Virus genome (UHGV): UHGV-0248979
Reading direction: 5' to 3' (one strand)
Length of the DNA: 64,000 nucleotides
From: a virus
Shown: positions 1 through 64,000 of the stretch, piece after piece
Position numbering within the stretch: the first letter of the stretch is position 1
Layout of the letters: each line of letters begins with the position of its first letter
Notes under the pieces: model-generated
Databases searched by the model: none
Seen by the model: only the letters and a program-made list of their open reading frames with translations
Told to the model about the DNA's origin: nothing
Translations under genes and position numbers: made by a program

Positions 1-172
1 TCAAAAGGATCGACCCCTTGCAGCAAAGGATTATGTAAGGCAAGGTGAATATACCAGTGCTTTACACCCAGCTTTTTTAGGATATTTGCAAACTTGATAA
101 ACGATTTGTTTGTGGTTTTATCATCCACAATTGCGCCCGGATAATAACGCCAATCCGATTCTCGTAGTATCA
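1..172 (-). CDS. hypothetical protein, N-terminal fragment (gene runs off the window start)
   Basis: ATG at 170-172 on minus strand preceded by GGAG; frame open to position 1; N-terminus MILRESDWRYYPGAIVDD. Confidence 0.35.
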
Positions 173-184
173 TACAGACTCCTC

Positions 185-210
185 GCCTCCTACCCTTTCG
201 GGTAGGAGGC
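185..210. terminator. GC-rich palindromic hairpin (putative intrinsic terminator)
   Basis: gcctcctaccc/gggtaggaggc stem, 4-nt loop, T-run on + strand after stem. Confidence 0.45.
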
Positions 211-219
211 TTGTTATTT

Positions 220-1860
220 TTATTCGATGTGGTGCGCCAGCATTGGCGACGCAGCTAAGTTTAGTGTATCTGTCGGTGTGCGACGTATCCAACGAATCAC
301 CAGCGGAGCGTCTAGCGGTACGCGGTAGTCGATAACCTTTTTATCCAACCACTCGTCTACGCTATAGGTGTAAACTTTACCCCCGACGTGGATTTCGAAG
401 TGTGTTGGTTCAGGCGGTTCAGACTCATTACGACGGTCGTACAACGGATAAATCGGTTCGTACAACAGCTTCAACCATTCTGCCTTAGAGGCCACTTTGT
501 TACTGACGTCGATTTCAGAATAATTGACGTTGGAGTATTTAAACTCCGCCCACACGTTTTCCCCATACTTCAAACCGTCTGGTAAGTATTCCAGAATGAA
601 GTTCGAGTTCAGTTCGTTACCTGGGTTTACAAGCGTAATGGCGAATGACTGAGACTGAATAAACGCACGGAATTTGCTGTCTACCTTACTAATATCGACC
701 TGGACGTTAAGACGTTGTTTAACACCCATCAATAACGGATCGAAGGTCGTGCCCGTGGTGTAGTTAACATGCGCCGTTGCATCGTAAACCTTACCGCGTG
801 TCAGGTTATACAGCAAGAAATCCAGACGATAGCCACGTGTGGCATCCAGCCATCTCGGCACAACGAAAAGTTTCATGCTGTAGGCACCATCGACCTGTTC
901 CGTTACCGCCGTATAGTTTTTCACAATGGTGTCACCTACGACATCGGTACCGCCGTAAGTTTCACCTCTGGATAACTTGTAGCTCAGTACACAAGGTAGG
1001 GTGTTACCTGAGTTAGACGCGATGTAGAACGTGTCGTGTGAACCCGCGTTACGTAATCCGTTGAATTTCACACGAGCCTGATCGATAGGTAGTCGTTTTG
1101 TGCCATCGCTGTACACAACGTCACACCAGAGCGGTATAGACTCGATTGGCATGTTGATTGGCAATGTCAGTGTGGTGCCGTCATTGTCTACCAAGAACGG
1201 CGACACCAACTTAATACCCAACACCGTACGTGCTGGCGTTTCTTGCGGCATTACCAGGTTCGTTTTGATGATGTGCGCGTGACCGATTTGCACCACGTTA
1301 CCGACGTCGGAGTAAACCGCGAACATACACTCTTCACCGTTTTCGACCTCAGCCAAGCAAGCACCAGGTAACGTTTGTTTAACGACACGCTCAGCACCCT
1401 CGACAGAAATCGTCTGGACTGGTAAGTAAGTGTATTTTAATTTACCGTCTTTGTAGTAGCCGGAAAGTATTTCAGCACTGTCGTCAACTTTACTGCCTCG
1501 GAAAATGCGCACCCCGTCCACATCCGGCCCTTCAAAGGTGAGTGCGTTATCCAACACCATTGTTGCCGGGAGTTTCGTAGAATCCACGTAGACACGATAT
1601 TTATCGCTACGCAGTGGGTAGTGACCGTTTAGACGGCCGTCTTGATTAGCCACACCCACGCCACCCCACGGTTCGGTTTCCCACGACGGTTTGGAGTAGT
1701 TAACGCTTACGACGATATCGAAACCAGAGGTGATATCGTTAACGATCAGATCTTTCGGGTTCGGTACGTATCCGGTTTGACGTTCCGGCGCATAGAGTTC
1801 TTCAGGACGCCATACACGAAACCCGCGATCCTTATTAATAATGTCGGTTGTTAAGGCCAT
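220..1860 (-). CDS. hypothetical protein, 546 aa, possibly virion-associated
   Basis: Long ORF packed tightly with neighbours in a structural-looking region; no recognisable motif. Confidence 0.6.
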   Translation of the reverse strand: MALTTDIINKDRGFRVWRPEELYAPERQTGYVPNPKDLIVNDITSGFDIVVSVNYSKPSWETEPWGGVGVANQDGRLNGHYPLRSDKYRVYVDSTKLPATMVLDNALTFEGPDVDGVRIFRGSKVDDSAEILSGYYKDGKLKYTYLPVQTISVEGAERVVKQTLPGACLAEVENGEECMFAVYSDVGNVVQIGHAHIIKTNLVMPQETPARTVLGIKLVSPFLVDNDGTTLTLPINMPIESIPLWCDVVYSDGTKRLPIDQARVKFNGLRNAGSHDTFYIASNSGNTLPCVLSYKLSRGETYGGTDVVGDTIVKNYTAVTEQVDGAYSMKLFVVPRWLDATRGYRLDFLLYNLTRGKVYDATAHVNYTTGTTFDPLLMGVKQRLNVQVDISKVDSKFRAFIQSQSFAITLVNPGNELNSNFILEYLPDGLKYGENVWAEFKYSNVNYSEIDVSNKVASKAEWLKLLYEPIYPLYDRRNESEPPEPTHFEIHVGGKVYTYSVDEWLDKKVIDYRVPLDAPLVIRWIRRTPTDTLNLAASPMLAHHIE

Positions 1861-1862
1861 GA

Positions 1863-4379
1863 TTAACCCTTGATTTTCAGATACTGGTTCAGCTGAACTT
1901 CACCATTCAGATACCGCTCGTTAACGCGATCCAAAAACGCGAACCCGAGTTCGTTAACTTCCACGGTTTGGTATTTCACATGCGGATGGAGTTTGACAAA
2001 CGCTTTATCGTAACCGATATACGCGGGGTCGAAAGGAAGCAGGTCTTTATACCGCTCCATAATTTCGTCCAACTGTGTTGTTGAGATACGATAGTCTGGG
2101 TCGTCTTCCACTAGGGTGAGAACACCCCGTAAGTAGTCCCACAGGATTTTATTCAGCGTAGGCGAATAAAGGTGATACAGGTGCGGCAACGGCACAGGAT
2201 TCTGTGGGGGTGGTGTCGGGAACCAGTTAGTCATGTAATTTTCTACACGACTGTCCAGGTCACGGGCTACGTCCCTGAGTGCATACGTGTTCCCCGTTAC
2301 CAGCGTACGCAATGGTATTGTAGGGTCATCGACAGAGTAGGGATAACCATCATCAACAATATTGACACCCACAGTGTTGTCTTCGCGGAACACTACTTCG
2401 TCACGTAATAACAAGGAACCGCCAGCAACGACACGAATAACTTTGTCGTCACGACAATCAAATTGGTTGTTATTTGATAACAACCCGCTCGAGACAAAAC
2501 CGTGTTTCGGAATACGAAGTTCACCGGTGACTCCACGACAACGCACCGCGATGTGGTTTTCATCGGAATCACTCATCCATGCTTTACAGACTACAACGAT
2601 TTCTGGCCAAATGACGTGATAATCGATGCCGTGTACCAGAGGGTGACCGTTTAACCACACTTCAACGGTTTCCATCGGAATCCACAGTGTGCGTTGATTA
2701 CCTTCTTGGTTTCGGGCCAGAATAGGAATACGAATCTCCCCTTCTCTGACTGGCACATCGATTTCGAAATACAGATGGCGATCGTCGTAAATCACCGTAG
2801 GATGACGACGAGTACGGTCCACAGTCCAGGTAATGTTATTACCTTCACGGGTGTAATCCGTCCCTTCTACTGCCTTCAGATATTCGTCCCGTGGAATATC
2901 ATCGATAACTTTACGCAACCACAAGTTAACGTTTTGGCCTTCCTGAATTTCGAAATCATCGGCGTTATCAACGATAGTTACTGCCTCGTCTTTATCACCT
3001 TCAATTGCTTCGATAATTCTGGTGTTAGGGTTGCGTGCTTGGTAAACATCATAACCACGGTTTTGATGTGCTTCTAACAGCAGTCCGTCACCGTCATACT
3101 CGTACACGGTCGAGTTGGTTGCCAGTAACGCAGGTAGGGTAGCGCGGTATCCTCCCTCCGTTAGCGTAAGTCGCTGAGGGGTGTCGGCAGCATAACGACT
3201 TACAGCATTGTAACCGTAGGCATCAGTACACAAATCACGCGTAATATTCTCAAGCTTAGCAGCTGCTAGTCGGTTAAAAGCAGCTTGTTCCAGATTAGCG
3301 GCTTGCCACTCAGTTACGTTTGCATTCGCGCCGATCATCGCGTCGATAATCAGGTCATCTGATAATCGGTATAGATCGTGTATGTGTGCCGAGTTAAACA
3401 ACGGCGCAATATCCAGATAGTCGTCGCGAATAATCAACCTGATGATCAGATCGTCCAGGTCTGTGATTGAGCCACTAAAAACGTTGCGGTATTTTGCAAT
3501 ACGTTCAGTCGGGATTGATAAATCGTTCCATGTTAGCTGACGCAGTGCCTGGTGTCGGTGCCGATGGTAATAACGCCCCCGGCCTTTCCAGTAAAGCTGG
3601 ATTTCCGCATCGTTGTTAAAAATCCAGATGCCATCTTTTTTCGGAATATGGAGCAAGTATTTTCGTTTGCTATCCAGTTTGGACATAAACGTTTGTAAGT
3701 CGCCGCAGCGAAATTCTACAACACGGCGAACACGACCATCGACGCGAATGTCGATATCGTCCCACGTTTTAATATCCGCAGGTTTTGGAGAATCAACCAG
3801 TTCTCCGTTTAACCAGAATTCAACATACCCTTTGTTTTGTTGTTTCAGGTAGTTGAACCGGTCAATAACTTTTTGAACTTGTTCTCGATTCGGCGGTGAA
3901 TAAAACTCAACCGTTGTTGGGTTGATGTACGGTGCGTTCTCACCCCCGCTGTAACCAGGATAAATTCGCAGGTAACAGGGATCGTTGTCCAACCAGGCAT
4001 ACCGATCGGATTGCGGAATAGCCATGTAAACCATTCCTGCGCTGTTACGGTAGAAATAAACGTATTCGGAAGGAATTGTCGTTCCGTTTTCGTTATAGAC
4101 TTGAATCCAGGTGCTAAAACCGTTTACGCAGGTGGAAAGTTTCTTCCAACGGTTTAGGGGAATAGCAAAATTCCCCCAGTTTACGTGAAGCTTATCCACC
4201 GCATAGGCGTGCCACCACGAATTTTCTTTCGGTAAAGCGACCGGAATCCGACCGTGTTTGAAAAAGCCGATCGCCCCGGTCTTGGGTGAAAGACGGAAGG
4301 GTGCGATGTTGAGCACCCCGTCGAGATATGGACGCTGCCACGCTTTTTGGATGGCGTGGGCGACCAGCCAGTTCTCCAT
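1863..4379 (-). CDS. hypothetical protein, 838 aa, possibly structural
   Basis: Long ORF 2 nt from the next gene; no recognisable motif. Confidence 0.6.
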   Translation of the reverse strand: MENWLVAHAIQKAWQRPYLDGVLNIAPFRLSPKTGAIGFFKHGRIPVALPKENSWWHAYAVDKLHVNWGNFAIPLNRWKKLSTCVNGFSTWIQVYNENGTTIPSEYVYFYRNSAGMVYMAIPQSDRYAWLDNDPCYLRIYPGYSGGENAPYINPTTVEFYSPPNREQVQKVIDRFNYLKQQNKGYVEFWLNGELVDSPKPADIKTWDDIDIRVDGRVRRVVEFRCGDLQTFMSKLDSKRKYLLHIPKKDGIWIFNNDAEIQLYWKGRGRYYHRHRHQALRQLTWNDLSIPTERIAKYRNVFSGSITDLDDLIIRLIIRDDYLDIAPLFNSAHIHDLYRLSDDLIIDAMIGANANVTEWQAANLEQAAFNRLAAAKLENITRDLCTDAYGYNAVSRYAADTPQRLTLTEGGYRATLPALLATNSTVYEYDGDGLLLEAHQNRGYDVYQARNPNTRIIEAIEGDKDEAVTIVDNADDFEIQEGQNVNLWLRKVIDDIPRDEYLKAVEGTDYTREGNNITWTVDRTRRHPTVIYDDRHLYFEIDVPVREGEIRIPILARNQEGNQRTLWIPMETVEVWLNGHPLVHGIDYHVIWPEIVVVCKAWMSDSDENHIAVRCRGVTGELRIPKHGFVSSGLLSNNNQFDCRDDKVIRVVAGGSLLLRDEVVFREDNTVGVNIVDDGYPYSVDDPTIPLRTLVTGNTYALRDVARDLDSRVENYMTNWFPTPPPQNPVPLPHLYHLYSPTLNKILWDYLRGVLTLVEDDPDYRISTTQLDEIMERYKDLLPFDPAYIGYDKAFVKLHPHVKYQTVEVNELGFAFLDRVNERYLNGEVQLNQYLKIKG

Positions 4380-4389
4380 AGTGGACCTC

Positions 4390-5298
4390 TTACTGGTTGT
4401 TTATCGGTTTGGTGTTTTGGTTAAGTAATGTGTCGTATGCCATGATAAAAGCGTCTTTACGTTTTGCCACGTCACATTTCTTAATTAGCCCACCTAAACG
4501 GGAGCGGTTGAATACCACGTTCTCTAAGCAAGTGCGGGTAATAACAAAGAGAGACGGCGGGTATTCGATAGCGCTGGTAACAAGTTGACGATCGTAGCTA
4601 ATAAAACTACCCAAGCTCGTTGCCAGCATACCTTGCAAACTTACTACGCTGAGATCTTTTAAGCGTGCGGTAATGTCTGCAGCTTTTACCATCTCGACGA
4701 ATTCACCGATATTGCGTGGGAACAGGAACTCTGTGTTTCCGGTAACGGTTTCAAAAATCTGTGGTCCGAGGCGAAGTTCACGCTCTAACTGCTGCTGCAT
4801 TCTTAACATTTTAACTTCATCTTCGAAGTTGTTGTAGAACTGTCCTACGGAAAACAGGGCAGCGAGTGCCTTGACTTGACCGCTTTGATATGGAGCAAGT
4901 GCGTAGGTGTGTTCAATTGCATCGCTAATCCACCTGCTGAAGATCTCATGGTGATAAGACATACGTGACATTAATGTACCGAGCTTATCATTGTTCCGTT
5001 TCCACACTAATTCCCAACGTGCTTCGTCGAGACGTAATTGGTGCTCAATGGGGTTACGGATTTTCAGTACGCCGTTTTTGTCTAGCGTAGTGAAAGTTCG
5101 TGCGTCAACGTACACGTCATCACCGATGACGATCGGTAACGGGAACGGTTTTACATCGGCGGTTTCGATAACGTAATGTACTTCGTCAGACTGTGCAACA
5201 GTCTGATTGACTTTACGCGCCAGTTCCAAATCCGCGTGTAAGCGGGTAAGGTCTATGGTATTAAACGGAGTACCGTTGTAAGCGTTTTTGAGTGCCAT
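4390..5298 (-). CDS. hypothetical protein, 302 aa
   Basis: ORF with tight spacing, first gene of a leftward unit; divergent from the 5361 gene. Confidence 0.55.
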   Translation of the reverse strand: MALKNAYNGTPFNTIDLTRLHADLELARKVNQTVAQSDEVHYVIETADVKPFPLPIVIGDDVYVDARTFTTLDKNGVLKIRNPIEHQLRLDEARWELVWKRNNDKLGTLMSRMSYHHEIFSRWISDAIEHTYALAPYQSGQVKALAALFSVGQFYNNFEDEVKMLRMQQQLERELRLGPQIFETVTGNTEFLFPRNIGEFVEMVKAADITARLKDLSVVSLQGMLATSLGSFISYDRQLVTSAIEYPPSLFVITRTCLENVVFNRSRLGGLIKKCDVAKRKDAFIMAYDTLLNQNTKPINNQ

Positions 5299-5360
5299 GA
5301 GTATGATACCTTAGTATGACCCTTTTTCAAGGTCTTAAAGACTGAATATGGAGACGTTCC

Positions 5361-7418
5361 ATGAGTTTTATTCCACGAAACGGCGCGCCATTGAATAACA
5401 AGCAAGGGTGGCAGGATAACTCTGTCCCTGAACTTGTCCGGACTCCCACGGGTGATCCGATTCATAAGCCGCTGATCTTCACCTTTGCATCACGCGGGGT
5501 AGACGACGAGGCGTTCCCGTTATCCGGGGATAATGCATTGTCTCTGCTTGGTCGTGATTTGTTCGACCTGCGTGGCGATTACGCGACGTTCAACACACCC
5601 TTCCAGGCGATGTTTAATGCCAATGGTAACGAGTGTATGTATCAGCGTCTGGTACCGGAAGATGCGAAAGTCGCAGCTATCCGTCTGGTGGCTGACGTCC
5701 TCGAAACCAAAGTTCCTTCATACGAGCGTGAGAACGGCATTATCCAGTATGAAACTAACGGTAAGCCGAAGAAGAAAGGGGACATTGATGGCTTGAAAGT
5801 GGTTTTCCGTCTGCAAGTTGTCGAAGATGTAAGCACCCTGAAAAAAGGTGTGGCTACTGAAGGGACAATGACTGACGAAACTACCCAGGCGAAATCAAAG
5901 CTCTATCCGATCTTCGACATTAAAGGCCCGTACGCGGGTGCTGATGTCAACGGTTTCGGTTTTAAACTGGTTCCGCTGAACGAAAAATCCAGCCCATCTA
6001 TCGCGTCTGCTTATCAGACTAACGTAGGTGGACGTATGTACGCACTGCAATGGTTTGAAACCTTAGCAGGGGTTACATCGCCGGTAATTTGGAAGACCCT
6101 TAAAGGTCTTAGCAGCATCAATGTTAGCTTCAAGCCCGATGCATACTATCAGCCGATGGCTACCCAACTGGACTTCGAAGTCGTTGTTCCAGATGCCTAT
6201 CGTCAGACGATGCCAGACATCGGCGGTCTGCCGGACTACGGTCCTTTCGAAGAGTTCTACATTTACCGTGAAAACCTGGAAACTGTTCTGAAACTGGCAC
6301 AGTCTAAAATTCAGAATGCGAAACCAGCGATCACCGATCCGTATATGGTTGATATCTTCGGCGGCCTGGATTTAACCGGTCAAATGTACGATGGTCTGCA
6401 AGTTAGCCCATCTGATGAAGTGGGTAAAGTTGTCTTTTCTGCTTCTAACATTCACTATCTGCAGGGCGGTAGTGACGGGACGATGGGCAATGATAATTAC
6501 GACAAACTCGTGCGTCGTGAGATGAGCCAGTTCCCGGACGGTGGTAAAGTCCGTTACGATAACGAGCTGAAATATTCGTTAGGTTGTTTCTGGGACTCCG
6601 GCTTTAGCATGGATACCAAGAAAATGCTGACCAATTTCATTGGTCGCTCTCGTAACACGTTCCTGACACTCTGTACTCACGTTTATAACCAAGATCGTAA
6701 TGACTTACAAACCGAAGAGAACGTGAAGACAGCGCTGATCGAAATGATTACGTCTGTGCCTGAGTCGTCCTATTACGGTACCCCATCGTGCCGTGGTATG
6801 ATTACTGGCCAGTCTGCATTCATCCGTAACTCGAGCTACAAGAAACCGGTTCCGATGTGTTATAGCATTGCGAACTTCTTCTCGAAGTATCTCGGTTCCG
6901 GTGAAGGACGTGCAAAACCGGCGTATCGTTTCAGCCGTGGTGAAGAGACGATCATCGAAGATCTGTACGATCTGAGTATGCCGTGGAAAGGTAATGAGGT
7001 TTACGCATCCGACTGGGATGTGTCCCTGGTTACCGCACGTTCCCGCGACTACTATCGTTTGTTCATCCCAGCCATCCAGTCCATCTATAGCGAAGAACGT
7101 TCAGTGCTGAACAATGCACTGTTTAACTTTATCCTGACTTACGTTTATCGTGTCAGTGATCAGGTTTGGGCAGATATGTCCGGTGAAAGCCGTATGACGG
7201 ACGACGAACGCGCGAAAATGATTGAAAACAAAATCACCGAGCGTTTGGAAGGTCGCCTGGATAATATTGCCGACATTACCCCGAGTGCGTATATGACAGC
7301 GGACGATAAAGCCAACGGCTACTCTATCACGCTGGACATTAAAGCTGAAGGCGGTGTACTGTTGTCGCAGTTCAACACGACGATCAAAGTTTATCGTCGC
7401 GACAGTACGGAGAGCTAA
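5361..7418 (+). CDS. putative tail sheath-like structural protein (size and gene order only)
   Basis: 685-aa ORF followed 3 nt later by a 291-aa ORF and a strong terminator; sizes and order resemble sheath/tube pairs of large myoviruses; no motif confirmation. Confidence 0.3.
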   Translation: MSFIPRNGAPLNNKQGWQDNSVPELVRTPTGDPIHKPLIFTFASRGVDDEAFPLSGDNALSLLGRDLFDLRGDYATFNTPFQAMFNANGNECMYQRLVPEDAKVAAIRLVADVLETKVPSYERENGIIQYETNGKPKKKGDIDGLKVVFRLQVVEDVSTLKKGVATEGTMTDETTQAKSKLYPIFDIKGPYAGADVNGFGFKLVPLNEKSSPSIASAYQTNVGGRMYALQWFETLAGVTSPVIWKTLKGLSSINVSFKPDAYYQPMATQLDFEVVVPDAYRQTMPDIGGLPDYGPFEEFYIYRENLETVLKLAQSKIQNAKPAITDPYMVDIFGGLDLTGQMYDGLQVSPSDEVGKVVFSASNIHYLQGGSDGTMGNDNYDKLVRREMSQFPDGGKVRYDNELKYSLGCFWDSGFSMDTKKMLTNFIGRSRNTFLTLCTHVYNQDRNDLQTEENVKTALIEMITSVPESSYYGTPSCRGMITGQSAFIRNSSYKKPVPMCYSIANFFSKYLGSGEGRAKPAYRFSRGEETIIEDLYDLSMPWKGNEVYASDWDVSLVTARSRDYYRLFIPAIQSIYSEERSVLNNALFNFILTYVYRVSDQVWADMSGESRMTDDERAKMIENKITERLEGRLDNIADITPSAYMTADDKANGYSITLDIKAEGGVLLSQFNTTIKVYRRDSTES

Positions 7419-7421
7419 TAG

Positions 7422-8297
7422 ATGTCTATTAAAGAACGCATGATTTTACCTGACCAGGGCCTCCACGTCGATGGCGGCCAGTACGATATGGTTAACCCCT
7501 TCTCGTCTGGTCAAAACGGTCCGGTCGGTCAGGTTGGTAAGTTCGTTACCAACGCCCACCGCCTGCGTCGTAACGTAATCGCACGTGTGATGGAATTCCC
7601 TCGTTGGGTTGATTACATGCCGAACCCACAACTGTGGCGTCAGGCAATCAAATCGTTCATCGAGGTTCACACCACGATTACTGGTCTGGACAAATCCCTG
7701 AGTGCTGAGTACGTACAGACCCAGCAGGGACGTAACAACCGCGTTCAGTACGAAGCTGGACTGGTAACAGAAGCGCTGTCTTCTGTTACACACACTACCC
7801 CGGATAAACTGGGTAAAGTGTATCAGAACATGCTCTGGGCGTGGTTGGTTTACGGTGTTTGTGATCCGCACACTGGTCACCCTGGCCTGGCGGCAATCAA
7901 CCCGAACGTACCGGATCACCTGCCGGATATGTACAGCATGACCGTGCTGTATTTCGAACCGGATGCGTATCAGCGTAAACCGCAGAACGCATGGTGGCTG
8001 ACGAACATGGCTCCTGAATCTAACGGTCAGGATATCGGTGAACGTGACCCGAACACCGGACCTCAGACCAACGAACTGTCTATCACCTTCACCTCCCAGC
8101 AATGGACAGGTTGGGGTCCGATGCAGGCAGCTCAGAAAGAACTGGAGCGCATGAAGCTTTACGGTCTGCGTCCTTACGAACGCAAACTGTGGCTTACCCC
8201 GTCTCAGCAGACCAACGGTATCAACCCAGACGTCGATGCTACGGCTGGCGGTTATCGTTCTGTGTCCGATGAGCAGATGGCAAATCAGCTTCGTTAA
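7422..8297 (+). CDS. putative tail tube-like structural protein (size and position only)
   Basis: 291-aa ORF directly after the 685-aa ORF, ending at a bidirectional terminator. Confidence 0.3.
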   Translation: MSIKERMILPDQGLHVDGGQYDMVNPFSSGQNGPVGQVGKFVTNAHRLRRNVIARVMEFPRWVDYMPNPQLWRQAIKSFIEVHTTITGLDKSLSAEYVQTQQGRNNRVQYEAGLVTEALSSVTHTTPDKLGKVYQNMLWAWLVYGVCDPHTGHPGLAAINPNVPDHLPDMYSMTVLYFEPDAYQRKPQNAWWLTNMAPESNGQDIGERDPNTGPQTNELSITFTSQQWTGWGPMQAAQKELERMKLYGLRPYERKLWLTPSQQTNGINPDVDATAGGYRSVSDEQMANQLR

Positions 8298-8313
8298 GCA
8301 AAAAAAATAAGTT

Positions 8314-8340
8314 TACCTACCTCCGTCAAGGAGGTAGGTA
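8314..8340. terminator. bidirectional intrinsic terminator hairpin
   Basis: tacctacctcc / gtcaa loop / ggaggtaggta, A-run upstream and T-run downstream; sits between convergent genes. Confidence 0.7.
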
Positions 8341-8344
8341 GCTT

Positions 8345-8923
8345 TTATTTTTCTTCTTTTTCCAGATGTTTACGGGCAGAAGAACGAATGATTAAGTTTT
8401 TCATCTGCATTAACAGCAGGAACGTAGAGAGTAAATCGAACGTGGTGGGCGGTGTGTTGGTGGCATCACCAGGATAAGCAACGCGCCACAGCGTTAGTTC
8501 TGCGCCACTATTTCCTTTTTCGTTACGTATAATATCGTTGTTGTGCAAGGTAATCAGTTCAGATTCCAACGATTCCAACACACTTTCACCGAATTCGATC
8601 AGTAAGAGTTGTTTGAAACGGATAACGTAACCGGCGACGATATTACCGGCAGAACTGCTACGTATTTCGGTTAAGAAACGCTGGTAGCCGTTGATGGTGT
8701 GTGGGATTGTTTCAGCAGGCCAACCCGCGATATGTGGAAACGCATCACCTAAAGTGGCTTCCATAGACAACGTAAAGACTTCACCGATTTGGTTAAGATG
8801 GCTAATGACTTCTGTACGGTTCATGACGTTAGGAAGCGGGGCAGGCCGTTCTGTATTCGGTTTTTCTTGAGCTATGGGATAGCCATCGAATAAGTTTTGC
8901 ATTGTTTTATCTCCTGAAATCAA
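8345..8923 (-). CDS. hypothetical protein, 192 aa
   Basis: ORF bounded by hairpin terminators on both sides. Confidence 0.5.
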   Translation of the reverse strand: MISGDKTMQNLFDGYPIAQEKPNTERPAPLPNVMNRTEVISHLNQIGEVFTLSMEATLGDAFPHIAGWPAETIPHTINGYQRFLTEIRSSSAGNIVAGYVIRFKQLLLIEFGESVLESLESELITLHNNDIIRNEKGNSGAELTLWRVAYPGDATNTPPTTFDLLSTFLLLMQMKNLIIRSSARKHLEKEEK

Positions 8924-8933
8924 AAAAAAATAA

Positions 8934-8951
8934 GGCGGTCATAAGACCGCC
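8934..8951. terminator. hairpin with flanking A/T runs (putative terminator)
   Basis: ggcggtc / ataa / gaccgcc flanked by A-run and T-run. Confidence 0.4.
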
Positions 8952-9112
8952 CTAGATTTTATTTTCTCCGTCGGTGGCTCAGGTAAACCAGACCATCGAT
9001 TGGTCTAGGTGGTCCTGGCTTCCGAGAAAGAGGTTGTTGCCATTTCGTAGGATTGATTTTCTCTTCAGGAACAAAAGCCCGATATAGTCGGGCCCCTGAA
9101 ATAATGCCGAAC

Positions 9113-9595
9113 TTATTCGTCGTCTTCGTCATCGCCCGCCATCATCGCATCGGCAAACACTTTGCGCATTTTCCCTTCCAGCTCTTTTGACTTAGGTACA
9201 CCGTAACCAAAGCCGATAGAAGCTGCCCATTCAGACGCCCCTACAGTTTCCCCAGTTGGACGTGAGAACACCGTAGAGAACGACGCGTTACCAATATTCG
9301 TGGTAAGGTCTAGTGCGACCAGTTCGTCGTCTGCTTTCGCTTTCTCAACGATAAGTTCTGACGCAACCTTACCGTAGACTTCCAGGAAGTTCGCATCGTG
9401 TTGGCGAACCGCATCCGCATCCTGTAGTGTCAGACGATAATCGGTGTCGTTCACTTTGATGACCGGAAGTGATTCTTCGTAGATTTTGATTAACGGGTCT
9501 GCGTTAAGCAGAGCGCTTTCGTCAAGAGTCATTGCCGGAGTTTCCAGCGCATCGATCATTGCAGCCAGTTCTTTAGTAGACATTACTTGTGCCAT
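9113..9595 (-). CDS. hypothetical protein, 160 aa, acidic C-terminus
   Basis: ORF ending ...MMAGDDEDDE; start region CCTTAAGGAATAAATCAA-ATG. Confidence 0.5.
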   Translation of the reverse strand: MAQVMSTKELAAMIDALETPAMTLDESALLNADPLIKIYEESLPVIKVNDTDYRLTLQDADAVRQHDANFLEVYGKVASELIVEKAKADDELVALDLTTNIGNASFSTVFSRPTGETVGASEWAASIGFGYGVPKSKELEGKMRKVFADAMMAGDDEDDE

Positions 9596-9614
9596 TTGAT
9601 TTATTCCTTAAGGT

Positions 9615-10286
9615 TTACTGTTGTTGAAGACGGCTTTCTAAGCCAGTGATGATTTCGTCGGTGAAATACGCTAAGTCGAGCATTTCAACGTACTCTTGGC
9701 GTTCCAAGATTTCTTTCGCAAACAATGCGTTATACCAATCAGGAACACGAGATTTGCCATTACGACCGAACTTATTTTGCACGTGACTGATTGCATGGAA
9801 CTTTGAATCGGTAACGGATTTTCCATGGTCACGTGCGTATAAGTAAGAGCGGTGCATGTAATTTTTAACTTCTTCGATGGTAGGGATACCACGATCGGCG
9901 GCAGCGACAATTTCAGAAACAATGGAATTATAACCACCTTTGTGGGAACTCCGATGTTCTAATACTGCATACGCTACCTCGGTTACATCGTCGGAACTAA
10001 GTTTAAAGCGACGTCTGAGAATAGGTGCAGAATCAAGCACGTAATTGAATGCTTTGATGTGGTGAGAAGCACGATCTGCGGGTGTGGATAAAATGTCGTG
10101 TGCTGCCACGGCAACCAGAACATTCTTTAAGTGCTGTGTTTCATTCAACAGGTAAGCGATACGAACAGCGTTCGACTTCACTGAAAGAATGTGGTCTAGT
10201 CGGTGTGCGCTATCGGTATAGCGATAGAAATCGCGGAAGTGGCTAAGTACACGTTCCCAGAATTTATTAATTTCAGTAGCTTCCAT
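9615..10286 (-). CDS. HD-domain phosphohydrolase-like protein (possible YfbR-type nucleotidase)
   Basis: Pattern SAHRLDHILSV ... VLVAVAAHDILS ... SHH resembles the HD metal-binding motifs. Confidence 0.4.
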   Translation of the reverse strand: MEATEINKFWERVLSHFRDFYRYTDSAHRLDHILSVKSNAVRIAYLLNETQHLKNVLVAVAAHDILSTPADRASHHIKAFNYVLDSAPILRRRFKLSSDDVTEVAYAVLEHRSSHKGGYNSIVSEIVAAADRGIPTIEEVKNYMHRSYLYARDHGKSVTDSKFHAISHVQNKFGRNGKSRVPDWYNALFAKEILERQEYVEMLDLAYFTDEIITGLESRLQQQ

Positions 10287-10307
10287 TGATAATACCTTAC
10301 AAGTCGA

Positions 10308-10697
10308 TTAAGAGAATGTGAACTGACAGCGTGCCAACAGAATACGATGGTTTTTCCAATCGTCAGGTTCTTGGATAATGTTTCGATAAAGGATATGGTC
10401 AGTGCTTATTGCCCTTGCAAGTTCTTGCACCATATCCGGGAGCGTAGATGCTTTTAGCTGATGCGCTTCACGCCACTTAGAAGACGCCATACGGCACAGA
10501 AATGCATCCTTAGGCTCAATGGTATTACTTTCCTCTTTTAACGCTTCTAAATGCGCCTCAATGCGTTTTACATGGAGCTCAAGAGCTTGAGGGTCTGTTA
10601 CGAAAGTATAGAATCTATCATCGCGACGTAAGCTACACAGAATCCATAAGGTAAAGGGGTCACGACAAATATCAATAAGTTCTTTTGACCATTCCAT
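10308..10697 (-). CDS. hypothetical protein, 129 aa (paralog of the next gene)
   Basis: N-terminus ELIDICRDPFTLWILCSLRRDD resembles ELFKDPFVVLMISTRAVMRPDD of the neighbour. Confidence 0.5.
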   Translation of the reverse strand: MEWSKELIDICRDPFTLWILCSLRRDDRFYTFVTDPQALELHVKRIEAHLEALKEESNTIEPKDAFLCRMASSKWREAHQLKASTLPDMVQELARAISTDHILYRNIIQEPDDWKNHRILLARCQFTFS

Positions 10698-10698
10698 T

Positions 10699-11088
10699 TT
10701 AGCTACCTACGCTAGAAAACACCCAATTGTTTCTGATGGCATTAATTTGTTTAACTGATTCTCGAATACCTTCAAACAGTTCGATGCGCTCTGATGTAGA
10801 AAGACATTGTTTGAGGTCTTTATCGAGGGAGAACAACATCGCCAATTTCGCAAGCGAAACACTCAAGATATCAGACAATTCATTACTTCTACGCCACTCG
10901 GGGTTACGGAAAATAGCCACTAGACGTCCAATACTTTCGCAAGGACATTCTTTGTTCAGTAGTTTGTCACGCTGCTCGCACAGATAAGTTTCATCTGTAA
11001 TTAATCGTTCCAGGTCATCTGGACGCATGACTGCACGAGTAGAAATCATTAATACAACAAACGGGTCTTTAAATAATTCGTTTTTCAT
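10699..11088 (-). CDS. hypothetical protein, 129 aa (paralog of previous)
   Basis: Same length and N-terminal motif as neighbour; start preceded by CCTAAAGGAG. Confidence 0.5.
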   Translation of the reverse strand: MKNELFKDPFVVLMISTRAVMRPDDLERLITDETYLCEQRDKLLNKECPCESIGRLVAIFRNPEWRRSNELSDILSVSLAKLAMLFSLDKDLKQCLSTSERIELFEGIRESVKQINAIRNNWVFSSVGS

Positions 11089-11195
11089 TTTTTAATACTC
11101 CTTTAGGTTAAACAGTCGAATAGCGTGTAATTCTACAACGCTCACCTAAGTAAAATATATCTAAGATAATTTTCAATACGGTTAAAATAAAGGTG

Positions 11196-11224
11196 GGCTA
11201 GTCTATTCGATGAATAGACTAGCC
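11196..11224 (-). terminator. intrinsic terminator hairpin
   Basis: ggctagtctatt / cgatg / aatagactagcc; T-run follows on minus strand. Confidence 0.5.
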
Positions 11225-11232
11225 GAAAGGTT

Positions 11233-11784
11233 TTACTGCACGCACAAAATCTGACCTGAGTATTCGAAGGGATTTTCTGCGAATGTTCTGAGCTGCCGAC
11301 AAACCGCTTCGACGTCAGGTTCATCCGTCCGCGTATAAATCGCGGTCCCGTTCTTTAACACCCACTCACGGCAATTCCGGCCATAGTCATCCACTAACAA
11401 TCTCCCTTTATCAGCGTAAGTCGCTTTTTCCGCAGAGTTTGTAGTTACGATAACTTTGTGACCAGGCACACCAAAGTGTTTCTCGAAGAATAATTTTTTA
11501 CACTCAACAACACGGTCGTGATCGAAATGGTCTTCCGAACCCGACGTTAATATCGCCCAACATTCCCCCAGACTTTCTACCGTTTCGAGGATTTTTGCGG
11601 CCTCGGGTATAGGGTCTAGTTTATAGAAAAGATCCGGGTCTTTTAAATACATTTCCCGGACTAGTGCACGGCGGTGCAATTCCGGCATTCCATGAAATTC
11701 TTGTATGGACATTCCTTGAAAGTGGTGAGTCAGCACGTATTTGCGCCAACTTGCGAATACGCCGTCACTATCTAAATTGAACAT
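11233..11784 (-). CDS. HAD-superfamily 5'(3')-deoxyribonucleotidase-like protein
   Basis: N-terminal MFNLDSDGVFAS matches HAD motif I (DxDGV) as in NT5C-type nucleotidases. Confidence 0.5.
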   Translation of the reverse strand: MFNLDSDGVFASWRKYVLTHHFQGMSIQEFHGMPELHRRALVREMYLKDPDLFYKLDPIPEAAKILETVESLGECWAILTSGSEDHFDHDRVVECKKLFFEKHFGVPGHKVIVTTNSAEKATYADKGRLLVDDYGRNCREWVLKNGTAIYTRTDEPDVEAVCRQLRTFAENPFEYSGQILCVQ

Positions 11785-11851
11785 TTTTGATTATCCTTTT
11801 TTGTAGAAATTCCTCCGACACAATAACGGTAGAAATCGTAAAAATAAAAAA

Positions 11852-12151
11852 TTAGGACTGCTTAATCGAAAGAATGAACCGAAACGGTTCAGTTAACAAG
11901 AGGTAAGTACGTGTAAAGTCGATTTCGGTACCGGCTTGACGCACATCGCAATAAAATTTCGCGATATCTTGTTGTGAAATACCTGCGACAATGTTGTTGA
12001 CTTTACGTTTGGTGTCAAAACGTTCAGCGAGTATCGAAGAAAGCACTTCCTTTCCAGCGCGTTCTTGAACGGCATAGATTGTTAGTGCTTTCAATTCCTC
12101 AGTCGTTAAAGTTTGCAAAGTCGGAGGTATGGCAATGTTAACCACTTTCAT
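11852..12151 (-). CDS. hypothetical protein, 99 aa
   Basis: ORF in operon context. Confidence 0.4.
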   Translation of the reverse strand: MKVVNIAIPPTLQTLTTEELKALTIYAVQERAGKEVLSSILAERFDTKRKVNNIVAGISQQDIAKFYCDVRQAGTEIDFTRTYLLLTEPFRFILSIKQS

Positions 12152-12200
12152 GCTTCCCTCACAATCGACAAATTCGGGTTGCAGACCATGAACTGGGCGA

Positions 12201-12839
12201 TTATGGAGTTACAGTGTATTCGTTTAACGCAGCGTCAAAAATACCCCGAGAGATTTCTTTTGCATCAGAAATCGTAATCTGAGGTTCCCGTTCACTACAC
12301 GTTACAGTAAGTTCGTAGAATGAACCACTTTTTAATAGCTGGTTAGCATTCAAACGAACGTCTTGGTTAAGCGCTACTGCTAACGTGTGAGTGTATCCGT
12401 TATTTGCTAATCGAACTAAACGCAGCTCACCAACCATACTAGGTTTAATTTCCCAGTTTGATAAGCGGTGAGGAACAATCCACACTTCATTGGCGCGGTA
12501 GGGTTCAGCAGACAGTTCTATCGAGGGCTGCACGACATCACGTTCGTCGAACCCATACAGATAAAAACGTGGCACAACGTTTGCGGTTTCCGCAGGTGTA
12601 AAGTAACGTCGAACACCACGCAGGCAACGTTCTAAATCGACAGAACAGCAAATACGGGGCACCGTTTTGTCTTCGTCACTGTAAACGCTATAAGGAATCC
12701 GAGGTGTGAAAACCGGAATCTTTCGATCGCTGATATGTAACGGGGCACTATCTAACTTTTTCAAAGAAACTTTCTTTGCGGTGCGTGGCAGTTGTTGCTC
12801 TAACCACTTCACCAACGAAGGTTCAATAGTATCAGCCAT
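12201..12839 (-). CDS. hypothetical protein, 212 aa
   Basis: ORF abutting the next gene (12839/12840). Confidence 0.5.
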   Translation of the reverse strand: MADTIEPSLVKWLEQQLPRTAKKVSLKKLDSAPLHISDRKIPVFTPRIPYSVYSDEDKTVPRICCSVDLERCLRGVRRYFTPAETANVVPRFYLYGFDERDVVQPSIELSAEPYRANEVWIVPHRLSNWEIKPSMVGELRLVRLANNGYTHTLAVALNQDVRLNANQLLKSGSFYELTVTCSEREPQITISDAKEISRGIFDAALNEYTVTP

Positions 12840-13643
12840 TTACCACTTCCCGTTACCTAAACCCATAACACGTAGGTTAGTTTTCTTATTAGCGATGGCC
12901 AGGTACTCCTGCGCTAACGCACGAACTTCACCACGACGAGATTCTGTCGCGATAGCAGACGTAGTGTTAGGATTTCGCAGAATGTCCTCCAGCGCCTGGA
13001 GAGAAACACGACGGTCCAGCAGTACACGAGTGGATTCTTGCGCCACTTTGCTACCGCGTTGAATTGCAGAGTATTTGTTACAAATCTGCAACCCGTCTTC
13101 GATAACCCAGTCGAACGTCACCAGGCGATCTAAGCGACGTGTTTTCACACCACCTACATAGCCTTCACGTACGATTGCGCGCAGAGAGAAACATACGTTC
13201 TGGTGTGGGTTTTCGAGCGCTTCTGCTAAGTACGGACCACGTTCACGGTTCGGCTTAACCCAGCCCCAGATTTCCATAACCGGCAACCCGTTACAGGTTT
13301 GGTCGGTTGGAATCACTTCAACCTCACGAATGTGCATACAGACGTTTTTCGTCTCAATCCACTCGTTGCGATCGATCCACTGCGCTTCGGTCATGCCAGG
13401 CTCTGGTGCCGGGTGATCTTCTTCCCCGAACAGATTCCCTGCTTTCACTTTACGCATAAAAATATTCGAGCGTTCGAATACGTGTTTAGACTCGTTATAG
13501 GCGTAAAAAATCCCTTCCGAGTTAAAGATATTCAAAGCACCCAACAGTACGCGGTAATAACCATCCGCGTCTTTCTCCAGTGTGGCTGGAGCGTTAACAC
13601 CGGCTAACGCTACACAGTTGTAACGCAGTGTTAAATTGTCCAT
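12840..13643 (-). CDS. hypothetical protein, 267 aa
   Basis: ORF abutting the downstream gene. Confidence 0.5.
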   Translation of the reverse strand: MDNLTLRYNCVALAGVNAPATLEKDADGYYRVLLGALNIFNSEGIFYAYNESKHVFERSNIFMRKVKAGNLFGEEDHPAPEPGMTEAQWIDRNEWIETKNVCMHIREVEVIPTDQTCNGLPVMEIWGWVKPNRERGPYLAEALENPHQNVCFSLRAIVREGYVGGVKTRRLDRLVTFDWVIEDGLQICNKYSAIQRGSKVAQESTRVLLDRRVSLQALEDILRNPNTTSAIATESRRGEVRALAQEYLAIANKKTNLRVMGLGNGKW

Positions 13644-13674
13644 TGTTTTCCCCGAGTAAAAGTAAAAGGTAGGA

Positions 13675-14409
13675 TTACCTCATAAACAAATCTTCGAGCG
13701 GTTCGGCACGCACCGGGTCAACCTGTAACGCGGAACGAATACCACGTTTAAGTTCTACGTCCGCAAGTTTCGCCAGTCTCGACGTTTTGTTAAGTGAACC
13801 ACTGCGCAACGGAATAAATTGCACAGGGTTGTTAAGATCGCTATCTTTCTTCAGCGTGTAACGGAAGAACGTTCTCGGATCACCTACTTTACGCTGTGTG
13901 TGTGCTGCGTAAACGTCAGCGGTAATCTGATCGGCAAATACAGTAAAACCGTTCCATTTCTTGACTTTATCAGGTGCCAAGAGTTCAGCATCATCCGCTG
14001 CAGTAAACCAGAAAGGACGATTACCAAAGTCGTAAATATACGACGCAATGTTGTAAATAGGGTGAGACAACACCTGTAAATTGCGGTTGGGGAAAACCAC
14101 TGTACCGGGATCAAAACGAAATTCGTAATAAGGAACGCCAAAGACGTCGATCTCTTCAAACGCCGTTGGGGTAATTTCCATAAGCGTTGTAACGCTGGAC
14201 ACCCCATATGTTTTACGGTCGGTAGAAATCGCAAAGATCCCTACAATTGTTACCGTAGAAGAAATAACCGCCAACTCCTTCGCCACAAACCCAACGGGGA
14301 TGTAAATGAAACATCCCCCTTTGGTAGTGGTGACCGTGCCGTTATTTACCAAGTCCGCATGAACCTTAGTAGGGTCACGACGGGCTGTTTCAATCGCACT
14401 CACGATCAC
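13675..14409 (-). CDS. hypothetical protein, 244 aa
   Basis: ORF in dense leftward operon. Confidence 0.5.
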   Translation of the reverse strand: MIVSAIETARRDPTKVHADLVNNGTVTTTKGGCFIYIPVGFVAKELAVISSTVTIVGIFAISTDRKTYGVSSVTTLMEITPTAFEEIDVFGVPYYEFRFDPGTVVFPNRNLQVLSHPIYNIASYIYDFGNRPFWFTAADDAELLAPDKVKKWNGFTVFADQITADVYAAHTQRKVGDPRTFFRYTLKKDSDLNNPVQFIPLRSGSLNKTSRLAKLADVELKRGIRSALQVDPVRAEPLEDLFMR

Positions 14410-14421
14410 CTCCTAAGCGCG

Positions 14422-15882
14422 TTAAAGTTTATCGACGAATACTGAACCTGCAATCCAGTTCAGTACATAGTCAATCATCCAACTGGTTGCGGCTTCTGCC
14501 GGGTCGGTGTTCTCAATCATCGCCGTATGAATCGCACGCATCAGCGGATCAATTTCGTAGGCGCAGAATACGGAGTTACATGCAGTCCGGATGATAAACA
14601 ACGTAATGTCTTCGTCTGCGTTGACAAAGAAATCATCACAAAAGCCCATAACAACCTGTTTGACTTCTTCGCGAGTACGCGTTAGTTCGCCAACAGTCAG
14701 GTACCCCTGGTCGAGCTGGTCGATTGCAATCGAGAACGCATTTTTCAGTGCCTGGCGGTTACGACTCACCCAATCGAGTTCGTTTCGTTTTTGAACGATA
14801 ATTGCACGACGATTGTAAGCCTCAACGTAGGCTTTCTGGTTCTCCAGCAGAGACGCAACACGTGCAGAAACGTTATAGTCGCCTTCATCCATCAGGTAAA
14901 TGGCACCCAACAGGGCTTCAACGATACCGCCTTTTTCCAGGTAGTCGTCCATCGTTTCCTGACAGATATAAACGTTTTTCTCGCTGGTATCGTAAGAGTA
15001 AACGATGTTACCTGTGGCGACACGGTTAGCCACCGCTTTTTCGAAACCGTATACCCAGCCGATAGACGTGTAGTAGGCACGACCCATTTCCGCTTTCCAT
15101 TTCAGGGCGTCAACACCTGAGTCAGGCCACGGACGTTCAATGAAGAACGAAGACAACAGCAGTACCAGAACACGTTCTTTTACCAGCTCTGGTGCTTTAT
15201 CTGCAACAGGTACGGTGTAGTTACCTGCCAGCAGCAGTCTTGCTGCGTCGTACATGCTGAGATTCAGGTCGTTCAGTAATTTACGTACCAGTTCATCGTA
15301 CGCTTTTACACCTGTTTCCGGAATCTCGATGTTGGTCGGTACATCGAACTTGATCGGGTCGTAGGTTGTACCGTTACCCATCGGGTTGGCGATTTCTTGA
15401 ATCAGCGCCTGGACGACTGGAGAATCTACACACGGATCGATACCTACTGGAATCAGGTTCCAGTCTTCGACCAACGGTTTGACATCCTCAATCGTGTTAT
15501 TCTGGATAACCAACTGTACAAACGGTTGAACAACGTTACGGGCAAAGTCTAGCATCCCGTTACAACGCTGAATGGCCATGTTCTTCAGTTCGAATAGCGT
15601 GGTTTCGTGATCGTCAACACGCAGTGCTTCAACTTCAACAGCGCCGTCACGAATAATCGAAGCTTCTGCCGTACCGTCTACAGGACGTTTAAGCTGAGTA
15701 ATCGCAGGCAGTTCCTGGAAGAACTGTTCGTCGGTGATTGTGGTATCGAAAACGCGCGTAGGGTCGACCGCACGGTTGAGTAAATCAACCGGAGAGTCAA
15801 CGTCTGTGCCAAGCTGAACATTATGCTGTTTGCACAGTTTCATGGCGTTAGTAACCGCATTCAGCGAGTATAAACTGATCAT
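14422..15882 (-). CDS. hypothetical protein, 486 aa
   Basis: ORF overlapping the upstream gene by 4 nt. Confidence 0.55.
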   Translation of the reverse strand: MISLYSLNAVTNAMKLCKQHNVQLGTDVDSPVDLLNRAVDPTRVFDTTITDEQFFQELPAITQLKRPVDGTAEASIIRDGAVEVEALRVDDHETTLFELKNMAIQRCNGMLDFARNVVQPFVQLVIQNNTIEDVKPLVEDWNLIPVGIDPCVDSPVVQALIQEIANPMGNGTTYDPIKFDVPTNIEIPETGVKAYDELVRKLLNDLNLSMYDAARLLLAGNYTVPVADKAPELVKERVLVLLLSSFFIERPWPDSGVDALKWKAEMGRAYYTSIGWVYGFEKAVANRVATGNIVYSYDTSEKNVYICQETMDDYLEKGGIVEALLGAIYLMDEGDYNVSARVASLLENQKAYVEAYNRRAIIVQKRNELDWVSRNRQALKNAFSIAIDQLDQGYLTVGELTRTREEVKQVVMGFCDDFFVNADEDITLFIIRTACNSVFCAYEIDPLMRAIHTAMIENTDPAEAATSWMIDYVLNWIAGSVFVDKL

Positions 15883-16172
15883 TGTTTAACCTCTTTATTC
15901 GTGCTGATGTTCGCCTGAAGCATCGCGTACAAACGCGCGCCCACCAGAGCTGCGATATCACGTTTCAGCAGTTTCTGATCACCGATACGGTCAGACATTC
16001 CTGAGTTACCGCGAATCAGTCCATGTACAATCTCCGTTGCTAATTCAACGGTATTACCTAAAGACACGTAGTTGGTACGTTGAATGGGACTGTATCCCTC
16101 CACGTTTTGCTGGGTAATATTTTTCCCAGTCGGAATACCGTGCCGCTGTTTGATTTTATCTAGAATAGACAT
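15879..16172 (-). CDS. hypothetical protein, 97 aa
   Basis: Small ORF overlapping the next gene by 4 nt. Confidence 0.45.
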   Translation of the reverse strand: MSILDKIKQRHGIPTGKNITQQNVEGYSPIQRTNYVSLGNTVELATEIVHGLIRGNSGMSDRIGDQKLLKRDIAALVGARLYAMLQANISTNKEVKQ

Positions 16173-16219
16173 TCTCTTCTCCGGAGTTTATCAGGGTGGG
16201 AGCGACCCACCCCTCGAGA

Positions 16220-19200
16220 TTATTTAAGTGTCGCGGGTAAATCAGGCACAGCTTCCCCATCGAGTATACGCCCGATGAGAATCCCGGCTTGTTCACCTAC
16301 AGCATTCGCGGTACCGATACGTTGGATTGAACCTACGATACGCGCATCGACAGAATCACGACCGAACAACACGTCCAGGTCATCACCATCCTCTGTTTTG
16401 TTGTCGCCGTACATGACTTCTTGTACGGTGGTTTTTAGCTGGTTAGCAATAACCATCTTATCCGCAGCGGCCATCTCAACGTCGTGTGTAATAAAGAATC
16501 GAACACAAAGTGAGTTAAAGGCTAATGGTACACCTTCGACACGGTAGTCGCCGTTTACACTGCCTGAAACCGGATCGCCACGCCCGACTGCCAAAGCGGC
16601 TTTACGACGAATTCTGTCGTATTTACGCACCAGTTCAGCAAGGCTTGGTGTCATGTCTTCGGTTTCACCGTGATACACCACTTCGATCTTATCCACGATA
16701 CCACGTACCCCTGCACGAGGTGCGTACGAACTTAAACTTTGCAACGTTGCGGCTGCTTCCTGACTAAAGGCACTCATATCGCCTGTCAAGTCGTCAGTAA
16801 ACGTGCATAGGATTGTATCGACGTCTACGTGGTCTCCTTCATTCACGATTTCCAGAAGCATCTGGTTGCTGTTAATCGTTACTTCTTTCAGCTTTGTTAC
16901 CTGCCCCACCATTTTCTTCGCGAACCGTTCAGAAATTGCGTTGGAGTCTTCGATAACTTCTTCAGCTTCTAATAAAGCAACGGTGGCCAGCACCCCGTTT
17001 TTCCAGGAAACCTGAGTAGGATCGTAAATATCAGGTTCAAAGTGTTGCTCGTTGTACGTAATCACTGCTCCGGCCGGGAGCTTATCACCGGCTTTCCAGC
17101 GTGTTACCAAGGTGTGCGGATAGAAGGTACCTTCGTGGGGGCCGAACCAGCGCCCTAGAGGAAAGGCTTCTTTACTTCCATCTTCGTACGTAATTTCAAT
17201 GTGGTCTTTCGACAGACCAGTAATCTTACCTGCTTTATCAATAACGCGTGCATGTTTCACCGAAGTACGGTGTGCGACGAATTTCTCCTGTTCAGTACGA
17301 TACGGGGTTGTGGTTGCCCCATTACAACTGGTGGCAGAACCTAACTGAATCCCAACGAAGTTTTGACGCTTTGCGTCGTCCATTAACGTATCTGGTACTA
17401 ACCCGTCAATAAACGAAAGGGTGTCGCTTGGTTTCGGGGTTTTCTCTTCACGTTTAAACGTAGTACCGTCAACGGTGTCAAAACGTGGGTTATTGGTGAC
17501 GAAAGCAGTAATACCTACGTCCCCGTTATCTACGGTGTTACCCGAGACTATCCCGATATCGCTGGGTTGGAATTCACGCGTGTGGTGGACCATCGTTTTA
17601 CGATTACGACCGCCTGTACCCCCCATCGTAATAACGTCTTTTTCTTTAATCGACTGAATAGGGTTAGCGCCTGGTGCCAAAAGTACCGACGGGTCGGAGT
17701 TAATTGCACCCCAAACCATGTCTTGCGTCAGTTCGAACTTACGGTTACTACCCGGTGCGTTATTGTAGTTACGCATCGCTCTGACCATCGCGGTATAGAT
17801 GTGGTAGGCAATCCTCTGATTTCCTAAGAACATCATTTCGTCGCCGTTAATCTCTGGTAAAGAGTGGTCAGTTTGTAACAGTTCGTTAGAACGTTCCAGC
17901 AATCCAATAAAGGTTTCCGGTTCACCCATTTTCCTGAGGATACGTGCGTGCATGTCGTCAACAAACGCGGACCGCATCTGTTTCAGCTCGTTGATGTACC
18001 GTGGTGTTAGGCCATCTGCATCACGTAATAAGTTCAGGTAAATGTCTTCACGGTCTGCTTCTGATTCGGTATAAGCAACCAGGTGTTTGAGATAGCGATC
18101 CAAACCATGCAGAATCATCTTCTGTTGATCGTTATCGCAAGTAACTAAAAGTTTACAGTCTTGTAGTCGAATAATGCTGTCGTAGGCATTCTTATCAACA
18201 CGTTGCCCTGCAGGAACCAACTCGTATTGGATACCGAAATGTTTCAACATTCCTTGGAGTCCAAGATAGAACGAGAAGATAAAACCAAGCGACAAAGATT
18301 TACCCATCAAAGACAGCTCGGTCATTTCGCGAGGCACCTTCTGGCTATTAAAGCCCAGTACCTCTGCGATAGTTCCCACTGGCTCAACTTTGTTTCCGTT
18401 CACACCGTAAAGCATGGATTTGTCATCCATTGCCAGGATTGTTTCACTACGCGGACGTTTCGCCACCGGCAGAAGTTTGGCAGCATCGGCGTCTCTGAGC
18501 TGCTCGTCGTTAAAGAAGTTAACGGCTTCTTTGTAGTCGAAGTTCCACATATAGCCGTTTGCATTAAAGCTGGCAATACGGCGTGCAATCTCCGTATACT
18601 GACGTGGCAGATGTTGCGTAGGATCGAACACATTTGCTAAACGTGCATCGGTGACTTCGGTGTTTGTCGGATCAACAGCACGTGTGATAATCGCGTTGGT
18701 TAACCAACGACCGTAATCGTTCGCGACCTTATCACTACGACGAACAAAGTTTTTACCGTAAGCGGTAGTCAGTGCGACTGTATCCGGTGCAACTTTACGA
18801 ATCGGTAAGTCCACACGTTGTCGACGCATGGTGTATTCGACACCGTTAGCTACCCAAGTACCGTCCTCGGTCAAGCCTGGGATGGAGAAGCGAACGGTTG
18901 TTGGTTCACCGCCGACCGGCTGAACACGTAAAGTGTGGTGTTCGATAGTCCCTGTAACAGAAACTTCTTTTTCCACCGTGTGGTTGTGAACTGCCAGACC
19001 CAAACGTTGTGAACTGGCGACCGCCGCCAGCACGTCCTTGGTCATCATGGTCTGGTTGTACTGTTTCACCATCTGGTCAGTGACGTTCTCTGCCCACCCT
19101 TCGTCGGTAACAAGCCGCTGAACTTTTTTCGGTTCAGCTTTAACGACGATATCCTTTTCGTGAACAGTAAGTGCTTCTCCGTAGGTTTCTTTCGGGTTAT

Positions 19201-20386
19201 ACGGGTTAGGCAGCTGAACGAAACGTTTAGACGATTCAGACAGGAACTGATATGCTTTAGAACTTAAGCGGCCCGCTTCAGCTAAGCGTTGTGCTTCCTG
19301 TTTAATAATTTCGTCATGCGGAATGACTTTCTCGACAACAATTGTCGTCGGTTTAACGTCTTCCTTCGGTTCTTCAATAACAACGTCTTCTTTTTCATCG
19401 AAGGTGTTATCGGATTCCACCACAGCGTCATTAACAACGTCATCGTCGTCGACAACATCAACGGTTTCTTCTTCGACGTCTTTAAGGAAAACACGTTCGT
19501 CACCTTCAGGCGTTAGGAACTCCGCTTCGTACGCGTTAGACGGTGCTTGTGTCATTACACGCACCAGCGTACGGTAGAACATCCGCGCCATTTGGTCGTC
19601 ACTTAAACGGCCGCCGGACGATTTACGCATTTTCTCTACAACACCCATGTTCATGGACGTAAAGCCCGTGTTGTGGGTGAAGATAAAGTTCATTCGTGAC
19701 AGCTGAGTTAAATCCATTCCCGCGAATAAGGAATCAGATTGTTTTCCATAAGCCCAAGCAAACAATTCTAATAACCACAGCAAGTTGAAGTCCTGGAACT
19801 TCTCAATCTTGCTCTTAACACGGTCGTTATAGGTTGTTTGAAACTTCTGGAACGAAGGCAATGTCGAACCCAGTTCAATAACGAAATAGTTCTGACGCAT
19901 GTATTCTTGCGTGTCGTATTTGAACTGGTTAATCATCAATAGTTGGATGTTACGCAATCTATCGTACCAGGCTAACTGGGTGTCAGGATAGTAGTAGTGC
20001 GATAACATCGGCGTGTAGTTCTCGATCAGGAGAACTTTTAAGTCTTTGCGAACCAGTTCGTCTGAGGTAAGACGACGCATCGGACGGTTTGCACGGTGGT
20101 AGGCAAAGATAGCACGTTCTTGTCCCTGTACAGGTTTGTTACGAGGATTCCCACTAATACCGTCTTCCGGTAATTTAAAGTGGTGGCGAACCTGCGCAGG
20201 TTTTTCTAACGGTTGAATAATTTCAAGCGTTGCAGGCGGTGCTAATACCACCTGGTCGAGATCAATGACGTGGAGTACAGAACCACGCGGTATCTGTAGC
20301 TTCTCGAGCGGGATAATCCTCGGATTACCAAACTCGTCGGTTTTGCGCACCGAGAAGCGTTGGTTAAACTGTTTAATGAGCAGCAT
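16220..20386 (-). CDS. large hypothetical protein, 1388 aa; candidate partner subunit of a non-canonical RNA polymerase
   Basis: Very long ORF directly downstream of the DYDGD-motif gene; internal acidic low-complexity stretch; no canonical motif confirmed. Confidence 0.6.
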   Translation of the reverse strand: MLLIKQFNQRFSVRKTDEFGNPRIIPLEKLQIPRGSVLHVIDLDQVVLAPPATLEIIQPLEKPAQVRHHFKLPEDGISGNPRNKPVQGQERAIFAYHRANRPMRRLTSDELVRKDLKVLLIENYTPMLSHYYYPDTQLAWYDRLRNIQLLMINQFKYDTQEYMRQNYFVIELGSTLPSFQKFQTTYNDRVKSKIEKFQDFNLLWLLELFAWAYGKQSDSLFAGMDLTQLSRMNFIFTHNTGFTSMNMGVVEKMRKSSGGRLSDDQMARMFYRTLVRVMTQAPSNAYEAEFLTPEGDERVFLKDVEEETVDVVDDDDVVNDAVVESDNTFDEKEDVVIEEPKEDVKPTTIVVEKVIPHDEIIKQEAQRLAEAGRLSSKAYQFLSESSKRFVQLPNPYNPKETYGEALTVHEKDIVVKAEPKKVQRLVTDEGWAENVTDQMVKQYNQTMMTKDVLAAVASSQRLGLAVHNHTVEKEVSVTGTIEHHTLRVQPVGGEPTTVRFSIPGLTEDGTWVANGVEYTMRRQRVDLPIRKVAPDTVALTTAYGKNFVRRSDKVANDYGRWLTNAIITRAVDPTNTEVTDARLANVFDPTQHLPRQYTEIARRIASFNANGYMWNFDYKEAVNFFNDEQLRDADAAKLLPVAKRPRSETILAMDDKSMLYGVNGNKVEPVGTIAEVLGFNSQKVPREMTELSLMGKSLSLGFIFSFYLGLQGMLKHFGIQYELVPAGQRVDKNAYDSIIRLQDCKLLVTCDNDQQKMILHGLDRYLKHLVAYTESEADREDIYLNLLRDADGLTPRYINELKQMRSAFVDDMHARILRKMGEPETFIGLLERSNELLQTDHSLPEINGDEMMFLGNQRIAYHIYTAMVRAMRNYNNAPGSNRKFELTQDMVWGAINSDPSVLLAPGANPIQSIKEKDVITMGGTGGRNRKTMVHHTREFQPSDIGIVSGNTVDNGDVGITAFVTNNPRFDTVDGTTFKREEKTPKPSDTLSFIDGLVPDTLMDDAKRQNFVGIQLGSATSCNGATTTPYRTEQEKFVAHRTSVKHARVIDKAGKITGLSKDHIEITYEDGSKEAFPLGRWFGPHEGTFYPHTLVTRWKAGDKLPAGAVITYNEQHFEPDIYDPTQVSWKNGVLATVALLEAEEVIEDSNAISERFAKKMVGQVTKLKEVTINSNQMLLEIVNEGDHVDVDTILCTFTDDLTGDMSAFSQEAAATLQSLSSYAPRAGVRGIVDKIEVVYHGETEDMTPSLAELVRKYDRIRRKAALAVGRGDPVSGSVNGDYRVEGVPLAFNSLCVRFFITHDVEMAAADKMVIANQLKTTVQEVMYGDNKTEDGDDLDVLFGRDSVDARIVGSIQRIGTANAVGEQAGILIGRILDGEAVPDLPATLK

Positions 20387-20395
20387 TGCTTAGCC

Positions 20396-22015
20396 TTATG
20401 GGTTCTTTAATAACGCTTGCGTTGCACGTTTAATCACGTTGTTGATGGGATTGATTTTAAAGTTCCCATCAGAATCGAACCAGTAGTTTTTCGAGTGTAT
20501 CCAGTTCCGGTTTTCCTCGAGCGCTTCCTGGGACATAGGCGCGTTAAACGAGCCGGTATCACCGTCATAGTCACCCCCTAAGCCACCTAAGCGTGAAGGG
20601 TGTGGTGCCATAGACTCAACGAAGGTAGGAACCGACCGGTCAGGGTAGCTGATAGCCCCTCGGGGTTTTTCAGTTTCCCAGTCATCTTCCAGTTCTTTTA
20701 AATATAAAGATGACGTGGTGGTCTCCAATCTTATGGTCGATGAATACGTCGAGCCTCGGCCTGTAACGGGATAACGTGTAACGAAACCGAAATAATCGTT
20801 CCAAAGTTCGTAGCCCGACAAATAAAGCAATTCGACGAGTGTCATACCGTGAACGAATTTTCGGTCAAACGTTTTAGGAAGTTCTTCAATATCGTAGAAC
20901 ACCTTAAAATGTTTGGTGTCTTGGTAAACCAACGCAATGTAGTGGGTGTCATCCAACATAATCGGCTGATGGCGAAGCTCGCGAGCTTCCATTCGGTTGA
21001 TTAAGGATTCAATCCCATCGTCGGTGGTAAAGGTGTCGTATACACGACCACCTACTTCCAAGAATTCACGTTTAAGGGTTTTGGTGTTTACGCCGTAAAG
21101 GTTGCCATCACCAGCACGGATGTTACCGAGGTAACGTTCACGTATTTGGTACTGCGCAACAGGGAGTAATGCTTTTAAACCCTGGTATAAGCCAATTTTG
21201 GTGTCGGTAGGACGAATAGCGTCTTCACGACCCATGCATTTAGACCCCGTCGAGAACGAGGACAATACGTTACGTGTCCCGTTCATTAATTTACGAGACG
21301 TCACTTTACGACGTTGGAAACCCCCTTTACCATCTTGGATGTTAAAGAAATACATCCAGATATCATTGAAGGTTTGTTGAAGTTTCCAGCGTACGGGGTT
21401 AGTTAATTCGACACGGGTTGCTCGGTCAGGGATTGCCCTGGCGAGAGATACCAACCGACGATACATCCCACCGATTTCTTCTTCTTGCTCTCTGCCATCT
21501 TGCCGAATTACTAAATCGCGTAAACCCGCGGGTAACACGAGAACGTATCGACTAAGACTGACGGGGCGGAATTTCAAAAAGAAATCCACGGTTTCGTCAC
21601 GCTGTAGGGACTCGTTACGCTTAGGTTTTAAATCGTTATAGTGACTGAGGAAGAAGTTAAAACCGGTATCTGCGCCTGGGTCTCCCGGCAAGGCCGGTTC
21701 GAAATCTTTTTCTTTTTCGCTCCACGTTGCGTAGCGTTTTCCAGAACAAATTTCTTCGTAGAGTTGTTTGAGTTGGAATAACGCCAAACACACTGTCGGC
21801 GAAATGATATCGAGCTTAATATCGATATAAGAGAATGTAGAGTCTCGCGCTTCACTACCCGTGAGTCCAAAAATCTCTGTAGAGTAAAGACCTTCGGGGT
21901 GAAAGTTTTTTGTTAACCCCTGGAAAGTATCCGTGGTCGTGACGGGTCGTAATCGCGACACAAGAGACTTGTTTACATTGAGCAGATAAAAGTCAACCCA
22001 ATTAAGTTTATTCAC
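20396..22015 (-). CDS. protein with DxDGD (DYDGD) motif; candidate RNAP beta-prime-like N-terminal fragment
   Basis: GTG start with AGGAGAT SD; ...RYPVTGRGSTYSS... and ...LGGLGGDYDGDTGSFNAPMS... near C-terminus resemble YSGRSV and NADFDGD of RpoC. Confidence 0.6.
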   Translation of the reverse strand: MNKLNWVDFYLLNVNKSLVSRLRPVTTTDTFQGLTKNFHPEGLYSTEIFGLTGSEARDSTFSYIDIKLDIISPTVCLALFQLKQLYEEICSGKRYATWSEKEKDFEPALPGDPGADTGFNFFLSHYNDLKPKRNESLQRDETVDFFLKFRPVSLSRYVLVLPAGLRDLVIRQDGREQEEEIGGMYRRLVSLARAIPDRATRVELTNPVRWKLQQTFNDIWMYFFNIQDGKGGFQRRKVTSRKLMNGTRNVLSSFSTGSKCMGREDAIRPTDTKIGLYQGLKALLPVAQYQIRERYLGNIRAGDGNLYGVNTKTLKREFLEVGGRVYDTFTTDDGIESLINRMEARELRHQPIMLDDTHYIALVYQDTKHFKVFYDIEELPKTFDRKFVHGMTLVELLYLSGYELWNDYFGFVTRYPVTGRGSTYSSTIRLETTTSSLYLKELEDDWETEKPRGAISYPDRSVPTFVESMAPHPSRLGGLGGDYDGDTGSFNAPMSQEALEENRNWIHSKNYWFDSDGNFKINPINNVIKRATQALLKNP

Positions 22016-22044
22016 GCTAAATCTCCTGATACGGATTAAACGTT

Positions 22045-25000
22045 ATGGCTAAAAAAGGTAAAGATGATTTCGATGAAATCGATCTTGATAACATGGACGA
22101 CTGGGACGATTTTGATGAGCCCCCTCGTCAACAAGACCAATCGCGTAACCCGGTCATGGACACATTTCGTGCTGCCCGTAAGTCGGCGTTGTCGACTATC
22201 TGGCCCGAAAACAAACGTGATCAGGTTATTTTAAAAGGGATGCCCAAACCTGCGGCAGAAGCCTACGAAGGCTATCAAAACGTTAAAGCTGCAGGTCAAG
22301 ACATTCTGGCCCATACGAAAGACGAGATTGAAAAGACGTCTCGCGTCGTTAAGATGCAAGCGAGACAGTTAGGCCCAACACTGAAACGGTATTTACCGGA
22401 ATCCGTAACACGGAAAATCGACAAGTGGGCACGTAACGATCAAATCGACTATGGGAATTACGATCCTAAACAAGCGATGATGGATCGTGAGCTGGACAGC
22501 GTGTTCTCAGGTGCACCGCAAACAGCGGACCAGCAACGTGAAACGCAAGAAGGGATGGTTGAAGACCGCCTGCGTGACACGATTAAGGACATGAAGTCCG
22601 ACGCACTGTTCCAGACAGTAATCGGTATTGCAAAAGACGTCAACTTAACGACTAGCTTAAGTCGTGGCGTGTTGTTGAATGTTCAGCGTAAGCAGTTAGA
22701 GCTACAATATCGAACATTGTTTGCTTTGCAGGATATTGCGAAACTCAAACAAGACGAGTTTGCACGCAATACACCGGCATTAGAAGCTATCGTTAAGAAC
22801 ACAGCACTGCCAGACTACGCGAAGGAAGAGTTTTCTGAAGTTCGTTGGGCTAATGTAAAACGTAAAGCTGCGGAGTGGATGAACCCCTTACGCTACGCAG
22901 ATAATTTCGTTGATCAGATTCGTGAAAATGCGAAGAAGAAAATCTCGAACATCTTTAGTGACGGCCGTGGAATTCTAGAACAAGTTCTAGGGATGGCTCA
23001 GGAAGATGACTTTGGCATGTCGGACAGCTCATCGTTGTCCCCTGACCGTCGTAACACAAACTCGCGTAATAAAGCGGCAGGTTTTGCAGGTGGTTGGTTA
23101 GCAAAACGGTTCTTACAACCCCAGATCGAGCGTCTCCAAAACTGGACTCGTGGCGAGTTAGAGAAAAATCCAGAAGTAATGAAGCGGTTGGAAAAGCTGA
23201 ATTACATCGTTAGTAATAAATCGTCACTTTCTAACTCAGCTATTGCGGGGGAGTCGAGCGGATGGTTAGCTGACTTTTTCCGCCTGTTGAACGACGTGGG
23301 ATTGGTTAACCCGCTACGTCGCGAAACGTTAGCATTAGACGATCGCTCTGCGGAATCTCTTTCTGCGGCGGCGAAATTCGATCGTAAAGCTTACCTTAGT
23401 ATCACCGAAGTTATTCCGACGTTACTGTCCGAGATTAACAAATCTATCCGTCGTGGATATGGGGAACACCACGATCAGGTTTATGACCTGACCACACGCG
23501 GTATGGTGGATCGTAAAGTTATTGGTAATCGTGTTCGTAAAGCGGTTGCTAATGACGATCAGCGTAAACGTTTACAGACTTACATCAACGATACTGTTGA
23601 CTTTATCGATAAAGATAAAACGCTCGATCGGAAAACACGCCAAGCATTAGCGGACTACATCGAATCTCGTGCCTCAGAAGGGAAAGCGTTCGACGTAGGG
23701 TCTTTATTGAAAGACCCGATGCACATGTATCGGTACATGAACGCAAACGCTGTGGAAGCGATTCAGGGTGTTTTAGAAGCCCGTTCTGCGGAACTGGTTG
23801 GTGGACACCATGAACTGAGCAACGCGATTTCAAACAAAATCGCCGCTATCCAGTCAACGATTCGCGCACGTCAGGACACTGTTGATGCTGCGTCTGTGAT
23901 TTACGGCGAGAATGCACTTCGTGATTCCGGTATTTTTAAATACGATGCGAAGAAAGACATTTTCGAGGTCGATAAGGACATTAACGATCCCTATACGTTA
24001 TTTAATGACCTGTCGATGGGTAAGACCCGCTCTGGACGTTCGTTAACCCGTGAGCAAGAGATTCAGCGTAAATTGCAAAACGGTTCTGCGCTGGGTGATT
24101 ACTTGCGTCGGATGGGTGCAGGCGCAGAGCCGAGCTTTGAAGACAAAGAACTGTCCAATGTACGTGGCGGTGGAAAAGGAGGTCGTGGTCGCGGTTTAAG
24201 CGCACGCCAACTCGCTGCGGTACTTTATGGAGAGAAATCCACTAACTTTGTTGAACTATTAAGCAGTCGTCCAGACACGAACGCCGGGTTGGAGCATCAA
24301 TTCGACCGTTTGATTGATGCTGTACGTAAACAGCCCGAATCTAGCACAGTGCAAGATATCCTCAAACACGTTAAGAACATGGATGAGGAAGGTATTCTCC
24401 TAGCCAGTTTAGGCGGTAGTCGTGATGACGGTGACGAATCTGAAAGTTCGAGTGACTCGGGTCGTAAACGTCGTCGTAAACGCAAACGTATTGTGCTAGG
24501 CGAGACAGGCTTGTTACGCCGTTGGGCTGGAGTGCTTTGGGATACCGGTTCAGGTGTAGGGCGTTTTGGTAAGAATCTGTTCCTACGTGGGAAAGATCGT
24601 CTGCAGGCTTTAGGTGGTTTTATCCGTGGGAAATTCTCAGGCGGCTCCTCCGAAGGACCCGGTGTATTTAGCCGACTGAAAGGGTTAGTAACAGGTACTC
24701 TATCGACAGGTTGGAATTCTGCTGTAGCTTTCGGTAAAGGCGTTTTAGGTGTTCGTGATATTTACGATGAACGTGGCAACGTCGTATTACAAGGAAGTCG
24801 TTTAGAAGCTGGGGAATATTACCAGGCTGACCCGAAAACTGAGAAGCTGATTCAACTTAAAACCCTCGACGATATTAAACTGGGACGTGATATTGTCGAT
24901 GAAGCGGGTAATTTAATCTTAGCTGCTGCTGATTTGGCTGCCGCAGGTAAACTGCGCTTCTACAAAGGTGGTAAAGTTCAAGCGCTTTTCCAGTACATTT

Positions 25001-28000
25001 CTGGGAAAGCAGGAACGGCGGTAAACAAAGCTGTGACTTTACCGAAGAAACTTTTAGGCTTCATTTCACCTAAAGCGGCTTCGTTGTTCGAGAAAGCACG
25101 TGAGTGGCTAAATGAGGTTCCAGAGGGCGCAGAGAAAACCCGTTTACAAAGCATGATTTCCCGTGTAACTGGAATGCCAGCACGTTTGTGGAACAATGCA
25201 AAACGCGGGTTTGAGAAGCTCAAAGAGTTGGCTTCTGATAACCCTCTGACACGTTGGTGGCAGAACCGTAAGGAAGGGGGTTCTGGTGGTGGGTTTAGTG
25301 TGTTCTCATGGTCGAACGGCCGTAAAACTAACCACATCTTAATCCGTATCTACAAACTCCTTAACCGGAGATTGCCAGGTGAACCAGAAGATGATACCTG
25401 GACAGAACAGATGGAACGGAATACGGGAGCCAGCTCAGTTAAAGGATTATTCCAACGTGCTAAGGACATACGTGAAGGGTTCCGTGAACATTTTCGGGGG
25501 TTCCGGGATTGGCGTGGTCGGATGCGTGACAGAATGTCCCGTTATCGCAGTGCGGTAGGTGGTCGTCTTTCTCGTTGGGGCGGTGCCGCACGTGGTTGGT
25601 TTGATCGTTTCCGTGGCCGTGCAAGCGATATGGTCGATACTTTCCGAGACCCACGTTACGATATCGGCACACGTTATCGAATGGAGAGTCGTTTAGCAGG
25701 ACGCGATGACGATGTTGCTGAGTTTTATCGTCAACACATCTACGCAAGAGGCAAGGTGTCTAAAACACGTATCATCGATGCGGCAAAAGAAGACTTAGAC
25801 ACCGTAACGGATAGCGCTGGACGTGTGATTAATAAAGGGAAACAGAAAGCCCGTAGCGTTGGGTCAGCTTTACTGGAACGCCTGAACCGAATGGTTAATC
25901 TTCAGGAAATGTCATGGTTTAACACCATGCGTGATTCTGCGGAAAAAGCAGGTGCTTCGGAAGGTTTGTTAAGAACTATGTTCAGTAAGTTCGGCCAACG
26001 CAATAAGCCGCCTGCCAGTGATGAAAAACGCGATTACTTCCAGTTCTTCCGACGCCGTCGGCGTTCTAAGGAAGAGGAAAAGGCTAAGAAAGAGGCTGAG
26101 AAGAAAGGTGGTAAACGTGGGGTAATGGATTTCCTTAAAGGATTGCCGTTGGTAGGACCAATCGTGAGTATTTTAGGCACAGTGGGTTCAATCTTAGGTA
26201 AACTTGCAAAATGGGGAATCTTCAAGCCGGTTGGATTTGCAGGCAAAGCGTTGTGGAACGTTGGTAAGTTTGCCGTGACCCGTTTGGCTGTCCCTGCGGT
26301 TAGTGCTGTCGCGACAGCTGCATCTGCAGTGGTAACTGCGGTTGGCTGGCCGATTATCGGTTTGGTAGCCGCTGGCGCAGGGTTAACGTGGTTTTATTAT
26401 AAAACTAAAGATCGTGTAAATGCCCAGTATCTGGATAACATGCGATTGGCACAGTACGGTTTTAGAGACCACGATGAATGGTCTTCCGACGACGGTGCAA
26501 AAGCACGTTATTTAGAAGACAACTTGAAACCGTATATCTCTTATACAGAGAACGGTCAAGCGCAGCTGCGTGGTTTGTCCGGTGACGATGTGAAGAAACT
26601 GGCCGAAGGGTTTGGTACTAACGTAGAAGACAAAGGCGAAATGCTGGCGTTTAGTGCGTTTATGCTACAACGTTTTGTGCCGATCTATTTACGTTGGATT
26701 ACAGCGTTACGTTCAATGGATAACGATATCGCGTTAGCTGACGTCGGTAATCCGTCGAAGGTATCAAAAGCAGACATGCTTACCATCTTTAACAAAATGA
26801 AGATGACAAAAGATGCACCTGCTTTTAAATCGCTGACAGACCCCCGTAAAGTTAACCAAGGTTGGTTCTCTAAAGCGTGGGATTTCGTGACCTTCACACC
26901 GGCAGAATTTTTGTCAGGCGAAGAAGTTGTTGAGGCACAAGATCGTGTTTTCCGTTCGATCAACATGCGCCGCGATGATAAGCGTAAGAAAACAACTGGA
27001 GCCGGTGCTGTGCCTGAAGGACATAAGGTTGCTTCTGTGGCAGAATCTTCGCAGGTACTCGCGAAGAACGATACCGAACGTAACGAAACCGTTGCTAAAG
27101 CTGAGGGTTGGGAAGACGGTACTGAACAGGTTCAAATTCAAGTTGACTGGAGAGTATTACCTGAGAAGAAAGATTTGGACGCGATGGAATCCGTCCGTTG
27201 GAAATCTTACGGTGTGAAATCTGTTAATGAGACAACACGTACCCTCTTTAGGTTGCTTGAGAAAGAAGTGTTGAAAGACACGGATATCAAAAATTGCATT
27301 TATAAGGGTGATTGGAAGAAAGCAATTTCTGCGATTGCGCCTGATGCAATTGGCGGTCCAAAAGAGGAGCGTTACAAGAACTGGTTCTATAATCGATTCT
27401 TACCAGTATTCATGACCTACGTTTATGGTGTAAAACGTTACGTACCTCATGCCGATCCGTTGGATTTGAAACTCACGGGGGGTTTCCTCTATGAGCTGGC
27501 ACTGATGATGCGTGGTGCTTACAACATGAAAGGGGGTATCCGTCAGTCTGTGTGGGAAATCGCATTTAACCCGTTAGGAGGCGATGCGAATACTGACGCG
27601 GGTTCGGTGAAGGAAGAATTAGCAACGTTGAAAGAGTTGTCTAAAGAACCTGATCTGGCTGTAAGGAATATGCTCAAAGAAACACCGAGCACGCCTAAGC
27701 GTATGACATGGAAATCACCAGCGACAAACTCCAGTGTCCATCAGACGAATGAAGATAGCAAAGAGCGTTATAAGGGAATTAACAGCTACGGCGAAGCTTC
27801 AAACGACGGATACTTACCAAAAGGTGGTCAGTACGGTACGCCAGGTGACTTATCACAAGTTGTTGGCGATATGGGTATAGGGAACTATGCGAAGTATTCC
27901 ACTGGACAATCTGGTATCACCCTCGGTGAGTTACAAGACGGTGATTACAAATCGTTAGTGACTAAATACCCAAGGGAAATGCTTGGCAAACCGATGCAGT

Positions 28001-29208
28001 CAAATACCGAAGCCATTAAGTCATTGATTATTGACGCGGCAAACATGGTGGGTGTTCCGCCATCCGTTGCGATTGCAATGGCACAAGCAGAATCTGGCTT
28101 ACAGTATGGCAACTACCCTGGCGCATCCTCTGGTAGACCGAGAAGTAATAAGATGTCTGCCGCTGGACTGTTCCAATTTACCAATGGTACTTGGAACGGG
28201 GTTATGAAGCAGTACGCCCGAAGATACGGTATCCCACAAACCGACCAGTTCGACCCGTGGGCTAACGCAATCTTAGGTGTTAACTTCATTAGAGACAACA
28301 TCAAGACCGCACAAAAGGATCTGGGTGGAATTGCCCCACCTCCGGCAGTAGCGTACCTATACCACTTCTTAGGTCCAGGTGGTGGTGCTGAGTTCCTTAA
28401 AGCCTGGAAAACCAATCCTAACGGGTCGCCCGACAAAGTGAAGTATATTACACCTGCTGTTCTTAACGGCAACGAAGGTGTTTTCTATATCATGAACGGG
28501 AAGAAACGCGTTAGGATGCGTACGATCGGTGAGGTTGTCGAGGAACTGAACCGCCGTATGGGCGCGGTTGGAACTAACGAGATTGCGGCAAATCCTGCGT
28601 CTGCGAAAAACATGACAAAAGGGTTATCGCCAGTTCCATCGTCTCCTGCAATTGCTGCTGGCGCAGCTAACGATCCGTCTATTTCTGGTCCGGCAGATAA
28701 CCTGCCAGCCGCGAACGAGGCGAATCGTGACTCCGCTTTAGCAGACAAAGGAGCGATGGGCGCTGAAGATATTAAAGCTGCAACTGGGGGTGGTCCAGCT
28801 GTGCCGAGTCCTGGCGGTGACGTCACGCCAAGTGATGCGTCTGTCGTTGTTGAAACGGTGGGTCAAAATGCGCGTGCTGATGGCCTGGGCGAAGAGGAAG
28901 TTGCCAAAGTAAAAGAAGGTGCTAGACAGCAAATGGAGAAAACAGCTCGTCCTGCGCCAACGGTAACGTCTGATGCACAGACTGCGCCAACGGTGAACAG
29001 CGGTGATCCGATTAGCGTACAGCAGCTGGCGGTTGCAAAAGAGTCTGCGGGTTATCTGAGAGAGATTGTTACAATTCTTCGTCAGCGACCACAGGCTATG
29101 CAGTCCTCCCCAGCTAGTTCGGCGGCTTCTGCCCCGGGGTCAGCATCACGTAACATCGCGGTTGAACAACCTGCCCGCCAACTCGACGTTGGTCGTAAAC
29201 GGGCGTAA
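22045..29208 (+). CDS. giant virion-type protein with transmembrane cluster and C-terminal lytic transglycosylase (SLT) domain
   Basis: 2387-aa ORF; hydrophobic segment ...LPLVGPIVSILGTVGSILGKLAKWGIF...AVGWPIIGLVAAGAGLTWFYY; SLT-like ...AMAQAESGLQYGNY...AAGLFQFTNGTWNG... near C-terminus. Confidence 0.7.
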   Translation: MAKKGKDDFDEIDLDNMDDWDDFDEPPRQQDQSRNPVMDTFRAARKSALSTIWPENKRDQVILKGMPKPAAEAYEGYQNVKAAGQDILAHTKDEIEKTSRVVKMQARQLGPTLKRYLPESVTRKIDKWARNDQIDYGNYDPKQAMMDRELDSVFSGAPQTADQQRETQEGMVEDRLRDTIKDMKSDALFQTVIGIAKDVNLTTSLSRGVLLNVQRKQLELQYRTLFALQDIAKLKQDEFARNTPALEAIVKNTALPDYAKEEFSEVRWANVKRKAAEWMNPLRYADNFVDQIRENAKKKISNIFSDGRGILEQVLGMAQEDDFGMSDSSSLSPDRRNTNSRNKAAGFAGGWLAKRFLQPQIERLQNWTRGELEKNPEVMKRLEKLNYIVSNKSSLSNSAIAGESSGWLADFFRLLNDVGLVNPLRRETLALDDRSAESLSAAAKFDRKAYLSITEVIPTLLSEINKSIRRGYGEHHDQVYDLTTRGMVDRKVIGNRVRKAVANDDQRKRLQTYINDTVDFIDKDKTLDRKTRQALADYIESRASEGKAFDVGSLLKDPMHMYRYMNANAVEAIQGVLEARSAELVGGHHELSNAISNKIAAIQSTIRARQDTVDAASVIYGENALRDSGIFKYDAKKDIFEVDKDINDPYTLFNDLSMGKTRSGRSLTREQEIQRKLQNGSALGDYLRRMGAGAEPSFEDKELSNVRGGGKGGRGRGLSARQLAAVLYGEKSTNFVELLSSRPDTNAGLEHQFDRLIDAVRKQPESSTVQDILKHVKNMDEEGILLASLGGSRDDGDESESSSDSGRKRRRKRKRIVLGETGLLRRWAGVLWDTGSGVGRFGKNLFLRGKDRLQALGGFIRGKFSGGSSEGPGVFSRLKGLVTGTLSTGWNSAVAFGKGVLGVRDIYDERGNVVLQGSRLEAGEYYQADPKTEKLIQLKTLDDIKLGRDIVDEAGNLILAAADLAAAGKLRFYKGGKVQALFQYISGKAGTAVNKAVTLPKKLLGFISPKAASLFEKAREWLNEVPEGAEKTRLQSMISRVTGMPARLWNNAKRGFEKLKELASDNPLTRWWQNRKEGGSGGGFSVFSWSNGRKTNHILIRIYKLLNRRLPGEPEDDTWTEQMERNTGASSVKGLFQRAKDIREGFREHFRGFRDWRGRMRDRMSRYRSAVGGRLSRWGGAARGWFDRFRGRASDMVDTFRDPRYDIGTRYRMESRLAGRDDDVAEFYRQHIYARGKVSKTRIIDAAKEDLDTVTDSAGRVINKGKQKARSVGSALLERLNRMVNLQEMSWFNTMRDSAEKAGASEGLLRTMFSKFGQRNKPPASDEKRDYFQFFRRRRRSKEEEKAKKEAEKKGGKRGVMDFLKGLPLVGPIVSILGTVGSILGKLAKWGIFKPVGFAGKALWNVGKFAVTRLAVPAVSAVATAASAVVTAVGWPIIGLVAAGAGLTWFYYKTKDRVNAQYLDNMRLAQYGFRDHDEWSSDDGAKARYLEDNLKPYISYTENGQAQLRGLSGDDVKKLAEGFGTNVEDKGEMLAFSAFMLQRFVPIYLRWITALRSMDNDIALADVGNPSKVSKADMLTIFNKMKMTKDAPAFKSLTDPRKVNQGWFSKAWDFVTFTPAEFLSGEEVVEAQDRVFRSINMRRDDKRKKTTGAGAVPEGHKVASVAESSQVLAKNDTERNETVAKAEGWEDGTEQVQIQVDWRVLPEKKDLDAMESVRWKSYGVKSVNETTRTLFRLLEKEVLKDTDIKNCIYKGDWKKAISAIAPDAIGGPKEERYKNWFYNRFLPVFMTYVYGVKRYVPHADPLDLKLTGGFLYELALMMRGAYNMKGGIRQSVWEIAFNPLGGDANTDAGSVKEELATLKELSKEPDLAVRNMLKETPSTPKRMTWKSPATNSSVHQTNEDSKERYKGINSYGEASNDGYLPKGGQYGTPGDLSQVVGDMGIGNYAKYSTGQSGITLGELQDGDYKSLVTKYPREMLGKPMQSNTEAIKSLIIDAANMVGVPPSVAIAMAQAESGLQYGNYPGASSGRPRSNKMSAAGLFQFTNGTWNGVMKQYARRYGIPQTDQFDPWANAILGVNFIRDNIKTAQKDLGGIAPPPAVAYLYHFLGPGGGAEFLKAWKTNPNGSPDKVKYITPAVLNGNEGVFYIMNGKKRVRMRTIGEVVEELNRRMGAVGTNEIAANPASAKNMTKGLSPVPSSPAIAAGAANDPSISGPADNLPAANEANRDSALADKGAMGAEDIKAATGGGPAVPSPGGDVTPSDASVVVETVGQNARADGLGEEEVAKVKEGARQQMEKTARPAPTVTSDAQTAPTVNSGDPISVQQLAVAKESAGYLREIVTILRQRPQAMQSSPASSAASAPGSASRNIAVEQPARQLDVGRKRA

Positions 29209-29216
29209 CAGTAATC

Positions 29217-29236
29217 GGGGGTAGGTAACTACCCCC
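29217..29236 (+). terminator. hairpin after the giant gene (putative terminator or attenuator)
   Basis: gggggtag / gtaa / ctaccccc followed by tactttttag. Confidence 0.45.
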
Positions 29237-29255
29237 TACTTTTTAGAGGTATAAA

Positions 29256-31427
29256 GTGGACGCTAGAACAGCTAACGACTCAAGCTGGGTCAAAAGCCTC
29301 TTTAACGGCGTGTTGGATGGCCGAGATGAACGTTTCCTGGCCTTGCGACGCTACTCCAACGGCATGTTATCGTTCGAGGACACCACGTTAGGTGGCAGTA
29401 AAGCGATTAACACGCCGCCCCAATTTACATGGTTTGCAGATCCGCCGTCGACTGGCGCATTTGCACAACCTGACAACCCGAGAGCCGAAACCAAATCATT
29501 CTCTAATAACCGAGAAACGGGTTCGTATAAACTCGGTACCTATTTCTACGAAAGTATTAATCAGAATTCGTTTTATGTTCATTGTCGGTTTGGTAAACCG
29601 AAATATCTGGGTATGGCCGCGTTCTTTGCGAACATGTACGACTCCAACCTAGCGTACTTGGCCCGTACTGGGGACTATCCAGGTATGATGAGAACGATGG
29701 TTTCGTATTTAGGTGCAGCGGCAATATGGGCCACTGTAGGTACCGTTGCTTTTGCGGTAATTCTTATTACGCCGCGAATTCTAAAAGCGGTATTGAATAA
29801 ACAAACTTCACGTTACTATTACGTTAAGCCAACGATGCATTTGTATTTACGTGCCGTGCAAAACATTCTAAACACGCAACTCATTTATCGTCGTTTGGTT
29901 CCCACAGGCGTGCTCGGTAATTTCAAACTACAAGAAAATACCGATGATGGTACAAATTCATACAGCAATGATAAACAAGACTGGTATGCTTCGTTACCTA
30001 CTATCTGGAAAGATAACGGGGAGTTTGACGTCTACCGAATGATAAACCGCTATCAAACTTTAGCGAATTATCAGACCAAAGCCATAGAGCAAATGCGCGT
30101 TGAAAGCGGTGGGGACGAAGAAGCATTTGCAAGAAAACTACGTGCGTTTTATAACGAAGGGATGTACTCCAAACGCGTTATTAATGATGCGGGTAGTTTC
30201 GAAGTTTCATTGCATGACTTAGAAACGGTTGCTCAAAAAGACAACGCTTATAAAGCGCCTTTTGAAAATATTAACGATCAAGAGTCTAAGTTGGTTGAAG
30301 GGATCACTGGCACACTAACCGCTGGCGGTACCGCAGATGAAATCGATGCGAACACAAAGAAACTTCGAGAATCGATGGCAGCAAACATGGCTGCGGCGGA
30401 AAAAGCTGAAAATGAAATCGGTGGTGAGGATGTCCCCGATATAGCTAAGATACAAGAATGGGCAGATGCTGGTTCTAAAGAAAACGTAGGGACCTTCTTT
30501 AAAGATTTCGTCGAAATGGGTAAAAACTATATCGATGGTATTAAGGAAAATGCGCTTTCTGAAATCCGTAACGGCTCACAATGGGTGTCGTGGCGTATCG
30601 ACGCTAAAGACACGGTTTCTCGTTCGTTCTCCAACTCTACAAAAGAGCCAGAGATTTCAGGCACCGTTAACTCGTTAACCGCGAAAGCACGTTCGTTAGA
30701 AGTCAACCTTTCCGGCGGCCAAACGGGTTTCAGCGCCGTAGATGCTTTAGTTTCCGGGATTAAGTCCGCGATGCGTGGCGTTGCCGACACCTTACATTTG
30801 ACAGGGATCATGTCGTTGTACAACTCTTCGGTAATTGACTTTCCGGAGGTGTGGGATAGTTCGGACGCATCGGGAGATGACATTACGTTAACGATACCGT
30901 TACGTTGTTGGTCTGGCAACGACTTGGATATCTTCCAAGACCTGCTCGTGCCGCTGTCATTCTGGATCGCTGCGGTCTGTCCTCTGGCTACAGGTAAACA
31001 ATCCTTTACTCACCCGTTCTACTTAGAGTGTTACTCACAAGGACGCTTTTCTTTCCGTAACGCGATGGTGACGTCGATGTCGTTACAGTTCGGTGTGGGT
31101 GGTTTAGGTTGGCGGCCAGGTGATTCCGTCCCATTGTCTTGCGACATCTCTGTTACTATTCGTGACTTGACTCGCGTTATGTACATGCCCATTGTTACCG
31201 ACACAGGTGTGTGGGATGATGATAACAAATTCAGTGAATTTATGGCGTGTTTAGGTGGTGCTACGTTGTACGAGCGTACTAACGGTATTGCACGTGCCAA
31301 GATTAATGCGAGCATCTGGGCACAAAACTGGGCATCTGCGTGGTCACAGGGTAGTTTTATTAACTCGGCACTGGATGTTATCCCAGCCCGTCAGATCGCG
31401 AACATCTTCTTGCCGCAAGCACGTTAA
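29256..31427 (+). CDS. hypothetical protein, 723 aa, likely virion-associated
   Basis: GTG start with AGAGG SD; co-directional with and just downstream of the giant gene. Confidence 0.55.
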   Translation: MDARTANDSSWVKSLFNGVLDGRDERFLALRRYSNGMLSFEDTTLGGSKAINTPPQFTWFADPPSTGAFAQPDNPRAETKSFSNNRETGSYKLGTYFYESINQNSFYVHCRFGKPKYLGMAAFFANMYDSNLAYLARTGDYPGMMRTMVSYLGAAAIWATVGTVAFAVILITPRILKAVLNKQTSRYYYVKPTMHLYLRAVQNILNTQLIYRRLVPTGVLGNFKLQENTDDGTNSYSNDKQDWYASLPTIWKDNGEFDVYRMINRYQTLANYQTKAIEQMRVESGGDEEAFARKLRAFYNEGMYSKRVINDAGSFEVSLHDLETVAQKDNAYKAPFENINDQESKLVEGITGTLTAGGTADEIDANTKKLRESMAANMAAAEKAENEIGGEDVPDIAKIQEWADAGSKENVGTFFKDFVEMGKNYIDGIKENALSEIRNGSQWVSWRIDAKDTVSRSFSNSTKEPEISGTVNSLTAKARSLEVNLSGGQTGFSAVDALVSGIKSAMRGVADTLHLTGIMSLYNSSVIDFPEVWDSSDASGDDITLTIPLRCWSGNDLDIFQDLLVPLSFWIAAVCPLATGKQSFTHPFYLECYSQGRFSFRNAMVTSMSLQFGVGGLGWRPGDSVPLSCDISVTIRDLTRVMYMPIVTDTGVWDDDNKFSEFMACLGGATLYERTNGIARAKINASIWAQNWASAWSQGSFINSALDVIPARQIANIFLPQAR

Positions 31428-31443
31428 TGTTTGAGAGGAAATA

Positions 31444-32007
31444 ATGGCTAATACGCTATTAGGTAAATCAGGAAAACAACTGGTTTATGAGTTATTAGTA
31501 AAAAAGAATCCAGGTTTGGTAGAGAAAGGTATTACAATCGATAAGTTGAATTTTGGCACACCGTCACATATTCCCGCGGTAGAAACACCAGAAACTCAAT
31601 TTACGCGATTAAATACCCAACTTAGCGTCCAGGGAATTATTGAACAGAAAACGTTTGGTAAAATTGACGTTATTTATCGTCGGTTGGATTTAGAGCACCT
31701 CTTAGGTGATTTTGTAGTTTCTGTTGCGGGTGTTAATGCGGCTACGGTATCTGAGGTACTACAGCTTTTTCGCACTAAGTACAATTTGCAGATTACCGAC
31801 GATGAAGTTGAGAACCCAACAGCTGCACCAGACAGCAAAGATAAAACCATCATTATCATGAATGGGAGATCTTTGGCGTGGACGGGGCGGTTGGAGGTGT
31901 ACTTGACAGAGCTACCGTCCGACGGTAAGGATATTTCGAAGTTGATTAAAGTCACCGAACTTGACGGTTTAACGTATATCTCTTCTGGGATTGTTCCTGG
32001 CGCTTAA
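31444..32007 (+). CDS. hypothetical protein, 187 aa
   Basis: ORF 16 nt after the previous gene, ends at a bidirectional terminator. Confidence 0.5.
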   Translation: MANTLLGKSGKQLVYELLVKKNPGLVEKGITIDKLNFGTPSHIPAVETPETQFTRLNTQLSVQGIIEQKTFGKIDVIYRRLDLEHLLGDFVVSVAGVNAATVSEVLQLFRTKYNLQITDDEVENPTAAPDSKDKTIIIMNGRSLAWTGRLEVYLTELPSDGKDISKLIKVTELDGLTYISSGIVPGA

Positions 32008-32034
32008 AAAAAAGAAAAAAAAATAAGAAAGTTA

Positions 32035-32058
32035 ACCTACCTCCGAAGGGAGGTAGGT
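32035..32058. terminator. bidirectional intrinsic terminator hairpin
   Basis: acctacctcc / gaag / ggaggtaggt with long A-run upstream and T-run downstream between convergent genes. Confidence 0.7.
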
Positions 32059-32066
32059 GCTTTTAT

Positions 32067-32924
32067 TTATTTCGCCAAGTCTGCTTCTTTTACAAAGATG
32101 CCGTCGGCGTTCAGGTAACCTTTACGGTCTTTGATTTCATGCCAGGCTAAAGAGAAGCAATGGCGAATATCCAATTTATAATACAAGGCGATACGAGCAA
32201 GATGGGCTAAACCCAGGCTAACGAAATCGAAACCATGATCTTTACCTTCCATAAAGGTTGTGGCAAAACTTTCAATAGCGTGAAGGTATTGTTGATGTGG
32301 GTATCCAGCGTTGTTTAAATTTTCTTCAACTTCAGCTACATCTTCCACGTCTAAGCGTAGACCAGACTCGATGCAGTCTTCTGCCACTGTAAGGTAACCA
32401 GAATTCGCATCCCCTAATTCGATGATGTTTACCAGAACCACCAACGCATCGCCGATACCATCCATGATCATTTCAGGTTTGTTTTTACTGATGCCCGCCG
32501 CAATTTCACCTAACTCTTCAAAGAACTTCGTGATTTGGGTTTCCAGTTTGCCGTTATCGAGAATCCCACGTTCTTTAGACCAACCTTTAACGAGTTTTAC
32601 ACATTTTGCGATCGTGCAAACTAGAACAGATTCTGTATGCATTACCGTACCGTTATAAACGGCATCGGTAAGCTTAATAGGCGCTACAATCGTTTCAATA
32701 TCCAGTTCTTGATTACCGGTGTGGCGTTTACCTTCTACACGAATACGGCTGGTACCAGGGTTTACACCAATTGTGTAAATAGCGTCGAACTGTACTGCAT
32801 TCTCATTCAGAGCGCGCAGTTGCGCGTTAACTTCTTCCAGGTGTTGGCCAGGATTAACCACGATGTTGTAAATAGTGTTGATGTCAAAACGTTCGCCCAT
32901 TTTAAACTCCATTAGATTAAACAA
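32067..32924 (-). CDS. MazG-like nucleotide pyrophosphohydrolase domain protein
   Basis: ...ITKFFEELGEIAAG...DGIGDALVVLVNIIE... resembles the EExxE / DxxD metal-binding helices of MazG-type all-alpha NTP pyrophosphatases. Confidence 0.45.
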   Translation of the reverse strand: MFNLMEFKMGERFDINTIYNIVVNPGQHLEEVNAQLRALNENAVQFDAIYTIGVNPGTSRIRVEGKRHTGNQELDIETIVAPIKLTDAVYNGTVMHTESVLVCTIAKCVKLVKGWSKERGILDNGKLETQITKFFEELGEIAAGISKNKPEMIMDGIGDALVVLVNIIELGDANSGYLTVAEDCIESGLRLDVEDVAEVEENLNNAGYPHQQYLHAIESFATTFMEGKDHGFDFVSLGLAHLARIALYYKLDIRHCFSLAWHEIKDRKGYLNADGIFVKEADLAK

Positions 32925-32940
32925 AAAAGAATAAGGATTA

Positions 32941-32962
32941 GGGGTGCTACATAAGCACCCCG
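32941..32962 (-). terminator. intrinsic terminator hairpin
   Basis: ggggtgct / acataa / agcacccc; T-run follows on minus strand. Confidence 0.5.
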
Positions 32963-32969
32963 TGAACTG

Positions 32970-33113
32970 TTAAATTTTGCAAGCCCCGCCTGAGCAGTTA
33001 TCGTCTTCCGTAGTTGGGTCAGCACCCTTCTCTACGGTTGCTTCTGGGTCTAAGCCAGGGATTGCAAATTCGTCAGTTTCTTTAACGGTTTCTACTTTAA
33101 CTTCTTCAGTCAT
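32970..33113 (-). CDS. small acidic peptide, 47 aa (below the ORF-track cutoff)
   Basis: Hand-translated: MTEEVKVETVKETDEFAIPGLDPEATVEKGADPTTEDDNCSGGACKI; terminator hairpin immediately downstream; weak SD. Confidence 0.3.
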   Translation of the reverse strand: MTEEVKVETVKETDEFAIPGLDPEATVEKGADPTTEDDNCSGGACKI

Positions 33114-33155
33114 TTTAGTTCCCAAATTTCTTACAAAGGTGTTAGCAGTTTTGAT

Positions 33156-33338
33156 TTAACGATGGCGAATGTGAGACAGAAGCAGGCCCATCCGTAATGG
33201 AACTGTCGCTGTCATTGCCTTTTTATACTGCACAGTGCGTACTTTCGATTTACCAGGTCCCTTACGTACGCGGTTGTAGCCAATAAAATATAGAGTACCT
33301 GTAAAGAATCTGAGGTTATGAAAATATGGCTTCTTCAT
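33156..33338 (-). CDS. small basic protein, 60 aa
   Basis: Strong SD (GAAGGAGGAACA-ATG); start overlaps stop of upstream small ORF (ATGA). Confidence 0.45.
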   Translation of the reverse strand: MKKPYFHNLRFFTGTLYFIGYNRVRKGPGKSKVRTVQYKKAMTATVPLRMGLLLSHIRHR

Positions 33339-33508
33339 TGTTCCTCCTTCTCGAATGGGTTAGCTTCAAGGAACTTGGAATAAGAAAATTGAATTACTTG
33401 GAAACGTTTACGTCCTTTACGTGGCCCTTTGCACCAACGTGTAACAATGGTACGGAACTTCTTCGGCTCGAAATACGTTATCGTGAAATTAAGAACATCG
33501 TCCAACAT
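33335..33508 (-). CDS. small basic protein, 57 aa (below the ORF-track cutoff)
   Basis: Hand-translated MLDDVLNFTITYFEPKKFRTIVTRWCKGPRKGRKRF...; stop overlaps next start. Confidence 0.3.
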   Translation of the reverse strand: MLDDVLNFTITYFEPKKFRTIVTRWCKGPRKGRKRFQVIQFSYSKFLEANPFEKEEQ

Positions 33509-33529
33509 ATCAATTCCCCACAGGTTACC

Positions 33530-33919
33530 TTAATCGGTGTGGATAGTGAGATAATTGCTTTCAAAATCGAAGGTTTCGATTAGTTTTTGCAATTCTTCCA
33601 ACGCGCGCTGTTTCCATTCATCGCGTGGAATGAGCTGATCCAATTCTTCAATATATTGTTTAAAAGCGGTGAGTTGTTCTTTATTGATTGCGAACTCACT
33701 GCTACCGCATACCGTCGTTATATTGAATTCGGATTTAAGTTTGTTAAACGCGTTCCAACAAAACGACAGCCTTTCTGTCCACACCAACTCACCCTGATCA
33801 GATATTTCGCCGTGTATGTCGTCAACATGATCGACAAATTGTTGGTTGTCCCAAGCCTGACGCACGGATTCTTTTACAGCGGATTTTGAGTATGAATAAA
33901 CGTAGATATCGATTGACAT
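33530..33919 (-). CDS. hypothetical protein, 129 aa
   Basis: ORF with GGGAG upstream. Confidence 0.5.
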   Translation of the reverse strand: MSIDIYVYSYSKSAVKESVRQAWDNQQFVDHVDDIHGEISDQGELVWTERLSFCWNAFNKLKSEFNITTVCGSSEFAINKEQLTAFKQYIEELDQLIPRDEWKQRALEELQKLIETFDFESNYLTIHTD

Positions 33920-33947
33920 AATGAATTTACTCCCTGAGTTAATTTAA

Positions 33948-34118
33948 TCAGTAAGGTCGGATTATAACCTTTTCGAAGTATTTATAAATAAATACCTTCT
34001 TGTTTTGATGTTTTCTTGGACCTTTCTTGATACGAGAGATCAAAATACGATCGATGTAACATTCTTTTATAACACGTCTTCTAGGAATGTAACAGGGAAC
34101 CGCCTCTAATTCTTCCAT
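33948..34118 (-). CDS. possible small basic protein, 56 aa, in an otherwise 216-bp gap
   Basis: Hand-translated MEELEAVPCYIPRRRVIKECYIDRILISRIKKGPRKHQNKK...; weak SD. Confidence 0.2.
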   Translation of the reverse strand: MEELEAVPCYIPRRRVIKECYIDRILISRIKKGPRKHQNKKVFIYKYFEKVIIRPY

Positions 34119-34135
34119 AGAACTAACCCCACTGA

Positions 34136-34582
34136 TTAACCCATTAAATGTATTACGACGTCTTTAGTTACTGAGTTTGCTAGTAAGCGGAAAAACTTCA
34201 TGTAACGGAAAATGCTAAAGAAAACCCCAGCGTCGTCTACAATAACAAGGCTGTATTTTTCTTTTTCTGTACCCATCTGATAACCGATGATTTGTGTGAT
34301 ATTCTCCGGTAAGTCTTCGAGACCCAAACGGAATAGCACATCGTCCTCTAAGAACCCTTTTGGATTAACGAATAATACCTTCCCTTTATGGTTCTTAGCT
34401 AACTCGACACCGAAGTCTGTAAGTCCTGTCTGCCTGCCCGTACCGTAACGAATAGTTCGAAATTCAGATAAGGCTTTGGGACCATAACGATCGGTAAACG
34501 GATTATCTTTGGAATCCAGATCAGTTAAACCTTTTGATAATTCTTCTACTACGATGTTATAGTTAACATGAGTTTTAGACAT
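34136..34582 (-). CDS. hypothetical protein, 148 aa
   Basis: ORF in operon. Confidence 0.5.
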   Translation of the reverse strand: MSKTHVNYNIVVEELSKGLTDLDSKDNPFTDRYGPKALSEFRTIRYGTGRQTGLTDFGVELAKNHKGKVLFVNPKGFLEDDVLFRLGLEDLPENITQIIGYQMGTEKEKYSLVIVDDAGVFFSIFRYMKFFRLLANSVTKDVVIHLMG

Positions 34583-34639
34583 TTCAATGTTCCTTTTAGT
34601 TTCGAGGTGGTTCAGATATAGATTGCATGTGAAACAACT

Positions 34640-34936
34640 TTACTGAAAATCACGTTTAGCCTTGCTAATGATTTGAGATATTCGGCTTGGCGTCACCCCG
34701 TGTATTTCGGCCAATTTCTTGTTACTTAGGCCACCCAATTTACCAACAAGAATGTTTAATAGACGCAAGTCTTTTAACGTTGCCGAAATCTTTTCTAAGA
34801 TCTCGATATCGTCTTGATCAAACTTACCTTTGGTCTGCAAAGCTATCCCAGCACGCTCGGTAATAGTTTTTAGCTCAGCTAATCGACTAATGCCGAAAGA
34901 AGTTAACTCCACGTACGATTTCTCATTAATCATCAT
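34640..34936 (-). CDS. small HTH protein resembling sigma-70 region 4
   Basis: C-terminal ...LSNKKLAEIHGVTPSRISQIISKAKRDFQ resembles sigma region 4.2 / LuxR-type HTH. Confidence 0.45.
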   Translation of the reverse strand: MMINEKSYVELTSFGISRLAELKTITERAGIALQTKGKFDQDDIEILEKISATLKDLRLLNILVGKLGGLSNKKLAEIHGVTPSRISQIISKAKRDFQ

Positions 34937-34943
34937 GTACCCC

Positions 34944-35978
34944 TTAGACAGCTATGGGAGCTTTAATTGTGTCGTGTGATTGATACCCAACCAATTCGAA
35001 GTCTTCGTATTTGTAATCGAAGATAGAATCAGGTTTACGTTTGATAACCAGTTTAGGTAGCGGGTAAGGTTCGCGAGTAAGTTGAAGTTTTGCCTGCTCC
35101 AGATGGTTAGAGTAAAGATGAACGTCTACACCACTATAAACCAACTCGTCTGGAACCATATTCAACTGCTGTGCAATCATGTGGGTTAGCAACGCGTACG
35201 AAGCGACGTTAAACGGCGCGCCAAGTAGGTAATCGTTGCTCCGCATCATGTAAAAACATGAAAGCTTACGGCGTGGAATACCTTCACGATCTAAAGTTTC
35301 ATGAAGACGTTCTTCATCATCAATATCTTCGTGATTAATAAGCGGTGCGCTCGCAAATTTTTCCGGCTCGTTTATTTCGTACCAATCCAGTCGCTCAAGC
35401 AGTGTCATTTCTGTAGTGTAGAATTGGAAATAGTTGTGGCATGGGTTAAGTGCCATATCGTCCAGGTCACCTACATTCCAGGCACTAACAATAATACGAC
35501 GGGAGTCAGGGTCTTCACGAAGTTGTTGGATAACTTTACTGATCTGGTCATGTGCTTTCTCATAGACCAAATACGTCGTACCATCTTCCTTCATATTCCC
35601 AATATACTTGTAACCCCGCTGCATTAGTTGTTGTGTACGTCTTACGTCATGACACTCCACAACTTTACAGTCACGCCATTCGCGCCACTGTTTACCATAA
35701 ACTGGTCCTAAGTTCCCCTCCTCGTCACTCCATTCGTTCCAAATTTTTACCCCGTTCTCTTGCAGGTACTTCACGTTAGTGTCACCATTTAAGAACCACA
35801 GCAGTTCATGAATGATACTTTTCAGGTGAACCTTTTTCGTAGTAACTAATGGGAAACCTTCTTTTAGGTCGAAACGTAGTTGGCGACCAAATACAGAAAG
35901 TGTCCCTACGCCTGTACGGTCTTTCTTGACAACACCGTTATCTAGAATGTCTTGCATTAACGCTAAATACTGTTTCAT
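34944..35978 (-). CDS. thyA: thymidylate synthase (ThyA) with two insertions
   Basis: [15 protein letters not shown]...[12 protein letters not shown]...GPVYGKQWR...[14 protein letters not shown]...[10 protein letters not shown]...HLYSNH... nearly colinear with E. coli ThyA, including the catalytic Cys. Confidence 0.9.
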
Positions 35979-36292
35979 TTGTTATTCTCCATACGTTTCG
36001 TTAAAATGTCTAAATTACGTTGCGCTTGCTCAGGACTAAAAATAATGTTTTCCTGGCTATACGTTACATGGAAATGTTTTTTGTTAACAATCTCAACCTT
36101 AAGGCCACGAACTTCGAATTGCCGTTTAGCCTCTTCAACCTTTTTTGGTGAGATTCTAAGAAGACCTGGAAATAGTTCGTCTGCAGGAACGTAGTATTTG
36201 ATTTCCTTAGTTTCGGGAATTAATTCGATCCTATCTAAACTGACGCTTATGATTTCGTCAATCTTTTTCTTTATATTGTCGTTCACAGTCAT
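35975..36292 (-). CDS. hypothetical protein, 105 aa
   Basis: ORF overlapping thyA start by 4 nt. Confidence 0.45.
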
Positions 36293-36600
36293 CAGATTTT
36301 GTCCTTTTCGAGTTCAGTTAAAATTTCAAACAGGTCTGCGTTGGACTGCAGTACGATTTCACTGCCTTCTGCTACAACAGTAATTAAAGGCTTCTTACCA
36401 CGTAGCAAGAACTCCCAACGCATTGTTCTTACGTGGCTGTCGAGTAACTGTTTTAATTTGTGGTTAACTTCAACTTCCAATTTGCCCAGTAACTGTGGTG
36501 TAATGCTTTCACCTGAGTTTTTGTTATAAAGTGTACGCACTAAAGAACGTAAAGAATAGCCAATGCACTGCGAAATTGCCCAACCCGAATAGTTTTCCAT
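36292..36600 (-). CDS. hypothetical protein, 102 aa
   Basis: ORF overlapping the next gene by 1 nt. Confidence 0.45.
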   Translation of the reverse strand: MENYSGWAISQCIGYSLRSLVRTLYNKNSGESITPQLLGKLEVEVNHKLKQLLDSHVRTMRWEFLLRGKKPLITVVAEGSEIVLQSNADLFEILTELEKDKI

Positions 36601-36601
36601 G

Positions 36602-37147
36602 TTAATCCTTCAAAATGTCTTTAAGTTTTAGTTTTGTATAGAACGGAGAACTACTTAGTTCTTCTGTCCAACTTATACGTCCGTTCTGTAGAACCCGGTC
36701 GAAGATTAGGCCGTTCATCTTTATAATTCTGGCCAATTGATAAAAGAGCGTCGCGAGATGTAGACGTCGCTCCATTTGTGCGCGAGCGGTACAACTTCGT
36801 ACCGCTTTGATAGCAAGTACCGCTTCTGGCATCAACGTAACCGCGATTGACTCAGAATGTTCGTTTTTCCATTTCTTAATGGCTAGTAGTCGGTGTAGTG
36901 ATTTTTCAAGGGGACGTAAATCCCCGTTATTCATCACGTAAACTAGAGCAGCAATATCCCACAAGGCGTTACCCACCGCTTTAGCAACAAACAACCCGTC
37001 GTGTGATGTCGTGGATTCACAGACTTTGCCAATACTTCCATAAACACGTGCAGTCCATGCGTCTGTCTGTTCGCCGGGTTTTATACCCGCGTTATCCAGA
37101 AAGTGTTTAAACGCATTAACGTGATCAGTTAACTGTATTTGTTTCAT
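36602..37147 (-). CDS. hypothetical protein, 181 aa
   Basis: ORF in operon. Confidence 0.5.
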   Translation of the reverse strand: MKQIQLTDHVNAFKHFLDNAGIKPGEQTDAWTARVYGSIGKVCESTTSHDGLFVAKAVGNALWDIAALVYVMNNGDLRPLEKSLHRLLAIKKWKNEHSESIAVTLMPEAVLAIKAVRSCTARAQMERRLHLATLFYQLARIIKMNGLIFDRVLQNGRISWTEELSSSPFYTKLKLKDILKD

Positions 37148-37161
37148 TTCCGATACCCGAT

Positions 37162-37626
37162 TTAGTCACGAGACTTTATTTTAAGGTACGCAACCGCAGC
37201 TCCCACGATTGCAATACCGGCGCCCCAACCTATCTTTTCTATTACACTCATATCGTCCCATCTTTTCTCTTCGTTACGTCGTTTGGCCTCGTCTGCCCGT
37301 TCTCTCCACATCGCTTCGCGTTCCAGACAGCTGGGATTTATTTCCTCTTCACAACGACGTTTCCGCTCTTCTTCCCTAACCAGTTCTTCTAAATAGAGCC
37401 TCGTTTCTTCCACAGCTTGTTCATAGACGTCTATGCGTTCGGGAAGAATTCTCCTGTGAGCGGCTTTGTTGCGAACGGAAGCAATCATGTGGAGTTTCCG
37501 TTCGTATTTTGGTTCGAGAAGATGAGCTATGCTTTTGGTCTTCCCATGAAGCCCATGACCGGTACCGCCGAGTTTTTCCACAAGTTCTTCTACAGAAATT
37601 GCAAGATCGAGAATATATCCACGCAT
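37162..37626 (-). CDS. HEPN-like protein with C-terminal transmembrane anchor
   Basis: Start moved to internal ATG with GGAGAAA SD (track start is TTG); ...HMIASVRNKAAHRR... fits the Rx4H HEPN motif; C-terminus IGWGAGIAIVGAAVAYLKI is hydrophobic. Confidence 0.4.
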   Translation of the reverse strand: MRGYILDLAISVEELVEKLGGTGHGLHGKTKSIAHLLEPKYERKLHMIASVRNKAAHRRILPERIDVYEQAVEETRLYLEELVREEERKRRCEEEINPSCLEREAMWRERADEAKRRNEEKRWDDMSVIEKIGWGAGIAIVGAAVAYLKIKSRD

Positions 37627-37686
37627 AATTGTTTCTCCGCTTAAACGCAGTCTTGGGAGACATAAGTCTGTTCCCAACTGTAAAAA

Positions 37687-38055
37687 TCATTTCAACAAAA
37701 CAAGATGAATTTGGTATTCGTCATCAGCAGGAGAAGAATAATCGCCAGCTTCAGGTAACGTTATATCTCCCAGTAGAGCGTGGAAGGGTAATCCACGAGC
37801 AGCCTCAACTATTCGTACAAGCGGAAAACCTGTTCTTTTAATCCAATTGTAATCAACAAACATAACACCACCAGGACTTCCCGAACCTTCCCACACACGA
37901 ATTTCCACAGTCTTTCCCGAAAAGTTGGCAAGTACGGTGCGTAGTCCTAATCGCACATAACTGGGAAAGGGTACTTCAATAACTTGTTTTGGTAAAACAA
38001 ATTCAGGGAATTTAAAACCGAAACCTTTGGGTGTACTAAAAAACTGAGCTTGCAT
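37687..38055 (-). CDS. hypothetical protein, 122 aa
   Basis: ORF preceded by CCCTAAAGGAG. Confidence 0.5.
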   Translation of the reverse strand: MQAQFFSTPKGFGFKFPEFVLPKQVIEVPFPSYVRLGLRTVLANFSGKTVEIRVWEGSGSPGGVMFVDYNWIKRTGFPLVRIVEAARGLPFHALLGDITLPEAGDYSSPADDEYQIHLVLLK

Positions 38056-38087
38056 GATAATTCTCCTTTAGGGTAAAAAATGAAAAT

Positions 38088-38113
38088 ACCCTACTCCTGT
38101 CTAGGAGTAGGGT
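38088..38113 (-). terminator. intrinsic terminator hairpin
   Basis: accctactcct / gtcta / ggagtagggt; T-run follows on minus strand. Confidence 0.55.
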
Positions 38114-38118
38114 AGGTA

Positions 38119-38778
38119 TTACATACGGGTAACTGAATCCCAGTAATCGCGAAGATATTCTTGATCTTCAGGATCTTTCGGTGTAGCCGGAATGTGGCCG
38201 TCAAACTCAAACGGAATTACAGACAGAACATCCGCAATCTCGTAACGCTCGACTTCCAGTTCAACTTTCACCCAGTCACCGACGCTGGTACTACTACGCA
38301 TCTCGGTGAGGAGATCGTTAAAGTCAGCCGAAACTTCAATTGCAGGGTGTCCGGTGGTGATAGTGAAAATATCAATATCCCAATGCTTAGCGCCTTTATC
38401 GGCTAATTCACCCGGTTCTAAGTGGATACGTTTCACCAGGTGAGCCAAATAACCGTCCTTGTAAAAAGAGAGTGCAGAACTAATACCGATATCCGAATTC
38501 TCTTCAACCTTTCCGTCCAGGAATTTACGCTTAAGCGTTAGCTGTGCTGTACCGTCTTCTTTAATACGGATACGACGACGCCCACCTTCTATCGGCATGA
38601 GAATGTCCATGAACATCTTAGTGGACTGTGCGTGTAGCCAATCCCATCCCGCTTGCGTGGGTTTTACCCAAACGCAATATTCCTTTTCCACTTCACGTTT
38701 AATGGATTCGCCTGCAACGCGAATAACTTCTTCTTCCTGCGCTTTTTCCAATTGCGCAAGGGTATCGAATAATCCCAT
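38119..38778 (-). CDS. CYTH / triphosphate-tunnel-like domain protein
   Basis: REVEKEY (ExExK), GGRRRIRIKEDGTAQLTLK (RxR...K), DIDIFT and VKVELEVE appear in the order of CYTH signature motifs (compare YgiF EIELKF / LRIRGENGRYEMTMK / ELELEL). Confidence 0.5.
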   Translation of the reverse strand: MGLFDTLAQLEKAQEEEVIRVAGESIKREVEKEYCVWVKPTQAGWDWLHAQSTKMFMDILMPIEGGRRRIRIKEDGTAQLTLKRKFLDGKVEENSDIGISSALSFYKDGYLAHLVKRIHLEPGELADKGAKHWDIDIFTITTGHPAIEVSADFNDLLTEMRSSTSVGDWVKVELEVERYEIADVLSVIPFEFDGHIPATPKDPEDQEYLRDYWDSVTRM

Positions 38779-39620
38779 TAGATTAATCCCATACTTTCAC
38801 TGACGCTCGTAATGTCGAACGTTGTGTCGTTAAAGTCGATGTTTTCTACAATAGAAACCACCAGATTAGGAAGCCATTCTGAATGGGGTGGTGTAATAAC
38901 CCGGCCGTTCATAACGTAGTAATGCAAGAACGGTAGTCCCATCGAATGGCAGTACGATAACACATTACCTAAGCAACTCCCGTCAAACTTCAAGAGTCGG
39001 AGCTTACGCAGCAATGCGTTTTGAAATGCACCGTTCGCGTAATTGCTAAACTCGCCAGGTCGATAATCCGTGCCCCCGTAGATACTCGCCTTTAATCGCC
39101 GACCGCGTTGTATACATTCAGCCCCAGTCAGGGTTCGTAATAAACGAATGTCTGGATATTCAGTTTCCAAACGACCCAAAGCGTTTATTCCGTAGCCCTT
39201 GTAGAACAGATAGTCTACGATCCTTAAATAATGATAGTAACCTTCCAACGTTAAAAACTGACCGTGAATTGTGTCGAATTTAGCACCGTTAGGTTGCGCG
39301 TAGAAGTTACTGATCATTTTCCCTACGGTAGTGCGACCGTTAGAGTAAAGATTAAGATGGTTGATACCGTCGGTAAAAGGGAGTTTTTCGGGTAACGCAC
39401 AAACGTAGCCTAAACGACGAAGGTATAGGACATAAACAAAGCGCTCATCAGGAGTAAGCACAATGTTCGACGCGCTAACGTATGTATTAGGATTATTTCG
39501 GCCAGGCTGATAACCCAGCGTTAAAGCCAATGCTTGATTGTCTTCGCTCTGACTTTTGATCTTCTTTAATACGGAACGCAGTAATTGTGGTTCGGTCATA
39601 ACCGGCCTCTTAAATTGCAA
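38778..39620 (-). CDS. hypothetical protein, 280 aa
   Basis: ORF overlapping neighbours at both ends. Confidence 0.5.
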   Translation of the reverse strand: MQFKRPVMTEPQLLRSVLKKIKSQSEDNQALALTLGYQPGRNNPNTYVSASNIVLTPDERFVYVLYLRRLGYVCALPEKLPFTDGINHLNLYSNGRTTVGKMISNFYAQPNGAKFDTIHGQFLTLEGYYHYLRIVDYLFYKGYGINALGRLETEYPDIRLLRTLTGAECIQRGRRLKASIYGGTDYRPGEFSNYANGAFQNALLRKLRLLKFDGSCLGNVLSYCHSMGLPFLHYYVMNGRVITPPHSEWLPNLVVSIVENIDFNDTTFDITSVSESMGLI

Positions 39621-40884
39621 AATAGTCTTCCACGATTTTATCGGTAGACTGGTAACTTACACTGCCTGCAGCAATCACGTAATTACGTTTCTCAGTGGTC
39701 AGTAGTGCCTGAATCGCATTTACGCCCGCGTAGGTGTAAAGTTTAAGTTCAGTCATCTCCGGCGTGATGTTCTTCGCTTTGTCCCACTTTGCATCTAATC
39801 CTTTAAATAGCGTTAATAGGCGAGTACCATACGTTTTGAAACTGACACCAGGTTCAACCCGAAGGTTAGCCATGAGGTTTTGGATAACGGTGGTTGCGAT
39901 CTGGGTTCCTTGTCCTGGTTGGAGTTTATCCAGATAGTATTCCGTTGAATCCAGATTACCTGTCGCTGCCGCCTGAATCATCAACTCGCCGTACAGTACC
40001 TCTTTTGCTTGTGTGTCGGTAATCGCTTGAAGCATCGGTTCGATTTTAGCCGGTAAACCATAACTGTTCAGTTTGGTAGATAGGCCATAAATCAGTGCTG
40101 AAGAGGTATTAATGTCTAACGTGGAGAAACTGTCGCTGCCTTTAAAGCTGTTAATCAGGTTATCGATGGCTAAGAAGTCGTCTAAGTCTTTGTAGCTGTC
40201 GAAAGTATGTTGTACGTCATCAACGATCGAGGTGATTTGATAACGCATACTGTTGACTTCGGACATAAACCCGTTGACTTCTTGACTAACTTCCGAGGGG
40301 AGTTTAGCCAATTGCCCAGCAATGTTCATCGTCCCTTCGAGACGTTTTTTCACCGAGTTAAAGTCAGTACCGATACCGGATAAAACGGAGTCGGTTAAGC
40401 TGCCGATACTATCCCACCCTTTACCTAACAGCTTCCCCATCCCACCTGGACTTAGGTAGTCTAGTGCTTTTAGGCCATCTTCATCCTTTTTCTTAAAGGG
40501 TTCAGAAACGTCACGCTTTTGTGGGTCGAGGACAGGAAGCGTTTCTTTGGTATTAGATGCAAAACCGGGAACCTTTTGTCCTGGCGACACCCCGGAGGCT
40601 GAACTCCCCGCAGTCTTAGTTCCCCCAACACTGGCGGTATCGCTACCGCCAAAAAGGTTACCAATTTTACTGGTCAGCTCGTTGCCGCCGCTAATGAGTT
40701 TGTTGAAAGTTTCACCAGCGCGGTCTGATAGTCGGCTGACGCTATCGACCGTGTTCTTAATACCACGCTCCGCATTTTCCACTGTTGTTTGTACGCGGTT
40801 TGTGGCGCTCTTTGCCGTATTAACGGAATTATCGATTGCCGACTGACCTTTATTTATCTGACTGGTTATTTGGTCGATTTTCAT
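39610..40884 (-). CDS. hypothetical protein, about 424 aa
   Basis: Start moved to ATG with GGAG SD (track start is TTG); Ser/Thr/Gly-rich middle region. Confidence 0.5.
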   Translation of the reverse strand: MKIDQITSQINKGQSAIDNSVNTAKSATNRVQTTVENAERGIKNTVDSVSRLSDRAGETFNKLISGGNELTSKIGNLFGGSDTASVGGTKTAGSSASGVSPGQKVPGFASNTKETLPVLDPQKRDVSEPFKKKDEDGLKALDYLSPGGMGKLLGKGWDSIGSLTDSVLSGIGTDFNSVKKRLEGTMNIAGQLAKLPSEVSQEVNGFMSEVNSMRYQITSIVDDVQHTFDSYKDLDDFLAIDNLINSFKGSDSFSTLDINTSSALIYGLSTKLNSYGLPAKIEPMLQAITDTQAKEVLYGELMIQAAATGNLDSTEYYLDKLQPGQGTQIATTVIQNLMANLRVEPGVSFKTYGTRLLTLFKGLDAKWDKAKNITPEMTELKLYTYAGVNAIQALLTTEKRNYVIAAGSVSYQSTDKIVEDYFAI

Positions 40885-41695
40885 TCTGGTCTCCAATTTG
40901 GTATTCGTCAAGGTTTACCGTGACCTGAACTTCGTAGATCTTATTGTCTTTCTGACGCCTTAAGGTCAAAAGGATTTCGAAACTACGAACATCAATTGCC
41001 TTGAGTACCCTCATAAACCATTTCCAGGAAAACTTCTTTTTTAACCTTAGATTGTGCTGCATATTGTGCCGCAAATCATTTCGTTTCGACGGCGTCTGCT
41101 CACAGTTAGCGGGATCGTTAACGAAGTTTGTGGAAAGACGGTACCACCAATCCGCATTCATTTTCATGTTTGCGAAGATAGTCCAAGTTAACCGAGATAA
41201 CGGATGTACCATCATCTTTGCGGTCTCACCACAGTTCTGGAAATAACGGTTCAGTTGCGCCGTTGCAGACTCCTTAGGTCGTTCGTCGTTATCTTCGAAC
41301 AAATCCCGAGCGAGATCTTCACGCACGCGTGTGGTAACTTCAGATACGGTTTTTGTTTTGAAGTGTCCTCGGTAAGTGGTTACACAAATCCGCAGTGTTT
41401 CCACTCCGGTAATCACCAACCCTTCTGTAAAACCTCGCCAGGTAAGATCGACAGGTAGTGCAGGGATGTTACCTGAACTCAGCTTCGTGGAGATACGTTG
41501 TATTCGATCGTCCATCGTTGCTTTTGAACGTGTTTTAAATTCTGGAGACAGAATATGTTTGGCGACGGCGAGTTTGTAATCCGAAGGCTTCCATCCGATC
41601 AATTCTTTATAATTCCAATAAAGCGTTTGAAGTGGTCCGCCAGCACGTTCGTCTTCAGCGTCCACGACCACACTTACTTTTTTGCTATCCATCAC
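40850..41695 (-). CDS. hypothetical protein, 281 aa
   Basis: ORF whose 3' end overlaps the next start by about 35 nt. Confidence 0.5.
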   Translation of the reverse strand: MMDSKKVSVVVDAEDERAGGPLQTLYWNYKELIGWKPSDYKLAVAKHILSPEFKTRSKATMDDRIQRISTKLSSGNIPALPVDLTWRGFTEGLVITGVETLRICVTTYRGHFKTKTVSEVTTRVREDLARDLFEDNDERPKESATAQLNRYFQNCGETAKMMVHPLSRLTWTIFANMKMNADWWYRLSTNFVNDPANCEQTPSKRNDLRHNMQHNLRLKKKFSWKWFMRVLKAIDVRSFEILLTLRRQKDNKIYEVQVTVNLDEYQIGDQNENRPNNQSDK

Positions 41696-41725
41696 ATCAC
41701 CTTGTTACAAGGGGTTACTGGTTTG

Positions 41726-42274
41726 TTAAATAGGGCGTTCTAAAAGGTAGTGTTCGATCAGTGTTTCCAACTCCCGGAATAAATGCGCTGTTTGGTTTAC
41801 CAACGCTTTGTCTTCGTCGGACTCCGGTTTAAGGAACGTCGATTCATAAGGTTGAATTAGCGCGAGTAATTTACCCAATTTATAAGCGGCAACCTCAGGA
41901 CTGGACGTCCCAAAATAAGTGTCTAGCCATCGGTATTCTGCCAAGTCGTTTCGTTTATTTAAAGCATCGGGCAATGGTAGCCATTCAATTGAACTCCTGT
42001 TAATTGCTCGTTGGTATTCGTTAATGAGAAATGCTAAACGTTGATAAAGAATGTCAATGTTATTAACGCGCAATTCGAGGAAACCGCGAAGGCTGGGGCG
42101 AAAGGGTTCTTCATTTATGTTTAAAGGCAATGTAAGCAATTGTAAGCCGGTAAAGACTCTGACATAGGGGTTGTGGGTGTTCTTATGGAACTCCTGCTTC
42201 AAAGACTCTCTGAGGGCTTTTAAACGGTTATTCTCTAACCGTTGTTTAAAACGAGTTATTATTCCTGTTAACAT
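41726..42274 (-). CDS. hypothetical protein, 182 aa
   Basis: ORF preceded by TCTTTAGGAGTGAATT-ATG. Confidence 0.5.
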   Translation of the reverse strand: MLTGIITRFKQRLENNRLKALRESLKQEFHKNTHNPYVRVFTGLQLLTLPLNINEEPFRPSLRGFLELRVNNIDILYQRLAFLINEYQRAINRSSIEWLPLPDALNKRNDLAEYRWLDTYFGTSSPEVAAYKLGKLLALIQPYESTFLKPESDEDKALVNQTAHLFRELETLIEHYLLERPI

Positions 42275-42345
42275 AATTCACTCCTAAAGAATGTCTCACG
42301 TAGATAATATCTGTCTGACTTCTTTTTGAAATTGAGGTAGTAAGA

Positions 42346-42810
42346 ATGGCTGACGAAGAAGTGAAATATCAGGCGTTTGATGGAGATGTGGACGACGAAG
42401 AATCGCTTCTCCGCCAAACGCAACAAGCCCGTGTACGGATTGTGAACCTCATCTTAGACGATCCACAAGCACACAAAGACTTGAAAACGGTAGACCGTCT
42501 AGGGTCTTTGCTTAACGACGTTGATAAACAAATCATTTCCAAACGTCGTGTCGCCGCTGCACAGAAAAACAGCGAAGCTAACCAAGATTTGGCGAATGCA
42601 CTTAATAGCATCCTCATGCAACGTGGTAATATCAAAATACGACGTCATGATGAGGAAATCGAAGAAACCCAGGGCTACCAGCCCCCCGTTCCTGCTATTC
42701 CCAATGTTGAGGTAACAGAAGGGGAGCTGGCACCAGTAGGTGAACAAATCGATGTTAAGTCCATTATGATGGCGGCGTTTGCACGTCCTGAACAGGACGA
42801 GCAAGACTAA
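42346..42810 (+). CDS. acidic hypothetical protein, 154 aa
   Basis: GAGGT SD 9 nt upstream; isolated + strand gene; 3' end overlaps a convergent ORF. Confidence 0.45.
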   Translation: MADEEVKYQAFDGDVDDEESLLRQTQQARVRIVNLILDDPQAHKDLKTVDRLGSLLNDVDKQIISKRRVAAAQKNSEANQDLANALNSILMQRGNIKIRRHDEEIEETQGYQPPVPAIPNVEVTEGELAPVGEQIDVKSIMMAAFARPEQDEQD

Positions 42811-43486
42811 ATAAAGCAGCATCCCGTGGGTCGACACCGACCCACTCTGCCATAAACCGGATATGTTCCTTAAACGGGTTAACGCCGTCTTGTTTGATTT
42901 GTTCAACCAACACGCCGGTCAATTCTGGTGTGAGCATGGCAGGGTGTGTGATGGTAAAGCTTGGAATCGGTTTTTTCAAGTGCGAAGCGTTAAGCTTAAT
43001 CCACTCGAACCAATCGTACATTATCCAGCAATCCCACGCCAATGATAATCTCCCCGGTGTGAGGTCTTCTAACGACCAAGACACCAATTCGACTTGTACG
43101 TTATTGTAATACATCCGAAACAGATTCAAAAAGGCTTGAAGTTCTTCGCCTGTTAAATCCGTATAAGGCCATGTATTGATGGTCAGAGTAGGTTTTTCAA
43201 TTGGCGAATGCATTTCGATTTCAAGCATCATACACTCGAATTCGTTTTTCATCGTTGCCAATAATTCAGTAGGCTGCGCATTAATCAAAGCGCGCTTATC
43301 CCGCTTCCGCCACTCTTCATCCCATTTTTCAAACCCGAGTACACCCGCCCATGCTTCTGTATAGCGACGCCGATAAACATCGTAGTCTAGTAAGGCTAAG
43401 CTTTCAGGCTTAATGGCTTTTACCCAACCTAAACGCGTATCAAATAACGTATCAATATCGATTAAGAAACGTCGAGATAATCTCAT
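42764..43486 (-). CDS. hypothetical protein, 240 aa
   Basis: ORF overlapping the next gene by 4 nt. Confidence 0.5.
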   Translation of the reverse strand: MRLSRRFLIDIDTLFDTRLGWVKAIKPESLALLDYDVYRRRYTEAWAGVLGFEKWDEEWRKRDKRALINAQPTELLATMKNEFECMMLEIEMHSPIEKPTLTINTWPYTDLTGEELQAFLNLFRMYYNNVQVELVSWSLEDLTPGRLSLAWDCWIMYDWFEWIKLNASHLKKPIPSFTITHPAMLTPELTGVLVEQIKQDGVNPFKEHIRFMAEWVGVDPRDAALFSLARPVQDVQTPPS

Positions 43487-44151
43487 GACGGATGGCCTAT
43501 GTTGTTACCGATATGCATCGCTTTGAGGTACGCTGACCACGTCCGTGTTGCTTTAGAACTCGTTCGCTCAGCTCCAGGCAAATCGATACGTCCTTTACCG
43601 GTTTGGCGCAGCGACTGATAGAAAGCACGTTGTAGTGCGTCGTTACCACCACGCGCCCACAAGAACTCTTTCAGTGTCCAGTCGTGACCATCGGAATACA
43701 TGATGTATGCTTCTGGGAAGGAGACCCCGGATGCTTTGGAAGGACCGACAACTTGACCGGAGAGTTTATCGCGAACTTTGTCGTTCTTCGCAACCGCCAT
43801 TTTCTTCTCTTGCATCTGCGTCTGACGACGGACAGGCAAGCGTAAGACCAAGTGAGGGTAACGAGTACGGTGATAAACACCTGTTTTTGGTTCTGTTAGC
43901 CACAACCGTTGCTCCAGGTTTACCCCTAGGATTTTGCACACCTCGATATTGCGCAGGTGGTCAATTTCGACTTTACTTCCCACCGGGTTGTAAATAGGTA
44001 AACCGTTACGAAGTCGGTTAAACTGTTCGTCGGTCATTCGTGCGAAGGCTTTCTTCGCGGCTTCGGCATTAATGCCAGAAGGGTCTACCAACTTTAAGAT
44101 TTGTAAGGCGTAGGCTTCCGCCTTTTTACGCCGCGCTGGTTCGAGTTTCAT
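43483..44151 (-). CDS. hypothetical protein, 222 aa
   Basis: ORF in operon. Confidence 0.5.
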   Translation of the reverse strand: MKLEPARRKKAEAYALQILKLVDPSGINAEAAKKAFARMTDEQFNRLRNGLPIYNPVGSKVEIDHLRNIEVCKILGVNLEQRLWLTEPKTGVYHRTRYPHLVLRLPVRRQTQMQEKKMAVAKNDKVRDKLSGQVVGPSKASGVSFPEAYIMYSDGHDWTLKEFLWARGGNDALQRAFYQSLRQTGKGRIDLPGAERTSSKATRTWSAYLKAMHIGNNIGHPS

Positions 44152-44425
44152 TGTCTACCGCCTTACGTAAATTGGATAACGTTTCTGCTTCAAGCAGGTC
44201 AATCCAGTAGCTGATAGCTTCCGTGTTTTCAGGAAGTTCGGAACGTACTGGCGCATACCCGTAACGTACTAATAGATTCGAGTAATACTCAGCGACCTTT
44301 AAACAAAAGGATTCCAGATCGGGAAACGGAAGAGTGAAGGCTTCACGAAATTCGGCCGCTGTTTCTAAATTAACACTTGCCAATCCTTCACTTAAGCGTT
44401 CCACAATCTCCGTTTGATAACGCAT
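44126..44425 (-). CDS. hypothetical protein, 99 aa
   Basis: ORF overlapping neighbour by 26 nt. Confidence 0.4.
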   Translation of the reverse strand: MRYQTEIVERLSEGLASVNLETAAEFREAFTLPFPDLESFCLKVAEYYSNLLVRYGYAPVRSELPENTEAISYWIDLLEAETLSNLRKAVDNETRTSAA

Positions 44426-44439
44426 GATGACTCCTTAGG

Positions 44440-44463
44440 TCGGGTAGGGTTTACCCTACCCGA
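44440..44463. terminator. GC-rich palindromic hairpin
   Basis: tcgggtaggg / ttta / ccctacccga; T-run on + side overlaps the stop of the 44470 gene. Confidence 0.4.
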
Positions 44464-44469
44464 TCCTAT

Positions 44470-45966
44470 TTATTTCTTTTTCGTCAGGAACTTCGGTTCT
44501 AGTCCATCGACAGCCATACCCAGAATAGTACGTGCAGTCAGTGTACGTTTACCACCTTTGGTTTCCTGGTCTTTAAACATCCAGTATTCTACCGTGTTAT
44601 CCAGAATTTCATTCCAGTCCCACTTCTCGTCAATCAGTTTGTAAATCTCACCCATGCTGAGATGATACTTCATTTCAAGACGGTGGTAGTTGTTTTGCAT
44701 ATACGCGATTGCCGCCGTGATTTCTAAAGCGCGACGTAAGCGTGCGTTATCAGAAATCATATCACGGATTGTCGTACGTTGGAATTTCACACCAGGTAAA
44801 ATGTCCAGTTCTTTGATAGAACCGCCACTACCGCTTGACGTAAAACCAAAGTCTGACTTCTTCAGCGTGTCACTTAAATAGTGCCACAGGCTCAGGTGAT
44901 ATAACAGACCCATTTCCTGAGAGAAGATCATCTGGAATTTCACACCGGTGTGACCACCCTTCGCACGATACTGAGTAAAGGTGATAATCTTCAAGTCGTT
45001 TACCGAAGCATTCATCGCTTTAGAACGTGACGTCGGATAAAGTTCTTCGTTAACACCGGTCTGTGCGTTATAGCTCTGGTCTTTCTTCAACTCCCCTGAT
45101 TTCGTCGCGACGATAAAAGAGTTTGTTAAAAAGCTAAGCTGACGGCGAGGAATACCTGCGAATTTTAAATCGTCGTTGGCATCGTCAAGAATTTTCGCAT
45201 TTGCTTTTTGTGCCTGACGACCACCTGCCATCGCTTTCCCAGAGTCATCGGCCATCTGTGCCACGAAACCCATATAGAAACCACCGCGTGCAAACGCAGA
45301 CGGCCAGCGGCTCATCATGTTCGATTTTTGCAGTGCATCGTGGGCGTTCAGGATGTTCTGATCAGAATCACCGATATCTGTTTTTGCGTGTTTGTCTTCC
45401 AGCGAACTGGAATGCCACTCTGACAAAGAGTCGATAGAATAAAGCCAGGGGTCCAGGATTTCTTTTAACTTCCGACGAACCGGATCGGGGAACGGCGTTA
45501 CACGGGTTTTACCAGACATATACTGCTTGAAGCGTTTTTCAACTTCGTCACGAATATAATCACTGTAATACTGTTCCCCAGGCATTACATCAGAACCGAC
45601 CAGGTTATAACGACCTTCGTGGATGAGTTCCAATACGGACGTTCCGTCGTCGATACCGTTGGCGTTCATGGCAGAGATGTACCCAGTTTCTAAACGATCG
45701 AGGGCGGCGGACACTTCTGTATCGTACTTAGAACCCCACTCTGCTTTATAACGTTGCAGGATTTGGAAGATACAGAAATCTAACAAAGTGGATTTAAAGG
45801 TGTTACCGCGACCTGCGAAACCCATGATGTGGGCAAAACCACCGTTAAGGTAGTACAAACCATCTTCACCTTTTTCGTAGTTACCTAAGGCATGATCCAT
45901 GATGGTGTAAACGTTAAAACGTGGACGAATTACTTCACCGATAACTTGCTTAGTTGGGCCTGCCAT
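44470..45966 (-). CDS. UvsX/RecA-family recombinase-like ATPase
   Basis: ...HIMGFAGRGNTFKSTLLDF... closely resembles the T4 UvsX Walker A region ...LILAGPSKSFKSNFGLT... Confidence 0.5.
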   Translation of the reverse strand: MAGPTKQVIGEVIRPRFNVYTIMDHALGNYEKGEDGLYYLNGGFAHIMGFAGRGNTFKSTLLDFCIFQILQRYKAEWGSKYDTEVSAALDRLETGYISAMNANGIDDGTSVLELIHEGRYNLVGSDVMPGEQYYSDYIRDEVEKRFKQYMSGKTRVTPFPDPVRRKLKEILDPWLYSIDSLSEWHSSSLEDKHAKTDIGDSDQNILNAHDALQKSNMMSRWPSAFARGGFYMGFVAQMADDSGKAMAGGRQAQKANAKILDDANDDLKFAGIPRRQLSFLTNSFIVATKSGELKKDQSYNAQTGVNEELYPTSRSKAMNASVNDLKIITFTQYRAKGGHTGVKFQMIFSQEMGLLYHLSLWHYLSDTLKKSDFGFTSSGSGGSIKELDILPGVKFQRTTIRDMISDNARLRRALEITAAIAYMQNNYHRLEMKYHLSMGEIYKLIDEKWDWNEILDNTVEYWMFKDQETKGGKRTLTARTILGMAVDGLEPKFLTKKK

Positions 45967-45981
45967 TTAGCGCTCCGATAA

Positions 45982-46281
45982 TTAACGATTCTTGGTCGGA
46001 AGAAGAAGACGGCGGTTGTGCCAGAATTCAAAGTAGGTCTCTACCCACTCAGTAACTTCTTCCGCATTTTCAGGATAAGGGTTTTCAATAGACTCGAAAC
46101 GGCGTTTGTTACGCTCGTCAATTTCCAGTTCCATAACACGTTTACCGCTCGGGCACGACGTTACGCTCAAGACTTTTCCAACTTGAATAGGCTTACCGTT
46201 CTGACCTTTTTTAACAGGGCTCAGATAAATTTCCGGTTCTAAACGCGGTGTGGTGTTTCGAGTCAGTAATTTGATTTTCAT
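45982..46281 (-). CDS. hypothetical protein, 99 aa
   Basis: ORF 16 nt downstream of the recombinase-like gene. Confidence 0.45.
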   Translation of the reverse strand: MKIKLLTRNTTPRLEPEIYLSPVKKGQNGKPIQVGKVLSVTSCPSGKRVMELEIDERNKRRFESIENPYPENAEEVTEWVETYFEFWHNRRLLLPTKNR

Positions 46282-46379
46282 CGAGCTTTACCTTTATGGA
46301 ATTGTCTCGGTCATAAGGTTTGGGTGAACTGTAAAAAGACTTTACTATGTAACCCTGACTTATAATCCGAGGTTTTAGA

Positions 46380-47135
46380 ATGAATGTAAATCCACTTGCA
46401 GCGTTATCTAGCTTCGCCGCTAAAGCGTCTGCAATCTTACCGAAAGGCTTTAGTGGCCCTCAACAAGAGATTGCATTAACCACTTATGACGAGATGTCGG
46501 ACGTTTCCAAGTGGATGCAACAAGAAAAATTCCTTCACTTTGCGGGAATGTTGGTTATCGTTCCACCTGGGTTTAATACCTACGTGATGGATCATTTGAA
46601 CCGCTTAGAATCCGTATGGAGTTCACTGCAAAACATTTATACGGGTATTCTGTTCCCGGTCGATAAACAACTTTCGGCCCTTACACATGATGTGGGTGTA
46701 CTGTCATTACCGATTGGTTTCCGTTACAAAAATGTTAATATACCTTTACGTAACGTTAACCCGAAAGATCTGGTTAACTTGTTAGCGAAATCGTACACTA
46801 ACAACGTTATTGACCAGCGACCAATCGAGAAGACGTATCACAGCGCGTCCGAAATTGATGTTGCGTTCAATCGTGCTAAGGCACTGAACGTTGAAATCAC
46901 AAAACGTCTACGGACAAACATCGACAAGTCAATCGAGTCTATTCGCACTACGTCAGAAATCTTGTCAGAACAAAACATTCATCCGAATGTAGCAAAAGAA
47001 CTGACGATGATGTTAGATTTTGCTTCCGATTGGGTGGAGCTGTTTGGTTTGTTCATGAAACAGGTTAACGAATTAATCGAATGCCTGAACGTTACTGCCG
47101 AACGCTTAAAAGCGCTTAAGGCAAACAAAAAATAA
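46380..47135 (+). CDS. hypothetical protein, 251 aa
   Basis: + strand ORF ending at a bidirectional terminator. Confidence 0.5.
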   Translation: MNVNPLAALSSFAAKASAILPKGFSGPQQEIALTTYDEMSDVSKWMQQEKFLHFAGMLVIVPPGFNTYVMDHLNRLESVWSSLQNIYTGILFPVDKQLSALTHDVGVLSLPIGFRYKNVNIPLRNVNPKDLVNLLAKSYTNNVIDQRPIEKTYHSASEIDVAFNRAKALNVEITKRLRTNIDKSIESIRTTSEILSEQNIHPNVAKELTMMLDFASDWVELFGLFMKQVNELIECLNVTAERLKALKANKK

Positions 47136-47149
47136 AAAAGTAAAGCTAC

Positions 47150-47173
47150 CCCTAGACCACACGGTCTAGGGGT
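47150..47173. terminator. bidirectional intrinsic terminator hairpin
   Basis: cccctagacc / loop / ggtctagggg with A-run upstream and T-rich downstream between convergent genes. Confidence 0.6.
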
Positions 47174-47180
47174 AAACTAT

Positions 47181-48080
47181 TTATTTCCCACGATAAAATC
47201 CAGAGATGTAGCTTGGCGCTATCCATCGCCATTCGCGCCAACGCATTTCTGACATTTTACCACACCATACACGCTTCCAATGAGCACGACGGATATGTGC
47301 TGCGCAATAAATCGCCAAACAAACCTCGTGTCCCTCCTTGCGTTGTTGTTCTATATCTTCCCATTGTACCGGACTTACGTCTAAAACGACCGCTTCACTA
47401 CGTGGGCGAATCTCTGTATCAGGAACATAACGAATGGTCCTCCCGCGAAATTCTTTCTTCTCACGTTCAGTTCGTTTAATTCGCGATGAAAGATATAGTC
47501 CGATATAGACGGCGTCGAGTAGTCGTTGATTCTCCTTAACCGAAGTAAGGAGCGGCTTTAACTCCACGAAATCATCATTACTTTTATCGATCGTGTAAAT
47601 CTCAAACTCCATGTATACCGACTCGTCATGTTCTTCGCATGACATCACAAAGAGAACTTCTTCACCTTCGTAAAGACGTCTTCCGATAAATAACGTGATT
47701 GGACATTCGTCGAGATTTACGGTAACCGAGAAAGTAAATGAAGGGATGGTTTCTATCCAGAAGTACGGGATATTTTTTAGTCTCTCAGTTTTTGCTAAGA
47801 GCGCCATCAGTTCTTCATCCGAGATGATTTCAACAGCAGCGTATTGCCATCCTAGTCCCAGGGACTGCTTAATCAGTCTGGGAATCTGTTCGGTAACGCC
47901 ATATTCACGATAGGTCGGATCTTTAACTGGCATAAACGTTACGGGTATTTGTCGTTTATGCTCGTTAATGAACCGAATAAAACGGCACTGATCTAATCCG
48001 TGAATTGTTTGGTGTGCTTTTTCTATCTGTTCGCTCATGCGTCTTAGCGCTTTCCCGTAAAGTCTATTATTCGTTGTCAT
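47181..48080 (-). CDS. hypothetical protein, about 300 aa, with C-terminal His/Arg/Trp-rich motif (paralog A)
   Basis: Start moved to ATG at 48080 with AGGAG SD; C-terminal ...CAAHIRRAHWKRVWCGK...RWIAPSYISGFY. Confidence 0.55.
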   Translation of the reverse strand: MTTNNRLYGKALRRMSEQIEKAHQTIHGLDQCRFIRFINEHKRQIPVTFMPVKDPTYREYGVTEQIPRLIKQSLGLGWQYAAVEIISDEELMALLAKTERLKNIPYFWIETIPSFTFSVTVNLDECPITLFIGRRLYEGEEVLFVMSCEEHDESVYMEFEIYTIDKSNDDFVELKPLLTSVKENQRLLDAVYIGLYLSSRIKRTEREKKEFRGRTIRYVPDTEIRPRSEAVVLDVSPVQWEDIEQQRKEGHEVCLAIYCAAHIRRAHWKRVWCGKMSEMRWREWRWIAPSYISGFYRGK

Positions 48081-48105
48081 TTTAATGCTCCTAAACACTT
48101 TTAGC

Positions 48106-49032
48106 TTAATTGTGGGGTACGTAGCCACGGACAAATGTAGGTGGAATCCAACAAAGTTTTCTTTTTCTTTCCCCATCTCTTGGACCGACCCAATATCTGC
48201 GCCAGTGCGCGCGACGAATATGTGCGGCCTTGGCGTGTTTGATACCTTCCATGGTTTTCAAGTCGGTGTTAAATCCCTTTAGATATTTCACTTGTTCTGG
48301 TGTGATGTCTATTTTAACGTCACGTTCACGAGGTTTGATTTCGTGACTTATGCTACCATTCTTTTTGATTTCTTTGAACTTAATGTCATTGAAAGACCCT
48401 CTGAGATTGGGCGGGATTAGCGTACAGAGAAATATCAACGATATGGCGGTTTTGGCCAGTGATAACCATAACGTCTTCTCTTGTTCGGTCTGTACGCCAG
48501 TTGTATAATCGATTTCAACAAGCCCGTTTCCAACACTACATATCTCTAACGAGCAGGTGGCGATTGTGGTAACGCCTTCTGTTAACCCGTAATCAGTATT
48601 TGTAGCAATTATAATAAACCTTCTATTCCCATTTTTTCGATAACCGAGAAAGAAAGTCTCATCTTCTTTACCTACATCGATTGCTACAGTCCAAGTAGGT
48701 ATAAAGTCTAACCACTCTTCAGGGAATTTACTGGGCATCTCAGTCTCGAAAACAAGTTCTCTAAGTGCTCGATCGGATATTAAGGAAGCACCACCGTATA
48801 GCCATCCAATTGCCAATGTTTGAGCGTGAAGAGAACGGGGATCTTTGAGACCTAACTCAGCGTCGTAGGGTATAAAGGCATTAGTTAAATGCTTACGATT
48901 CTTTTTTATCCATTTCGAGACGGGATTTTCTTTTGTTTGATTTTCTTCCATGACATTTTCTAGATGCTGACTCCCCATTTGTCTAAGGCAGTCTTTAACA
49001 CCTTTTACTTTTTTACTTTTGTACAAATACAC
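48106..49032 (-). CDS. hypothetical protein, 308 aa, with C-terminal His/Arg/Trp-rich motif (paralog B)
   Basis: GTG start with AGGAG SD; C-terminal ...AAHIRRAHWRRYWVGP...LCWIPPTFVRGY. Confidence 0.55.
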   Translation of the reverse strand: MYLYKSKKVKGVKDCLRQMGSQHLENVMEENQTKENPVSKWIKKNRKHLTNAFIPYDAELGLKDPRSLHAQTLAIGWLYGGASLISDRALRELVFETEMPSKFPEEWLDFIPTWTVAIDVGKEDETFFLGYRKNGNRRFIIIATNTDYGLTEGVTTIATCSLEICSVGNGLVEIDYTTGVQTEQEKTLWLSLAKTAISLIFLCTLIPPNLRGSFNDIKFKEIKKNGSISHEIKPRERDVKIDITPEQVKYLKGFNTDLKTMEGIKHAKAAHIRRAHWRRYWVGPRDGERKRKLCWIPPTFVRGYVPHN

Positions 49033-49065
49033 GGTATATTCTCCTAAAATGGTTAAAAATAAAGT

Positions 49066-49087
49066 TACCCTAGCCGAAGCTAGGGTG
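49066..49087 (-). terminator. intrinsic terminator hairpin
   Basis: taccctagc / cgaa / gctagggtg; T-run follows on minus strand. Confidence 0.5.
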
Positions 49088-49091
49088 TCTA

Positions 49092-49580
49092 TTAGTCGAT
49101 TTTGACGTAGTCGGGATAGTTAGCTTTTAACCACTCCCATAGCTGTAAGGAAAGTAGGTTTTCACTACGTTCGATGATTTCCATGATATCTGCCACGTAA
49201 GACCCACCAATCCAAATTCGTCTATAAAAATTTTCCCATTCCGGTTCTGTATAGGGAACAATCGGTGTAGGAAATTTCTCTAAATTGTACGCATCGGTAA
49301 CTTTTCTTAAGAACTGATACCGGCAATCGCGAAGGCGTTGTCGAACGTCTGTTTCTGTTATGTGGTCGTTTGATGGATTGAAGAAATCAAACAGGTTAGC
49401 TGTGTATGCTATTATGCTCTGGCAACTGAAGTAGGCCGCAGCGTAATCTGCCATCCAAGGAGTGGAAGCAACCATTGGGGCCAACTTTTCTTCTATTTCT
49501 TTTCTTACACGCGCACCGTGATTGAGAAATTCATGCACAATATCACTTTTACTAAGATTGATAATATCATTTACGTTCAT
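49092..49580 (-). CDS. hypothetical protein, 162 aa
   Basis: ORF in operon. Confidence 0.5.
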   Translation of the reverse strand: MNVNDIINLSKSDIVHEFLNHGARVRKEIEEKLAPMVASTPWMADYAAAYFSCQSIIAYTANLFDFFNPSNDHITETDVRQRLRDCRYQFLRKVTDAYNLEKFPTPIVPYTEPEWENFYRRIWIGGSYVADIMEIIERSENLLSLQLWEWLKANYPDYVKID

Positions 49581-49581
49581 T

Positions 49582-50106
49582 TTACTGTCCTAAAATTGGG
49601 GTGAGTCTGTCTGCGGTGTTTAACAATGCTTTTGTAATTTCGTGGTTGGTCTCTTTTAGGATGGCGCAGCAGAGAGTGGTATAAACCTCGATTGCTAAAC
49701 CGATTTCTTGTTCAGTCAGACACGGTTCGGTGCCGCCAATCCCGTAACGCTGCGCTGCATACTCAATTTCAAGTTTCAAACGTTTTCGTAGTGCCTCGTC
49801 ATCAGTTAAACGCGCGCACGCCCGATCGAAACGTCTATTGTAAGCCTCGATCTTGTGGACAATTTCGCGTCGCAGTTGGTCGACCTTTACGTTATCATCA
49901 AGAGTGATGGTGACGTTGTCAACTAAACAGTAATGCACCGCGTGTCGTAAGTTGTGTAATGTGGCGGCAGTAACGACCCGCTCCTGATGGTCGCTAAAGC
50001 CGTGGGCACCACAGAGCTTGCGTGCAACCGCGCCAGAGATTTTCTCCTCTAACGCTATCGGCGTGGCAATGGTTGTTTTCTTACGAAGCTGAATTAAAAT
50101 ATCCAC
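49582..50106 (-). CDS. hypothetical protein, 174 aa
   Basis: GTG start preceded by CCTAAAGGAG. Confidence 0.5.
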   Translation of the reverse strand: MDILIQLRKKTTIATPIALEEKISGAVARKLCGAHGFSDHQERVVTAATLHNLRHAVHYCLVDNVTITLDDNVKVDQLRREIVHKIEAYNRRFDRACARLTDDEALRKRLKLEIEYAAQRYGIGGTEPCLTEQEIGLAIEVYTTLCCAILKETNHEITKALLNTADRLTPILGQ

Positions 50107-50108
50107 GG

Positions 50109-50651
50109 TTATACTCCTTTAGGTTGTCCGTATTTTGACGATAGGTAGATGAGTTCAGCATGGCAGATTTTCTCAACTAACCCGAGTGTCTCAAGGAAAA
50201 TATCCCGGATACGGGACATCGTTTCGTTGGTAAGAATATCGCTCCAACATGTTGTGTCTATTATATCCGTCGTTGAAGATTGGCGCTGCAATATTGCGAC
50301 ATACACTTCGTCGAGGCTATCTGGTGCATTATTCTGTAAGTAATGGGCGGCATGTAGAAAGGCTTTCTCAAGAATCAGCTGAATATCCGTATCGGGATCA
50401 GTTACCCGTACTAAATGCGGGTATGTCATAGCCGAACTGATTTTTATCACTAACTGCTCAACGAGGTTATTCACCATCGCTTCTGAATCCAGGATAGTAA
50501 TATCAGCTCCATCGTGTTCTTCAGAAATCTTATTCTCATGCACTGCTATCGCATCGTGTAATTCAAACGCAACGCGACTTCGCATCTCACTTAACACTTT
50601 GTTTAATTTGTCCCGTGACTCGCTGAGTGAGAAATCGATAAGTATTTTCAT
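50109..50651 (-). CDS. hypothetical protein, 180 aa
   Basis: Start overlaps stop of upstream gene. Confidence 0.5.
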   Translation of the reverse strand: MKILIDFSLSESRDKLNKVLSEMRSRVAFELHDAIAVHENKISEEHDGADITILDSEAMVNNLVEQLVIKISSAMTYPHLVRVTDPDTDIQLILEKAFLHAAHYLQNNAPDSLDEVYVAILQRQSSTTDIIDTTCWSDILTNETMSRIRDIFLETLGLVEKICHAELIYLSSKYGQPKGV

Positions 50652-51394
50652 TATACGTACTCCTGATAAATTGGCCGACCCCGATCTTCTCGAATCTGGC
50701 AGTATGTTACAACAATACCGTTAGGGATTTGTGCGCCGCTGTCTTCAAGGTAAATAACGCCCGTAGCTTCACAGAGATAAAACGACCACAATCGTGAGAT
50801 ACCAAGCCGTGCGTTCTCGTAGTGACTGAATGGCCAGAAACCACAGTGAATCTCATCATAGTCTCCCCGTTCTATCCCGTAAGCAATCATTTCTTTTTCC
50901 CACAACGTACATTCAGCGTCGTAAGTCGAAAACCAGAAACCAACGAGATTCTTTGTCCGCTTAACGTTCATTAAGTCGTTATAAATGGGAAAGAGTGCTT
51001 TATTGAAATTTTCTAACATCTCTGGAGAGAATAGAAAATTCATGTAGTATTCTAGCCATTGATAAACGGCTTCCCAGACATCTTCAGAAGAGAAATGTTC
51101 GAATACGGCGTCATCGCAATCGTAGTTATCGAAGATCCCTGAGAGATCTATTTCGACGACGCCGCGAAGGTCAAAGTTTCTGTTGGTATTGACAGCGTCA
51201 ATAACCTCAGCGATGAGACGAGTAAAGACGATTGTGCAGGCGGTTTGTGCGGTATAAAAGAATTCTCCTTGTACGGTTGACCACTTCGGGTCCTTCAAAT
51301 GTTCATTGAAGTATTGTGGCCAAATTTTATAAAAGATTCCCTCGAACAACGAGGGATTGATACGTTGTAATTGAGGGACATAAACTTTTAGCAT
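50651..51394 (-). CDS. hypothetical protein, 247 aa
   Basis: ORF with GGAG SD. Confidence 0.5.
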   Translation of the reverse strand: MLKVYVPQLQRINPSLFEGIFYKIWPQYFNEHLKDPKWSTVQGEFFYTAQTACTIVFTRLIAEVIDAVNTNRNFDLRGVVEIDLSGIFDNYDCDDAVFEHFSSEDVWEAVYQWLEYYMNFLFSPEMLENFNKALFPIYNDLMNVKRTKNLVGFWFSTYDAECTLWEKEMIAYGIERGDYDEIHCGFWPFSHYENARLGISRLWSFYLCEATGVIYLEDSGAQIPNGIVVTYCQIREDRGRPIYQEYV

Positions 51395-51430
51395 TCTAAT
51401 AACTCCAATGGTGTTACACCTGGATAATAT

Positions 51431-52099
51431 CTATCTAAGAATATTTTTAATGAAAAAAGGATCGGCTGTAAACTCCTTCACTTGTGAGTCATAACCCGAA
51501 TGTATTTGATCGCTACTGAGCAAATACTGGTCTAGGTCGTGCGGAAGAATCCAAGAATCACCTTGCTTAAAAATACCATAATCTGCTGTTCCTGCGGAAA
51601 AAATGATTTCCTCTGGAAACGAATAGACACGGCGTAAGGCAAGATCGGATGGCTTTAACACGATTAATCGAACGGGATGTTGACTGACTGCCTCTTTAAT
51701 AAACTGTTCACGATTAAACCAAATTATTTTTTCGGGGTAAGTTTCGAATTCAGCCCATGCCCGCGTGATAACTAATTTGGAAATCTTTCTCAATTCTTCA
51801 GAACGCTCTGCGTAGCCGATGCACTCCTTGCGTACTTCATGATTTTCTATCGATGTTGTGAATTTTTGGAATAGGTGTTGTTGGAAAAAGCCGTTCTCCG
51901 GGATATCACAACCCGCGTTGTATAGTGCAATGATCTCCCACAACAACGAAAGAGAAAACACAAATGCTAACTTTTCCACAACTTCCCAATCTTCGGAGTA
52001 AGGGGCTTTAAAGCCCCAATACTGCCGTGCGTTATACATAAAGTGAGTTTGTAAAAACCGAGGGGCTTTTGACAAGACCTCACTATAAACGATCAGCAT
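51431..52099 (-). CDS. hypothetical protein, 222 aa
   Basis: ORF overlapping the RNase H gene end by 7 nt. Confidence 0.5.
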   Translation of the reverse strand: MLIVYSEVLSKAPRFLQTHFMYNARQYWGFKAPYSEDWEVVEKLAFVFSLSLLWEIIALYNAGCDIPENGFFQQHLFQKFTTSIENHEVRKECIGYAERSEELRKISKLVITRAWAEFETYPEKIIWFNREQFIKEAVSQHPVRLIVLKPSDLALRRVYSFPEEIIFSAGTADYGIFKQGDSWILPHDLDQYLLSSDQIHSGYDSQVKEFTADPFFIKNILR

Positions 52100-53613
52100 T
52101 CAAGCTCCTTATCCGTCAATATTCGTTTGTTTGAATAATAGCCGCACCACAAACCATGATATTTTTCCCCGATATAAACCAACGCGTATTCGATATACTG
52201 CCGTTCTGGACGACGTACAGCCACGTAAAACCGCCCTTCCGGTTCTTTGATACGGTTGATTTCCGTACGCGTCGGTATGTCGATACCTCGAGTAAGGATA
52301 GCTTTAACCTTGTTTTTACTACCAGGGATCTTGATGGTTACGTCAAAACCTTTATCTACGTTACGATAAATGTCTTTCTTCGGCTTACCTTTCTCATCGT
52401 AAAGTACGTCAGTAATGTCATTCAACACTACTGAGTTTTTCCCTTCCATGGCATCGCGTAACCAACCTGCAAGCTCATCACGAATCGCAATACAACGATA
52501 AGATAATAGCGCAGGACGAAGAATTCGTGTAATCGAAAGATCTTCAAACATCCACAGGTTTTTGTCTTCACTAAAATGCATCCGATCGATAGGAATGCCG
52601 TTAGCAGCGGCTTCTGCGAACTTCTTGCGCTTTACGAATAAGTTAAAAACAACGGCGATTGGATCAAATTGACGTAAACGGGGCACCCCTTCCCACGCTT
52701 TCGCAGAATGGGTATTTACCAACTCGTATACGTTATCCCACGGTTCTTTGGTAAACATTACGCAGAATTGTGCATCTGGAATGTACTTACCAACGAAGAC
52801 GATATCATCCTTCTGTTTTGCGTGGTTTCCACCGAACATGTAATAAAGTTTATTACCGTTAACTGTAACAGTGGGGTGAGGCTCGTTCACCATCGGGTAA
52901 CAGAACTTCGTAACACAGATATCGGGAAAAGTGGACAAATTGACACCCTCACCAACAACTTCCGGTTGCTGTTCTTCCTCAGGCAGTTCGTCTTTTGACC
53001 AATACGGTGTATAGTCTAACCCCTCCCCTCGGGCAGAGATAATTGAGCCTTTCCGCGCTAACTCGTCTGCGCGTTCGTTTCCATAACGTCCAGAGTGGCC
53101 TTTAATTTTAAGGACACGAACACCTTTCCCTTCTTTCTTTAAGCGCTGTTTAACCACCCACATCCGTTGGATTAATTCCAGATTCGCAATAGGTGTACCG
53201 TCCGCACGACGCCAACCACGTGCTGCCCAACCATCAATCCAGTCGTTATACGTGTTGACAACGTAAGATGCGTCGATATAGATAACGTAGTTTTTGGCAA
53301 CGAAGGGGGCGTGTTCGAAGACGGTCAGGAAAGCCACGAGTTCTGCAACGTCGGAGTGTGACATTTTTGGTACAGGAACAACTCCGTCAATAAACTCCAC
53401 GGTTTCTGGTAAAGGCGGAAGTTTTTCATCTTTGTTTATCTGGCGGTATCCTGACGTCGTAATCCCCTCGGGAATAGTGGGATGGCGGTAAACCCGACCA
53501 TCCTCAATCGCTTCACGATTAAATAAGTATCCATGAATCCCCGCCCCTGTACCGAGCGGGGAAGTCAAATGGCTACCGTCCGTGTAAATTACTGCAACAT
53601 CAACGTTCTTCAT
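52093..53613 (-). CDS. RNase HI domain protein fused to a ~330-aa C-terminal region of unknown function
   Basis: N-terminal ...VAVIYTDGS...IDASYVVNTYNDWIDGWAARGW...KIKGHSGRYGNERADELARKG matches RNase HI catalytic motifs. Confidence 0.7.
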   Translation of the reverse strand: MKNVDVAVIYTDGSHLTSPLGTGAGIHGYLFNREAIEDGRVYRHPTIPEGITTSGYRQINKDEKLPPLPETVEFIDGVVPVPKMSHSDVAELVAFLTVFEHAPFVAKNYVIYIDASYVVNTYNDWIDGWAARGWRRADGTPIANLELIQRMWVVKQRLKKEGKGVRVLKIKGHSGRYGNERADELARKGSIISARGEGLDYTPYWSKDELPEEEQQPEVVGEGVNLSTFPDICVTKFCYPMVNEPHPTVTVNGNKLYYMFGGNHAKQKDDIVFVGKYIPDAQFCVMFTKEPWDNVYELVNTHSAKAWEGVPRLRQFDPIAVVFNLFVKRKKFAEAAANGIPIDRMHFSEDKNLWMFEDLSITRILRPALLSYRCIAIRDELAGWLRDAMEGKNSVVLNDITDVLYDEKGKPKKDIYRNVDKGFDVTIKIPGSKNKVKAILTRGIDIPTRTEINRIKEPEGRFYVAVRRPERQYIEYALVYIGEKYHGLWCGYYSNKRILTDKELEC

Positions 53614-53615
53614 TC

Positions 53616-54350
53616 TTAATCCCTGGTTAATTGATCACGAATCTGCGGCGCAACATACTCGCCAGTTTTCAGTTCTTCGTGACAGGCTTTGGCGCGTTCA
53701 AACCCGTATTGGCGGGTGACCAAAGCGAGGTGATAAATACGTGCCGTGGTGTAGGCTTCTTTTGCTGCATCCCACATTGCGTGGTGCTCAAAAGCGGGCT
53801 TACCGCGTGTCCAATAAACTTGCTCTACCGTTAAGTCGGGTTCGAAACCAAACGCAAAAGCTAAACGCTCTGCGGTACGATCGCTATCCAACGCACTAAA
53901 TTTACGGAACTTCCCTGGCGGAATATCGCATTGTGCGAAAGCGTTTATGAAAATCGGCGCATCGAAGTCGGGACCGCGCATGGTAATAACAAACTCATGT
54001 TTTGCGGTGATCTCCCCGAGCCATTTTTGCATCGCCCACAGAGCATCAGGCAATGCTGTTGTTCCACCCCATGCTTCCGCATAGGCTTCACGAGACGGCG
54101 CGTATTCAGGTTCGCCTTTACCTTCCCACCATCCAACCGTTTGTGGGTCTTCGTGGAAAATAGCTTTTGCTTTAGGGTCATTAGGATCGATACGGATGTA
54201 TGAGGAACCAACCATTTTCAAGGTAGGGACGTCAAACGCCACTAAACCTGCACTCAACAGATAAGCGTCGGGACGTAACGATTTGGTTTCTGCATCGGCA
54301 CCAATAACCAACGTCGGTGTGTACGGGGTGATAATTTTTGGGTAGGTCAT
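53616..54350 (-). CDS. DEDDh-type 3'-5' exonuclease-like protein
   Basis: ...LVIGADAETKSL... (Exo I-like D-x-E) and ...FEHHAMWDAAKEAY... (Exo III-like H-x4-D). Confidence 0.5.
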   Translation of the reverse strand: MTYPKIITPYTPTLVIGADAETKSLRPDAYLLSAGLVAFDVPTLKMVGSSYIRIDPNDPKAKAIFHEDPQTVGWWEGKGEPEYAPSREAYAEAWGGTTALPDALWAMQKWLGEITAKHEFVITMRGPDFDAPIFINAFAQCDIPPGKFRKFSALDSDRTAERLAFAFGFEPDLTVEQVYWTRGKPAFEHHAMWDAAKEAYTTARIYHLALVTRQYGFERAKACHEELKTGEYVAPQIRDQLTRD

Positions 54351-54405
54351 GTTGAATTCTCCTGTTAGTCTACATTAAAATAGTCGTAAACGTTAAAAAG
54401 AAAGG

Positions 54406-54435
54406 CCCTCCTGTACCTCGAAGGGTACAGGAGGG
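54406..54435 (-). terminator. intrinsic terminator hairpin
   Basis: ccctcctgtacc / tcgaa / gggtacaggaggg; A-rich on + side upstream gives T-run on minus strand. Confidence 0.6.
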
Positions 54436-54439
54436 AGTG

Positions 54440-54898
54440 TCAGTACAAACACGATGTCAAGTATTGGTTATACGAATCGAGCAGTGCCTGACGGTCGGAA
54501 CGGTAATTCCACAACAAATTATTGAGTTTACGCGATAAATCACGGCTAATCTCCTGGGCCGTTAAAGAGCTCTCATCAAGAAACATGCGCTCAGGTACAA
54601 CGTGTAATTTCGGTAACTCATAGCGTTCACAAAGTGGAGCCAACATTGGTGGACTCCAGCCACGTTTAGCGGCTTGCTGGTTTAAATTTCGTGTGTAGAC
54701 ATAAACGTAATAAGCATAGGTGTTGACATCTGCAACATACTCACGCATTGCATTCTTGTCAATTTTCCAATTCACCATTATTGGCGGTTCAGGAGGAAGT
54801 TCCAGTGGTCTATAAGCTGGACGTTTAACTTCGTCACCGTAGCTATTACTCACCAACCCCACGAACACTACCATGATGAATAATAGCATTTTCATCAA
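54440..54898 (-). CDS. secreted/periplasmic hypothetical protein, 152 aa
   Basis: N-terminal MMKMLLFIMVVFVGLVSNSYG looks like a signal peptide; no lipobox Cys. Confidence 0.5.
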   Translation of the reverse strand: MMKMLLFIMVVFVGLVSNSYGDEVKRPAYRPLELPPEPPIMVNWKIDKNAMREYVADVNTYAYYVYVYTRNLNQQAAKRGWSPPMLAPLCERYELPKLHVVPERMFLDESSLTAQEISRDLSRKLNNLLWNYRSDRQALLDSYNQYLTSCLY

Positions 54899-55402
54899 TC
54901 ACTCCTTAGAAGACGATAGCGTCTTTATGATCTCCTGTCGAAAACTGTTCGCGTTTAAATTACCAACAGGTCTCGCCGAAGCCTCTTTACGTTGTTCTGG
55001 TGTTGAAGCCGGATTAACAGGAGTTTCTGGTTTTGCCGAGGACAGATCCTTCGTCGTACCGCTCGCTTTCGATGAATTAAACGTGCTTTCATATGGCGGT
55101 TTCTGGCCGAGGCAAACGAAGAGTCTGTCGTATAACTTATCATTATCTTCTTTTAGTTTATCTCGATCTTGTTTCATCTCTTGGTAAGACTGTGACATAT
55201 AAGTGTCATGAGACTGCACTGCAACGAGCGCGTGAAACTGTTGTACATAGGCGTAGGAGACGAAGCCAGAATACGACAACAAGATCGTGATGATTAAAGT
55301 CATTATCTTGCTTGCTCTTGATACGTTTTCTCCTTCTCCTGGTTTAAATGCTTCCATTAACATCTGAAGGAAGAACGGAAGCACTTTAAAAAATGAACCC
55401 AT
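54899..55402 (-). CDS. membrane-anchored hypothetical protein, 167 aa
   Basis: Hydrophobic segment IMTLIITILLSYSGFVSYAYV followed by a charged, probably helical region; contiguous with next gene. Confidence 0.5.
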   Translation of the reverse strand: MGSFFKVLPFFLQMLMEAFKPGEGENVSRASKIMTLIITILLSYSGFVSYAYVQQFHALVAVQSHDTYMSQSYQEMKQDRDKLKEDNDKLYDRLFVCLGQKPPYESTFNSSKASGTTKDLSSAKPETPVNPASTPEQRKEASARPVGNLNANSFRQEIIKTLSSSKE

Positions 55403-55427
55403 TGCTCACCTCGGAGTATTTTTAATT

Positions 55428-56801
55428 ATGTTAGACTTACAAGGTTTTATTCAGATACCGGCACTGTTTGACAATCAGGACGGCGTCACCGCTCCGGTGG
55501 GCGAGCTGTCGGATTTGACACTCTCGTACGCGAAGAGTAAACAGACGTTTACCAAAACCAATTTGCAAGTTCAATTGGTGACTTTTACGTCTAAACGAGA
55601 AAAACAGACGGTTGTTGTACCAGCCGAATTTTCTGATCATATTCTAACCGTTTCTCAATGGATATACCAGCAAGCCATCTTGGGGAATCTGAGAAATGAC
55701 GAACTTGAATTCCAGCGCCTGTTACTAGGACAATTCCAATCAACCATTTCTGGCGTTCAGTCCGGTGCGATGATTCAGACGAACAGTAATTGGTTCCCAC
55801 GCTGGGTGAGCTGGAAATATGAAGCAACAGCAGATCAAGTACAAGATGACACTGATGTAGATAATCAGATCATTGTTTGGTTCTCGGATGAAGACTTCGA
55901 TCAAGATTACACAGGGTTCGAAATCGAAGTGCAGATGCCGATTTCACCAATCGACACATTTTTGTCGACCAAGTCAGTCGTTGAAAAGGCGATGGAAGGG
56001 TTTAACCTTACCGAACACCATAAGAAAATCAATGAGTTAATGGCAGGATTTCCTTACACCGCTATCCAAACCAACTACTATACTTGGCACGATAAAGAAA
56101 ACTACGAGTCCACCCTAGTTGTCCCAATGTCGGTTATTATTTACGGCCGCGCGGGAAAAAACCCAACGAAAATAAAGCAAGCATTGCGAGAACATATTCT
56201 TGCCAATTCTAGCTTTACTGTCCCCGTCGGGGTAAAGGTATTTCCTGAAATTTTCACTACCACGAAATTTACAATTGTTCCTGGATGGAAAATTCGTGGA
56301 ATACCTAATGAGGAAGACGTAGCGGCGCTTTATTCCCCTATCCTTCCATATGATTTCTGGGTCAAAGCTATCAGTCGGTTTGGAGAATGGGCAGACCTGA
56401 CGGTAGCGGAAAGAAATACTAAAACGATCAGTAAGCCTACGACAGATGTAACTGACTTACCAACCGTTTATAAATCATTAAACTGTGTTGTAATCAGTGG
56501 GCCGGAAAATGATACGCGGAAAGCGACCTTACACGAAACTATCCCGGATTATGCGTTAATTGCGACGACTAACCCTGATATTGCACGTATGTCGAAAACA
56601 ACGACCGAATGGTTGGCGTTATTCTTCCAGGCACTTATTGCTGCGGAAGAATACCACCCGTATCAAACCAGCTTAGACATTGTAAAACTGGTCGATGAGG
56701 CAGACCCTGATAACTATTTCTGGGTATTTGAGTACGATAATGTGGAATATCGAATCCTGTCTCGGAAAGCGAAATGGTACAGCGAGTTAGACAAGGAGTA
56801 A
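55428..56801 (+). CDS. hypothetical protein, 457 aa
   Basis: + strand ORF. Confidence 0.55.
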   Translation: MLDLQGFIQIPALFDNQDGVTAPVGELSDLTLSYAKSKQTFTKTNLQVQLVTFTSKREKQTVVVPAEFSDHILTVSQWIYQQAILGNLRNDELEFQRLLLGQFQSTISGVQSGAMIQTNSNWFPRWVSWKYEATADQVQDDTDVDNQIIVWFSDEDFDQDYTGFEIEVQMPISPIDTFLSTKSVVEKAMEGFNLTEHHKKINELMAGFPYTAIQTNYYTWHDKENYESTLVVPMSVIIYGRAGKNPTKIKQALREHILANSSFTVPVGVKVFPEIFTTTKFTIVPGWKIRGIPNEEDVAALYSPILPYDFWVKAISRFGEWADLTVAERNTKTISKPTTDVTDLPTVYKSLNCVVISGPENDTRKATLHETIPDYALIATTNPDIARMSKTTTEWLALFFQALIAAEEYHPYQTSLDIVKLVDEADPDNYFWVFEYDNVEYRILSRKAKWYSELDKE

Positions 56802-56804
56802 TGA

Positions 56805-57428
56805 ATGGCTACGCGTTTACCACTACAGGTACCAGTCAACACCACGGGTCTGTTTAAAGTAAAAACACCATTTACTTTAGCCGAGACAGTCATTTATACG
56901 GTAGAGGCATCGCGTACCTTCCCAGATTTAGTACGTCAGAATATCGACGTTTATAATTCGTATTACCAGCCAGCAGGGCTAGGGCGTGAAGAATATTTAG
57001 CAGATGCGAATGTTAGTGCGTCGATTTTGACATTTAAATCTCGTGATGGTCAAGTTGTATACATACCTGACACCTACCTGGAATCGTACCCAGGTTTATC
57101 CGGGATCACGTATCAACGAAATGTGTTAGTGGTAGATTTGGCACTAGTACCGGATTACGTGAAAGTGTCGTCTATAACAAAAGACGTTTCAGATATTCTC
57201 ACGCATACTCTGGGGATTGAACCGAAAGTTGAAATTACAACTCTCGAGTATGAGGGGAAGGTAACGGAGGAACAACACTTGCAGATGGAAGCGGCACGAA
57301 AAAATAAAATTCGTGAGTCTATTCCGTTGGGCGAGAAAGTTGCTGCGTTGACAGAAGAAAACAAAAAATTAAAAGAGTTAAACAACCAAATGTTAGAGAT
57401 TCTTAAAGCTAACGGGTTAGTTAACTAA
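56805..57428 (+). CDS. hypothetical protein, 207 aa, C-terminal coiled-coil-like region
   Basis: ORF 3 nt after previous gene; ends at a terminator. Confidence 0.5.
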   Translation: MATRLPLQVPVNTTGLFKVKTPFTLAETVIYTVEASRTFPDLVRQNIDVYNSYYQPAGLGREEYLADANVSASILTFKSRDGQVVYIPDTYLESYPGLSGITYQRNVLVVDLALVPDYVKVSSITKDVSDILTHTLGIEPKVEITTLEYEGKVTEEQHLQMEAARKNKIRESIPLGEKVAALTEENKKLKELNNQMLEILKANGLVN

Positions 57429-57435
57429 AAAAGAT

Positions 57436-57461
57436 TACCCTACTCCTTCGGGAGTAGGGTA
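57436..57461. terminator. bidirectional intrinsic terminator hairpin
   Basis: taccctactcc / ttcg / ggagtagggta with A-run upstream and T-run downstream. Confidence 0.7.
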
Positions 57462-57470
57462 GCTTTTATT

Positions 57471-58019
57471 TTAAATGTCGACTTCTAGTTTACGGTAATC
57501 GATGACGCCTTGAGCAATCATAGCAGCAACATCGTTCCAAGTACGAAAAATGAAGTAAACGGTATCCCCGTTTAAATAGATATTGGATTCTTTATCCGGG
57601 AAATCATCTTCGCTAAGGTAATAGTAGGGCCTGTCGAATGGGAAGTCGCGTTCATCAGAGGAGCCAAGTACCGCATAACGATTGCCACAATCAAACAGAA
57701 TCTTCCAACCAGACATTTCACTATTAATGTCAATACGATCGGCGATTTCAACGGTAATAGGGGAATGATCAAGAAAACTGATTGTAATATCACCGTTATA
57801 ACGCTTGAATCGCCAAATATCTGTAGGTACGATTTCAGACGCCGCTATAAGGGAATAAAGTTGTGTTGAGGTGATCTTTTTGTAAACGTTAGTTCCATCT
57901 CCAAAATGGTTATATAAGAAATTAGCCAGGAAATTTATATCCTTTAAACGTGTGCGGAAAACAGAACCACGGCGAATACCGTAAGCCAGATGAGTTAAAT
58001 ATTCAGACGATGGAAACAT
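57471..58019 (-). CDS. hypothetical protein, 182 aa (paralog family, member 1)
   Basis: N-terminus FPSSEYLTHLAYGIRRGSVFRTRLKDINFLANFLYNHF resembles that of the 58081 gene. Confidence 0.5.
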   Translation of the reverse strand: MFPSSEYLTHLAYGIRRGSVFRTRLKDINFLANFLYNHFGDGTNVYKKITSTQLYSLIAASEIVPTDIWRFKRYNGDITISFLDHSPITVEIADRIDINSEMSGWKILFDCGNRYAVLGSSDERDFPFDRPYYYLSEDDFPDKESNIYLNGDTVYFIFRTWNDVAAMIAQGVIDYRKLEVDI

Positions 58020-58050
58020 TTTAATACTCCTAAGATGGAAAAAGAATTAA

Positions 58051-58073
58051 CCCTACTCCCGGAGGAGTAGGGG
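58051..58073 (-). terminator. intrinsic terminator hairpin
   Basis: ccctactcc / cgga / ggagtagggg; T-run follows on minus strand. Confidence 0.55.
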
Positions 58074-58080
58074 TCTTAGA

Positions 58081-59025
58081 TTATTTTTTGGTTTGGCCCA
58101 GCTTTTCAAGAACCAGTTCACGAATGTACTTTTGAGTACGTTTCTTCGGTGGTAAAGCCATAAGTGTGTCAACAATTTCCTGGCCACCGATAACCTTGCT
58201 GACGAGTTGTTGAACTTGGAAGAGTTCTGCTTCTTCGTCGCTAATTTCGTTAGCTTGGTCTTTCTGACACAATGCTTCTACCAGGTCAGCTACGGATATT
58301 TCATTTTCGTCACCAGGGAAATCCAGGTTTAACGATTCGAAAACATCGCGTTTAACGAGCACAGATTTCAGATCGTCGTAGTTTTCACAGACGGCGACTT
58401 CTGTGCCAGGTACCGCCGGTTCATTGTACGCAGCAAACAAATCTTCCATTACTTTCTGATTGTGCTCTACTTTCAAAGCGTGGAAAGTTTTGGAGGCGCT
58501 GGTTAAAACGTAACCAATTTGCGGCCAGCTGCTCAGAATGAAGCAAACCGTGTTTCCAGTTAGACCGATATTGCCCTGACGTGCGTCAAAAAAGATTTCT
58601 TCGGTGCGAGAAATCTGTCCAAGTTCGAAATAGGTTTCTTTTTTGGCCGCGACGACTTCATACTGATTCTTACCCTGCTCTACAACAACTAACCAGTTAC
58701 CAAGAATTTCGTGTTGGTAGTTTGATACGGAAAGTGACTCGTTGCCCGCGTGCGGCTTAATGTCAATGGACGCCCGACGCATACCCATTGAGAAGTTGAA
58801 CTTAACCCCGTCATGATACGCTGAGGCGTAGTCGATCGGGATAATTTCCGAGACACGTTCGATATCCATAATTGTTTCCTGCGTAACACATGCAGGATCG
58901 GTACCAATTAGATAATTATACAGAAAGTCGGCTGTAACATCTACTGATTTCCGGAAGATTGGGAAATTATGGCTGCGACGGAAAATGTTAGCCAGTGTGT
59001 AAATTACTTCAGATGGAAAAGTCAT
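58081..59025 (-). CDS. hypothetical protein, 314 aa (paralog family, member 2)
   Basis: N-terminus FPSEVIYTLANIFRRSHNFPIFRKSVDVTADFLYNYL. Confidence 0.5.
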   Translation of the reverse strand: MTFPSEVIYTLANIFRRSHNFPIFRKSVDVTADFLYNYLIGTDPACVTQETIMDIERVSEIIPIDYASAYHDGVKFNFSMGMRRASIDIKPHAGNESLSVSNYQHEILGNWLVVVEQGKNQYEVVAAKKETYFELGQISRTEEIFFDARQGNIGLTGNTVCFILSSWPQIGYVLTSASKTFHALKVEHNQKVMEDLFAAYNEPAVPGTEVAVCENYDDLKSVLVKRDVFESLNLDFPGDENEISVADLVEALCQKDQANEISDEEAELFQVQQLVSKVIGGQEIVDTLMALPPKKRTQKYIRELVLEKLGQTKK

Positions 59026-59078
59026 TTTAATAGTCCTCTTTTAGGTTTGTTCAAATCAACTAAGGGTTATGTAAAAAG

Positions 59079-59558
59079 TTAAAACAGTGGTAAGTTACGC
59101 CATTGACCTACCGAGTAAAAAGCTTTTGGATGTTTGCGGATATACGCTTTCGCTTCTTCTGGCAACCAACGATCGCCTACCAGTTTTTGTTGCGCAACAA
59201 TTACCGCCAACAGTAAATACGGGTTTTTCGCACCGGGGAACTTTGCATTGGTTTCTAGCGCAATATCTAACATTGACGACCAGCCCAGTAATTTACGTTG
59301 CGCCGGTAAACGTCCTTCAATAAACATTAGCCAGTCCATGATTTGTCTGGGTTTATACGGACACGTATAATTCGCCCAACTCACCATGGCGAACTTAATA
59401 GCCTTCGCAATAACCCATACAGGAACTGCCACGAAAAGACAGAAAATGGTCAACTGTGAGGCAGGTGCATCGATAAAAGTAACCGCTACAAGAACCATAC
59501 ACAGTTCAAGCACCACAAACCAAAAACGTGTTGGATAACGCCAAATGAATTTTATCAT
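59079..59558 (-). CDS. membrane protein with two predicted TM helices (holin-like candidate)
   Basis: Hydrophobic segments FWFVVLELCMVLVAVTFI and LTIFCLFVAVPVWVIAKAI. Confidence 0.45.
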   Translation of the reverse strand: MIKFIWRYPTRFWFVVLELCMVLVAVTFIDAPASQLTIFCLFVAVPVWVIAKAIKFAMVSWANYTCPYKPRQIMDWLMFIEGRLPAQRKLLGWSSMLDIALETNAKFPGAKNPYLLLAVIVAQQKLVGDRWLPEEAKAYIRKHPKAFYSVGQWRNLPLF

Positions 59559-59590
59559 ATCTCTGTTCCTTTAGGGAATGAAAATAAAAT

Positions 59591-59620
59591 TACCCCTTAC
59601 TCCGTAAAGGGTAAGGGGTA
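59591..59620 (-). terminator. intrinsic terminator hairpin
   Basis: taccccttac ... gtaaggggta; T-run follows on minus strand. Confidence 0.55.
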
Positions 59621-59624
59621 GAGA

Positions 59625-60134
59625 TTAGAAGAACGGCCGATTTGGAATGACAGCGTACTCTAAAATGAACATGTGCTCTGGGGCGTCTTCTTTACGCCAG
59701 ACTTTGTGTGTTAACACAAGTTTTTCCAGAATCGTTAGAAAACTACGCTGGCAGTATGTGTTTTCGCCAAGTAGCAGTTTCTGAAGTTCTACAGTAGCGT
59801 CCATATACGCCTGTTTAAAGACTAGGCTACGGTTATACTGTCCGGTAAAATTCCAAAGCAAGACTTTCCCTTCTTCGGTTTCTTTTACCGTTGGACGTAA
59901 ACCACAAATCCACAGCAAGGCAAGGTTGACGTTCCAGTCAAACTCTAAACCTTCCTCTTCGTCATCACCGAATGCTGTAGGTAAAGCATCGTAAAATTCG
60001 TGTTTCTCTGCGAATTCTTCATCCGATTTAATCTCGTCTTCGATGCTGCTTCGGACGATACCGTAAATGTCTTTCGCGGTTAGTTGTGCGGCTTTTGTAA
60101 TGCCTTTATACCAATCGGTTACAACGATGCTCAA
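59625..60134 (-). CDS. hypothetical protein, 169 aa
   Basis: ORF overlapping the SLT gene by 4 nt. Confidence 0.5.
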   Translation of the reverse strand: MSIVVTDWYKGITKAAQLTAKDIYGIVRSSIEDEIKSDEEFAEKHEFYDALPTAFGDDEEEGLEFDWNVNLALLWICGLRPTVKETEEGKVLLWNFTGQYNRSLVFKQAYMDATVELQKLLLGENTYCQRSFLTILEKLVLTHKVWRKEDAPEHMFILEYAVIPNRPFF

Positions 60135-60856
60135 AGGGTAACTCCTCTATTGATTGGAAAACTCGTGTTTATCGTATCCCAAATTTTACTAACTTCCGCC
60201 AATTGAATCTGACGTGATGTTTTCTTCGCAAACGCAAGCTGACGTGGGGCCGAGCCCACAACAACAGGCACATCGATTTTCGCGCTATAGAACGCGGCAT
60301 CTTTCATAAAGCCTGCCATTTCTCGTTGTGCTGCTCGAGATTTGCTTTTGATTCGCGTGTGAGCGCCACTTTCACCCCAGTGGTAAGCTAACGCAACTTC
60401 AGCCATGGTGGGCTTGCGTTTGAGTCGTTTGGTTAACCCCTTCTCAAGATGTTTAACATACGCGGTAGCCAGCAAAACAGCGTTACGCGGATTATACAAA
60501 TCGGCGTTCTGACTAAGACCTAATTCTTTTCCATAAAGCTTTAGCAGACTACGCTTGGTACTTGGAAGCATCTGTACCAGGCTGTGTGCCCGTGAGCTTT
60601 TGTTGTAAGCCTTGGGATCAAAACGTGATTCGCGATAAATCAGCGTAATCATCAGCTTAGGATCAACGCCTTGCTTTCGTGAGATTTCCACAATTAACGG
60701 ACTGACTTTTTCGAACCGATGTTGGATTTGTGTAAACTCACGCTGATGTTTAGTTTGTGGCGTTGACGTTGACGCCTGTGCGTTAAACGCGAAAAGTGTT
60801 ACCAGTAAAAGAAAGAAGATACGAAACATTTTGTTTCTCCAGTTGGATTTATACAT
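60131..60856 (-). CDS. secreted lytic transglycosylase (SLT domain), candidate endolysin
   Basis: N-terminal hydrophobic signal-like FRIFFLLLVTLFAFNAQA; ...LIYRESRFDPKAYNKSSRAHSLVQMLPST... resembles the SLT catalytic E-S ... GLMQ region. Confidence 0.6.
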   Translation of the reverse strand: MYKSNWRNKMFRIFFLLLVTLFAFNAQASTSTPQTKHQREFTQIQHRFEKVSPLIVEISRKQGVDPKLMITLIYRESRFDPKAYNKSSRAHSLVQMLPSTKRSLLKLYGKELGLSQNADLYNPRNAVLLATAYVKHLEKGLTKRLKRKPTMAEVALAYHWGESGAHTRIKSKSRAAQREMAGFMKDAAFYSAKIDVPVVVGSAPRQLAFAKKTSRQIQLAEVSKIWDTINTSFPINRGVTL

Positions 60857-60929
60857 TTCCGTATTCCGTAAGACGAAATGACGGCGCGGACAGCTAATAC
60901 TCCTTTGTTGTGTGCCCTAATGATAATAT

Positions 60930-61490
60930 CTATTTAAAAGAGTTTGGAATTAATGACTCTGCTTCTCGGTACAGCTTATCGGGTAAGTATAACGTGTAGT
61001 GTTGCCTCCTCGGTTCAAGTTTTTTGTAAAGCCACAAGAAGATTTCTTGCCTTTCCCAGGAATCTAACCACCCATTTGCCATTCCCAGTGGAGGGATAGC
61101 AACGCTGGTATCCAGTTCCTCAACACAATCTGCTAATGCGGTAATGCCCGCAGTAACATAAGAAACCTTGGACTTTAAACGCCAATGTGTTTTCGTGGGG
61201 AGCAAGATGCACTTTTCATCAGGGTAAACGTAAACACTTCCAATCTTGATTTCGTCTTCGCGACACCGCTTACGGTAATCTTGATAAAGGTTGGGGTAGC
61301 GTTCACGGCACGCCAGTGCAATACCGCGACCCATTGCTCCTACACAGTTAATGGTAACGACTTTATAGTCTTCGGGCGCATTAAAAAGATCGTTACCAAT
61401 TTTAGATTCTTTACGTACCGTTAACATAACGAATCGGCCATAGTTGATGTGTAGTATTAAAACGTGTACCGCCGATTGATAGCTCGACAA
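60930..61490 (-). CDS. macro domain protein, OARD1/TARG1-like
   Basis: ...[35 protein letters not shown]... and ...[10 protein letters not shown]...[17 protein letters not shown]... parallel human OARD1 GDLFACP...[22 protein letters not shown] and YLITKKRASHKP...LSMPRIGCGLDRLQWE; start uncertain (TTG at 61490 or ATG at 61427). Confidence 0.6.
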   Translation of the reverse strand: [186 protein letters not shown]

Positions 61491-61514
61491 GTATAGCGAT
61501 ATATGTTTTACCCA

Positions 61515-61883
61515 TTAGCGATTTTTTGTAATCCATTGTTTGACCGCCGTTTCTAAACCTTCGTGTTGTAAGCCCAGGCGTTGCATAGTCAGTGCCAAGT
61601 TGAGCGTGTGGACAACCTGTTCACGGAACTGATGATCGTTCATGCGGTCCCAGACCTTTTCTACTGAAATATTGTGTTTCCACAGCAAATAAGCTTCGCG
61701 ACACGATGCACGACGAACCAAGCTGGGTTTAACAAAAGGTAGCTCGATTTCAGGTAAGTAACCTAAAAGCTTAACTAGCTCTGTTACCTGCGTCTTACCA
61801 AAGTCGTCGCACTGATAACAAATTTGTAGAATGTCAATTTCATTCAACGGTATGCCGTAAATTGATGGGTTCACTGTGAACAT
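61515..61883 (-). CDS. hypothetical protein, 122 aa
   Basis: ORF with GAGGAG SD. Confidence 0.5.
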   Translation of the reverse strand: MFTVNPSIYGIPLNEIDILQICYQCDDFGKTQVTELVKLLGYLPEIELPFVKPSLVRRASCREAYLLWKHNISVEKVWDRMNDHQFREQVVHTLNLALTMQRLGLQHEGLETAVKQWITKNR

Positions 61884-62085
61884 TCGTATTCTCCTCAGGC
61901 TCGAAATATGGTTCGGGTGGCAACGTCCCTAAAGCCCCTTGGATACAAGCCGTCAATGAAGGTTTGCCGAAACAGACCTTACCTATTGTCCCTACATTGG
62001 GATGTTGTAAGAACGCTTTTGCACGTTCGTATTCTTTCCAACAAATACTCGTATCCAAACCACCCACTCCGTACGATTTTAACAT
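61840..62085 (-). CDS. hypothetical small protein, about 81 aa
   Basis: Start moved to internal ATG with AGGAGAG SD, avoiding overlap with the GNAT gene. Confidence 0.35.
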   Translation of the reverse strand: MLKSYGVGGLDTSICWKEYERAKAFLQHPNVGTIGKVCFGKPSLTACIQGALGTLPPEPYFEPEENTNVHSEPINLRHTVE

Positions 62086-62152
62086 AATTAGCTCTCCTGA
62101 CGTAAATTTCTCACACTCATAGTGAGGTACGCCAAGAGAGCTTTTATTGTTT

Positions 62153-62596
62153 TTAGAATGTTTTGCTAAAATCGACCCACTCACGATCGTGTGAGTAAAC
62201 CGCCTGATAGCCGCGTCGGATGAAATACTCTTTTGCTTCTTTACATTTCGCATACATGCCAGTAACAATTTCACCGAAAACTTCATCAGCGGCAATTGCT
62301 TTGAAAATCTCTTTCATTACACCCCGCTGACGATAGTCTGGGAGCACGTATACCGAACGTATCTTAAGTGAACCGTTACGATTCCGATAACTACAGTATC
62401 CTACCGCGACATCATCCTGATACACCAGAACTATGCAGTTACCTTCGATCAGTTGCCGAGCTTTTAATTTCGGTACCGACGTTTTTATTTTTAGTAATGT
62501 AGCCTGGTGGTCCAAGTAACGGTAGTGTAGTTTGAGTAAATCGGCAGCTTGTCGTTCGCCGACTTTAGAAGATGCGTTCAACAAATAAATTTCCAT
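62153..62596 (-). CDS. GNAT-family N-acetyltransferase
   Basis: ...VGYCSYRNRNGSLKIRSVYVLPDYRQRGVMKEIFKAI... fits the GNAT acetyl-CoA-binding motif A; start taken at ATG rather than the track's TTG. Confidence 0.6.
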   Translation of the reverse strand: MEIYLLNASSKVGERQAADLLKLHYRYLDHQATLLKIKTSVPKLKARQLIEGNCIVLVYQDDVAVGYCSYRNRNGSLKIRSVYVLPDYRQRGVMKEIFKAIAADEVFGEIVTGMYAKCKEAKEYFIRRGYQAVYSHDREWVDFSKTF

Positions 62597-62627
62597 TTGC
62601 AAACCTTAGAGACGCAAAAAAGTAAAA

Positions 62628-62756
62628 TTAAAACCAACGCGCGATGACGAATGCCGCTGCGGCTAATATGGCCGTGGTGATTATCAACCCACCCCATGAA
62701 AGTTCCGCATCGTATAATGCGGATATCGCTACATTCGTAGTGTTTATCGAGGTCAT
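62628..62756 (-). CDS. small hydrophobic peptide, 42 aa (below the ORF-track cutoff)
   Basis: Hand-translated MTSINTTNVAISALYDAELSWGGLIITTAILAAAAFVIARWF; AGGAG SD 6 nt upstream. Confidence 0.4.
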   Translation of the reverse strand: MTSINTTNVAISALYDAELSWGGLIITTAILAAAAFVIARWF

Positions 62757-62814
62757 TTTCTGCTCCTAGTAATACCCTCACGCCGGAGGGTATTTTCCGG
62801 ATTATTTGGGTGTT

Positions 62815-62913
62815 TAGTCTTCAAACGCCCATCTGTGTTGTTTAACCAGCAAGTTTAAACCTTTACCGATTAACCACATCGCACCAAGTGTTAACAGAAC
62901 CCCTTCAACCATA
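62815..62913 (-). CDS. small hydrophobic peptide, 32 aa (below the ORF-track cutoff)
   Basis: Hand-translated MVEGVLLTLGAMWLIGKGLNLLVKQHRWAFED; AGGAGAAGGG upstream. Confidence 0.35.
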
Positions 62914-62923
62914 TTCCCTTCTC

Positions 62924-63109
62924 CTAATTCCGCCATTCGCATTCACGTTGACGCCAAATTGAACCCCATGATAGTTTAATCAGATAAGATGAAACTACCC
63001 ATAAAATCATCACCACGCAAAACATGACATAAAGAACCGCTAGAATGGACATGAAACCAAACCCCGCCGCGTCCATAAAACGACGGAACCAATCAGTTTG
63101 CATAAACAA
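62924..63109 (-). CDS. small membrane protein, 61 aa
   Basis: Hydrophobic segment FGFMSILAVLYVMFCVVMILWVVSSYLI; AGGAG 6 nt before the TTG start. Confidence 0.4.
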   Translation of the reverse strand: MFMQTDWFRRFMDAAGFGFMSILAVLYVMFCVVMILWVVSSYLIKLSWGSIWRQRECEWRN

Positions 63110-63995
63110 TTTTTACTCCTTCGTTATACACCGCAGGCAATGTCACTCCTTCCGGTTCGATGACACAGTACGATGCTTCATTAAGTTTAGAATGGACCTC
63201 AGCTTCGTGGGAAACTACCAAGAGTTGTGAAAATTCTCCCGAGTTTGCTAACGTTTTAATAAAGCCGACCAGGTTATTACGGTGTTCCTCGTCCATGCCT
63301 TCCGAAGGCTCATCCAAAAGCAACGGAAACTGATGCAACTTCAGCGCTTTGTACGCAGTCAGTCTGAACATCAGATTAAATATAGCACGCTGTGCCTTAG
63401 ACCCTTTACGCACGTCAGGAACAGGCTCAGGGTGCGTTTTTAGCTGGACAGGAAAAGTATAATCCAAATCACCGTCAGTGAGATCACAGGGCATAACACG
63501 CATGGGGTACGTCCAGACCTGTTCGATATAACGCGTCATTAACTCTGTGATTCTAACGATAGCGTTGTAAAAATACTTTCTAAGTACACCCTTTTCTGGC
63601 GAGAAGGCTTGAATCATCAGTTTGTTATTGAACTGTTGGGCTTGTAAGTCTGTAAGTTCGCGCTCCAAACTGTTGAGCTGATTCAATTCATTTTCCATCT
63701 GACGATAACGTTCGCGTGCAGTTGTAAAAGCATCCAGCTTCCCTTCCCGCACTCGTAAGAGTTCCTCGACGACCGTATTTGTCAACGTAACCTTAACATC
63801 ACTCTCTAACCGTTCGAATAACGCACTGAAATCATCTACAGCACGTTTAACATTCACTAGATAGGTAAGTGTCGTGTTAGCCAGTTCGTGCTCTCTACGA
63901 CGCATTGAGAGCATCTCTGTGGCTTTACCTAACCGTGACTGTTGGAAGGCGATCTTTTGTTGTAAAGCACCATCGACGTTACCAACGGCCGCCAC
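63093..63995 (-). CDS. Rad50/SbcC-like ABC ATPase, C-terminal portion (may extend past the window end)
   Basis: Long coiled-coil-like region, then ...LHQFPLLLDEPSEGMDEEHRNNL...LLVVSHEAEV (Walker B, D-loop, H-loop-like). Confidence 0.45.
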   Translation of the reverse strand: MAAVGNVDGALQQKIAFQQSRLGKATEMLSMRRREHELANTTLTYLVNVKRAVDDFSALFERLESDVKVTLTNTVVEELLRVREGKLDAFTTARERYRQMENELNQLNSLERELTDLQAQQFNNKLMIQAFSPEKGVLRKYFYNAIVRITELMTRYIEQVWTYPMRVMPCDLTDGDLDYTFPVQLKTHPEPVPDVRKGSKAQRAIFNLMFRLTAYKALKLHQFPLLLDEPSEGMDEEHRNNLVGFIKTLANSGEFSQLLVVSHEAEVHSKLNEASYCVIEPEGVTLPAVYNEGVKIVYAN

Positions 63996-64000
63996 GGCAT

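What the first reader, a model, noticed from the sequence alone, without database searches (positions are those of the whole stretch)
34640..34936. Small sigma-70 region-4-like HTH protein immediately upstream of thyA
Seen: C-terminal ...LGGLSNKKLAEIHGVTPSRISQIISKAKRDFQ resembles sigma-70 region 4.2 / LuxR-type helix-turn-helix. The protein is only 98 aa, too short for a complete sigma factor. Inference: a transcription regulator or a sigma-mimic/anti-sigma-like host-takeover factor. This is notable if the phage also encodes its own RNAP.
Basis: partly seen in the sequence, partly recalled or inferred. Interest (0 to 1): 0.45.

Follow-up and report, generated by a model that had tools for sequence, protein, structure and literature searches.

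The report
Small jumbo-phage helix-turn-helix DNA-binding protein
A real, conserved 98-residue gene just after thyA in a giant phage encodes a long helical hairpin followed by a DNA-binding helix-turn-helix that resembles the last domain of bacterial sigma factors; it is most likely an accessory transcription regulator of unknown target, and nothing shows that it mimics sigma.

Summary
The ORF at 34640-34936 (minus strand, 98 aa) is real: dN/dS is 0.11 against an 88%-identical homologue, and its place after thyA is kept in a 60%-identical relative. It lies 3' of thyA in the direction of transcription, not upstream. The window comes from an SPN3US/phiEaH2-like jumbo phage that carries its own multisubunit RNA polymerase genes.

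The family is tiny: 46 clusters among 5.8 billion proteins. Every member whose genomic setting could be read lies in a phiKZ-like jumbo phage, once fused to another domain and once in an array of paralogues.

Best reading: an accessory, probably dimeric, sequence-specific DNA-binding regulator, similar in layout to phage Mu Mor/C. A sigma-mimic role is not excluded but has no support. It is a new small family of a known kind, of modest interest.

The parts
34640..34936 (-). Gene for the 98-aa protein (stop codon included): helical hairpin plus C-terminal HTH
   Evidence: ORF listing. dN/dS 0.11 against L012. Identical protein indexed in 83 blocks of the assembly collection, 25 of which hold contigs of 0.2-1 Mb; the three shown are about 225 kb. 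AF2 pLDDT 91.
34940..34945 (-). Shine-Dalgarno-like AAGGGG, 3 nt before the ATG and overlapping the last two bases of the thyA stop codon (TAA, 34944-34946)
   Evidence: Read directly from the sequence: the minus strand reads ...GTC TAA GGGGTAC ATG ATG. The tight spacing suggests translational coupling with thyA (inference).
34829..34924 (-). Helix 1 (residues 5-36), first arm of the antiparallel hairpin
   Evidence: AF2/DSSP. Hydrophobic positions conserved at 3-4 spacing: L11, L19, L22, I25, A29, L33.
34736..34816 (-). Helix 2 (residues 41-67). It is the second arm of the hairpin, and its C-terminal part (about 55-67) is the first helix of the three-helix HTH domain, matching sigma region 4.1.
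   Evidence: AF2. TIGR02937 alignment of residues 39-95 to model positions 103-159. Conserved L54, L57, L60, I62, L63.
34700..34723 (-). Helix 3 (residues 72-79), positioning helix of the HTH; A76 is invariant and G69 just before it is invariant
34646..34690 (-). Helix 4 (residues 83-97), predicted recognition helix carrying the family motif R-I-S-Q-I; R85 and Q88 are invariant or nearly so
   Evidence: The helix aligns to the ...GRISQIL... recognition helix of WhiG.
34944..35978 (-). thyA (thymidylate synthase), the gene immediately 5' in the same transcription direction
   Evidence: Pfam PF00303, E 3.8e-110. The order thyA then HTH gene is kept in L008 and L012.
34136..34582 (-). Next gene downstream (148 aa, phrog_2586, function unknown); homologue of SPN3US gp033 and phiEaH2 gp152; absent from some otherwise near-identical genomes
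38087..38114 (-). Strong terminator-like hairpin (12-bp stem followed by a T-run) that probably marks the upstream limit of the transcription unit containing thyA and the HTH gene
   Evidence: consensus match only
32035..32058 (.). Bidirectional terminator-like hairpin after mazG, the probable downstream limit of the same leftward gene run
   Evidence: consensus match only

Best explanation
The gene encodes a small basic protein (pI 9.5) made of two modules.

- Residues 5-67 form a long antiparallel two-helix hairpin.
- The C-terminal end of the second helix, together with helices 72-79 and 83-97, forms a compact three-helix helix-turn-helix of the sigma-70 region 4 / LuxR class.

Proposed mechanism, all of it inferred:
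1. Two copies pair through the hairpins into a four-helix bundle.
2. The pair presents two recognition helices, carrying the invariant R85 and Q88, to a repeated or palindromic DNA site.
3. Binding changes transcription of a small set of genes during infection. The targets could be on the phage genome, read by the phage's own RNA polymerases, or on the host chromosome.

The gene is read as part of the leftward run of genes from about 38.1 kb to 32.0 kb that includes thyA and mazG, and is probably translationally coupled to thyA.

It is an accessory, lineage-specific factor and not part of the core transcription machinery. It is not a sigma factor.
For: Shown:
- Real, constrained gene: dN/dS 0.11.
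- Position after thyA conserved in a 60%-identical relative on a 237-kb contig and in an 88%-identical one.
- Confident model with an HTH: pLDDT 91 for the whole protein and 96 for the domain.
- Foldseek aligns 46 columns to a sigmaA region 4 chimera at 0.6 A rmsd, though with a non-significant E-value of 1.8.
- Repeated sub-threshold profile hits to region 4 of sigma families and to LuxR/GerE across independent members.
- The strongest conservation in the whole family lies in the HTH: G69, A76, R85, Q88 and the R-I-S-Q-I motif.
- The HTH segment is basic, with pI 10.5.

Context:
- Iyer et al. report that 92% of jumbo phages encode their own HTH transcription factors, and suggest that RNAP-encoding ('group 1') phages may use them with their own polymerases (PMC7824862).
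- The module is portable. It is fused to an unrelated 130-aa domain in Klebsiella jumbo phages and occurs as arrays of paralogues in L009 and L017. This is typical of specificity-diversifying DNA binders.
Against: - No DNA target was found. There is no convincing palindrome or repeated motif near the operon.
- Dimerisation is not shown. Conserved hydrophobic positions in helix 2 form only a single a/d stripe, and no multimer modelling was possible.
- No curated family threshold is reached.
- In nucleus-forming phages a DNA-binding protein must be imported to reach phage DNA. Nothing is known about where this protein localises.
- The gene is absent from close relatives of the phage (SPN3US, phiEaH2, Goslar), so any regulatory role is dispensable for the phage type.
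- Sitting in a nucleotide-metabolism operon says nothing about function.
Confidence: 0.55

Rival explanations
1. Stand-alone sigma-region-4 mimic that works through protein contacts. It would dock on the beta-flap (SBHM) of the host or a phage RNA polymerase, or titrate a factor that binds sigma region 4. Either way it would redirect or shut off transcription.
For: - In structural alignments the highest sequence identities are to sigma region 4 (23-32%).
- The best NCBIfam hits are sigma families: TIGR02937 and FliA/WhiG.
- Every member whose genomic setting could be read is in a jumbo phage with its own multisubunit RNAP.
- In the Klebsiella-type phages the paralogue array lies about 6.5 kb from an RNAP beta-subunit gene and a helicase gene.
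- Precedents: T4 gp33 binds the beta-flap (described in PMC7824862), and some RNAP-containing jumbo phages carry host-takeover factors (PMC13282480).
Against: - All sigma hits are below cut-offs.
- Fold similarity is just as good to DeoR, HetR, terminase, resolvase and LuxR HTH domains.
- The most conserved residues are the DNA-facing R85 and Q88 in the recognition helix, not an obvious flap-binding patch.
- PhiKZ-type phages do not need host RNAP, and their nvRNAP has a permanently bound sigma-like gp68 occupying the region-4 site (PMC7618050).
- The gene is missing from SPN3US, phiEaH2 and Goslar.
Confidence: 0.12
2. DNA-binding protein with a role other than transcription. Examples are coating or silencing the host nucleoid, or acting as an accessory DNA-recognition subunit for recombination, packaging or a mobile element. 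In those cases the HTH would serve as a targeting module, as in small terminases or serine recombinases.
For: - The gene sits in a variable stretch between thyA and mazG whose content differs even between near-identical genomes.
- In L008 the neighbouring thyA is interrupted, which hints at mobile-element activity at this locus.
- The HTH regulator gp094 of the nucleus-forming phage RAY stays outside the phage nucleus and binds host DNA (PMC10299810).
Against: - No nuclease, recombinase or terminase domain is present in the protein or fused to it. The C-terminal domain fused to it in Klebsiella phages has no family match.
- The domain order (hairpin then HTH) is the reverse of small terminases.
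- The family is not conserved across phiKZ-like phages, as a packaging factor would be.
Confidence: 0.2
3. Aca-like autorepressor: a small dimeric HTH placed in an accessory or anti-defence operon to damp that operon's own strong early promoter.
For: - Small size, HTH fold and location among short, variable genes of unknown function.
- Paralogue arrays lie among hypothetical small genes in L009, L016 and L017.
Against: - The conserved partner is thyA, a housekeeping nucleotide enzyme.
- No PADLOC hits in the neighbourhood.
- No inverted-repeat operator at the probable operon start.
- No similarity to known Aca families was detected in the Pfam or PHROG scans.
Confidence: 0.08
4. Spurious or decaying ORF with a chance HTH-like motif.
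For: No family reaches a curated threshold.
Against: - dN/dS 0.11.
- 46 clusters of about 100 aa with the same architecture.
- Synteny conserved at 60% identity.
- Very confident AF2 models.
Confidence: 0.02

Closest known systems
Region 4 (4.1-4.2) of sigma-70 family factors, especially sigma-28 FliA/WhiG (Pfam PF04545/PF08281; NCBIfam TIGR02937, TIGR02479)
   Same: - Three-helix HTH core that superposes at 0.9-1.3 A with 23-32% identity.
- The motif ...G-L-x-x-x-x-(L/I)-A-E-I-x-x-(V/L)-(S/T)-x-x-R-(I/V)-S-Q-I aligns with ...GLTLREIGKALGLTEGRISQIL... of WhiG.
- The similarity extends about 57 residues, into the 4.1 helix.
   Different: - No region 2 or 3, so there can be no core binding or -10 recognition.
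- The N-terminus is an unrelated helical hairpin.
- Scores are below every curated cut-off (17 against 24.1 bits; 22 against 42.9 bits).
- Contact with the beta-flap is untested.
LuxR/GerE-type effector domains (NarL, FixJ, EvgA, RcsB, DosR, TraR; Pfam PF00196)
   Same: - One homologue carries a faint precomputed GerE hit.
- An L009 paralogue scores 20.3 bits against GerE.
   Different: - The fourth helix that follows the recognition helix in LuxR-type domains (and mediates dimerisation, from my knowledge of those structures) is absent. The protein ends at residue 98, just after the recognition helix.
- No receiver or ligand domain.
- The window protein does not reach the GerE threshold.
Phage Mu Mor and C transcription activators (PDB 1rr7, 9l0x)
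   Same: - Small phage-encoded proteins.
- From my knowledge of their published structures, they have an N-terminal helical dimerisation module followed by a C-terminal HTH, the same layout as here.
- They are the best functional analogy for the layout.
   Different: - The Pfam scan, listing all families up to E = 1, returned no Mor-family hit.
- Mor and C work with host RNAP, whereas this phage type is thought to be independent of it.
- The hairpin here is far longer, about 30 residues per arm.
- Dimerisation is not shown.
PhiKZ nvRNAP subunit gp68 (C-terminal domain) and AR9 gp226, the sigma-like specificity subunits of jumbo-phage RNAPs
   Same: Jumbo-phage proteins whose C-terminal domain is described as corresponding to sigma region 4 (PMC7618050).
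   Different: - Those are proteins of about 500 aa, permanently embedded in the polymerase and conserved across the phage group.
- This is a 98-aa accessory protein absent from SPN3US, phiEaH2 and Goslar.
- It was not compared directly with gp68 homologues.
RAY gp094, the XRE-type HTH regulator of a nucleus-forming Erwinia phage
   Same: A small HTH regulator encoded by a chimallivirus-type jumbo phage. It shows that such proteins can act on host DNA outside the phage nucleus (PMC10299810).
   Different: It belongs to a different HTH class (XRE/Cro-like) and no homology to this protein is claimed.

Membership tests
Sigma-70 family sigma factor | Region 2 (core binding and -10 recognition) is present | tested here: not met
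   The protein has only 98 aa. Residues 1-67 form a two-helix hairpin. Sigma-model hits cover only the region-4 end of the models: positions 103-159 of 165 in TIGR02937 and 191-215 of 224 in FliA_WhiG.
Sigma-70 family sigma factor | Region 4 domain scores above the curated thresholds of Pfam Sigma70_r4 / r4_2 or NCBIfam | tested here: not met
   Sigma70_r4 17.0 bits against 24.1. Sigma70_r4_2 14.1 against 25.7. TIGR02937 22 against 42.9. Ten of 13 members give sub-threshold hits, best E 1.2e-4.
Sigma-70 region 4 / LuxR HTH fold class | Three-helix HTH core that superposes on solved region 4 and GerE domains | tested here: met
   [not shown]
Sigma-70 region 4 (function) | Binds the RNAP beta-flap tip helix | not testable with these tools
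   No complex modelling or interaction assay was available.
Sigma-70 region 4 (function) | Conserved DNA-contacting residues in the recognition helix | tested here: inconclusive
   R85 and Q88 are invariant or nearly so. They align with the R and Q of the ...RISQ... stretch in the WhiG recognition helix. That these positions contact the -35 element in sigma factors is from my own knowledge and was not tested here.
LuxR/GerE family (PF00196) | Four-helix domain with a helix after the recognition helix, and a score above the Pfam GerE threshold | tested here: not met
   The protein ends one residue after the recognition helix. GerE is not among the hits of the window protein. GerE appears only as a sub-threshold or faint hit in paralogues.
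Mor/C family of phage transcription activators | Sequence membership in the Pfam Mor family | tested here: not met
   [not shown]
Mor/C family of phage transcription activators | Homodimer through the N-terminal helices, with two HTH domains binding a dyad-symmetric site | not testable with these tools
   No multimer prediction was possible. Hydrophobic-stripe analysis was equivocal. No candidate dyad site was found.
XRE/Cro-type HTH (PF01381) | Five-helix Cro/cI-type domain, and a score above the HTH_3 threshold | tested here: not met
   HTH_3 18.5 bits against 23, covering only 26 residues. The model has a three-helix core, not a five-helix domain.
Known phage protein families (PHROGs v4) and defence-related families (PADLOC) | Significant hit to an existing family | tested here: not met
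   Best PHROG hit E 0.0021 over 23 residues. No PADLOC hit.

The most novel reading that the evidence does not exclude
The roughly 100-aa 'hairpin + sigma-region-4' proteins could be detachable promoter-specificity adaptors for the sigma-less multisubunit RNA polymerases of phiKZ-like jumbo phages. The region-4-like domain would read an upstream DNA element, while the hairpin docks on the polymerase, at the flap or in a channel. The lineage-specific arrays of paralogues in Klebsiella jumbo phages would then act like a set of alternative minimal sigma modules that switch gene classes.
Probability: 0.06. Interest if true: 0.8.

Novelty: new member of a known kind. Interest (0 to 1): 0.28.

Why it matters
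Nucleus-forming jumbo phages transcribe their genomes with their own sigma-less polymerases, and almost nothing is known about how they regulate individual genes beyond three promoter classes. This work defines a small, previously unannotated family of HTH proteins. Its members whose genomic setting could be read lie in these phages. The family has a confident structural model, a clear conserved recognition-helix motif (R-I-S-Q-I) and lineage-specific expansions. That gives experimentalists a concrete candidate to test whether accessory transcription factors act inside the phage nucleus, on the host chromosome, or on the polymerase itself. If it is simply one more accessory regulator, which is the likely outcome, the value is mainly better annotation.

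Tried and rejected
1. Split-gene idea. In Klebsiella phages LPKP23 and KpLz-2_45 the homologous module is the N-terminus of a 224-aa protein. I tested whether the window's downstream 148-aa ORF is the missing C-terminal half. It is not: BLASTP E 1.3. The fused domain has relatives only in L009 and L010 and none in the window.

2. Goslar gp134 (108 aa) looked similar by eye and in MAFFT, but hhalign gives probability 0.7%. Rejected as a relative. No protein in the thyA-to-mazG stretch of SPN3US or phiEaH2, or in the roughly 3.5 kb after thyA in Goslar, matches.

4. Operator search. Scans for repeats, promoters and terminators over 31-44 kb gave no credible dyad or repeated motif tied to the operon. 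Sigma-70-like promoter matches were fewer than in shuffled sequence, 13 against 23. There is almost no non-coding DNA to search; a rough greedy ORF map left about 3 kb of intergenic sequence in 64 kb.

5. Nucleotide search of the locus against 50,697 phage records found no match. Only protein-level relatives exist.

6. PADLOC scan of the gene and seven neighbours: nothing.

7. A possible secondary-channel (GreA/DksA-like) role for the hairpin was considered because of the acidic residues after the hairpin turn (D40, D42, D43). The conserved D/E at position 43 is equally well explained as a helix N-cap, and no Gre or DksA structure appeared among the hairpin matches. This was not pursued.

Full report
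**What is there**

The ORF listing shows an ATG-initiated ORF of 98 codons at 34640-34936 on the minus strand. The adjacent minus-strand gene at 34944-35978 is thymidylate synthase (Pfam PF00303, E 3.8e-110).

Read on the minus strand, the junction is ...GTC TAA GGGGTAC ATG ATG. The small gene therefore begins 7 nt after the thyA stop codon, and the Shine-Dalgarno-like AAGGGG overlaps the last two bases of that stop. It lies downstream of thyA in the direction of transcription, not upstream as the finding's title says.

It sits in a long run of leftward genes. The run is bounded by terminator-like hairpins at 38087-38114 and 32035-32058 and ends with a MazG-like gene at 32067-32924.

**The genome**

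The window belongs to a phiKZ-type jumbo phage close to the SPN3US/phiEaH2 group.
- The tail sheath is 80-81% identical to those phages, and a 539-aa RNAP subunit is up to 86% identical.
- The ORFs at 16220-20386 and 20396-22015 match PHROG families annotated as RNA polymerase beta subunits with E = 0 and 7e-234.
- There is no nucleotide-level match in 50,697 phage records.
- The identical 98-aa protein is indexed in 83 blocks of the assembly collection, 25 of which hold contigs of 0.2-1 Mb. The three places shown are ENA metagenome scaffolds of about 225 kb.

**Is it a real gene?**

Yes.
- Against the 88%-identical homologue in L012 there are 24.5 synonymous and 12.5 non-synonymous differences (dS 0.53, dN 0.057, ratio 0.11).
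- A 60%-identical homologue on a 236.9-kb JGI contig keeps the same place directly after thyA.
- The genes further downstream vary even between near-identical genomes, while this gene is retained.

**Structure**

AlphaFold2 with a 13-sequence family alignment gives mean pLDDT 91.3 and four helices: 5-36, 41-67, 72-79 and 83-97.
- The first two helices form a long antiparallel hairpin.
- The end of helix 2 together with helices 3 and 4 forms a compact three-helix HTH.
- Residues 44-98 modelled alone give the same domain with pLDDT 96.
- The protein is basic overall (pI 9.5), and the HTH segment has pI 10.5.

**What kind of HTH?**

No curated family threshold is reached, but the weak signals all point the same way.
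- Pfam: HTH_3 at 18.5 bits, Sigma70_r4 at 17.0 bits (cut-off 24.1) and Sigma70_r4_2 at 14.1 bits.
- Across 13 family members scanned separately, Sigma70_r4 is the family hit most often: 10 of 13, best E 1.2e-4.
- NCBIfam: the region-4 end of the sigma70-ECF superfamily model TIGR02937 is hit by the window protein (E 1e-4; residues 39-95 to model positions 103-159) and by five other members or paralogues, down to E 1.4e-6. FliA/WhiG is the usual second hit.
- A family profile searched against PDB sequences finds an archaeal HTH regulator (E 0.002), WhiG (E 0.005), then NarL, FixJ and several sigma factors.

The fold alone therefore does not separate sigma region 4 from other simple HTH domains. 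The highest sequence identities and the profile hits do favour the sigma region 4 / LuxR class.

Membership in either family fails on defining features. There is no sigma region 2. There is no helix after the recognition helix, as LuxR-type domains have. No threshold score is reached.

**The family**

The family is very small.
- A single-sequence scan of 1.84 billion representative proteins found 8 hits with E <= 0.001, of which about five are true relatives.
- A profile search of 5.8 billion proteins found 46 clusters. All but two are 96-109 aa, and none is named.
- Invariant or nearly invariant positions are G69, A76, R85 and Q88, all within the motif G-L-x4-(L/I)-A-E-I-x2-(V/L)-(S/T)-x2-R-I-S-Q-I. 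The strongest constraint is therefore on the HTH and its recognition helix.

Members with readable context lie in three lineages of jumbo phages.
- The clade of the window.
- Klebsiella phages of the KpLz-2_45/LPKP23 type. Related members of this group, KpZh_1 and KpXa_1, carry a phiKZ-like RNAP beta-subunit homologue at about 36% identity.
- Klebsiella phage Eowyn.

In the KpLz-2_45/LPKP23 group the module is fused to an unrelated 130-aa domain. In related metagenomic contigs it occurs as arrays of diverged paralogues. One of these reaches 23.9 bits on Sigma70_r4_2 against a 25.7-bit cut-off. The array lies a few kb from an RNAP beta-subunit gene and a helicase gene.

SPN3US, phiEaH2 and Goslar have no detectable homologue. 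An apparent Goslar relative was rejected.

**How it most likely works**

The following are shown:
- a constrained gene;
- a confident hairpin-plus-HTH fold;
- conservation concentrated in the recognition helix;
- a portable, expandable module;
- an accessory distribution among phages.

From these I infer that the protein binds DNA sequence-specifically through R85 and Q88 of helix 4. It probably acts as a dimer formed by the hairpins, and it probably tunes transcription of a few genes. The layout parallels the small phage Mu activators Mor and C, which also appear among the fold matches.

The literature fits this reading. Most jumbo phages encode their own HTH transcription factors, and those of RNAP-encoding phages have been proposed to work with the phage polymerases (PMC7824862). 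An HTH regulator of the nucleus-forming phage RAY binds host DNA outside the phage nucleus (PMC10299810).

I could not find a target site and could not test dimerisation (one search was equivocal). Confidence in this reading is about 0.55.

**The sigma-mimic idea**

This idea remains possible but has no support.
- PhiKZ development is independent of host transcription.
- Its non-virion polymerase already has a permanently attached sigma-like subunit, whose C-terminal domain is described as corresponding to region 4 (PMC7618050).
- The conserved residues here are the DNA-facing ones.
- The gene is dispensable in close relatives.

I give this reading about 0.12. A further 0.2 goes to non-transcriptional DNA-binding roles, such as nucleoid binding or a targeting subunit for recombination or packaging. 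Those roles are suggested by the terminase and resolvase fold matches and by the variable, possibly mobile, character of the locus.

**Novelty and interest**

This is a previously unannotated small family of a well-known kind of domain. It has a somewhat unusual long-hairpin N-terminus and an interesting restriction to jumbo phages that encode their own RNAP. A specialist would not be surprised by it.

The more exciting reading is that these proteins are detachable region-4-like specificity adaptors for sigma-less phage polymerases. My evidence does not exclude it, but I rate it at about 6%.

Noticed in passing
window 33156-33338 (-), 33335-33508 (-), 33948-34118 (-): Three small ORFs (60, 57 and 56 aa) between the HTH gene and mazG share a basic motif, K/R-G-P-(R/G)-K...VRKGPGKSKVR......CKGPRKGRKRF......KKGPRKHQNKK.... 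Goslar gp139 and gp137, in the equivalent region after thyA, carry the same motif. This looks like a family of paralogous mini-genes of unknown function.
   Followed up: no
L008 / L007 4094-5991 (JGI 3300011862 contig of 236.9 kb, and Logan SRR1749770): In the 60%-identical relative, thyA is called as two pieces (416 aa and 95 aa, both PF00303) separated by about 360 nt. This suggests an intron, a homing-endonuclease insertion or another interruption in thyA right next to the HTH gene.
   Followed up: no
L009 2931-6040; L017 8001-9026; L016 8001-8291: Relatives of the Klebsiella KpLz-2_45-type jumbo phages carry variable arrays of diverged paralogues of about 100-120 aa, each a hairpin plus a sigma-region-4-like HTH. 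One paralogue reaches 23.9 bits on Sigma70_r4_2 and another 20.3 bits on GerE. The arrays lie downstream of an RNAP beta-subunit gene, a helicase and a Macro-domain gene, and the number of copies differs between contigs.
   Followed up: partly
L001 5971-6645; L005 4929-5603 (Klebsiella phages LPKP23 and KpLz-2_45): The same HTH module is the N-terminal 95 aa of a 224-aa protein. Its C-terminal 130-aa domain matches no Pfam family and is related only to the C-terminus of a 200-aa protein in L009 and L010.
   Followed up: partly
window 36602-37147 (-) and 36292-36600 (-); also 32067-32924 (-): Two adjacent genes (181 and 102 aa) match the N-terminal and C-terminal halves of the same 299-position PHROG (phrog_10269). 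They therefore look like a split version of a single gene. The MazG-like protein also matches the N-terminal part of that PHROG.
   Followed up: no
window 34944-35978 (-): The phage ThyA has 344 aa against a 266-position Pfam model matched end to end. It therefore carries about 80 extra residues as insertions. The roughly 61-65%-identical ThyA proteins of SPN3US-like phages align over the full 344 residues.
   Followed up: no
window 32970-33125 (-): A 51-aa ORF ending ...DDNCSGGACKI is conserved with SPN3US gp032 and phiEaH2 gp153, which also end ...GGACKI. It is a small cysteine-containing protein kept just before mazG in all three phages.
   Followed up: no
P0011 (NCBI-sourced, 131 aa, 2,840-bp contig): This variant matches the HTH protein up to ...RISQII and then continues as [14 protein letters not shown].... 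That continuation is the translation of the opposite strand near the gene start (the + strand ORF at 34830-34979). It looks like a fold-back chimeric assembly, not a real longer isoform.
   Followed up: no
window 34136-34582 (-) compared with L013 and L012: The 148-aa gene (phrog_2586) directly after the HTH gene is missing or replaced by short ORFs in otherwise near-identical genomes. The stretch from the HTH gene to mazG is thus a hot spot of gene turnover.
   Followed up: partly

What the first reader, a model, noticed from the sequence alone, without database searches (positions are those of the whole stretch)
37162..37626. HEPN-like Rx4H motif protein with a C-terminal membrane anchor
Seen: ...KLHMIASVRNKAAHRRILPER... 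contains R-N-x-x-A-H (Rx4H) inside a predicted helical region, and the protein ends in a hydrophobic stretch (IGWGAGIAIVGAAVAYLKI). Established: Rx4-6H is the catalytic signature of HEPN RNases found in abortive-infection, toxin-antitoxin and CRISPR accessory proteins. Inference: a membrane-tethered HEPN RNase or HEPN decoy encoded by the phage. The motif is short, so this is tentative.
Basis: partly seen in the sequence, partly recalled or inferred. Interest (0 to 1): 0.55.

Follow-up and report, generated by a model that had tools for sequence, protein, structure and literature searches.

The report
Membrane-anchored HEPN-type RNase, jumbo phage
A small gene of a giant, persistently infecting enterobacterial phage encodes a protein whose front half has the fold and conserved catalytic motif of HEPN RNA-cutting enzymes and whose end is a membrane anchor; it belongs to a large, unstudied family of such membrane-tethered proteins, and its activity has never been tested.

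Summary
Window 37162-37626 (-) is a real 154-aa gene (ATG, GGAGA Shine-Dalgarno, dN/dS about 0.3). It has R52-N-K-A-A-H57 and a C-terminal hydrophobic helix (residues 132-150). The bare Rx4-6H motif means nothing by itself, since 39 of 68 window ORFs have one.

- **Motif conservation:** R, N and H are invariant in the phage clade and 97-98% conserved in 343 remote homologues.
- **Fold:** the N-terminal 90 residues model at pLDDT 96.8 as a four-helix bundle with the motif at the end of helix 3, the canonical HEPN position.
- **Pfam matches:** the weak hits are almost all HEPN families, DUF4145 most often. The closest non-clade relative passes the HEPN_RiboL-PSP threshold.
- **Membrane anchor:** about 70% of family representatives carry TM segments after the domain, most often a single C-terminal tail anchor.

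The gene sits in a variable, fast-diverging slot of a Seoul-like "persistent" jumbo phage.

Best reading: a tail-anchored, probably dimeric HEPN RNase acting at the inner face of the membrane, probably a conflict or persistence gene. RNase activity and biological role are untested. I file it as a new variant of a known kind, of moderate interest.

The parts
37162..37626 (-). CDS of the 154-aa tail-anchored HEPN-like protein (stop codon included)
   Evidence: Translation. 57 homologues share the same start. dN/dS is 0.28-0.36 over the N-domain between diverged forms.
37634..37638 (-). Shine-Dalgarno-like GGAGA, 7 nt upstream of the ATG
   Evidence: Read directly from the sequence.
37342..37626 (-). 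N-terminal HEPN-like four-helix domain (residues 1-95; helices 2-18, 25-32, 39-58, 65-95)
37456..37473 (-). R52-N53-K54-A55-A56-H57, predicted catalytic Rx4H motif at the C-terminal end of helix 3
   Evidence: Codons CGC AAC AAA GCC GCT CAC. Invariant in the clade. R 97%, N 98% and H 98% in remote homologues. The position matches the HEPN canon.
37537..37569 (-). G20-G-T-G-H-G-L-H27-G-K29-T30: second family signature (consensus GAxGxGLHEK), in the loop and short helix 2
   Evidence: G20, G23, G25, H27 and K29 are invariant in the clade. They are 83-98% conserved in the wider family.
37243..37341 (-). Highly charged E/R/K-rich helical linker (residues 96-128), variable in length between clade members
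   Evidence: Predicted helical at low confidence. Charge counts. Length classes 136, 154 and 175-191 aa differ only here and in the TM.
37177..37233 (-). C-terminal hydrophobic helix IGWGAGIAIVGAAVAYLKI (residues 132-150), predicted tail anchor, followed by KSRD
   Evidence: Hydropathy 1.66. 105 of 146 family representatives have TM-like segments after the domain, 52 of them as a C-terminal tail anchor.
37687..38055 (-). Upstream 122-aa gene, clade-specific, co-varying with the HEPN-TM gene. A possible partner; this is inference only.
   Evidence: No hit in Pfam, PHROGs or the phage collection. An unrelated gene occupies this slot in Seoulvirus. 58% identity against 95% for the flanking p219 in L009.
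36602..37147 (-). Downstream 181-aa gene (N-part of phrog_10269), third member of the divergence hot spot
   Evidence: 40% identity in L009 against 97% for the next gene. Its start overlaps the HEPN-TM stop in L009.
38087..38114 (-). Terminator-like hairpin (12-bp stem plus T-run) between the conserved 219-aa gene and the 122-aa gene
   Evidence: Consensus scan. Function not shown.

Best explanation
The gene encodes a tail-anchored HEPN-type ribonuclease. The N-terminal 90-95 residues form a minimal HEPN four-helix bundle that faces the cytoplasm. R52, N53 and H57 at the end of helix 3, with invariant E13 and the GxGLH(E)K loop, would form a metal-independent RNase site. As in other HEPN enzymes, that site is expected to be completed by homodimerisation. 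A charged helical spacer of variable length and a single C-terminal transmembrane helix (small-xxx-small rich, so able to pair) hold the domain at the inner face of the cytoplasmic membrane. The gene is an accessory gene in a variable, fast-evolving slot of a Seoul-like jumbo phage that persists in its hosts. Its most likely use is in conflict: cleaving RNA at the membrane to exclude or abort competing phages, or to restrain the infected cell. Shown here: a real gene under purifying selection, the HEPN-like fold, motif position and conservation, a family-wide membrane anchor, and the variable-slot location. Inferred: RNase activity, dimerisation, topology and biological role. My confidence is about 0.85 that it is a HEPN-superfamily domain on a membrane anchor, about 0.55-0.6 that it is an active RNase, and about 0.3 that the role is inter-phage competition or abortive infection specifically.

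For: Motif. RNKAAH lies at the end of helix 3, which is the HEPN canon, and N follows R. It is invariant in the clade and 97-98% conserved in remote relatives.

Sequence. The protein hits DUF4145 at E 0.01-0.04. 18 of 36 family domains hit DUF4145, 8 RiboL-PSP HEPN, 3 HepT, 2 Apea, 2 Cthe2314 and 2 Swt1. P0058, 53% identical, passes HEPN_RiboL-PSP at 35.6 bits against a cutoff of 28.4. DUF4145 is a divergent HEPN, and in RAZR it is an R/H-dependent RNase.

Membrane. Tail-anchor or TM segments follow the domain in 105 of 146 representatives. Tandem-domain members exist, which fits function as a dimer.

Accessory and conflict character. The slot holds unrelated genes in Seoulvirus and Derbicusvirus. 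There is a local divergence hot spot. Relatives sit on a lambdoid-like prophage next to a lipoprotein in the tail-fibre moron region, on a ColE1-like plasmid contig, and in a Salmonella island with a P4-type primase, RelA/SpoT and an R-M system. Prophage-encoded HEPN defence RNases are an established precedent: Tha and HepS (PDB 9oik). The host phage belongs to the persistent jumbo phages found in bacterial isolates.
Confidence: 0.58

Rival explanations
1. Same molecule, a membrane-tethered active HEPN RNase, but used for the phage's own programme rather than for defence. It could shut off or trim host mRNAs and tRNAs at the membrane. It could instead throttle translation so that the infection stays slow and persistent (carrier state).
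For: The phage clade is found as 221-226 kb contigs in isolate assemblies and as a 'plasmid', and Seoul-like phages are reported as persistent. The gene is present at a fixed position in every clade member seen. Most bacterial homologues are solitary genes outside defence islands, which fits the 'stimulus-dependent RNA degradation' idea of Anantharaman et al..
Against: Related Seoulvirus and Derbicusvirus phages lack it, so it is not needed for the basic infection cycle. The fast local divergence is more typical of conflict genes than of housekeeping ones. There are no expression-timing data.
Confidence: 0.22
2. A non-catalytic HEPN-like module: a membrane-anchored binding or scaffold domain, or a decoy or poison subunit that pairs with and inhibits a host HEPN defence nuclease.
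For: Many HEPN domains are non-enzymatic, for example the NTase-associated forms and MtlR. The domain is minimal, and E28 of the family's LHEK signature is Gly in this phage. No toxicity-neutralising partner gene is evident.
Against: R, N and H are invariant in the clade and 97-98% conserved over hundreds of distant relatives, and non-catalytic HEPN lineages typically lose them. dN/dS of about 0.3 shows constraint on the whole domain. No similarity to any specific host HEPN defence protein.
Confidence: 0.12
3. Not a HEPN relative at all: a generic small helical bundle in which RNxxxH is conserved for another reason (for example metal or ligand binding), attached to a membrane anchor.
Against: Three independent lines converge on HEPN. 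First, many different HEPN Pfam models and essentially no competing family recur. Second, HEPN proteins top both structure searches. Third, the motif sits exactly at the helix-3 terminus with the polar residue after R. A 53%-identical relative passes a curated HEPN threshold.
Confidence: 0.08

Closest known systems
DUF4145-like HEPN domains (Pfam PF13643, clan CL0291), including RAZR/PD-T7-4
   Different: Scores stay below the DUF4145 gathering threshold (at most 22.7 bits for any member tested). The family has an extra GAxGxGLHEK signature. There is no zinc finger. The anchor is a C-terminal TM, not a soluble 24-mer ring. The gene is phage-encoded rather than a host defence gene.
Membrane-associated HEPN groups of Anantharaman et al. 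2013 (Biol Direct 8:15)
   Same: The concept is the same: a cytoplasmic HEPN domain of an inner-membrane protein, proposed to cleave RNA at the membrane. Their third group has an N-terminal HEPN followed by TM helices and a Zn ribbon, from a planctomycete. The family found here is rich in planctomycete members, and 7 of 146 representatives carry Zn-ribbon-like CxxC pairs.
   Different: The commonest architecture here, and the one in the phage, is a single C-terminal tail anchor with almost nothing outside the membrane. That is not one of the three architectures described.
Phage- and prophage-encoded HEPN defence RNases: Tha (S. aureus phages) and HepS (Salmonella Gifsy-1)
   Different: There is no detectable sequence similarity. 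Tha and HepS are soluble proteins of about 220-300 aa with sensor regions that bind tail proteins. The protein here has no sensor domain apart from the linker and TM, and it sits in a virulent-type jumbo phage.
HepT toxins of MNT-HEPN (MntA-HepT) toxin-antitoxin systems
   Same: They are the best Foldseek matches (5yep, 6m6u, 7bxo; TM 0.55-0.63) and are small, dimeric, metal-independent RNases with Rx4H at the helix-3 end.
   Different: There is no adjacent MNT antitoxin and no AMPylation tyrosine context. The domain is shorter. This protein is membrane-anchored.
PICI 'HEPN-TM' defence system (Fillol-Salom et al. 2022), known to me only from citations and memory
   Same: It combines a HEPN RNase with a transmembrane component on a mobile element for anti-phage defence.
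   Different: As I recall it is a two-gene system. The relationship is therefore untested.

Membership tests
HEPN superfamily (Pfam clan CL0291 / Anantharaman 2013) | Four-helix up-down bundle made of two alpha-hairpins | tested here: met
HEPN superfamily (Pfam clan CL0291 / Anantharaman 2013) | Rx4-6H motif at the end of helix 3 or the start of the loop to helix 4, with a polar residue (N/D/H) after R | tested here: met
   R52-N53-x3-H57 occupies the last turns of helix 39-58. Conservation is 97-98%.
HEPN superfamily (Pfam clan CL0291 / Anantharaman 2013) | Second conserved acidic residue upstream (Ex3[KR], in helix 2) | tested here: inconclusive
   E13 is invariant in the clade alignment, invariant in the 62- and 36-sequence alignments, and 80% conserved across the wider set of representatives. 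E14-x3-K18 exists. Both lie in helix 1 of the model, not helix 2. E28 of the LHEK signature is Gly in this phage.
HEPN superfamily (Pfam clan CL0291 / Anantharaman 2013) | Homodimer with a composite active site, and metal-independent RNase activity | not testable with these tools
   Only monomer prediction is available. Tandem-domain relatives are indirect support.
Pfam DUF4145 (PF13643), strict membership | Score at or above the gathering threshold of 23.1 bits | tested here: not met
   14.5 bits for the full-length protein and 16.3 bits for the N-domain. The best family member tested reaches 22.7 bits. I therefore call it DUF4145-like, not a DUF4145 member.
Pfam HEPN_RiboL-PSP (PF18735) | Score at or above the gathering threshold of 28.4 bits | tested here: not met
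   The window protein has no hit. The relative P0058 passes at 35.6 bits, helped by its two tandem domains, and 8 of 36 family domains hit weakly.
Known anti-phage defence families (PADLOC-DB v2) | Match to a defence-system protein model | tested here: not met
   No hit for the protein. Among 62 family members there are only sporadic hits at about 1e-4 to Cas13b or CARF-HEPN.
Tail-anchored inner-membrane proteins | A single TM helix within about 25 residues of the C-terminus, with the N-terminal domain in the cytoplasm | tested here: inconclusive
   The hydrophobic 19-mer 132-150 scores 1.66 and is followed by 4 residues. 52 of 146 relatives share this layout. Insertion and topology have not been measured.

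The most novel reading that the evidence does not exclude
The phage protein may be the first recognisable viral member of a large family that has no Pfam, PHROG or PADLOC model of its own. That family has at least 343 clusters at 50% identity, and its members are single-gene, tail-anchored HEPN RNases. On this reading it forms a new class of membrane-localised RNA-targeting conflict effectors. In nucleus-forming persistent jumbo phages it would police the membrane-proximal cytoplasm. There it would destroy RNA of superinfecting phages at their entry site, or enforce the slow carrier state, while the phage's own genome is shielded in the phage nucleus. The co-diverging 122-aa and 181-aa neighbours would act as its regulator or immunity partners.
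Probability: 0.15. Interest if true: 0.7.

Novelty: new variant of a known kind. Interest (0 to 1): 0.45.

Why it matters
HEPN RNases are central effectors of CRISPR type III and VI systems, toxin-antitoxin systems and abortive-infection systems. Membrane-tethered versions were predicted in 2013 but have not been studied experimentally, as far as I could find.

This finding gives a compact 154-aa candidate in culturable enterobacterial hosts. It also defines the family around it: the consensus GAxGxGLHEK...RNKxxHE followed by a C-terminal anchor. That family is absent from Pfam, PHROGs and PADLOC as a family of its own.

If the protein is active, it would show how an RNase can be spatially restricted. 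It could also bear on how 'virulent' jumbo phages persist in bacterial isolates or exclude rivals.

If it is inactive, it is one more small phage ORF carrying a HEPN-like fold.

Tried and rejected
**Searches that returned nothing**
- Megablast of the 3-kb region and tblastn of the protein against 50,697 phage records found no match. The gene is absent from isolated, deposited phages.
- PHROGs, NCBIfam and PADLOC gave no meaningful hit for the protein.
- PDB sequence searches with the clade profile and the family profile returned only chance-level hits.
- BFVD viral structure search returned nothing below E 0.08.
- tblastn of the 122-aa neighbour against phages found no match.

- The afdb50 library was not available.
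- The Fillol-Salom 2022 HEPN-TM paper is not held, so that comparison rests on memory.

**Scans with thin returns**
- The genome-contig scan with A2 found only two distant loci.
- An exact-pattern scan for GATG[RK]GLHEK in IMG/VR gave 0 hits. A second pattern, IA[ST][IV]RNKxxHE, gave 2.

**Ideas considered and rejected**
- The syntenic 139-aa Seoulvirus gene is not a diverged homologue: no alignment at all.
- The gene does not start at the upstream TTG: all homologues start at MR..., and the Shine-Dalgarno sequence precedes the ATG.
- A conserved antitoxin or partner across the wider family is not supported: neighbours differ in every bacterial context examined.

Full report
**1. The gene.** The ATG at 37626 is preceded by GGAGA with a 7-nt spacer. 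Pairwise dN/dS over the first 85 codons is 0.28-0.36 between the diverged forms. This is a protein-coding gene under purifying selection.

**2. The motif alone is not evidence.** Rx4-6H occurs in 39 of 68 window ORFs of at least 100 aa, and RNxxxH in 4. What matters is conservation and structural position. In the clade alignment R52, N53, K54 and H57 are invariant, along with E13, G20-G23, G25, L26, H27, K29, T30 and S32.

**3. Remote relatives.** A profile of the N-terminal 90 residues was searched against 1.84 billion cluster representatives. It found 343 proteins at E<=1e-3. The top 150 give the consensus lE.LLeklGAtGRGLHEK.sSVE..Lp..lvkKLRfIATiRNKavHE, with R 97%, N 98% and H 98%.
- The family has no Pfam family of its own. 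The protein itself scores 14.5-16.3 bits on DUF4145, against a threshold of 23.1.
- 18 of 36 family domains hit DUF4145 at E<=0.1. Among the other recurring matches are the HEPN models RiboL-PSP (8), HepT (3), Apea (2), Cthe2314 (2) and Swt1 (2). Two non-HEPN models also recur, Fe_dep_repr_C (4) and DUF3644 (3).
- The closest relative outside the clade is P0058, 53% identical. It passes the HEPN_RiboL-PSP gathering score (35.6 against 28.4 bits). It also touches DUF4145, Swt1, MAE_28990, Abi_2, Ymh and Las1, all HEPN families.
- NCBI already names some members 'DUF4145 domain-containing protein'.
- DUF4145 is a divergent HEPN family, and in RAZR it is an R/H-dependent RNase.

**4. Structure.** AlphaFold2 gives the N-terminal domain at pLDDT about 90 in the full-length model and 96.8 (pTM 0.86) with the deeper family alignment.
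- The helices are 2-18, 25-32, 39-58 and 65-89/95. RNKAAH occupies the last turns of helix 3, and the loop to helix 4 follows. Anantharaman et al. place the HEPN motif exactly there.
- Foldseek with the domain-only model puts HepT/HEPN toxins, 1wwp, 2hsb and Csm6 in its first 13 places, with probability up to 0.93. Its E-values (0.25 or worse) are not significant on their own.

**5. The membrane anchor.** Residues 132-150 (IGWGAGIAIVGAAVAYLKI) have a mean hydropathy of 1.66 and are followed by only KSRD. The segment before them is an extremely charged, predicted-helical spacer.
- Within the clade the spacer and the TM are the variable parts. The length classes are 136, 154 and 175-191 aa, and the 136-aa form has a different TM sequence. 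The hydrophobic end is always kept.
- Among 146 remote representatives, 52 have one TM within 25 residues of the C-terminus. A further 22 have one TM with a longer tail, 31 have two or more TMs after the domain, 3 have a TM before it, and 38 have none by my crude threshold. That threshold missed at least P0071.
- Tail-anchored HEPN is thus the modal architecture of the family.
- Several members carry two tandem domains, as expected if the functional unit is a HEPN dimer.

**6. Genomic setting.** The window is a phiKZ/SPN3US-type jumbo phage. It has split multisubunit RNAP beta genes, a tail sheath gene and a UvsX-like gene.
- Close relatives occur as 221-226 kb contigs in Salmonella, Shigella and E. 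coli assemblies. One is a 222-kb circular 'plasmid' of Enterobacter ludwigii, and four are IMG/VR genomes.
- This matches the Seoul-like 'persistent virulent jumbo phages' described in bioRxiv 10.1101/2024.12.31.630880.
- In every clade member the order is p219 - p122 - HEPN-TM - p181 - p102 - p105 - ThyA.
- Seoulvirus Lh1B and Derbicusvirus CR5 keep p219. Lh1B also keeps the phrog_10269 gene, which is p181 and p102 as a single ORF there. The two genes in between are unrelated to p122 and HEPN-TM.
- Against the E. coli element L009, amino-acid identity drops from 95% (p219) to 58% (p122), about 53% (HEPN-TM; 70% over its N-domain) and 40% (p181). It then returns to 97-98%.
- The gene therefore lies in a variable, fast-diverging three-gene patch. 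A terminator-like hairpin (38087-38114) separates that patch from p219.

**7. Contexts of remote relatives.**
- A lambdoid-like 71-kb viral contig carries a 138-aa member among tail-fibre-region morons near a lipoprotein gene.
- A second viral contig has a member next to a lipoprotein ORF.
- P0058 lies on a 3.6-kb contig with Rop, which indicates a ColE1-type plasmid.
- A Salmonella member lies in an island with a DUF3987 primase, RelA/SpoT, NA37 and an Eco29kI R-M system.
- Pseudomonas and planctomycete members are solitary genes in unremarkable neighbourhoods.
- There is no conserved partner gene and no PADLOC hit.
- Mobile-element association is therefore real for the nearer relatives. A defence role is not established for the family.

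**8. Mechanism.** I commit to a tail-anchored, dimeric, metal-independent HEPN RNase acting at the cytoplasmic face of the inner membrane.
- The fold, the motif and the anchor are shown, at the level of prediction and conservation.
- Catalysis, dimerisation, topology and targets are inferred from the HEPN literature.
- The variable-slot location, the divergence hot spot, the mobile-element relatives and the precedents of Tha and HepS make inter-phage competition or abortive infection the most likely role.
- The main alternative is control of host translation during persistent infection.
- A non-catalytic role is less likely given the near-universal retention of R, N and H.

**9. Comparison and novelty.** Membrane-associated HEPN domains were predicted in 2013, and DUF4145 was listed there as occurring in dsDNA viruses and fused to TM segments. 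The kind is therefore known. The following points are new:
- a distinct, large subfamily with its own GAxGxGLHEK signature;
- a tail-anchor architecture that is not among the three described;
- its presence in a nucleus-forming-type persistent jumbo phage;
- the lack of any family-level Pfam, PHROG or PADLOC model.

I rate it a new variant of a known kind, with interest about 0.45. It is a sound, testable lead rather than a surprise.

Noticed in passing
whole window; L001 (NZ_CP134650.1): The window is a Seoul-like phiKZ-type jumbo phage. Its relatives turn up as 221-226 kb contigs in Salmonella, Shigella and E. coli isolate assemblies. One is deposited as a circular 222-kb 'plasmid unnamed1' of Enterobacter ludwigii, which is probably a mis-filed persistent phage genome (compare bioRxiv 10.1101/2024.12.31.630880).
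   Followed up: partly
window 36602-38055 (-) versus L009 5569-6953: A three-gene divergence hot spot. p122, HEPN-TM and p181 are 58%, about 53% and 40% identical to the E. coli element, while the flanking genes are 95-98% identical. This suggests a swapped or fast-evolving module. In L009 the HEPN-TM stop overlaps the p181 start.
   Followed up: partly
window 36292-37147 (-): The phrog_10269 gene is a single 286-aa ORF in Seoulvirus Lh1B. In this clade it is split into 181-aa and 102-aa ORFs separated by 1 nt. The function of the family is unknown.
   Followed up: partly
window 38087-38114 (-): A strong terminator-like hairpin with a 12-bp stem, 6 G-C pairs and a T-run. It lies right after the conserved 219-aa gene and 30 nt before the 122-aa gene, and could mark a transcription-unit boundary.
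   Followed up: no
L011/L012 7760-9073; window 34944-35978: Thymidylate synthase is intact here at 344 aa, which is long for a ThyA and contains insertions. In two Salmonella-derived contigs of the same phage clade it is called as two ORFs of 254 and 95 aa with a gap of about 260 bp. That could be a frameshift, a pseudogene or an inserted element.
   Followed up: no
L026 (3.6-kb contig, GCA_025522155.1): The closest non-clade relative (P0058) has two tandem HEPN-like domains. It sits on a small contig with a Rop gene, which indicates a ColE1-type plasmid. The ORF runs off the contig end, so its C-terminus is unknown and the duplication could in part be an assembly wrap-around.
   Followed up: partly
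L025 4659-6241 and L024 10970-11861: In two unrelated IMG/VR contigs the 137-138-aa family members lie beside lipoprotein genes (phrog_890, or an ORF with an LAGC lipobox). In L025 this is within the tail-fibre region of a lambdoid-like prophage, a typical location for superinfection-exclusion morons.
   Followed up: partly
L007/L008 (Salmonella Claibornei): The family member P0071 heads a run of six co-directional small or unknown genes. The run lies inside an island with a P4-type primase (DUF3987), a RelA/SpoT-domain gene, NA37 and an Eco29kI R-M system, so it may be an uncharacterised defence cassette.
   Followed up: no

What the first reader, a model, noticed from the sequence alone, without database searches (positions are those of the whole stretch)
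38119..38778. CYTH / triphosphate-tunnel-like enzyme inside an operon of overlapping genes
Seen: motifs REVEKEY, GGRRRIRIKEDGTAQLTLK, DIDIFT and VKVELEVE occur in the same order as the ExExK, RxR...K and ExExE signatures of CYTH enzymes (compare E. coli YgiF EIELKF / LRIRGENGRYEMTMK / ELELEL). Established: CYTH enzymes hydrolyse or cyclise triphosphate substrates (inorganic or thiamine triphosphatase, class IV adenylate cyclase, mRNA triphosphatase). Inference: the phage may remodel a triphosphate nucleotide or signalling molecule; possibilities include mRNA 5'-end processing or interference with nucleotide second messengers.
Basis: partly seen in the sequence, partly recalled or inferred. Interest (0 to 1): 0.6.

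Follow-up and report, generated by a model that had tools for sequence, protein, structure and literature searches.

The report
Capsid-packaged triphosphate-tunnel enzyme of a jumbo phage
This gene of an SPN3US-like jumbo phage encodes a triphosphate-tunnel (CYTH-like) enzyme whose orthologue is packed in the virus head and trimmed by the head protease, so it probably enters the host with the DNA.

Summary
A 219-aa ORF lies at 38119-38778 on the minus strand, and the listed motifs occur in the stated order.

The protein is the 58%-identical, syntenic orthologue of SPN3US gp225. Published proteomics show gp225 to be a head protein whose 24-residue propeptide is cut by prohead protease gp245 at ARE-24. 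The window protein has VAGE|S at the same place, and the window encodes an 81%-identical protease.

Most likely it is a capsid-delivered triphosphate hydrolase acting at the start of infection. The substrate is unknown. I rate it a new variant of a known kind, of moderate interest.

The parts
38119..38778 (-). Complete ORF (219 codons plus stop). It is the orthologue of SPN3US gp225 and a precursor of 25.1 kDa.
   Evidence: It is 58% identical over the full length to SPN3US_0225 and in the same gene order. It matches phrog_7768 at E 7e-97.
38707..38778 (-). Predicted N-terminal propeptide, residues 1-24 (MGLFDTLAQLEKAQEEEVIRVAGE, 2.7 kDa). It ends in the protease site V21-A22-G23-E24 | S25 and is probably also the capsid-targeting segment.
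   Evidence: SPN3US gp225 is cut at ARE-24 by gp245, whose motif is A-x-E with P4 Val and P1' Ser preferred (PMC10052503). E24 and S25 are invariant and A22 is >=90% conserved in the SPN3US-like clade. This is the only low-confidence part of the AF2 model.
38122..38706 (-). Mature protein, residues 25-219 (22.5 kDa): the triphosphate-tunnel (TTM / CYTH-like) domain.
38674..38694 (-). Strand beta1 motif E29-V-E31-K-E33-Y34-C35. E31 and E33 are the predicted ligands of metal 2. Position 35 takes the place of the ExExK lysine.
   Evidence: E31 and E33 are 39/39 and Y34 is 37/39. Position 35 is C26/S7/V5/T1. hhalign pairs E31/E33/C35 with YgiF E4/E6/K8. The role of YgiF E4/E6 comes from PMC4641920.
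38530..38586 (-). Strands beta3-beta4 (GGRRRIRIKEDGTAQLTLK). R69 is the predicted catalytic Arg. R71 and K83 are the predicted triphosphate binders.
   Evidence: R69, R71 and K83 are 39/39 and T81 is 37/39. They align to YgiF R56, R58, T67 and K69. The roles come from PMC4641920.
38497..38505 (-). Strand beta5 acidic motif E92-E93-N94.
   Evidence: E92 is 39/39 and N94 is 34/39. It aligns to YgiF E83.
38419..38448 (-). Strand beta6 (LAHLVKRIHL) with the basic residue R117.
   Evidence: R117 is 38/39. The strand spans 111-120 in the model.
38365..38382 (-). Strand beta7 motif W133-D134-I-D136-I-F.
   Evidence: W133 is 39/39, position 134 is D/E in 39/39 and D136 is 38/39.
38248..38271 (-). Strand beta8 motif V-K171-V-E173-L-E175-V-E. 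E173 is the predicted ligand of metal 1 and E175 of metal 2. K171 may be the relocated Lys.
   Evidence: K171 and E173 are 39/39 and E175 is 38/39. They align to YgiF E158/E160/E162. The roles come from PMC4641920.
38776..38780 (-). TAATG stop/start overlap with the upstream gp224-like gene, suggesting translational coupling.
38087..38114 (-). Intrinsic-terminator-like hairpin (12-bp stem, 4-nt loop) followed by UUUUCAUUUUUU. It marks the end of the transcription unit.
   Evidence: One search found the site. In one search the 70-nt stretch 38056-38125 containing it folds at -22.1 kcal/mol (z -3.4 against shuffles); the 12-bp hairpin is the dominant element.
12843..13643 (-). Orthologue of the SPN3US prohead protease gp245, the enzyme predicted to remove the propeptide.
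   Evidence: It is 81% identical over 267 aa. It retains the published AQE-203 autocleavage site (PMC10052503 Table 2).

Best explanation
The gene encodes a small enzyme that the phage carries inside its capsid.

**How it is made and delivered.** It is made as a 25-kDa precursor. Its first 24 residues direct or accompany it into the prohead. The phage's gp245-type prohead protease cuts them off after V-A-G-E24. This leaves a 22.5-kDa protein that starts only six residues before its first catalytic glutamate, the same layout as in ordinary CYTH enzymes.

**What the mature protein is.** It is an eight-stranded triphosphate tunnel metalloenzyme. E31, E33 and E175 would hold the catalytic metal, and E173 the substrate-bound metal. 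R69, R71, K83, R117 and K171 would clamp a triphosphate. The terminal phosphate would be hydrolysed by the two-metal mechanism established for YgiF and AtTTM3.

**Where it acts.** It sits in the head at about the same level as the packaged RNA polymerase. It is therefore most likely expelled into the cell with the DNA and acts in the first minutes of infection, before any phage gene is expressed.

**Substrate.** I commit to a phosphohydrolase, not a cyclase. My preferred substrate is a small-molecule tri- or polyphosphate or nucleotide, as for the nearest structural relatives (about 0.4 of the probability). The 5'-triphosphate ends of RNA are close behind (about 0.3).

**Status of each step.**
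- Shown: the ORF, the fold prediction, residue conservation, orthology, the cleavage-site motif, and the presence of the protease.
- Shown only for the orthologue, in the literature: head location and cleavage.
- Inferred: ejection, catalytic activity, and substrate.
For: **Fold.**
- AF2 gives pLDDT 88.5 and pTM 0.81 with eight long strands.
- Foldseek against PDB and BFVD returns CYTH proteins.

**Active site.**
- Invariant residues match YgiF E4/E6/R56/R58/K69/E160/E162. Their roles were established by Martinez et al. 2015 (PMC4641920).
- The family is a hydrolase rather than a cyclase or ThTPase. It has no HF motif, keeps RxR, keeps the second Glu of ExE (38/39), and has R/K rather than W/Y before RxR. 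These criteria come from Vogt et al. 2021 (PMC8233210).

**Packaging.**
- SPN3US_0225 is the full-length, syntenic orthologue at 58% identity.
- gp225 is a head protein cut at ARE-24. It gives about 114 PSMs in virions and 88 in tailless heads, against about 60 and 58 for vRNAP subunit gp218 (PMC10052503).
- The window protein has VAGE|S at the same position, with E24 and S25 invariant. Precursor, mature and propeptide masses of 25.1, 22.5 and 2.7 kDa match the published 25.1, 22.3 and 2.8.
- The protease orthologue is in the window.
- All 39 relatives carry a 13-34-residue N-terminal extension that canonical CYTH proteins lack.

**Ejection.** In phiKZ, proteolysed head proteins and vRNAP are injected with the DNA (bioRxiv 10.1101/2024.03.24.586471).

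**Possible importance.** A Gln13 amber allele of SPN3US gene 225 made up 6.4% of a pool of 50 conditional-lethal candidates (PMC5105663).
Against: - No curated sequence model (Pfam CYTH, mRNA_triPase or VTC; NCBIfam) and no PDB sequence search finds any of the 39 family members.
- Profile-profile comparison with a YgiF profile is collinear but statistically weak (probability 8%).
- The hallmark Lys of ExExK is absent.
- I could not obtain the model coordinates. That the conserved residues line the tunnel rests on strand periodicity and alignment, not on measured geometry.
- Head location and cleavage are shown for the SPN3US orthologue, not for this phage.
- Ejection of gp225 has never been shown.
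- phiKZ and 201phi2-1 lack a BLAST-detectable homologue (PMC10052503), so the function is not universal to phages with a packaged RNA polymerase.
- The amber allele was never isolated on its own, and hydroxylamine mutants often carry several mutations.
Confidence: 0.7

Rival explanations
1. It is an RNA 5'-triphosphatase that works with the co-packaged virion RNA polymerase. It would remove the gamma-phosphate from early phage transcripts (or from host RNAs) in the early-infection compartment. This would resemble the TTM triphosphatase of the capping enzyme packed in poxvirus cores.
For: - The protein is in the head at a level similar to vRNAP subunits.
- vRNAP subunit genes lie nearby in the window: the gp218, gp240, gp241 and gp244 orthologues.
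- vRNAP transcribes inside the early vesicle, where a free-NTP hydrolase would be counter-productive.
Against: - Pfam scans of seven ORFs from 36602 to 41695, including the operon neighbours, gave no guanylyltransferase or methyltransferase hit.
- Bacterial translation needs no cap. A 5'-diphosphate end is the preferred RppH substrate and would destabilise RNA (my own knowledge).
- phiKZ, which uses the same vRNAP strategy, lacks a homologue.
Confidence: 0.25
2. It is a non-catalytic internal head protein that only keeps a TTM-like fold. It might bind a polyanion or DNA, or act as an assembly factor, as Med18/Med20 or RESC1/2 do with the same fold.
For: - The ExExK lysine is missing.
Against: All metal-ligand and phosphate-binding positions are invariant across 39 sequences down to 20% identity. 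That pattern is expected for an active site, not for a scaffold.
Confidence: 0.1
3. It is a cytoplasmic nucleotide-pool enzyme that is not really a virion component. It would degrade canonical NTPs or dNTPs, as suggested in general for CYTH and MazG enzymes of jumbo phages.
For: - Iyer et al. 2021 proposed this role for jumbo-phage CYTH and MazG enzymes (PMC7824862).
- Thymidylate synthase and MazG genes lie a few kb away: the gp229 and gp235 orthologues.
Against: - gp225 passes stringent virion criteria in all replicates, in both virions and tailless heads.
- It carries a specific prohead-protease cleavage, which can only happen inside the prohead.
Confidence: 0.05
4. It is a class IV (CyaB-type) adenylate or nucleotide cyclase that makes a cyclic nucleotide on entry.
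For: - Many CYTH proteins are annotated this way.
Against: All three AC-IV determinants of Vogt et al. 2021 are absent. There is no HF motif before the ExE strand, the central Arg is kept (R69 and R71 39/39), and the second Glu of ExE is kept (E175 38/39) instead of Ala.
Confidence: 0.04

Closest known systems
Salmonella phage SPN3US gp225 (SPN3US_0225, AEP84058.1; phrog_7768)
   Same: It is a full-length orthologue: 58% identity, 219 aa, and the same position after gp224 in a window that is syntenic from gp215 to gp260. It has the same N-terminal A-x-E-24 | S site and the same predicted precursor and mature masses.
   Different: SPN3US gp225 is published only as a 'head protein, low abundance, unknown function' (PMC10052503). 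The TTM fold and active site are not discussed in any paper I could search. The window phage is a different lineage, with no megablast match and a different gene cassette downstream.
Bacterial CYTH-branch TTMs: BH2851/GBAA_1210 (PDB 2gfg, 3sy3; SSN cluster 5 of Vogt et al. 2021) and E. coli inorganic triphosphatase YgiF (5a61)
   Different: - Sequence identity is about 16-17%, and the Pfam CYTH model does not detect the family.
- The ExExK Lys is replaced by Cys/Ser/Val/Thr.
- An invariant Lys (K171) replaces the first Glu of the ExExE strand.
- The phage protein has a 24-residue cleavable N-terminal extension.
- It is packaged in a capsid.
- It has no CHAD domain.
TTM RNA triphosphatase domains of virion-packaged capping enzymes (vaccinia D1, PDB 4ckb; mimivirus, 2qy2)
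   Different: They belong to the Cet1-like branch and are fused to guanylyltransferase and methyltransferase domains. No such partners were found among the ORFs scanned here, and the phage protein is structurally closer to the CYTH branch.
Phage T4 internal head proteins and Alt, which carry an N-terminal capsid-targeting sequence removed by the prohead protease gp21 (my own knowledge)
   Same: They share the delivery principle. A short N-terminal segment is cleaved after Glu by the prohead protease. The protein is packed inside the head and injected with the DNA to act before phage gene expression.
   Different: They are not homologous and have different folds and activities. For gp225, both the targeting function of the propeptide and ejection are inferred, not shown.
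CYTH-labelled or unlabelled TTM modules of other phiKZ-like jumbo phages (Ralstonia phages RP12, RSL2, RSF1; BFVD)
   Same: They are the best viral structural neighbours (Foldseek E 1e-8 to 4e-7, TM 0.60-0.67) and also come from jumbo phages.
   Different: Identity is only 14-17%. The RSL2 (507 aa) and RSF1 (307 aa) proteins carry extra domains. It is unknown whether they are packaged.

Membership tests
Triphosphate tunnel metalloenzyme / CYTH-like superfamily (IPR033469) | Eight-stranded antiparallel beta-barrel tunnel | tested here: met
Triphosphate tunnel metalloenzyme / CYTH-like superfamily (IPR033469) | Two glutamates on strand beta1 (the ExE of ExExK) that bind the catalytic metal | tested here: met
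   E31 and E33 are 39/39. They align to YgiF E4 and E6.
Triphosphate tunnel metalloenzyme / CYTH-like superfamily (IPR033469) | Lysine of the ExExK hallmark | tested here: not met
   Position 35 is C26/S7/V5/T1 and never K. The invariant K171 on the adjacent strand may substitute for it. That is inference only, because no coordinates were available.
Triphosphate tunnel metalloenzyme / CYTH-like superfamily (IPR033469) | C-terminal-strand ExE: the first Glu binds metal 1 and is invariant in all TTMs; the second binds metal 2 | tested here: met
   E173 is 39/39 and E175 is 38/39. They align to YgiF E160 and E162 (PMC4641920).
Triphosphate tunnel metalloenzyme / CYTH-like superfamily (IPR033469) | Basic patch (RxR plus Lys/Arg from other strands) opposite the acidic patch | tested here: met
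   R69, R71, K83 and K171 are 39/39 and R117 is 38/39.
Triphosphate tunnel metalloenzyme / CYTH-like superfamily (IPR033469) | Metal-dependent activity on a triphosphate substrate | not testable with these tools
   This needs biochemistry.
Pfam CYTH (PF01928), mRNA_triPase (PF02940) and VTC families | Match to the curated profile HMM | tested here: not met
   None of the 39 family members hits these models, even at E <= 10. NCBIfam also gives nothing. PDB sequence and profile searches give nothing. hhalign against a YgiF profile gives probability 8%. UniRef and JGI nevertheless label three members 'CYTH domain-containing'.
Class IV adenylate cyclase (CyaB / AC-IV) | HF motif four residues before ExExK; central Arg of RxR replaced by a small residue; second Glu of ExE replaced by Ala (Vogt et al. 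2021) | tested here: not met
   There is no HF, because residues 26-28 are I/S/K/T-type. R69 and R71 are invariant. E175 is Glu in 38/39.
Thiamine triphosphatase (25-kDa ThTPase) | W/Y-x-R-x-R motif for thiazole stacking | tested here: not met
   Position 67 is R or K in 34/39, with Y once and F once.
SPN3US gp225 head-protein family (phrog_7768) | Full-length sequence orthology and conserved gene order | tested here: met
   Identity is 58% over 219 aa. The phrog_7768 match has E 7e-97. Synteny runs from gp215 to gp260.
SPN3US gp225 head-protein family (phrog_7768) | gp245-type cleavage site A-x-E at residue 24, and presence of the protease | tested here: met
   VAGE24|S25 is present. E24 and S25 are invariant in the clade. 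The protease orthologue is 81% identical and keeps AQE-203.
SPN3US gp225 head-protein family (phrog_7768) | Physical presence in the head and actual cleavage in this phage | not testable with these tools
   This is shown only for SPN3US, by mass spectrometry (PMC10052503).

The most novel reading that the evidence does not exclude
The capsid-delivered TTM is the partner of the co-ejected virion RNA polymerase. It would dephosphorylate the 5'-triphosphate ends of the first phage transcripts (or of host RNAs) inside or at the early-infection vesicle. That would make it a bacterial-virus counterpart of the core-packaged poxvirus RNA triphosphatase, and the first sign that nucleus-forming phages process mRNA 5' ends. 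A corollary is that removal of the propeptide by the prohead protease, six residues before the first metal ligand, acts as zymogen activation, so the enzyme becomes active only inside the capsid.
Probability: 0.2. Interest if true: 0.85.

Novelty: new variant of a known kind. Interest (0 to 1): 0.55.

Why it matters
Nucleus-forming jumbo phages inject dozens of proteins with their DNA. Apart from the RNA polymerase, almost none of them has a known activity, and what happens in the first minutes inside the early-infection vesicle is an open question.

This analysis gives one injected-protein candidate a concrete, testable biochemical identity. It is a two-metal triphosphate hydrolase with a defined active site, a defined maturation cut and an existing amber allele in the model phage SPN3US.

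It also shows a TTM lineage that curated sequence models miss. That lineage has lost the hallmark ExExK lysine but keeps every metal and phosphate ligand. If the substrate is RNA 5' ends or a host signalling nucleotide, this would be a new kind of first-strike takeover or anti-defence enzyme.

Tried and rejected
- **Sequence-model searches found nothing.** This covers Pfam, NCBIfam, and PDB phmmer/hmmsearch with the single protein and two profiles. All gave no CYTH hit, only noise such as eS7, peptidase T and designed Ig proteins.
- **Profile comparison with YgiF was weak.** hhalign against a single YgiF sequence gave probability 3%. Global mode gave a nonsense end-to-end alignment. Local mode with a 17-sequence YgiF orthologue profile gave a collinear 152-column alignment at probability 8%. 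I used it only for residue correspondence, not as statistical proof. The YgiF homologue search returned only close orthologues, so the profile was narrow.
- **Model coordinates could not be read from Python.** I therefore could not measure tunnel geometry or the K171-C35 contact.
- **Megablast of the locus against the phage collection gave no match.**
- **The operon neighbours stayed uninformative.** The gp222-, gp223- and gp224-like proteins have no Pfam family above noise and no PDB match.
- **Literature searches found no prior link.** No paper links gp225 or SPN3US to CYTH, TTM or triphosphatase. The supplements of the Iyer et al. jumbo-phage paper are not held. The Goslar virion structure preprint does not mention a tunnel enzyme. 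The pVa-21 paper has no virion proteomics.
- **Readings considered and rejected.** The class IV cyclase and ThTPase readings lack their determinants. A chance motif coincidence is excluded by the fold, the conservation and the shuffle result.
Full report
**1. What is in the sequence**

- The ORF listing reports an ATG-initiated ORF at exactly 38119..38778 on the minus strand, 219 aa.
- The ATG shares a base with the stop codon of the upstream ORF (TAATG at 38776-38780).
- The three genes upstream also overlap or abut.
- A 12-bp hairpin followed by UUUUCAUUUUUU begins five bases after the stop codon (38087-38114). The 70-nt stretch containing it folds at -22.1 kcal/mol, z = -3.4. The gene is therefore the last cistron of a tightly packed transcription unit.
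- A loose version of the ordered motif pattern occurs in 1.6% of 20,000 composition-matched shuffles. That is suggestive on its own but not decisive.

**2. Which phage this is**

- The locus has no megablast match in the curated phage collection.
- At protein level the ORF matches 62 jumbo phages of Erwinia, Salmonella, Escherichia, Cronobacter and Proteus at 48-59% identity over the full length. The best matches are Erwinia phage Asesino and Salmonella phage SPN3US.
- tblastn of 44 SPN3US proteins shows that the whole window is collinear with SPN3US gp215-gp260. This includes the virion RNA polymerase subunits gp218, gp240, gp241 and gp244, the tape-measure protein gp239, the sheath and tube proteins gp256 and gp255, and the prohead protease gp245 (81% identical, window 12843-13643, minus strand).
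- The target ORF corresponds to SPN3US_0225, i.e. gp225.
- Asesino is an experimentally confirmed nucleus-forming Chimalliviridae phage (PMC11724907, listed).

**3. Fold**

- Neither the protein nor any relative hits Pfam, NCBIfam or PDB sequences. PHROGs places it in phrog_7768, 'unknown function'.
- With a 34-sequence alignment, AlphaFold2 gives a confident model: mean pLDDT 88.5 and pTM 0.81. It has eight long beta-strands (24-40, 54-63, 66-73, 78-86, 89-97, 111-120, 130-139, 166-176) plus interspersed helices. Only residues 1-24 are poorly defined.
  - E. coli inorganic triphosphatase YgiF (10.7)
  - PH1012 (9.9)
  - the mimivirus capping-enzyme triphosphatase (9.6)
  - a plant TTM (9.2)
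  - PH1819 (9.1)
  - vaccinia D1 (8.7)
  - Yersinia CyaB (8.3)
  - NE1496 (7.9)
  - human ThTPase (7.4)
  - Cet1 (7.3)
  - Vtc2/4
- Foldseek agrees.
- In the viral structure library the best neighbours are TTM modules of other phiKZ-like jumbo phages: Ralstonia phages RP12, RSL2 and RSF1, with TM 0.60-0.67.

**4. Active site**

- An exhaustive profile search of 1.84 billion representatives found only 27 proteins. With these I built a 39-sequence alignment reaching 20% identity.
- Conservation in that alignment:
  - Invariant (39/39): E31, E33, R69, R71, K83, E92, W133, K171, E173.
  - 38/39: R117, D136, E175.
  - Position 134 is always D or E, and position 58 is always D or E.
- Within each strand the conserved charged residues are spaced i, i+2, as expected for one face of a strand.
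- A local hhalign against a profile of YgiF orthologues is statistically weak (probability 8%). It is nevertheless collinear over 152 columns and pairs residues as follows:

| Window protein | YgiF |
|---|---|
| E31 / E33 / C35 | E4 / E6 / K8 |
| R69 / R71 | R56 / R58 |
| T81 / K83 | T67 / K69 |
| E92 | E83 |
| K171 / E173 / E175 | E158 / E160 / E162 |

- In the YgiF-PPPi-Mn structure, E160 completes metal site 1 and is invariant in all TTMs. E4, E6 and E162 form metal site 2. R56 is catalytic, and K69 binds substrate and orients E4 (Martinez et al. 2015, PMC4641920). Every one of these positions has an invariant counterpart here.
- Vogt et al. 2021 (PMC8233210) give determinants that separate subfamilies, and none is present:
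  - Class IV cyclases have an HF motif four residues before ExExK, lose the central Arg, and replace the second Glu of ExE by Ala.
  - ThTPases have W/Y-x-R-x-R.
- The pattern therefore predicts a phosphohydrolase that attacks the terminal phosphate by the two-metal mechanism.
- Two departures from the canon stand out:
  - The ExExK lysine is never present. Position 35 is Cys 26, Ser 7, Val 5, Thr 1.
  - An invariant Lys (K171) replaces the first Glu of the C-terminal ExExE strand.
- Strands beta1 and beta8 are neighbours in TTM barrels, and E4/E6 face E162/E160. K171 would therefore sit opposite position 35, so the lysine may simply have moved to the adjacent strand. This is inference, because I could not access the coordinates.

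**5. The decisive context: a packaged, protease-matured protein**

- Scheuch et al. 2023 (PMC10052503) analysed purified SPN3US virions and tailless heads by mass spectrometry. They reported gp225 as a newly recognised substrate of the prohead protease gp245. [quoted passage not shown]
- Their Table S2 gives about 114 PSMs in virions and about 88 in heads, a head/virion ratio of 1.09. The similar-sized vRNAP subunit gp218 has about 60 and 58. gp223 is a tail protein, and gp222 and gp224 have no entry in the Table S2 text I searched.
- The gp245 motif is A-x-E with Val preferred at P4 and Ser at P1'.
- The window protein reads V21-A22-G23-E24 | S25. In the SPN3US-like clade E24 and S25 are invariant and A22 is at least 90% conserved.
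- The calculated precursor, mature and propeptide masses are 25.1, 22.5 and 2.7 kDa, against the published 25.1, 22.3 and 2.8.
- The window's protease orthologue even keeps the published AQE-203 autocleavage site.
- The AF2 low-confidence segment coincides exactly with the propeptide.
- After cleavage the protein begins six residues before its first metal ligand. That is the arrangement of ordinary CYTH enzymes, whose ExExK sits at the extreme N-terminus (YgiF E4/E6).
- All 39 relatives carry a 13-34-residue extension before the E-x-E-[YF] strand. It usually opens with M-x-F-L-[DS], and most have an [AGS]-x-E site 5-12 residues upstream of the strand. This suggests that packaging is an ancestral property of the family. 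For the distant members this is only a motif-level hint.

**6. Distribution**

- In IMG/VR the family occurs on 22 contigs. Every complete one is 220-248 kb.
- A distant branch is found in Vibrio jumbo phage pVa-21, where the gene follows a family-B DNA polymerase gene.
- A metagenomic branch keeps the gp218-gp225-like gene order.
- The published BLAST survey found no homologue in phiKZ or 201phi2-1.
- UniRef and JGI already label three members (Erwinia phages Wellington and Kwan, and one metagenomic protein) 'CYTH domain-containing protein'.
- Iyer et al. 2021 noted CYTH triphosphatases scattered among jumbo phages and guessed a role in degrading canonical NTPs.
- In the searchable literature I found no paper that connects the gp225 head protein with the TTM fold.

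**7. How it most likely works**

- Shown here: the ORF, the predicted tunnel fold, invariant equivalents of the YgiF metal ligands and its catalytic Arg and substrate Lys, orthology to gp225, the cleavage motif, and the protease gene.
- Shown in the literature for the orthologue: location in the head and removal of residues 1-24.
- Inferred, by analogy with T4 internal proteins (my own knowledge): the propeptide targets the protein to the prohead.
- Inferred, because in phiKZ proteolysed head proteins and about 10 copies of vRNAP are injected into the early-infection vesicle: the mature enzyme leaves the capsid with the DNA.
- Inferred: it hydrolyses a triphosphate.
- For the substrate I give about 0.4 to a small-molecule tri- or polyphosphate or nucleotide, because the nearest structures are of that type. 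I give about 0.3 to RNA 5'-triphosphate ends, because the enzyme is co-packaged with an RNA polymerase, capping-enzyme TTMs are clear fold matches, and an NTP hydrolase next to a transcribing polymerase would be self-defeating. The remainder goes to other or no activity.
- A hint that the protein matters comes from Thomas et al. 2016. Their Table 1 lists a C-to-T change at 195232 in gene 225 at 6.4% in a pool of 50 conditional-lethal amber candidates. I verified that this converts CAG (Gln13) to TAG. The allele was never isolated, and hydroxylamine mutants can carry several hits, so essentiality is not established.

**8. Verdict**

It is slightly wrong about the motif register, and it is silent on the fact that changes the biology, which is packaging.
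- The protein is a member of the TTM/CYTH-like superfamily by fold and active-site pattern. It fails the curated Pfam CYTH model and lacks the hallmark lysine.
- I class it as a new variant of a known kind: a capsid-delivered, protease-matured TTM.
- Interest is moderate (0.55). It is not a new principle, but it is a concrete and readily testable enzymatic identity for one of the many unexplained injected proteins of nucleus-forming phages.

Noticed in passing
whole window; loci L009-L012: Copies of the 219-aa protein that are 96-100% identical lie on ~221-226 kb IMG/VR contigs. They also occur in genome assemblies of Salmonella (Enteritidis, Chester, Braenderup, Ridge), E. coli and Shigella isolates, in a cluster of 373 member sequences. 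Yet the locus has no megablast match in the curated phage collection. This looks like an undescribed SPN3US-like jumbo phage that is repeatedly co-sequenced with enteric isolates, perhaps in a carrier state or pseudolysogeny.
   Followed up: partly
window 35975-38055 (minus-strand ORFs 37687-38055, 37162-37677, 36602-37147, 36292-36600, 35975-36292): The genes just downstream of the TTM gene have no tblastn match to SPN3US gp226-228, although the flanks are syntenic. This is a replaced or variable cassette. ORF 37162-37677 has a weak DUF4145 hit (E 0.046, below threshold), and ORF 36602-37147 matches phrog_10269.
   Followed up: no
SPN3US JN641803 position 195232 (L002:3037): An amber allele (Gln13 CAG to TAG) of SPN3US gene 225 made up 6.4% of a sequenced pool of 50 conditional-lethal mutant candidates (PMC5105663 Table 1). 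It was not among the mutants characterised individually. Gene 222 and the MazG gene 235 also carried amber alleles in that pool.
   Followed up: partly
protein P0053 (metagenomic, 400 aa): This is a fusion form. An unrelated ~180-residue N-terminal domain precedes a complete gp225-like module, including the propeptide-like segment and a VAQE|A site. It has only a weak sub-threshold PTP-NADK hit. It could be a real fusion or a gene-calling read-through.
   Followed up: no
BFVD entries A0A1L7N0R6, A0A0A8J9A2, A0A0K2QRC3, A0A8S5USQ4: Other phiKZ-like jumbo phages (Ralstonia RP12, RSL2, RSF1) and an uncultured myovirus encode TTM modules that are the closest viral structural neighbours. Some are embedded in 307-857-aa multidomain proteins. 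Whether these are virion proteins is unknown.
   Followed up: no
window 12843-13643 (-): The prohead protease orthologue (81% identical to SPN3US gp245) keeps the AQE-203 site at which gp245 removes its own C-terminal propeptide.
   Followed up: yes
proteins P0045-P0049 (Salmonella phages SPFM7, 8, 9, 12, 20): The annotated 166-206-aa proteins of several SPFM phage records match the family only in short pieces covering 10-30% of the query; the profile search reported 9 matched stretches for P0048. tblastn, however, finds an intact 219-aa frame in other SPFM records. This probably reflects frameshifts or mis-called genes in those records.
   Followed up: no
window 44438-44465 (+): A second strong terminator-like hairpin (12 bp, 8 G-C pairs) lies between the gp216- and gp217-like genes, but on the plus strand, opposite to the flanking minus-strand genes.
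   Followed up: no
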